A stretch of DNA of 16,956 nt, from positions 1-16,956 of the forward strand of contig JAHLVW010000039.1 of NCBI GenBank assembly GCA_019058275.1, given 5' to 3'. Made by a program: the position numbers and the translations under genes. This document shows, piece after piece, positions 1 through 16,956 of this stretch. Position 1 is the first letter of the stretch. Every line of letters starts with the position of its first letter. Under the pieces are notes generated by a model, which saw nothing but the letters and a program-made list of their open reading frames with translations, had not been told where the DNA came from and did not search any database. Source of the stretch: Candidatus Heimdallarchaeota archaeon (GTDB taxonomy: Archaea; Asgardarchaeota; Heimdallarchaeia; JABLTI01).

Positions 1-201
1 TCAGCAGAAGCACTCATCTTGCAACTAGACGAGCAAGAACTTTCCAAACAAACAAGAGCTAAGCAAAAGAAGGAAGCACTCGAATTATTAAAGACCGCAA
101 TTGAGCTAAATGCTGAGTGCAAGGATATGGCTCGAAAAGATCCTCCTTTTGATTCTTTAAGAGATAATGATGATTTCAAGGAGCTAGTAGGGCAAGATTA
201 G
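1..201 (+). CDS. 3' end of a TPR-family protein (TPR end-of-group-like C-terminus); partial, runs off the left edge
   Basis: Frame is open from base 1 (SAEALIL...). The C-terminus EALELLKTAIELNAECKDMARKDPPFDSLRDNDDFKELV fits the typical A..D.DF..LR....F..L capping motif of TPR proteins. Confidence 0.75.
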   Translation, partial: SAEALILQLDEQELSKQTRAKQKKEALELLKTAIELNAECKDMARKDPPFDSLRDNDDFKELVGQD

Positions 202-417
202 AAAGAAAGAAACATCTGTCTTACTTCCGTTTTCTCTTGGGAAAAGAGGAAATAATGGGTTCTTTAATGAGTGTGTTAAACATTTATTAAAATCTATTCT
301 TCCACTCAAAGTTCCATTACTTTTATTGATCTACAAATTTCTTCCTCGAAAAATTAGATATTTATAAAGAATTTTGCTGTAGGGAAAAAATGCTATTAGA
401 TTGCTGGGGAATGATAA

Positions 418-1353
418 TTGATTAATGGTATATCTGATGAGAAAATCCTCTTTACTGTTCTAGAAGCATATGGTCAGAATATAGAGAAACAGTTGCCAAC
501 TGAAACTGATAATGACTATGCGAGTCCCGAAGAGAAATTAGCATTATTATTAGAACTGTTACCTAAAATAACCAAAAAAGCTTACTTGCTAAACACTATA
601 GGAATTTCACTCTTCCAGATGAATCGCTTATCGGAAGCAATTGTCTACATGAAACAAGCAGTTAGTATTGACCCACACATAACTCAATACAAGTGCAATC
701 TTGGCTTGTTCTATTATCGAATGGGAGATATTGAGAAAGCTATTAAGTCCATTAGTGATGTGGATATTCTTTGGTTGAAAGGAACTTCTCCAATGCAGGA
801 ATTATATGACCTCTATGATGCACAGGAAGCTTTTCATGAAGAGGTCCTAAAAATTCTACTAGATGAGGATCCTGAAAGTGTTTATGTTCTCAACAATTTA
901 GCTTCTTTTTATTCAGAAACAGAAAAATATAGAGATGCAATTGATTGTTACAAACGAATTCTTGAATTAAATCCTGAAAACTTTAGTTCTCTAACTAATA
1001 TCGCTTTACTTTCAATGCAATTAGGTGATAAATCAAGAGCAAGACTCTACTTTCTTAAAGCCCTGAAATTGGATTCATCTAATTATCTTATACTACGAAT
1101 TCTAGTAAGGATGTATCTAGTAGATGAGGACTATCAACGAGCACTTACTATTCTAGATCAGTCATTAGTTCATTATCCTGACGAACCAGATGTTCTATTA
1201 GACTTGGCATATGTTACTGCAAATTTGAATCAAGATGATAAAGCAACTGATTTTCTCCAAAAATGCTTGAACATTGCTCCTGAATACTTTCTAAGAATTG
1301 ATCGTGAATCCATTTTCCATCCATTACTCAAGAATCTGGATGTGAAAAGTTAA
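418..1353 (+). CDS. Tetratricopeptide repeat protein, 311 aa
   Basis: Several 34-aa TPR units (LNTIGISLFQMNRLSEAIVYMKQAVSIDP; LNNLASFYSETEKYRDAIDCYKRILELNP; LLDLAYVTANLNQDDKATDFLQKCLNIAP). TTG start preceded by GGGGA. Confidence 0.9.
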   Translation: MINGISDEKILFTVLEAYGQNIEKQLPTETDNDYASPEEKLALLLELLPKITKKAYLLNTIGISLFQMNRLSEAIVYMKQAVSIDPHITQYKCNLGLFYYRMGDIEKAIKSISDVDILWLKGTSPMQELYDLYDAQEAFHEEVLKILLDEDPESVYVLNNLASFYSETEKYRDAIDCYKRILELNPENFSSLTNIALLSMQLGDKSRARLYFLKALKLDSSNYLILRILVRMYLVDEDYQRALTILDQSLVHYPDEPDVLLDLAYVTANLNQDDKATDFLQKCLNIAPEYFLRIDRESIFHPLLKNLDVKS

Positions 1354-1838
1354 CAACTGAAGCCAAGAAGGGTTTACAAGAATTTATCTCTAAATTAAAA
1401 AAGAGCTTAATGAAGAACAGAAATGGAGACTAGAGAATTTTTGGTTTCTATTTTAATCAGGAATCTCCATATATTCCAGCAAAAGTCTATTGAGCTTAAA
1501 TTCAGGTGTAATATATTCTCCTTCTTCATTCATGGAATCTTTTACAACTGAACTTTTTAACAATCTATCAAAAGATTTGATATGAATCCTGGAACAGCTT
1601 CAACATCCTTAGCTATGACATAATTATATTGAACTACAATTATAATTAATTCTTTAAAAGGGAAATTGATTTGGGGAAATATACTAAAAAATAACCGGAA
1701 AAACATAGCAATATGTGATAATTGGAATAATGAAGATAATCATAAAAAAATCCAAAAAAAATATTGGTCTTTAAATAAATTTCAAGATGAAACACACATA
1801 AATTATTGTCATTTCTTAATTGTTCTGTGATTTAATAT

Positions 1839-2726
1839 TTACATATAGTTAGTTTGATTTACATGAGATGGAGTTAGATTATTCAACTCTAATGAAGAAT
1901 CGTTAGGTGGAGCTACAACTCGCCAGTTAAAAATGTCATTCCAATTAGTAAAATTCTTCTGGTCATAACCTGCAATCCAACTAGCTGTTGATCCGAACGA
2001 TGTTTTCCATGTTGGTTCAAGTAAAAGCCATTCATATTCACCATCACCAAAACGCCATAAATCAGCCCATAAATATTCATAGTAAAAATTGATTTTAATC
2101 CAAAGAAAAGCATGATGAAAATCAGTTTCATTTTCATGCACTGTACCTAAAATAGTTTCATATCCAGAAGCTTCAAGATACGCTGCTGTCATAATAGATA
2201 TGTCATCACAATCACCTATTCTTGAATAAATTGTTTCTATTACTGATTTACTATAATCATAATATTGTGTTGTGTTCATTGTGTATTCCGTATCATTATA
2301 ATACTCAATTTTCCCAAAAATATTATTATAAATTCGAGAGGCATTCATATCTGCTTTCCAATAGCTTTTCCAAAAAGAAAACATTTGGATTGCAGCACTC
2401 ACTTCTGTCATGGAATTTTCTGATTCCCAGATTTTATCAAATTCTCTTGTATAATCTTTGAAAAAATTATATTGACCTGTATCATGTAAAACTAAATATG
2501 TACATAAATCAATATTCTCATAACCTTTTGGGAAATTTTGACGAACATAATCGAAATAGTAGAATAGCTTGTTAGGCAAGGGCATATTAGCTATATCATT
2601 TCTAGTTTTGTCAATTTTAGTTATATAAACAGGTATTAAGATACCATTAAGCGTAACACTTACACAAAGAGCTATTACTAAAATAGTTTCTTTCCTTTTA
2701 TTCATTGTAATTAATTTGTCATCCAT
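1839..2726 (-). CDS. Membrane-anchored transglutaminase-like (papain-fold) cysteine protease domain protein
   Basis: N-terminal hydrophobic segment (ILVIALCVSVTLNGILIPVYI). Catalytic-type motifs GDCDD, HHAF and WLLLEPT. Confidence 0.8.
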   Translation of the reverse strand: MDDKLITMNKRKETILVIALCVSVTLNGILIPVYITKIDKTRNDIANMPLPNKLFYYFDYVRQNFPKGYENIDLCTYLVLHDTGQYNFFKDYTREFDKIWESENSMTEVSAAIQMFSFWKSYWKADMNASRIYNNIFGKIEYYNDTEYTMNTTQYYDYSKSVIETIYSRIGDCDDISIMTAAYLEASGYETILGTVHENETDFHHAFLWIKINFYYEYLWADLWRFGDGEYEWLLLEPTWKTSFGSTASWIAGYDQKNFTNWNDIFNWRVVAPPNDSSLELNNLTPSHVNQTNYM

Positions 2727-2759
2727 AACCTATAACTCCATTTTCTACTTTAATGTTAA

Positions 2760-3308
2760 TCATTCAATCCTTTTCCTTCTGCTTTTCAAGTAAAAAACTG
2801 AAACCAAGAAAACAACCGAAGCTAGAATTAGTAAAGAGAAGCTAATCATACCATTTGCAGATGGTGATTCTGAATCAATGTTAGGAATTGTAAGTATAGG
2901 AGTCAATGCATCAGATACCATGTAAAATCGGACATCAATTCTGAAATCAATATCTTCCTCAATCCAAACATGAACATTATATAATAGAATATTGTTATCG
3001 TTGAAACCTCTAGTAAAATCTATTGTGCTATTCCAAAGCTGATGATAATTTCCATGATAGTCATATATTTCCCAGAGGATGTTTTTAGCAGTAAGTGTCC
3101 GATTATCAGATAGTGCTGTGATGTTAGCAATGAATGGTTTAGTTGAAACTTCAATCTCACGAGCTTCTCGTTCTTGCCAACCTGAACCAATGTAATTTGT
3201 TCCCTCGAAATAGATTCCACTAAGATGTGGAATACCTCTTGTATTCCCTAAAATTATTACAAGTAGGATGGACACTATTATAACTTTCTTTCTCAATATA
3301 TTATGCAT
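2760..3308 (-). CDS. Hypothetical cell-surface protein with N-terminal signal peptide, C-terminal TM helix and basic tail
   Basis: RKK followed by a hydrophobic N-terminus. C-terminus MISFSLLILASVVFLVSVFYL-KSRRKR. Several N-x-S/T sequons (NIT, NRT, NST). Confidence 0.7.
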   Translation of the reverse strand: MHNILRKKVIIVSILLVIILGNTRGIPHLSGIYFEGTNYIGSGWQEREAREIEVSTKPFIANITALSDNRTLTAKNILWEIYDYHGNYHQLWNSTIDFTRGFNDNNILLYNVHVWIEEDIDFRIDVRFYMVSDALTPILTIPNIDSESPSANGMISFSLLILASVVFLVSVFYLKSRRKRIE

Positions 3309-3411
3309 CCTCTAAATTATTACTATACCAATAATGAGGAATTTAAACATATAAAATAGACCTCGAGAGTTAGGTGAAAGTAATCAACTATTTATTCTTA
3401 TTTAGTTTTGT

Positions 3412-3642
3412 TCAATTTGTATCTATTCCACATCGTTTTCGAGGAATCTTAAGGACAGATTGACAATTAGGACAGGTTAGGTATATCCATTTAGAAGTCT
3501 TAGATTTGAAAAGAAACTTACGAAAATCTCCACATTCAACACAAAGATGCAAAATACTAGTAACTTCAGCTAGTTCTTTTCGCCACTCGAGAGGATCTTC
3601 CGCTTCCTGATAGCTAACACGAGTAACCAAACGCTTAGGCAA
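3412..3642 (-). CDS. Small C4 zinc-finger protein, WRKE family paralog 3 (76 aa)
   Basis: CVECG...CPNC. Shares EDP..WRKE..E.....LC..CG.F..F...CP.C...LK.PR.R with the genes at 3652-3915 and 6310-6567. TTG start with GAGGTG SD overlapping the upstream stop codon. Confidence 0.75.
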   Translation of the reverse strand: MPKRLVTRVSYQEAEDPLEWRKELAEVTSILHLCVECGDFRKFLFKSKTSKWIYLTCPNCQSVLKIPRKRCGIDTN

Positions 3643-3651
3643 AAGAACACC

Positions 3652-3915
3652 TCAGGACTCCCACTTGGGTTTAGCCCACTTAGTCTCCATGCGGTTGCGC
3701 TTACGAGGAAGCTTGAGCTCTTTCTTGCATTTTGGACAGCTGAGAAAGATGTAGTAGGACTCTTTCTTGGAAAGCTGGAAGAAACTGAACTGTCCACAAC
3801 AAGAGCAAAGACGCTGGGTACGCATCATTTCTTGGACTTCCTTTCGCCAAAGAGAAGCTTCTTCTTCCTTATCATTCTGAAACCATGGGATGTACGTATA
3901 GTGACTGCCTGCCAT
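3652..3915 (-). CDS. Small C4 zinc-finger protein, WRKE family paralog 2 (87 aa)
   Basis: CSCCG...CPKC and basic tail PRKRNRMETKWAKPKW. About 68% identical by hand alignment (58/85) to 6310-6567. Confidence 0.85.
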   Translation of the reverse strand: MAGSHYTYIPWFQNDKEEEASLWRKEVQEMMRTQRLCSCCGQFSFFQLSKKESYYIFLSCPKCKKELKLPRKRNRMETKWAKPKWES

Positions 3916-4137
3916 AAGAGTAAGTAATGCTGAAGGAAATAAAAAATAAGGGTAGGGAGATAGAAGAAAGTATTTGTTCTATGAAAAGCTAAACAATAAG
4001 ATCTTTTTGAGTTGTTCAAAACTAATTATTTGAAAAATCTAATATTTTCTTACAGTTTAAGCAATAGTAAATAACTTTATCTGATTCTTTTTCATCTTTT
4101 TTCAAATTACTATGAAAATATTTTGGAATTGAAATTT
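3658..4137. repeat. Diverged direct-repeat segment, copy 1; copy 2 is at about 6313-6790
   Basis: Same gene order and orientation. Shared nucleotide blocks include TATTTTCTTACAGTT, AAAGTATTTG (3967-3976 and 6615-6624) and CTGGGTACGCATCATTTC. Confidence 0.8.
4022..4137 (-). pseudogene. Decayed copy of the 49-aa zinc-ribbon gene at 6669-6818
   Basis: Minus strand reads KFQFQNIF, a 1-nt frameshift, then NLKKDEKESDKVIYYCLNCKKILDFSNN*, versus KLGFEDICWNNLKKDDKKTNKVAYYCSNCKKILGFSSK* in the intact copy. No start codon. Confidence 0.75.
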
Positions 4138-4189
4138 ATTGTTAATAAACGTTAAATATTAATTCAGCTCTTTTCTATTAAGAGAGGGA

Positions 4190-4810
4190 TTGCTAATTAA
4201 CAAGAAATCTTTACACTTTGAATATTCATTAGCATTTAACTATTATATAGCATCAAGTTATCATACTGCCTTTATAGCAAATCTACTCACAAATTATTTT
4301 TCAAATTTCCCAAATAATTTACCAAATGACATAGTTAAGATGTTTAAAATTGCTGATGATTATGCAAACAAAGTTCATGAGGTTATGAAAAAGCAACGAA
4401 AAGATGTATTTCTGCAATACAATAGTAAAGAGGAAGCTGCTATTGCAATGGATAATCAATATCCTGAAGAAATAAATGGTTTGCCTAAACATATAACAGA
4501 TTTAGGTGAATTGCTTTACTTGGAGAAAACAACTCCGCAAGCATTAACAGGTATTAGTAATAACATTGACTATCTAGATTTTGTTTGGTATATTCAAGCT
4601 GAAAAGATAGTGTTATCACATGCATATCTTGAAGCTTTTTTAACCAAAACAATTGATATCGTTTGTAAATCTGATCATTCTGTAATTGAAAAATTTCTCA
4701 ATGTACAAATAAAAGAGGAAGAATATCAAAGTAAAGGTGCTTACTTCAAGTCTGAGACTCGATTAAAAATTTCTGCAACCCTAGAAGGCAAACGTCCTAC
4801 CCTCAACTGA
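4190..4810 (+). CDS. Hypothetical helical protein, 206 aa, possibly truncated or chimeric at the C-terminus
   Basis: Long ORF with TTG start after GAGAGGGA. No confident family. IVLSHAYLEAFL is weakly HEPN-like and the last ~25 aa look NUMOD3-like. Confidence 0.6.
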   Translation: MLINKKSLHFEYSLAFNYYIASSYHTAFIANLLTNYFSNFPNNLPNDIVKMFKIADDYANKVHEVMKKQRKDVFLQYNSKEEAAIAMDNQYPEEINGLPKHITDLGELLYLEKTTPQALTGISNNIDYLDFVWYIQAEKIVLSHAYLEAFLTKTIDIVCKSDHSVIEKFLNVQIKEEEYQSKGAYFKSETRLKISATLEGKRPTLN

Positions 4811-5008
4811 AAGTATTTTTGTCGGAAGAAACACTGAAAAATAGAAAATTCAGTATAAAAATTCCTCTATTTTTCAATTTAGTAAAGAATTTTCAGGATT
4901 TATTAAATTTAAATAGAATTGTACAAGATTTCAAATTTTTCTTTATTCACCATTATTCATCAAATTACAATTGCAGATTATTTTCTATTTATTTATCCAA
5001 AGATTAGA

Positions 5009-5995
5009 TTAGAACCAAAGTAGTATACCAGTAATTAAACTTATTATACCAATAATTAAACTTGCTATACCAATAATTAAACTTGCTATACTAATATGTT
5101 TTCCCCATTTCTCCATAAAAGATTTCTTTGTAGGAGCATTAATTGGAGAAGAACGGACTAATCTATCAACGACGCTCTTATCAAGGACAATATCTTTAAT
5201 CAACTCGGTTTCCTTGACAGATTCACCTTTTTTTCCTTTTTCAAATTCCCAATGTCTGGTGAGATCGTTATAAAGAATTCTTTCACCATAATTTACCTTA
5301 CTTTTTCGCTTCATTTTTAAAATTTGTTTATTTCCATCTGAATTTGGTCCTTCTAATTTAGCTAAAGACCAAGCGTATAGAAATTTATCACTTTCTTTAT
5401 CCATTAGATTTCTTATTTGAGCAACTGCTTCTGGATAATTCTCATTATTAGTGTCAATAATTATCCCAAGAACATAAGCAATATATTTTTTTAAATAAAA
5501 ACTTCTAGTATTTATCATCTCTTGAATTAAATCAGGAACTAGATTGTCACAGACATTAACTGCCTTTAAACCTATATCGCCAATAGACAAAACAGCTTTC
5601 GTTTGTACTACTTCATTTTCTCGTTTTTTAGTTGTTGTAAGCAATGCATCTATTACTTTCTTATCAGAAGCTCTTATTTTACCTAATGTTAAAGCTGCTC
5701 TTCTTTTTACAATATTTTTGCTTCCTATGAGTAGTTTCTCAATAATAACATCTATTAACATATCACCTCCCAATTCTTTAGCTTTTACGCCAATTTTTCC
5801 TATTGATTCAATTAATCTTTCACTAACCCAATGATTTTTTTCATTTTTTATTCTATCAGTTAAAGCATCTACTATCTTCTTTAATTTCCTATTAGCTTCG
5901 TCTTCATTTTCAATTCCCTCTAATGGTTTTTTTCCTATCAGTGATTTTTCATCAATAATTTTTACTCCTATTTCACCTAAAGTAATCCCAGCCAT
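5009..5995 (-). CDS. HEAT/PBS-repeat protein with C-terminal membrane anchor; downstream part of a frameshifted gene spanning 5009-6249
   Basis: Repeats such as VKRRAALTLGKI, VQTKAVLSIGDI and LKKYIAYVLGII. Hydrophobic C-terminus. The frame stays open upstream of the annotated ATG to 6103, and that ATG lies inside a HEAT unit (EIRRMAGITLGEIG). Confidence 0.8.
   Translation of the reverse strand: MAGITLGEIGVKIIDEKSLIGKKPLEGIENEDEANRKLKKIVDALTDRIKNEKNHWVSERLIESIGKIGVKAKELGGDMLIDVIIEKLLIGSKNIVKRRAALTLGKIRASDKKVIDALLTTTKKRENEVVQTKAVLSIGDIGLKAVNVCDNLVPDLIQEMINTRSFYLKKYIAYVLGIIIDTNNENYPEAVAQIRNLMDKESDKFLYAWSLAKLEGPNSDGNKQILKMKRKSKVNYGERILYNDLTRHWEFEKGKKGESVKETELIKDIVLDKSVVDRLVRSSPINAPTKKSFMEKWGKHISIASLIIGIASLIIGIISLITGILLWF
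5025..5095. repeat. 21-bp tandem repeat, about 3.4 copies, encoding the heptad GI(A/I)SLI(I/T) transmembrane tail
   Basis: ATACCAATAATTAAACTTGCT is exact at 5046-5066 and 5067-5087, with a variant at 5025-5045 and a partial copy at 5088-5095. Confidence 0.9.
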
Positions 5996-6060
5996 TCTAC
6001 GAATTTCAAATATAAAACCATCATTTAGTGATTTTATTATTTCATTAATTATCCCTTCAT

Positions 6061-6249
6061 CTAGAGGTTCTCTAATTCTGAAAAATCGTAAAGCAAAATA
6101 ACGTTAAGAAAACGATTTTCCTTTAGTAAATACCTTTTAATTTCTTCATCATCTTTGGATTTCTCATCAAATTTTTTTCTATTAATTTTTATTCCCAAAT
6201 AGAAAATAATTTTTGCACATTTTCTAAGAAATCTATATCTATTACTCAA
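6061..6249 (-). pseudogene. 5' fragment of the HEAT-repeat gene, separated by an apparent 1-nt deletion near 6104-6105
   Basis: TTG start with GGTGA SD. Restoring one A (CTT AA- CGT to CTT AAA CGT) fuses ...LLKENRFL to RYFALRFFRIREPLDEGIINEIIKSLND...IRRMAGITLGEIG. Confidence 0.65.
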
Positions 6250-6309
6250 TTCCTTTTCACCATAATTTGGTATAATTATTGTTGTTATTTATATTTAAAA
6301 ATAATGGTG

Positions 6310-6567
6310 CTATTTCCACTTTGGTTTTGCCCATTTTGTTACCATGCGATTACGTTGGCGAGGAAGCTTGAGAACAGTCTGACAGTTAGGACAGGAAAAG
6401 TGAATGTAGTAAGGCTCCTTCTGAGCGAAGAGAAAGAGATGGAACTGACCACAGTGAGAACAAAGTTTCTGGGTACGCATCATTTCAAGAGCTTCCTTTC
6501 TCCATAGGGAAGGATCTTCACCCTTATCATTTGGAAACCAAGGCATGTAGGTGTGATGAGAGGACAT
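6310..6567 (-). CDS. Small C4 zinc-finger protein, WRKE family paralog 1 (85 aa)
   Basis: CSHCG...CPNC. Start moved from TTG 6594 to ATG 6567 by alignment with the 3915 paralog (MSSHHTYMPWF vs MAGSHYTYIPWF). Confidence 0.85.
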   Translation of the reverse strand: MSSHHTYMPWFPNDKGEDPSLWRKEALEMMRTQKLCSHCGQFHLFLFAQKEPYYIHFSCPNCQTVLKLPRQRNRMVTKWAKPKWK

Positions 6568-6668
6568 ACTTGAGATAGACGATTCTAAAAACAAAGGAAG
6601 ATGGTAGAGAAATAAAAGTATTTGGAGTTGAACTTAGCAATAGGTTCTTACATGTGAGCTGTTCCTAG

Positions 6669-6818
6669 TTACTTGCTTGAGAATCCTAGTATTTTCTTAC
6701 AGTTCGAACAGTAATAAGCAACCTTGTTTGTTTTCTTATCATCCTTCTTCAGATTATTCCAGCAGATATCTTCGAACCCCAACTTTTCTTCACAGTGTAG
6801 GCTAATTACTTCGGTCAT
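6669..6818 (-). CDS. 49-aa zinc-ribbon-like microprotein missed by the ORF track
   Basis: Hand translation: MTEVISLHCEEKLGFEDICWNNLKKDDKKTNKVAYYCSNCKKILGFSSK*. Its homolog at 4022-4137 shows conservative amino-acid changes, which supports coding status. Confidence 0.7.
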   Translation of the reverse strand: MTEVISLHCEEKLGFEDICWNNLKKDDKKTNKVAYYCSNCKKILGFSSK

Positions 6819-7169
6819 ACTTTCCTATCACATTTTCAGTGTGAGTGCATTATTTTCATTTTGTTAGTTTTAAACCTTATTATTCTGTTATTTTGTTGTG
6901 AAAAAATTTATGAGAAGTGTAACCTCTCTTTCAAAAATCAGTTTTCATCATGAATTTATAAAAAGATTAACAAAACATATTAATTCAACTATCTCAGATA
7001 AACAATTGTTTGATTAAATTTCAGTTTATATTGATTCCTTCCTTTTCCCCTTGTCATAAAATTTAATTATATATGGACGAATATTTATTATTGGAGAGAT
7101 GCATTCAATACTTGGGAAACTACACTCAGTGTTTTTCCTTGGGTTTCTCTCTAAAGTTATACATTTAGG

Positions 7170-7269
7170 AGATAGTCAATGAGTGGGAGGGTAAACAACT
7201 AACTTGCGATAGAACAAAGCTCTTTTAGTTCTTCAATCTCTCATGAACCTCCCGCTACTTTGATTTTCT
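7170..7269 (+). ncRNA. Candidate structured small RNA (long hairpin) carrying SD-led mini-ORFs
   Basis: 7182-7190 AGTGGGAGG pairs with 7248-7256 CCTCCCGCT (one G:U). 7174-7179 AGTCAA pairs with 7260-7265 TTGATT. Inner stem AGAAC 7211-7215 pairs with GTTCT 7228-7232. G:U pairs favour the + strand. Confidence 0.35.
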
Positions 7270-7330
7270 ACAGGTATTTTAAATGAAAAACTTGATATTC
7301 AAGGACTCAGAGCAATATGGACAAATTAAT

Positions 7331-7434
7331 TCTTCAATAGTCTTCTTAATAGTACTAGCAAATAAGAAATATCAGTTGTTAGAAAAAGATATATAGTATC
7401 TTTCCATCTACATATAGTAAGGAAAGTTTAAAGC
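7331..7434 (-). CRISPR. Candidate degenerate mini-CRISPR (pseudo-repeat, 36-nt spacer, pseudo-repeat) upstream of cas6
   Basis: Minus 7434-7400 GCTTTAAACTTTCCTTACTATATGTAGATGGAAAG and minus 7363-7331 ATTTGCTAGTACTATTAAGAAGACTATTGAAGA both resemble the array repeat GTTTGAATCGTACTATTGTAGTATTGAAAT. They are separated by 36 nt. Confidence 0.4.
7421..7433 (+). promoter_or_regulatory. Putative archaeal BRE/TATA promoter of the cas operon
   Basis: Purine-rich GGAAAG followed by TTTAAAG about 65 nt upstream of the cas6 TTG. A strong SD (GGGAGG) precedes the start. Confidence 0.35.
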
Positions 7435-7496
7435 ATTAATTCCTAAATGTACAATGAGAAGAATTTTGAGAGAAATAGATTTAGGGAGGAATAGTT

Positions 7497-8255
7497 TTGA
7501 GAGCAATCTTAACATTAAGATGTGAGAACTCATTTTTATATGAAGCTAATGTGTACCACAAACTTCAAGGTTTTATATATTCTTTAATAAGAGATACTGA
7601 ATATTCATCGCTTCATAACAAAAAAGACTATAAATTTATTTCTTTTTCCAATGTTTTTCCACCAAAAAATGCTAAAATGGGTGATAAGAGAACTCTAATA
7701 ATTTCTTCTCCTGAAAATAGATTAATAACAATCATGAAAAATAGTCTAGATGCTTTACAAGGAGAAATCATAAATATCGGTCACATGAGATTCTTCCTTG
7801 AAAGAACCACAATACTCAGACCAACAATTGAAAAGGATTTGTGTTTAATAACAGGAACTCCAGTTATTGTTAGAATCCCCAAAGAGAAATTTTCTGCTTA
7901 TGAATCTCATTGGGATGTGAATTACGATTATATATATTGGCGTTCTAATTATCCATTAGAGTTATTTATAGAACAAATCGAACAGAATTTACGAAAAAAA
8001 TTTCAAAGCTTCTATGGATATGAATTATCTCTAGAAAAAGCATTTGAGAATTTTAATTTTAAAAAGCAAGTATGTAACCACATAACCATTAATGGAAAGG
8101 AAGTAAAGGTTATAGGAACTTTATGGGAAATAATTTTTAAGAACCTTGATAAAAATCAACGGAAATTTGTATCTTTCATGTTGGATTGTGGTATTGGGGA
8201 ATTAAATACACTAGGCTTTGGTTTTTTAAATAAAGTACGGAGTAAATCAAGTTGA
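7497..8255 (+). CDS. cas6: CRISPR-associated endoribonuclease Cas6
   Basis: YHKLQGFIY, FISFS and TPV motifs, C-terminal glycine-rich loop GIGELNTLGFG, first gene of the operon. Confidence 0.95.
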   Translation: MRAILTLRCENSFLYEANVYHKLQGFIYSLIRDTEYSSLHNKKDYKFISFSNVFPPKNAKMGDKRTLIISSPENRLITIMKNSLDALQGEIINIGHMRFFLERTTILRPTIEKDLCLITGTPVIVRIPKEKFSAYESHWDVNYDYIYWRSNYPLELFIEQIEQNLRKKFQSFYGYELSLEKAFENFNFKKQVCNHITINGKEVKVIGTLWEIIFKNLDKNQRKFVSFMLDCGIGELNTLGFGFLNKVRSKSS

Positions 8256-10108
8256 TTGAAAGTGTAAGACATATCGGTGTTTATCTTCGAGAAAAAGATG
8301 AGTTGAATCTGGTTTCTATTTTAACAGAAACATCATCTTTGAAAAATGTTGAAAAGGTTGTATGCTTGATTTTTTCATTGAATGAAAAAGCTATTCTTGA
8401 TAAAATTACTATTGAAGATTTTGACATCAATAAATCTTTGAAATATCTATTCCGTTCTGGAACAACTCGTGGAACAAACATTACACCCATAGCTAAAATC
8501 ACTGATGATATAAGGAAAACACTAGATAACAAAATAATCAATTGGTTTAAAGAAAATCATGATAAAGGCTCTGTCTCCGAGAAAATATGGCGATTTTTTG
8601 ATGGTCTTAGTGAAAAATCAAAAGTTGAATTAGATCAAAAATTAATTTCTGAATGTTCAAAACTCAATACAAAAAAGCAACATTTACTAACAATCAAAAT
8701 TGGTCTCAATAAAAGTAAAGAGAAGTATATTGGAGAAATAAAGGAATTTGAAGAGGTTATGATAGAACGTTCTATAAGAAGGTTTAGCTTTCATAAATCA
8801 AAAGGTGAATCTAAAGGAGATGGTTTTTGCCTTCTTTGTGGTGATGAGAAGAACGTTCTAGGGTTTGCTTCTCCTTTTGCGTTTTATACTCTTGATCAAC
8901 CAGGTTTTGCGTATAATTTTAATCAAAAAGATTCTTGGAAGCAGCTACCAATATGTTTAGAATGCGCTTTGGATATGGATTTAGGCAAACAGTACTTAGA
9001 TGAAAAACTAGTATTTCCCTTCTTTGGTTATCGTTATTACTTTATTCCTAAATTTGTTTTTACTGATATTGATGAGGGAATAATGGAAGATATTGATGAA
9101 TTTTCTTATAGAAATAAACCGAATTATTTAGAAGGTCCTCTGATTGAAGAAGAAAACTGGCAATCAATAATTCAGAAAAAAGGAGATGTCATGCTTTTAG
9201 TTTTCTTGTTCTTTGAAACCCAACAAACAAGAGTCATTATCAAACAATATGTTGAAGATGTTTTACCTTCTTGGTTAAAGACAATTATTGACTCATTTAA
9301 CAATGAAATAAAAGAAAAAACAATTTATCAAGAGGATATAATAAAAGATCTTTTTGGTTCCAAAGCAACCGGGAATTTTAAGCAGTTTCGAGGAAGCAAA
9401 AAAAGAAAGCTAACTATTTGGTCTATGGTTAGAGAATTTTATCCTTCATCTAAAATTGAGGGAATTTATGACAAGTACTTTATTGATATAGTTGGTGATA
9501 TTCTAAAAGGAAAAACAATTAATGAAAGACTACTTGTTAAATCATTCGTTTTTCGAATTAGGAGTATATTTAGAAAAAGAGAGAATTGGAACCTTAATGA
9601 TATTACACTGCAATCTTTACTATTACTATCTATTTTGAAAAAAATAGAATTGATAAAAGGAGAAAAGAATATGGAATATGACAAAATATTGGATAATATG
9701 GATAGTAAAAATGAAAGAGCAAGAAAAGTAAAAGAATTTCTTATTGAACACAAAAATTCATTGAATTCATCCGAGAAAAAAGCCTTGTTTTTACAAGGAG
9801 TTCTTACAAGATTTCTATTAGCGATTCAATATCAAAATCTGAGATCAGAACCTTTTAGAGAAAAGCTCTATGGGATGCAATTAGATAAACGTAAAATCAA
9901 GAAACTATTTCCACAAACAATTGAAAAACTTAGAGAATACAAAGTAAGTTACAAATGGTTAGAAGAAGCTATTGCAAATTATTTGCTCTTATCTGATAAT
10001 AAGGGATGGTCTATAACGAATAACGAAATCAGTTATTATTTTAATCTGGGTTTGACCTTAGGTCAAACATTCAAATCTAAAAAAAAGGAGGAAACTTATG
10101 ATGAGTAA
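8252..10108 (+). CDS. cas8b: Type I-B large subunit Cas8b (Csh1/TM1802-like)
   Basis: 618 aa between cas6 and cas7. CLLCG...FYTLDQPGF...LPICLEC zinc motif, YYFIP, and C-terminal YYFNLG. 4-nt overlap with cas6. Confidence 0.9.
   Translation: MIESVRHIGVYLREKDELNLVSILTETSSLKNVEKVVCLIFSLNEKAILDKITIEDFDINKSLKYLFRSGTTRGTNITPIAKITDDIRKTLDNKIINWFKENHDKGSVSEKIWRFFDGLSEKSKVELDQKLISECSKLNTKKQHLLTIKIGLNKSKEKYIGEIKEFEEVMIERSIRRFSFHKSKGESKGDGFCLLCGDEKNVLGFASPFAFYTLDQPGFAYNFNQKDSWKQLPICLECALDMDLGKQYLDEKLVFPFFGYRYYFIPKFVFTDIDEGIMEDIDEFSYRNKPNYLEGPLIEEENWQSIIQKKGDVMLLVFLFFETQQTRVIIKQYVEDVLPSWLKTIIDSFNNEIKEKTIYQEDIIKDLFGSKATGNFKQFRGSKKRKLTIWSMVREFYPSSKIEGIYDKYFIDIVGDILKGKTINERLLVKSFVFRIRSIFRKRENWNLNDITLQSLLLLSILKKIELIKGEKNMEYDKILDNMDSKNERARKVKEFLIEHKNSLNSSEKKALFLQGVLTRFLLAIQYQNLRSEPFREKLYGMQLDKRKIKKLFPQTIEKLREYKVSYKWLEEAIANYLLLSDNKGWSITNNEISYYFNLGLTLGQTFKSKKKEETYDE
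9671..10108 (+). CDS. cas11: Putative internally translated small subunit Cas11 (145 aa), in frame within cas8b
   Basis: In-frame ATG at 9671 preceded by AAAGGAG. The downstream part (FLQGVL...Q...YYFNLG) is the Cas11-like helical domain. Confidence 0.65.
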   Translation: MEYDKILDNMDSKNERARKVKEFLIEHKNSLNSSEKKALFLQGVLTRFLLAIQYQNLRSEPFREKLYGMQLDKRKIKKLFPQTIEKLREYKVSYKWLEEAIANYLLLSDNKGWSITNNEISYYFNLGLTLGQTFKSKKKEETYDE

Positions 10109-11099
10109 ATTATTAGAAAAAAGATCAGAATTAGTGTTTTTATATGATATTAGGGATGGAAACCCTAATGGCGATCCTATGGATGAGAATAAACCTAGGA
10201 TAGATGAAGAATCAGGAATTAATATTGTAACAGATGTTCGGTTAAAAAGAACAATTCGTGATTACTTATATGATTCCTTAGGAGAAGAAATCCTCATACG
10301 AACAATACAACTAAAAGACAGCTTAGCTATCCAAGATGGCAAAACTCGTGCACTAGATTTTTGTGATACTAGTAAAAAAACTTTCCAAGAACAACTCAAG
10401 AGCATTGAAAATAATGTACTTGAACAATGTATAGATGTAAGGCTTTTTGGAGTAACATTACCTATTGAATTAAAAGATGGTTCTAAGAAAAAAACAACCT
10501 CCTTTAAAAGAACTGGTCCAGTTCAGTTCAATATGGGTCGTTCTCTACACCAAGTTGAAATAAAACATATTAAAGGAACTGGAGCATTTGCTTCAAAAGC
10601 AGGCGAAGGAGTAGAACGAGAACAACAAACATTTCGAGACGAATACATCCTTCATTATAGTTTGATCTCTTTCCATGGATTAATTAACGAAAATACTGCA
10701 CAACATACCAGTCTTTCAGAGAATGATGTTCAATTACTTCTTGAAGGAATATGGAATGGAACTAAAGGGTTAATCTCTCGCTCAAAAATGGGCCAAATGC
10801 CACGATTATTGTTAAGAGTGGAATACAATACTAAAAATTTTCATATCGGTGATTTAGACAAAGGAATAAAACTTACTTCAGACCTTGAAGAAGTCTCTAT
10901 TCGTAGTCCAACTGATTATTTCTTAGATGTTGATAAATTATTGCAAAATATAACAGCTCATAAAGATAAAATTGATAACATTTTTATCAAATTTGATGCT
11001 GATATTAATTTTCGAAAAGCTGGAAAAATAATCTCATTACATGAAGCTATTAAATTAGCAATAGGAAAAGAAGTAATTGAAATTAATTTCAAAAAATAA
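10098..11099 (+). CDS. cas7: Type I-B backbone protein Cas7 (Csh2)
   Basis: RSELVFLYD..DGNPNGDP..EN.PR, VTDVRLKRTIRDYL, DVRLFG, TGPVQF and SRSK motifs. AAGGAGG SD. Confidence 0.95.
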   Translation: MMSKLLEKRSELVFLYDIRDGNPNGDPMDENKPRIDEESGINIVTDVRLKRTIRDYLYDSLGEEILIRTIQLKDSLAIQDGKTRALDFCDTSKKTFQEQLKSIENNVLEQCIDVRLFGVTLPIELKDGSKKKTTSFKRTGPVQFNMGRSLHQVEIKHIKGTGAFASKAGEGVEREQQTFRDEYILHYSLISFHGLINENTAQHTSLSENDVQLLLEGIWNGTKGLISRSKMGQMPRLLLRVEYNTKNFHIGDLDKGIKLTSDLEEVSIRSPTDYFLDVDKLLQNITAHKDKIDNIFIKFDADINFRKAGKIISLHEAIKLAIGKEVIEINFKK

Positions 11100-11101
11100 T
11101 T

Positions 11102-11848
11102 GTGTTGGTTTCGGTGACGTCTTTGAACATTGATAAAGTACTTACATTCACATTATGGGGTGATTGGGCTCACTATCGGAGAGTCTATACTACTACATCT
11201 TCACTCACATACCCATTTCCAACAAGGACTGCTTTATCCGGTTTAATTGCAGGAATACTTGGTTTAGAAAGAGATACTTACCATGAAATATTTTCAAAAG
11301 AGACAAGTGCATTTGCATTAAATATTCTTAATCCTGTCAAAACCTTGCAAATAAATTTCAACTTAATACGAACAAAACTCGGTTTTATATTAAGAGACAT
11401 TAAAGAAGAAGGAAAAAGGTCACAAATACCAATAGAATTCATTAAGGAACCAAAATGGAAAATCTACATTTGGTTAGAAGATAAAAGTCACTACCAAGTA
11501 CTAAAAAGACACTTACGAGAGCACACTTCCATATACACACCATGTTTAGGATTAAGTGAGCTAATTGCTAATTATCATTATGAAGGAGAAAAAACTGTAA
11601 GTCACCCTTATATTGTGAAAAAGGGTGAAACAGCTCAAATAGATGCTATCGTTAAAAAAACATCTGAAACATCAATCAAAGTGGAAAAGGGTAAGAAGTA
11701 TGGTCATGTTAAAGTTCCTGGATTCATGAATAGTGAACGTATAGTTACAAAATACCTAGAATTGTTCTATGAACAACAAGGCAAACCAATAACCATATCT
11801 AGAGGAGTCTATTACAGGATAGGAAAAGAAAATGTCATCTTCTTCTAA
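11102..11848 (+). CDS. cas5: Type I-B Cas5
   Basis: F.LWGDWAHYRR.....SLTYPFPTRTALSGLIAGILG and YTPCLGLSE motifs. The true start may be a few codons downstream. Confidence 0.95.
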   Translation: MLVSVTSLNIDKVLTFTLWGDWAHYRRVYTTTSSLTYPFPTRTALSGLIAGILGLERDTYHEIFSKETSAFALNILNPVKTLQINFNLIRTKLGFILRDIKEEGKRSQIPIEFIKEPKWKIYIWLEDKSHYQVLKRHLREHTSIYTPCLGLSELIANYHYEGEKTVSHPYIVKKGETAQIDAIVKKTSETSIKVEKGKKYGHVKVPGFMNSERIVTKYLELFYEQQGKPITISRGVYYRIGKENVIFF

Positions 11849-14360
11849 CCTATTATCTCATCCAGAGATTCTACTGAAAGACCATTTAGAAACTGTTGGG
11901 AATATTGCAAAAGAAACAATGGCATCAAAGAAACTTGAAAATAGCGAGCTTTATACTAAGATTGCTTACTTTATTGGGATTTCACATGATTTTGCAAAAG
12001 CAACAACATTCTTTCAAGAGCTATTAAAACAAAAGAAACGCACAAGAAAAGCAAATCATAGTTTTTTGTCAGCTATTTTTGGTTATTATATTGTAGAGAA
12101 ATACTTGGAAAAAATAGAGAAGCTAGAAGACAATGAATTCTTGCCACTAATTGCTTTTATTGTTATCAGAAGCCATCATGGAAATCTTCCAAATTTGCAT
12201 GGAGAAAACAGTTTGTATAATAAATTTCTGCAAAAAGAGTTTGATACCAAGGAACTGAGAGAACAATTAGAAAATACTAATCAGCAAGAAGTAATTGACA
12301 TTTATGACCATTTATTGAAAAGCGAATCAAATCTAAATAGCAAGCTGTTAATAAATGACTTTTATAATGAAATGATGAATTCAAGAAATTCAGATGAACC
12401 AGAAATCATTACCAAGATTATTGCTTTGCTAAAAAAGATTAGTCGGAAAAAAGATCTAGCTAATTATTTCATGATAATGCTGCATTATTCTGTACTAATT
12501 GATGCAGATAAAATCACTGCATCAGGAACAGAAATTCCTGAAAGAATCGAGAACATACCAAAAATGATTGTTGAGCACTACAAACAAACTAAATTTGGAA
12601 AACCAAAATTAGAAATTAACATCATACGAGAACAAGCTTTTTGTGAAGCGCTTAAATCAGCAACTAGTCTTGACTTGCATGAAAATAAGAGAATTCTCAC
12701 ATTAACACTACCAACAGGTTGTGGGAAAACGTTAACAGGATTAGCAAGTGCATTATTACTAAGAGATAGAATTAAAGAAACTAAGAAATTAGATTTCGTT
12801 CCAAAAATCATCTATTCATTACCTTTCTTAAGCATAATAGATCAAAACAGTCGAGTGTTTGATGAAATCTTAAATCTAGAGATGCCCAAAATTTCCAAAG
12901 AAGAAACAATACCATCTAATCTTATGTTAAAACACCATCATTTAGCAGAAATAGCTTACTTTGCAAAAACATTTGATGAAATTATTGAATTACCAATAAG
13001 CCAATCTTTACTTCTCACAGAAAGCTGGCATTCAGAAATAGTAATAACAACATTCGTGCAGTTCTTTCATAGTTTAATATCTTATAGGAATAGAACATCA
13101 AGAAAATTTCACAATATAACTAATTCTGTGATAATATTAGATGAAATACAATCAATACCACATAAGTACTGGTTGATTATTAAAGAAATGTTAGAATTTC
13201 TTGCAGAAAATTTTAACTGTTTGATAATTCTAATGACTCCAACAAACCCTTTAATTTTTAAAACTGAAGAAACAGTAAAATTAATTCGACAACCTGAAGA
13301 GTATTTTAAGAAATTCGATAGAATAAAAATTAACTATAATCATGAACCTTTGAAATTTAATGACTTTAAAGGGCAACTACTTGAGGAAATATTAGCAACA
13401 GATAACGATATAATGGTTATTTTAAATACAATCAATACATGCAAAGAATTATACCAATTTATACGAGATGAACTTGAACAAGAAAGAACAGAGACTTATA
13501 TGGATAATTTTGGGATTTGGATTAGTGAAAAGGAAGAATTGTATTGTCTTTCAACACACATTATTCCAAAACATAGACTAGAGAAAATAAGAAAAATTGC
13601 TGGAATCGATGACAAAAAGAAGAAAAGAAGAATAATTATCACAACACAATTGGTAGAAGCAGGAGTGGATGTTTCAGTAGATAAAATTTATCGAGATTTT
13701 GCTCCCTTAGATTGCATAATTCAAGCTGCTGGAAGATGCAATAGAAATAATAGAGATCAAAAGGGGTTAGTAGAGATAATTCGTTTACAAACAGACAATA
13801 AAAAAGAATTTTGTGACTATATTTATGATAGAACCTTAACTGCTGCAACCGATGAAATATTGAGAGAAGCATTTGAAAAAAATAATTGGAATATAATTTC
13901 TGAACATGAATTCATATTTTCGACCAATAATTCATATTTTGATACGATAAATAATCGAAAATCAGATCAAAAATCGAGAGAATTATATGAAAAGGTAGCT
14001 AAATTGAGATTTAAAGATCTATCTGCATTTCAACTCATCGAAGATAGAGGGACTATTCCAATTTATATAGAAGTAAATCCTATTTCTAAAGAAATAAGAG
14101 AACGTTTTGAAGAAGAACTAGAAGATGCAAAAGGTTATGGAAAACGTGCTGTAAGAGTGAAGTATAAGGAAAAAATCAATGACTATACAACCTCAGCATT
14201 CATCAGAAAAAAGGATGTTAATTTGTTCAAAACTTTACCTGAAGTTGCTTCTAACTCTTATATGTTATATGTACCACAAGAAAACTTGGATGAATGGTAT
14301 ACATTAGATATTGGTTTATGGTTACAATTGGATTCTAGCATTAATATGAGAATGCTCTAA
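11832..14360 (+). CDS. cas3: Cas3 HD nuclease-helicase fusion
   Basis: HD domain (HL, HDFAK, HHG, DAD), Walker A LPTGCGKT, DEIQ, TQLVEAGVD and QAAGRCNR. Motif III reads MTPT. Confidence 0.95.
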   Translation: MSSSSNLLSHPEILLKDHLETVGNIAKETMASKKLENSELYTKIAYFIGISHDFAKATTFFQELLKQKKRTRKANHSFLSAIFGYYIVEKYLEKIEKLEDNEFLPLIAFIVIRSHHGNLPNLHGENSLYNKFLQKEFDTKELREQLENTNQQEVIDIYDHLLKSESNLNSKLLINDFYNEMMNSRNSDEPEIITKIIALLKKISRKKDLANYFMIMLHYSVLIDADKITASGTEIPERIENIPKMIVEHYKQTKFGKPKLEINIIREQAFCEALKSATSLDLHENKRILTLTLPTGCGKTLTGLASALLLRDRIKETKKLDFVPKIIYSLPFLSIIDQNSRVFDEILNLEMPKISKEETIPSNLMLKHHHLAEIAYFAKTFDEIIELPISQSLLLTESWHSEIVITTFVQFFHSLISYRNRTSRKFHNITNSVIILDEIQSIPHKYWLIIKEMLEFLAENFNCLIILMTPTNPLIFKTEETVKLIRQPEEYFKKFDRIKINYNHEPLKFNDFKGQLLEEILATDNDIMVILNTINTCKELYQFIRDELEQERTETYMDNFGIWISEKEELYCLSTHIIPKHRLEKIRKIAGIDDKKKKRRIIITTQLVEAGVDVSVDKIYRDFAPLDCIIQAAGRCNRNNRDQKGLVEIIRLQTDNKKEFCDYIYDRTLTAATDEILREAFEKNNWNIISEHEFIFSTNNSYFDTINNRKSDQKSRELYEKVAKLRFKDLSAFQLIEDRGTIPIYIEVNPISKEIRERFEEELEDAKGYGKRAVRVKYKEKINDYTTSAFIRKKDVNLFKTLPEVASNSYMLYVPQENLDEWYTLDIGLWLQLDSSINMRML

Positions 14361-14382
14361 AAAAAATAATTCTTAGAGGAAA

Positions 14383-14883
14383 ATGACTGTGAAAATAACA
14401 GGAGTTATGGTTCAATATTATGTTACATGTAAAAGAGAGTTATGGTTTTTTGCTAATGGTATTAATTTAAACTATGAAGATGAGAATATTTTACTTGGTA
14501 GATTACTACAAGAAAAGAGTTATGCAAAAGAAAACAAAGAAGTTCTTATTGATAATACCATTAACATTGATTTTGTAAAAAAAGGCAGGGAAATAATTAT
14601 TCATGAAATAAAAAAGTCAAGCAAACTACCTTTTGCTGTGAAGGCTCAAACTCTATACTATTTATGGTATCTAAAGAAAAATAAAAACATTAATGCAAAA
14701 GGAGTAATTGTGTACCCAAATGAAAAGAAGAGAGATGATGTAGTATTAGAACCACAAGATGAACAATACATAAAGAAAATTACTGAATCAATACCTGTAA
14801 TCGTTAATGCACAAAAACCTCCTGAAGCAATTAAAAAACCATATTGTAAAAAATGCAGTTATTTTGAATTTTGTTGGTGTTAA
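14383..14883 (+). CDS. cas4: Cas4 exonuclease
   Basis: ITG..VQYY..CKRELW, ID, HEIKKS and C-terminal CKKCSYFEFC Fe-S cysteines. Confidence 0.95.
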   Translation: MTVKITGVMVQYYVTCKRELWFFANGINLNYEDENILLGRLLQEKSYAKENKEVLIDNTINIDFVKKGREIIIHEIKKSSKLPFAVKAQTLYYLWYLKKNKNINAKGVIVYPNEKKRDDVVLEPQDEQYIKKITESIPVIVNAQKPPEAIKKPYCKKCSYFEFCWC

Positions 14884-14885
14884 AA

Positions 14886-15875
14886 GTGAAAGAAGATTAT
14901 TACATTATCCGGAGTGGAGACCTTGTTAGAAAAGGAAATACTATCTATTTTAAGACAGAGGATGAAAAGAGAGCATTACCAGTAGAAAACATTAATGCTC
15001 TGTATATATTCGGGGAAGTAACCATGAATAAAAGGTTCCTTGAATTCATAAATAAGAAAAAAATTCCAATGCATTTCTTTAACCATTATGATTTTTATGT
15101 TGGGACTTTCTTTCCAAGAGAATACTTGAATTCTGGATTGTTAATTGTAAAACAAGTTCAACATTTCTTGGATGAAGAAAAAAGGATGTTTCTTGCAAAA
15201 GAGATATTAAATGGAGCAAAACACAATATGCTTTCTGTTTTGAAATACTATCTAAGAAGAGGAAAAGAAGTGAAGAATTTTATTATAGAAATTGAAAACT
15301 ACTCTAAGAACTTCGATAATATGAATGATATTTCCTCATTAATGGGCTTAGAAGGAAACATAAGAAAAACCTATTATCAGTCTTTCAATAAAATATTGAG
15401 AGAAGGTTTTGCCTTTGAAGAGAGGGTAAAAAGACCACCAGATAATATGATAAATTGCTTAATATCTTTTGGAAATTCCCTTTTATATAGAACAGTATTG
15501 ACAGAACTATATCATACATATTTGAATCCAACAATAAGTTATCTTCATAAACCATCCGAAAGAAGATTTAGTTTATGCTTAGATATAGCAGAAATATATA
15601 AGCCAATAATTGTGGATCCAGTAATCTTTTCATTGGTAAATAAACAAAAAATAAATGAGAATTATTTTGATAAGAAACTCAAATACTGCTATTTAAACGA
15701 AAAAGGAAGAACATTATTTCTAAGGGAGTATGATCAAAAATTGCATACAACAATTAATTATGAAAAACTAAAAAGAAAAGTATCCTATAAAAGATTAATA
15801 CGTTTAGAATGCTATCGATTAGTAAAACATCTTATTGAAGATAAAAAATACTGTAGCTACAAGAAAAGTTGGTGA
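14886..15875 (+). CDS. cas1: Type I-B Cas1 integrase
   Basis: LMGLEG, RPP.NMIN.LISFGN, SYLH.P..RRFSL.LDIAEIYKP. GTG 14886, just after the cas4 stop, is preferred over TTG 14871. Confidence 0.95.
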   Translation: MKEDYYIIRSGDLVRKGNTIYFKTEDEKRALPVENINALYIFGEVTMNKRFLEFINKKKIPMHFFNHYDFYVGTFFPREYLNSGLLIVKQVQHFLDEEKRMFLAKEILNGAKHNMLSVLKYYLRRGKEVKNFIIEIENYSKNFDNMNDISSLMGLEGNIRKTYYQSFNKILREGFAFEERVKRPPDNMINCLISFGNSLLYRTVLTELYHTYLNPTISYLHKPSERRFSLCLDIAEIYKPIIVDPVIFSLVNKQKINENYFDKKLKYCYLNEKGRTLFLREYDQKLHTTINYEKLKRKVSYKRLIRLECYRLVKHLIEDKKYCSYKKSW

Positions 15876-15877
15876 AT

Positions 15878-16141
15878 ATGTATCTGATCATCGTATATGA
15901 CATTGCCACAGAAAGAGTAAATAAAGTACATACTTTCCTAAAGCGATATCTTAATTGGGTGCAAAATTCTGTTTTTGAAGGTGAAATAACTGAAAGTCAA
16001 TATAAAATCATTATAACTAGTATAAAAGCAATTGTAGAAGAAGCCAAAGATTCTATAATTATATATAGAATTAAAAGTAATAAATTTGTTGACAAAGTTC
16101 TAATTGGATTAGAAAAGGGCAAAGATGACCGTTTTATTTAA
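15878..16141 (+). CDS. cas2: Cas2
   Basis: MYLIIVYDI and YLNWVQNSVFEG motifs. ATG 15878 follows GGTGA and the cas1 stop. Confidence 0.95.
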   Translation: MYLIIVYDIATERVNKVHTFLKRYLNWVQNSVFEGEITESQYKIIITSIKAIVEEAKDSIIIYRIKSNKFVDKVLIGLEKGKDDRFI

Positions 16142-16252
16142 ATTATGTCGATGTTTATAAAGTATAGTGTCTATTGCAGGTCGACTGGATGATAGTTCTA
16201 AAAGAAGGTAGAAGAATGCTTGAAATAGGCAAAAACGACCGCTATAATACGT
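16142..16252 (+). promoter_or_regulatory. CRISPR leader
   Basis: Non-coding 111 bp between cas2 and repeat 1. TATA-like TTTATAAA at 16154-16161, flanked by inverted GTCGA (16147-16151) and TCGAC (16181-16185). Confidence 0.75.
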
Positions 16253-16953
16253 GTTTGAATCGTACTATTGTAGTATTGAAATTAAGTAATGCCAACTATT
16301 AATTGTGGATATAAAGAAGTTTGAATCGTACTAATTTACTATTGAAATTCCATTCATCAATATCTTGAACTAATGCTTCTTTTGTGTTTGAATCGTACTA
16401 TTGTAGTATTGAAATTACGTTCTTCCAGCCTTGAAAAGTTTAATTCCAAGTCGAATTTGAATCGTACTATTGTAGTATTGAAATTAAATTCCTTTAATTC
16501 TTCCATAAGGAAAATAAATAGTTTGAATCGTACTATTGTAGTATTGAAATTTGTTTCAACTGGTTGAGTAATTTTCTTAAATATAAAAGTTTGAATCGTA
16601 CTATTGTAGTATTGAAATAAACTTTATCAAAAAATGCTCTGTAAAAGATGTGATAAAGTTTGAATCGTACTATTGTAGTATTGAAATAAAGTTAATATAA
16701 AATTTTTGTCATAAATATAACTGGTTTGAATCGTACTATTGTAGTATTGAAATAAATTGAAGAATACATGAATGAAAAAAATGATACAAGTTTGAATCGT
16801 ACTATTGTAGTATTGAAATTCTGGTAGAATTGATATAATTGATAAAATTTTTGAAAGTTTGAATCGTACTATTGTAGTATTGAAATGAGAATTTTCACTA
16901 ATAGCAACTAGAGGTTTAGCATAGTTTGAATCGTACTATTGTAGTATTGAAAT
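16253..16953 (+). CRISPR. CRISPR array with 30-bp repeat GTTTGAATCGTACTATTGTAGTATTGAAAT; 11 repeats and 10 spacers of 36-39 nt, probably continuing past the window
   Basis: Repeats start at 16253, 16319, 16386, 16455, 16521, 16589, 16658, 16724, 16790, 16857 and 16924. Stem TACTA-TTG-TAGTA. The ATTGAAAT 3' handle gives + orientation. Confidence 0.98.
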
Positions 16954-16956
16954 TAA

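Follow-up and report, generated by a model that had tools for sequence, protein, structure and literature searches.

A genus-restricted family of predicted zinc-ribbon microproteins in Heimdall-group Asgard archaea, found beside a type I-B CRISPR-Cas locus

Three small open reading frames in a 16,956-nucleotide contig of Candidatus Heimdallarchaeota (the whole stretch is called the window below) are genuine, selected genes of one microprotein family. Judged from cysteine conservation and a structure model, the proteins consist of a zinc ribbon behind one helix, a generic fold. By the sequence searches described below, the family is confined almost wholly to one genus of Heimdall-group Asgard archaea. 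Its adjacency to a type I-B CRISPR-Cas locus looks like a coincidence of a variable genome region. We tentatively propose, with a probability of about 0.45, that its members are small nucleic-acid-binding regulators which share a promoter module and stand next to the cas genes by chance.

The earlier note on this DNA had described three paralogs of 76, 87 and 85 amino acids with a common WRKE/C4 pattern. The three reading frames (Table 1) are indeed paralogous; their alignment contains four conserved cysteines and 25 invariant columns, including W-R-K-E, CxxCG, CPxC and LK.PR.R. Identity between the 85-aa and 87-aa copies, previously put at about 68%, amounts to 67%, and the basic, Trp-rich tail RNRM.TKWAKPKW terminates both, as claimed. 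In the profile search of the genome, family copies were recovered at E values of 1e-39 to 1e-51, well past chance, and homologs of 85-87 aa were found repeatedly in metagenomes. The dN/dS ratios between orthologs are 0.04-0.11, corresponding to strong purifying selection. Thus, the microprotein ORFs are real coding genes and should be called in the annotation. For the 85-aa gene an alternative TTG at 6594 would give a protein of 94 aa; since the orthologs begin with MSSHHTY, the ATG is taken as the start.

Table 1. Microprotein genes, upstream boxes and flanking features in the window.
Feature	Position	Strand	Remark
182-aa protein, hydrophobic N- and C-terminal segments	2760..3308	-	
Short-type family member, 76 aa	3412..3642	-	TTG start
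GAGGTG, Shine-Dalgarno-like hexamer	3648..3653	-	direct sequence reading
Long-type family member, 87 aa	3652..3915	-	profile match E 4e-51
Upstream box ACTTTCTTCTATCTCCCT	3954..3971	-	starts 55 nt before the 87-aa ATG; T-rich TATA-like run after it
27-aa remnant, C-terminal half of the 49-aa ORF	4022..4105	-	upstream of the 87-aa gene
328-aa HEAT_2-repeat protein, C-terminal hydrophobic segment	5009..5995	-	
Long-type family member, 85 aa from ATG	6310..6567	-	profile match E 3e-51
Degenerate box TACTTTTATTTCTCTACC	6603..6620	-	ahead of the 85-aa gene
49-aa micro-ORF, second zinc-knuckle microprotein family	6669..6818	-	upstream of the 85-aa gene

The 87-aa protein is composed of an N-terminal SHYTYIPWF motif, an acidic linker, the WRKE helix, the C4 zinc ribbon and the basic Trp-rich tail. 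The 76-aa protein is without the N-terminal motif and the Trp tail and is orthologous to proteins of 68-70 aa (MKRNMSR.GYQE...) that trail long copies in other organisms. Its TTG lies 9 nt past the stop codon of the 87-aa gene; the hexamer GAGGTG overlaps this stop codon and ends 5 nt before the TTG, which suggests translational coupling of the pair. Prediction of a complex between the 87-aa and 76-aa proteins gave a score of 0.00, under the mark, which counts neither for nor against their binding. The features EDP, FLF and CPNCQ.VLK found in the 85-aa and 76-aa copies are ancestral family states. Gene conversion between these two copies was rejected because their synonymous sites differ.

Across the family, a long type of 83-87 aa and a short type of 68-76 aa lacking both ends can be distinguished. 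Long-type proteins are built in the order aromatic N-terminus SHHTYIPWF, acidic linker, helix W-R-K-E-A..E-M-M-K-T-Q, ribbon CxxCG ... CPxC and a basic, Trp-containing tail (LPRKRNRMETKWAKPKWK). Among ten members, three of the four cysteines are invariant and the third in sequence order is nearly so (Ser in P0010). In the AlphaFold model a helix (residues 19-30) is followed by five strands (33-35, 42-44, 46-50, 54-58 and 65-69), with pLDDT values of 85-91 over residues 21-70. Cysteine conservation and model together give two CxxC-type knuckles with a beta hairpin between them, as in a zinc ribbon, and zinc binding by this ribbon is predicted. The two halves of the protein differ in charge, the N-terminal half being acidic (pI 5.1-6.8) and the C-terminal half having a pI of about 10.

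Structure prediction and a Foldseek search, the check proposed earlier, thus yielded the helix and a generic zinc ribbon with no significant match. The model comes closest to RNA- or DNA-binding zinc-ribbon modules (eL43, eL42, Rpp21, RPC10 and NrdR), in every case below significance. Foldseek against the PDB reached a best E value of 0.1 with no significant match, and Foldseek against BFVD (best E 0.028), the wide VIA-align search (best Z 4.7) and the ESM Atlas shape search (best TM 0.5) returned generic zinc-ribbon or chance neighbours only. The ESM Atlas feature search pointed to unnamed Bacillota and primase zinc-ribbon clusters at 0.94, which have few features in common with the family and serve as leads only. 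The best hit of a PDB sequence search had an E value of 0.12.

No model of the Pfam, NCBIfam, PADLOC or PHROG libraries matched family members at threshold, which, together with structural matches that stop at the generic zinc ribbon, supports the earlier view that the family is unrecognised, and it is so far unnamed. The sub-threshold matches comprise PF07754, which was considered for likeness to HVO_2753 (E 0.1-0.3, 11 bits versus a cut-off of 33.2), NF011481 (E 0.008, 16.2 bits versus a cut-off of 61) and PF07282, the TnpB/Cas12f C-terminal zinc ribbon (two of ten members, E 0.009-0.013, 16 bits versus 26.3). The C(P)XCG micro-proteins of Haloferax volcanii, HVO_2753 among them, are similarly small, single-domain archaeal proteins with two CxxC/CPxC knuckles, often lineage-specific, present in many copies per genome and of regulatory or unassigned role. 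However, there is no detectable homology between this set and the Asgard family, whose members are longer than the haloarchaeal proteins of <70 aa and carry the conserved N-terminal SHHTYIPWF, the helix and the Trp tail. According to Nagel et al. (2019, PMC6562870), 12 of 16 deletion mutants of H. volcanii had phenotypes only under special conditions.

One family homolog, P0008, bears the JGI label 'phage FluMu protein Com'. Com of phage Mu, a small mRNA-binding zinc protein, activates translation, and its gene immediately precedes and overlaps the mom-type modification gene under its control. The core spacing is alike in both cases: CxxC, a short F strand, about 7 residues, I.I/L.CPxC and then a basic C-terminal region. 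The N-terminal helix and motif of the Heimdall family are missing from Com. A single-pair comparison by hhalign gave a probability of 29% over 29 columns (E 5.7e-4), PHROG 13819 (gpCom) matched the 76-aa protein only (E 0.05), and the Com family was absent from the Pfam matches at E<=10 of ten members, a list from which the HMMER filters discard most matches above E 0.1. No mom-like gene was found downstream of family copies; the genes 3' of them vary and encode a further family member, a HEAT protein, an MBL hydrolase, an epimerase, a thermosome or an ABC ATPase. The sequence match to Com is not significant, and the JGI label is unjustified.

Heimdall-group Asgard archaea are close relatives of eukaryotes, and small zinc-ribbon proteins, which make up a large share of archaeal proteomes, are mostly uncharacterised. 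Among 1.84 billion (1.84e9) representative proteins, 11 clusters matched the family at E<=1e-3, and the relatives bear titles of Candidatus Heimdallarchaeota. Within 400 Asgard genomes, the family occurs in the window genome and in 8 of the 10 other genomes of the same genus; one weak match was found in a different genus. One longer match, P0014 (240 aa, a bacterial solute-binding domain joined to the ribbon on a 1.7-kb contig), was rejected as a fused form and is probably a chimeric assembly. The family represents strongly selected, genus-specific, unnamed microproteins in close relatives of eukaryotes. Experiments could start from its conserved terminal motifs, from the promoter box, which is conserved too, or from paralogs that amount to natural knock-outs.

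Most genomes have one solitary, strongly conserved long copy. The window genome has family copies on three contigs: three long ones that are intact, a short one and three that have decayed; its approximately seven strong copies versus one per related genome bear out the local expansion that had been claimed. The solitary-type copy of the window genome (contig C42, 58108-58362) is syntenic with an aldo-keto reductase in a related genome, and the neighbours of the conserved copy are housekeeping genes (aldo-keto reductase, response regulator, MBL hydrolase, epimerase, thermosome and ABC transporter). Tandem pairs of a long and then a short copy occur in several organisms; in most of these pairs one partner has decayed. 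The 85-aa copy matches a truncated copy at 11349-11573 of contig C42 with 90% identity over 71 residues. The 27-aa remnant ahead of the 87-aa gene shows that the two long copies of the window go back to the duplication of a unit of micro-ORF and long gene. The window genome has duplicated the long copy several times, once together with the upstream 49-aa micro-ORF, and several duplicates have decayed.

In nearly all clades, a box with the consensus ACTTTC-N4-ATCTCYYT, followed by a TATA-like run, precedes the ATG by about 55 nt; it is retained even in clades with only about 40% protein identity. It is not specific to the family: it also stands ahead of other microprotein genes and of tnpB copies, it is enriched in other Heimdall families without these zinc-ribbon proteins, and it is present in genomes in which no family member was detected. 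As the box is not private to the zinc-ribbon family, it does not demonstrate autoregulation, and the candidate role of a private autoregulatory operator is weakened by its occurrence before other genes and in these genomes. No RNA family of Rfam was found in the window.

In the reading that we prefer, the proteins would hold RNA or DNA with the ribbon and the basic tail and reach a partner through the acidic, aromatic N-terminus, and all copies would be expressed from the common promoter module of box and TATA-like run. Nucleic-acid binding is plausible by composition and analogy, this being its footing because the structural matches are all sub-threshold. Of the earlier idea of nucleic-acid-binding regulators or of mobile-element or defence accessory proteins, possibly Cas-modulating, the binding thus stands as plausible from the charge composition, and the mobile-element, defence and Cas roles found no support.

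Alternatively, the microproteins might be protein-binding adaptors whose aromatic N-terminus and Trp tail dock onto variable HEAT-repeat or membrane neighbours and not onto nucleic acid. The termini are highly conserved yet modelled as disordered (pLDDT 50-62). HEAT_2 matches at E<=1e-5 are found in roughly 25-30 genes in 4.1 Mb. HEAT_2 proteins adjoin copies in the window, at locus L026 (twice) and at locus L035, as well as the 49-aa ORF on contig C73; in the window the 328-aa HEAT_2 gene lies 315 nt downstream of the 85-aa gene on the same strand. However, the HEAT proteins next to different copies are not orthologs of one another, and the solitary conserved copy has unrelated neighbours. 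HEAT genes are also common here and the loci few in number and related to each other, so that chance may account for the adjacency. We regard adaptors as unlikely.

A selfish or mobile small-gene module, i.e. a toxin-antitoxin-like pair or the cargo of an insertion element, would explain the turnover of copies by birth and death, seen in the three decayed copies of the genome and in five further tandem long+short loci, in each of which at least one partner has decayed. The duplicated units are short (the gene and about 190 nt upstream), and the box also precedes tnpB. Against this, the likeness of the tnpB and family upstream regions is confined to the 18-nt box, the copies are without flanking terminal repeats, transposase or integrase, the IMG/VR scan found no relative, and the solitary copy keeps its synteny and, between species, evolves under strong purifying selection. 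Taken together, this makes a mobile module improbable.

Many small zinc-ribbon proteins with basic tails are subunits of core RNA machines. A lineage-specific accessory subunit of the ribosome, RNA polymerase or RNase P was considered, and is equally improbable. Very strong conservation of the solitary copy would fit such a role, and eL43, eL42, eS27, RPC10/RpoM and Rpp21 head the structural and sequence neighbours, though without significance; the modules of Rpp21 (RNase P), eL43/eL42 and RPC10/RpoM likewise show a helix, then a four-Cys ribbon with basic flanks. Every match is sub-threshold, however (Foldseek E >= 0.1, VIA Z <= 4.7, PDB sequence E >= 0.12), and the paralogs decay freely. To our knowledge, Rpp21, eL43/eL42 and RPC10/RpoM are universal in archaea, whereas the family is restricted to one genus.

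Many accessory copies are located in stretches with few known families, next to HEAT-repeat proteins. Their neighbours include a HEAT_2+AlbA_2 protein at L026, a HEAT protein at L035 whose TIR-like matches are weak and fall below the Pfam threshold, and a TIR_2-PNP protein within 4 kb of a copy at locus L083. A role linked to variable or defence-like regions is therefore possible for accessory copies. It is a long shot that the accessory copies, comprising the long+short pairs and the 49-aa micro-ORF, could lead variable cassettes, acting with the adjacent HEAT-repeat, TIR-like or AlbA_2 proteins as a sensing or defence module, with the box co-regulating tnpB and other zinc microproteins. If true, this would be an undescribed microprotein-controlled module in Heimdall-group archaea.

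The locus next to the microprotein genes is a complete type I-B operon (Cas6, Cas8b, Cas7, Cas5, Cas3, Cas4, Cas1 and Cas2) with an array of 11 repeats. Of the 10 other genomes of the genus, 8 carry the family and none has a homolog of the window's Cas8b at E<=1e-10. Cas1 is present in 3 of the 11 genus genomes and shares a contig with a family copy in the window only, lying on other contigs in G004 and G010 (all counts being from incomplete MAGs). The sole PADLOC match to the zinc proteins was that of a 2TM effector model to the 87-aa copy (E 0.042, 11.7 bits), the anti-CRISPR (Acr) models of NCBIfam did not match them, no CRISPR spacer matched within the genome, and no repeat-like sequence at <=9 mismatches was found upstream of cas6. 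The Cas-modulating, defence or mobile-element reading of the earlier note is not upheld by these results and the empty IMG/VR scan. Homologs are spread over different contigs, the outcome that the note had named as refuting this reading, and the conserved copy lies among housekeeping genes. Accessories that bind Cascade, regulate the type I-B operon or serve other defence genes are highly improbable, even though about 900 nt separate the 85-aa gene from the divergently oriented cas6 and the AlbA_2- and TIR-related neighbours occur, and the microproteins should not be counted as CRISPR-associated in annotation.

Two further flanking genes have relatives elsewhere in the genome. The 182-aa gene, 103 nt downstream of the 76-aa gene on the same strand, has a paralog with 78% identity beside the truncated family copy (contig C42, 12784-13323); as this is the sole homolog, a conserved pairing with the 182-aa membrane protein was rejected. 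In the 49-aa micro-ORF of the window the first CPxC knuckle is degenerate (SLHC), and an intact CPYC...CPKC copy is found at 44959-45108 of contig C73.

The three open reading frames are genuine protein genes under selection. They lie exactly where the earlier note had placed them, all on the minus strand of the window, which is contig C26 in its entirety, from a 4.12-Mb assembly with 32% G+C, and share 25 invariant alignment columns, including W-R-K-E, CxxCG, CPxC and LK.PR.R. Identity between the 85- and 87-aa copies was measured as 67% (~68% had been claimed), and the tail RNRM.TKWAKPKW is present at the end of both. Within the genome, the family profile yielded E-values of 1e-39 to 1e-51, and orthologs from related genomes gave dN/dS values of 0.04-0.11 when compared. 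The residues noticed earlier as common to the 85- and 76-aa copies are ancestral family states; gene conversion between the two is not required, because their synonymous sites differ. The stop codon of the 87-aa gene is overlapped by GAGGTG, whose end lies 5 nt ahead of the TTG of the 76-aa gene; this placement suggests translational coupling of the pair.

Features of the family and its surroundings in the window, on other contigs of the same genome (C) and in metagenome loci (L)
Feature	Location	Strand	Remark
182-aa protein	window 2760-3308	minus	hydrophobic ends
Short family gene, 76 aa	window 3412-3642	minus	TTG start
Long family gene, 87 aa	window 3652-3915	minus	
Upstream box	window 3954-3971	minus	
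27-aa micro-ORF remnant	window 4022-4105	minus	upstream of 87-aa gene
HEAT_2 protein	window 5009-5995	minus	adjoins 85-aa gene
Long family gene, 85 aa	window 6310-6567	minus	counted from ATG
Upstream box	window 6603-6620	minus	
49-aa micro-ORF	window 6669-6818	minus	upstream of 85-aa gene; first knuckle degenerate
CRISPR array	window 16253-16954		11 repeats of 30 nt
Upstream box	C16:44800-44817		
Long+short family pair	C16:44856-45347		frameshifted, with stops
Upstream box	C22:57334-57351		
Upstream box	C33:5192-5209		
Family copy	C42:11349-11573		truncated at C-terminus
Upstream box	C52:10667-10684		
HEAT_2 protein	C73:44106-44744		adjoins 49-aa ORF
Intact micro-ORF	C73:44959-45108	minus	CPYC...CPKC
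Upstream box	C105:38208-38225		
HEAT_2 proteins	L026:4873-5901 and 12203-13651		near family copies; one fused to AlbA_2
HEAT_2 protein	L035:6307-7812		sub-threshold TIR-like matches

That the family is unrecognised was borne out: no Pfam, NCBIfam, PADLOC or PHROG model matched at threshold, and the sub-threshold matches in these libraries were weak and of a generic zinc-ribbon kind only. An AlphaFold model, for which ten homologs were used, reached pLDDT 85-91 across residues 21-70, with termini of low confidence, and contains one helix (residues 19-30) and, after it, five short strands holding the four Cys. Nothing significant was retrieved with it by Foldseek against the PDB (best E 0.1; eL43, ZPR1, RPC10, Rpp21), VIA-align over 48,161 chains (best Z 4.7), BFVD (best E 0.028) or an ESM Atlas shape search (best TM 0.5), nor by a PDB sequence search (best E 0.12). 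Structure and sequence searches place the family as a generic zinc ribbon and nothing further. A 'phage FluMu protein Com' label carried by one homolog at JGI is not justified, since direct profile comparison aligned Mu Com with the family in a 29-column ribbon core only, at 29% probability. The family is unnamed and, in kind, consists of ordinary lineage-specific zinc-ribbon microproteins.

Besides the ribbon, the proteins have a conserved N-terminus rich in aromatic residues and a basic tail containing Trp, and they are bipolar, with a pI of 5.1-6.8 in the N-terminal half and of about 10 in the C-terminal half. By analogy with archaeal C(P)XCG micro-proteins (PMC6562870), with Rpp21 and zinc-ribbon proteins of the ribosome, and with Mu Com, they would most likely act as small nucleic-acid-binding regulators, a role to which we assign a confidence of 0.45. 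That they serve as protein-docking adaptors is doubtful, and it is improbable that they form a selfish module or, to the same degree, that they are a subunit peculiar to this lineage in a core RNA machine.

The distribution of the family is very narrow. At E<=1e-3, HMMER recovered 11 clusters among 1.84 billion representative proteins; ten were found in a 5.8-billion-cluster index and nine loci in a metagenome scan, and a search of IMG/VR returned no relatives. In 400 Asgard genomes, which are incomplete MAGs, the family was detected in eight of the ten other genomes of the genus and, as one weak match, in a second genus, but not in the remainder. Matching public records are titled Candidatus Heimdallarchaeota; one is labelled Bathyarchaeia, its sequence being identical to a genus member's copy. 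On a 1.7-kb metagenome contig (L082:192-914), a 240-aa ORF (P0014) combines the family ribbon and tail with a solute-binding domain of bacterial type; this is probably a chimeric assembly and not a true fusion.

Among the roles considered in the earlier note was one possibly linked to the adjoining CRISPR-Cas locus, which is a complete type I-B operon (Cas6, Cas8b/TM1802, Cas7, Cas5, Cas3, Cas4, Cas1, Cas2). The array, whose 30-nt repeat starts GTTTGAATCG, leaves the contig end and resumes on C68 (about 4000-4450); its 10 spacers had no match in the genome. The ten other genomes of the genus, of which eight contain family members, yielded no homolog of the window's Cas8b at E<=1e-10. Cas1 was detected in 3 of 11 genus genomes and, outside the window, lies on contigs other than those of the family copies. 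For the conserved copies, the outcome that the earlier note had named as refuting its idea was observed, since they are scattered without a link to defence or mobile loci. Neighbours of solitary copies are ordinary and varied (response regulator, NFACT, SUI1, MBL-fold hydrolase, ABC transporter, FtsX permease, genes that resemble NAD-dependent epimerases as judged by eye from the N-termini, and a thermosome-like gene judged in the same way). That the genes stand beside CRISPR-Cas is most likely a coincidence, and a Cas or defence function is the least probable of the roles considered. A residue of doubt concerns the accessory copies, whose surroundings contain few genes of known families. Some of these copies adjoin genes for HEAT_2 proteins, and a TIR_2-PNP protein is encoded 4 kb from the L083 copy. 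The loci are few and related to each other, no orthology exists among the HEAT_2 proteins, and roughly 25-30 genes of the genome match HEAT_2 at E<=1e-5; we take the association as a lead only. A second Cas1 is encoded at C76:1534-2412. Some 900 nt (6595-7496) separate the 85-aa gene from cas6; this stretch has no ORF of at least 50 aa, matches nothing in Rfam and, with up to 9 mismatches allowed, contains nothing that resembles a CRISPR repeat.

The family tree comprises five groups, namely the long type (85-87 aa), an 83-aa clade, a clade of 78-93 aa, the short type (68-76 aa) and distant relatives (62-95 aa) that have the helix and ribbon alone in common with the family. Related genomes have one strong copy each. 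The present genome contains the window's two long copies and one short copy, a truncated copy, a decayed pair and C42:58108-58362, which looks ancestral because its synteny with an aldo-keto reductase gene is kept in a related genome. The long-then-short tandem, with ~10 nt between genes, recurs in L026 (twice), L035 and L083 and is therefore old. In all tandems except the window's, at least one partner has decayed, which fits paralog redundancy better than an obligate two-protein complex.

The two long window copies also resemble each other in nucleotide sequence over ~190 nt upstream of the ORFs, a stretch that includes a micro-ORF or its remnant; thus both copies derive from duplication of a micro-ORF-plus-long-gene unit. 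Further 49-aa copies occur on C82 and in five of the ten other genus genomes, and these ORFs form a second zinc-knuckle microprotein family. The 182-aa protein has a 78% identical paralog (C42:12784-13323, plus strand) beside the truncated family copy; here the zinc gene and the 182-aa gene were duplicated as one segment. The 182-aa protein also matches AcrID1 weakly (E 0.03; 14.6 bits against 30), probably by chance. In the window, the gene 33 nt downstream of the 182-aa gene on the same strand (1839-2726) encodes a 295-aa protein with an N-terminal hydrophobic segment and a transglutaminase-like core (PF04473, E 1e-5).

Upstream of the family genes, a conserved box, ACTTTC-N4-ATCTCYYT, starts ~55 nt ahead of the ATG in most copies, is followed after 8-12 nt by a TATA-like run and is retained in clades whose protein identity is down to about 40%. 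In C42:58108 and its orthologs, where the ATG is more distant, the spacing to the TATA-like run is constant and that to the ATG is not, which points to a promoter-level element. The box also precedes unrelated small zinc-ribbon genes (62 and 52 aa) and copies of tnpB (C33, C105). Across the 11 genus genomes its exact pattern was counted 41 times, versus 11 for a reversed control, and enrichment of the box extends to another Heimdall family without these proteins. It is not private to the family and is therefore the mark of a promoter class, or of a regulator site, that is shared; it does not prove autoregulation. A TnpB-like gene of ~500 aa is present in this genome in four copies with 65-78% identity (C33:5231-6730, C70:4685-6160, C16:33020-34417 and C105:36777-38201). 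Conserved upstream of these copies is a region in which a divergent gene seems to begin, and the C105 copy looks frameshifted.

What the first reader, a model, noticed from the sequence alone, without database searches (positions are those of the whole stretch)
7331..7434. Hidden degenerate mini-CRISPR antisense to, and overlapping, the putative cas6 promoter
Seen on the minus strand: pseudo-repeat 1 ends TACTATATGTAG-ATGGAAAG versus the array's TACTAT-TGTAGTATTGAAAT. A 36-nt spacer follows (ATACTATATATCTTTTTCTAACAACTGATATTTCTT), matching the array's 36-39 nt range. Pseudo-repeat 2 has exact blocks TTTG, GTACTATT and TATTGAA, and its ACTATTGAA end matches the variant second repeat of the main array. 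Established: type I loci can carry degenerate mini-arrays (CreA/CreR) that guide Cascade to repress promoters through short seed matches, and solitary repeat units can act as RNA anti-CRISPRs. Inference: a Cas-regulating RNA. The only local target I see is an 8-nt match, TACTATAT (7419-7412, preceded by CCT), beside the cas6 BRE/TATA; this is weak. AT-richness inflates chance similarity.
Basis: partly seen in the sequence, partly recalled or inferred. Interest (0 to 1): 0.75.

Follow-up and report, generated by a model that had tools for sequence, protein, structure and literature searches.

The report
Decayed mini-CRISPR upstream of cas6
Two worn-down copies of the CRISPR repeat sit just in front of this Asgard archaeon's CRISPR genes. 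They look like the small self-regulating guide RNAs already known from other microbes, but no convincing target for this one was found.

Summary
The feature is real. On the minus strand upstream of cas6 of a complete type I-B1 locus (probably Heimdallarchaeia, Asgard) lie two degenerate repeats around a 36-nt spacer. Neither is significant alone (p~0.3). The correctly spaced pair is: 1/4000 shuffles, 2/1690 real gene-upstream regions. It also fits the linked array's repeat better than about two dozen other repeats. Position, orientation and handle match known CreA/CreR mini-arrays.

It needs a one-base register shift and a CCT PAM, whereas four imperfect protospacers give TTA/TGA. No site in the locus has both the full seed and that PAM. 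The best candidates are weak: the cas6 TATA box (TTA PAM, two seed mismatches, p~0.02) and the array leader's TATA box (seed 1-10 intact, ACT PAM, p~0.03). A conserved ~180-nt hairpin RNA lies convergently next door; in a congener it recurs away from cas genes, again followed by a repeat handle, hinting at a creTA-like module.

Expression is untested. Conservation is uninformative (strains >97% identical; one relative has its own mini-array, another none). Best reading: a CreR-like guide of a known kind, possibly decayed. The scan already noted similar elements elsewhere, including another Asgard genome.

The parts
7400..7434 (-). pseudo-repeat 1; keeps the small internal stem and an 8-nt handle (7407-7400); its 5' part is the opposite strand of the putative cas6 BRE/TATA
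7364..7399 (-). 36-nt pseudo-spacer; its first 11 nt are the complement of a TATA-like motif that is common in intergenic DNA of this genome
7329..7363 (-). pseudo-repeat 2; 13 of the first 17 repeat positions match; a short insertion precedes a second ATTGAA
7421..7433 (+). putative cas6 BRE (7421-7426) and TATA box (7427-7433); the TATA hexamer is palindromic and could also fire on the minus strand near 7404
   Evidence: sequence; 52-bp divergent start rule from 10.1101/2020.01.31.928960; inference
7400..7426 (.). dyad CTTTCC...GGAAAG enclosing the repeat-like stem (fold z -3.2 for 7400-7434); alternatively an operator
7381..7396 (+). second BRE/TATA-like motif lying inside the pseudo-spacer; rival promoter for cas6
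   Evidence: inference
7420..7439 (-). candidate target A: TTA PAM (7439-7437), then a protospacer over the cas6 TATA/BRE; seed 7/10 plus one wobble, mismatches at positions 3 and 9
   Evidence: p=0.019 over 15 positions; seed only p=0.30
16156..16168 (-). candidate target B: ACT PAM, then a match at seed positions 1-5 and 7-10 over the TATA motif of the array leader
   Evidence: (p=0.03)
7043..7267 (+). conserved promoter-like motif plus ~180-nt structured RNA, with a Shine-Dalgarno site (7167-7171) and a start codon (7179) next to and inside the stem; convergent with the mini-array; candidate CreT-like partner
7497..8255 (+). cas6
   Evidence: TIGR01877; glycine-rich motif and invariant His/Lys kept
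8252..16141 (+). cas8b1 (Csh1/TM1802), cas7, cas5, cas3, cas4, cas1, cas2: complete type I-B1 operon
16253..16953 (+). main CRISPR array, 30-nt repeat, 36-39-nt spacers; probably continues on contig C68 (same repeat at that contig's end)

Best explanation
A degenerate two-unit mini-array derived from the locus's own repeat that works like CreR. Steps: (1) it descends from the linked repeat (shown statistically, ~0.85); (2) it is transcribed on the minus strand, from the palindromic TATA box shared with cas6 or from an antisense start inside cas6 (inferred; a start near 7404 would give too short a handle, so this is unresolved); (3) Cas6b cuts at the pseudo-repeats to give a ~60-70-nt RNA with an 8-nt handle that loads into Cascade (inferred from CreA/CreR); (4) Cascade binds, without Cas3 cleavage, a TATA box of its own locus (the cas6 promoter via a TTA PAM, or the array leader) and damps transcription weakly (inferred; target not established).
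For: Pair statistics and specificity for the cognate repeat. Complete Cascade and Cas6 next door. Upstream-of-cas6, antisense placement is the published pattern, and 13-17% of archaeal I-B loci carry mini-arrays. Handle in pseudo-repeat 1 and 5' part in pseudo-repeat 2 are kept, as in CreA (PMC8501985). The best PAM-flanked site in 6850-7560 lies on the cas6 TATA box with the system's TTA PAM (p=0.019). The leader TATA site keeps the 10-nt Haloferax seed and has ACT, a Haloferax I-B PAM. The closest named Asgard Cas6 (L175, 55%) has a clear three-unit mini-array at the same place.
Against: No locus site meets the experimentally defined CreA rule of seed 1-5 and 7-11 plus the system's PAM (rule). 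Site A has a position-3 mismatch, and seed mismatches at 1-5 or 7 block binding in Thermotoga I-B1. Site B's ACT differs from the observed TTA/TGA. Both p-values are post hoc among several regions, and the seed is TATA-like, so matches to TATA boxes are inflated. The closest locus (L173, Cas6 58%) has no mini-array. No clear minus-strand promoter lies upstream of pseudo-repeat 1.
Confidence: 0.35

Rival explanations
1. A genuine but decayed mini-array (old regulator or array remnant) that no longer guides anything; the overlap with the cas6 promoter preserves part of it.
For: Repeat origin is well supported, yet no PAM-plus-seed target exists in the locus. Far more degenerate than the solitary repeats and mini-arrays of relatives (L175, G004:C362, G005, G026). 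Absent from L173.
Against: Spacer length, handle and inner stem are all kept. Published CreA repeats are as degenerate (11-16/30 between the two).
Confidence: 0.25
2. CreA-like antitoxin for the neighbouring structured RNA (7043-7267, +), forming a creTA-like addiction module inserted upstream of cas6.
For: The RNA is 78% conserved in a congener (G004:C374, no cas genes on that contig) and in three other assemblies. Its changes fit the plus-strand fold (2 compensatory and 5 one-sided pairs in two sequences). It has a Shine-Dalgarno site and an ATG/GTG start. In G004 it is again followed, 124 nt later (133 here) on the opposite strand, by 12 nt identical to the 3' end of that genome's cas-linked repeat (p=0.00025; distances). 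Neither RNA nor mini-array is in L173.
Against: Neither spacer has a PAM-flanked seed match in the RNA's promoter (best 8/10 with CCA, p=0.40). The G004 unit fails the pair test (p=0.24), and the DNA beyond 7267 is not alignable (p=0.25-0.88). Mini-ORF stops are not conserved, and there is no tandem pair of the rarest codons. Toxicity is unknown.
Confidence: 0.2
3. Chance likeness: the region is only the cas6 promoter, with two BRE/TATA motifs and a dyad operator.
For: Single units are not significant. About 33 equal-scoring non-array pairs exist genome-wide. The spacer's 5' end is a TATA-like motif that is intergenic in 14 of 23 other genome occurrences. The dyad folds at z -3.2.
Against: 0.1% empirical rate in upstream regions against a 13-17% prior; best fit to the cognate repeat.
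Confidence: 0.12
4. Trans-acting guide that silences the shared promoter of TnpB/LAGLIDADG cassettes (C11:88019 with TAA PAM and 13-nt match; paralogs C88 and C16 with AAA).
For: The only intergenic site with an exact 13-nt match plus a TNA PAM; it lies directly after a TATA-like motif upstream of a TnpB-type gene.
Against: 11-20% of control spacers obtain such an exact match and 33-47% an intergenic 11-position match. Two of three paralogs lack the PAM.
Confidence: 0.05
5. Decoy RNA (Racr-like) that titrates Cas6 or Cas7.
For: Solitary repeats occur away from arrays in congeners (G005:C150, C233).
Against: Chromosomal, two-unit, and much less similar to the repeat than those solitary repeats. 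No exact repeat found in viral contigs.
Confidence: 0.03

Closest known systems
Regulatory mini-arrays upstream of cas6 in type I-B loci (Shmakov et al., 10.1101/2023.03.03.530964)
   Same: Two repeat-like units, spacer-sized interval, upstream of cas6, opposite to cas3, no leader.
   Different: The upstream unit is not near-identical to the repeat; it overlaps the promoter itself; no 10-bp or longer PAM-flanked target.
CreR (Liu et al., 10.1101/2023.03.10.532045)
   Same: Degenerate mini-CRISPR at a cas promoter; handle kept in unit 1 and 5' part in unit 2.
   Different: CreR spacers have a clear PAM-flanked seed match to the promoter (15 nt in Salmonella); here the best matches are imperfect.
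CreTA of Halobacterium hubeiense and Haloarcula hispanica (PMC8501985, PMC9458426)
   Same: I-B locus, two highly degenerate repeats, adjacent small structured RNA with Shine-Dalgarno site and start codon.
   Different: No seed match to the neighbour's promoter; no conserved rare-codon mini-ORF; the neighbour is convergent and also occurs away from cas genes.
Racr / solitary repeat units (PMC10651486, abstract only)
   Same: Repeat-like RNA outside an array.
   Different: Racrs are solitary repeat units in viral genomes; this is a chromosomal pair.

Membership tests
CRISPR mini-array in a type I-B locus | Two repeat-like units cognate to the linked array, 20-60 nt apart, outside the array | tested here: met
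CRISPR mini-array in a type I-B locus | Upstream of cas6, antisense to the cas operon, without a leader | tested here: met
   the leader has no second copy in the genome
CreR/CreA | Linked intact Cascade and Cas6 | tested here: met
CreR/CreA | Divergent degeneration: handle best kept in unit 1, first 22 nt best kept in unit 2 | tested here: inconclusive
   Unit 1 handle 6/8 and unit 2 5' part 13/17 fit, but unit 2 also ends 6/8 and unit 1's 5' part aligns with gaps
CreR/CreA | Seed (1-5, 7-11) pairing to a PAM-flanked site in a cas or toxin promoter | tested here: not met
   Best locus sites: 7/10 plus wobble with TTA; 9/10 with ACT; 8/10 with TCC or CCA; PAM estimate from only four protospacers
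CreR/CreA | Expressed and Cas6-processed to a crRNA-like RNA | not testable with these tools
   No RNA run of this organism is available
CreR/CreA | Cascade-dependent repression | not testable with these tools
   Needs a reporter assay
CreTA | Adjacent toxin gene (small RNA or protein) | tested here: inconclusive
   Conserved structured RNA with Shine-Dalgarno site and start codon, but variable stop and no Rfam match
Racr / solitary repeat unit | Single near-intact repeat on a virus or plasmid | tested here: not met
   Two degenerate units beside a host cas operon

The most novel reading that the evidence does not exclude
The mini-array and the conserved ~180-nt hairpin RNA form a portable Asgard toxin-antitoxin-like module that sits at a cas promoter in one species and on a cas-free, mobile-looking contig in another. 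Alternatively, the TATA-complementary guide throttles the CRISPR array's own leader promoter rather than cas genes.
Probability: 0.15. Interest if true: 0.62.

Novelty: new member of a known kind. Interest (0 to 1): 0.3.

Why it matters
If functional, it extends crRNA-like autoregulation to Heimdallarchaeia, in a compact design where the guide gene overlaps the promoter it may block. That is an incremental addition to a class described in 2021-2023. It would matter more if the neighbouring RNA proved to be a new toxin family, or if the guide controlled the array leader, a target I did not find in the papers read here.

Tried and rejected
- Strain conservation: L011, L012 and Logan contigs are identical over 7331-7434 but >97% identical overall, so they are uninformative.
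- About 120 more distant cas6 loci (Cas6 36-52%) show no homolog of the element; family-profile hits at its level (~13 bits) are background.
- No RNA holder listed; this is not evidence either way.
- Rfam: nothing for 6000-7600.
- De novo promoter modelling did not converge on a usable motif.
- The 23-codon upstream ORF at 7455 (Met-Arg-Arg with two AGA codons) resembles H. hispanica CreT, but AGA is the main Arg codon here (20.8 per 1000); rejected.
- Six viral contigs match the first 18 spacer bases (best 21 nt with TGA, L367/L368), about what chance gives in that collection by my rough estimate; rejected.
- The second G004 repeat-like unit is better read as a BRE/TATA promoter (inference).
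- Targets for the L175 spacers in its cas6 5' region are weak (p=0.014 with a post hoc PAM class, 0.23 for the other).
- The 697-aa protein beside the G004 hairpin looked Cas1-like by eye but shows no match.
- The other arrays of the genome (C4, C77) fit worse than the linked repeat.
- The L011 genome could not be searched.

Full report
Context. The window is a whole 16,956-nt contig of a 4.1-Mb, 32% GC genome. It holds a complete type I-B1 operon, cas6-cas8b1-cas7-cas5-cas3-cas4-cas1-cas2, and an array with a 30-nt repeat. The second-closest Cas6 is annotated Heimdallarchaeota. The class also contains two single-contig genomes of 3.1 and 3.3 Mb, which from memory are the Heimdallarchaeum genomes. 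Heimdallarchaeia is therefore an inference.

Noticed in passing
L359:3323-5725 (own genome C88), L358, L357: Three divergent cassettes pair a TnpB/IS605 OrfB gene with a LAGLIDADG protein (~530 aa in C11 and C16; only a 148-aa ORF in C88) through a conserved bidirectional promoter. In C88 the TnpB is fused to an 8-oxoguanine glycosylase-like region (800 aa; Pfam hits just under cut-off). The promoter motif recurs in congeners G004 and G005.
   Followed up: partly
L257:14064-13968 (minus; G026): Leader-bearing two-repeat mini-array upstream of cas6 whose single spacer looks by eye like the complement of a tRNA-Cys 5' half; no second copy in that genome at one mismatch.
   Followed up: partly
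L175:2155-2321: Three-unit degenerate mini-array upstream of cas6 in a Heimdallarchaeota genome; two spacers match adjacent sites in the cas6 5' region weakly.
   Followed up: partly
L276:5933-5962, L275:4937-4966, L277:348-377, L344:6059-6088: Solitary, near-intact repeats in congeners G004, G005 (two copies with almost the same downstream spacer, no cas genes seen on C150) and G006.
   Followed up: partly
L259:801-4376, L268-L272: Conserved three-gene unit (697-aa protein of no known family, ~225-aa protein, PD-(D/E)XK nuclease) with about 12 relatives in changing neighbourhoods; looks mobile.
   Followed up: partly
own genome C77:19615-19960 (L360): Four degenerate 30-nt repeats of another type with no cas genes seen nearby.
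   Followed up: no
own genome C4 (L361): Array with a 37-nt repeat ending in the same handle; only one Cas6 of family PF01881 was found in the assembly.
   Followed up: no
window 7455-7526: 23-codon ORF starting Met-Arg-Arg at the predicted cas6 transcription start and overlapping the cas6 start; AGA is a common codon here.
   Followed up: yes
L011:18759-20730: A strain with a 97% identical locus has a different set of 29 spacers and no variant repeats; several of its spacers target contigs binned in congeners G004 (C89, C350) and G005 (C150), probably mobile elements.
   Followed up: partly
window 3412-3915 and 6310-6594; L173:3250-3707: The small zinc-finger genes upstream are also directly upstream of cas6 in L173, so they travel with this cas locus.
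   Followed up: no
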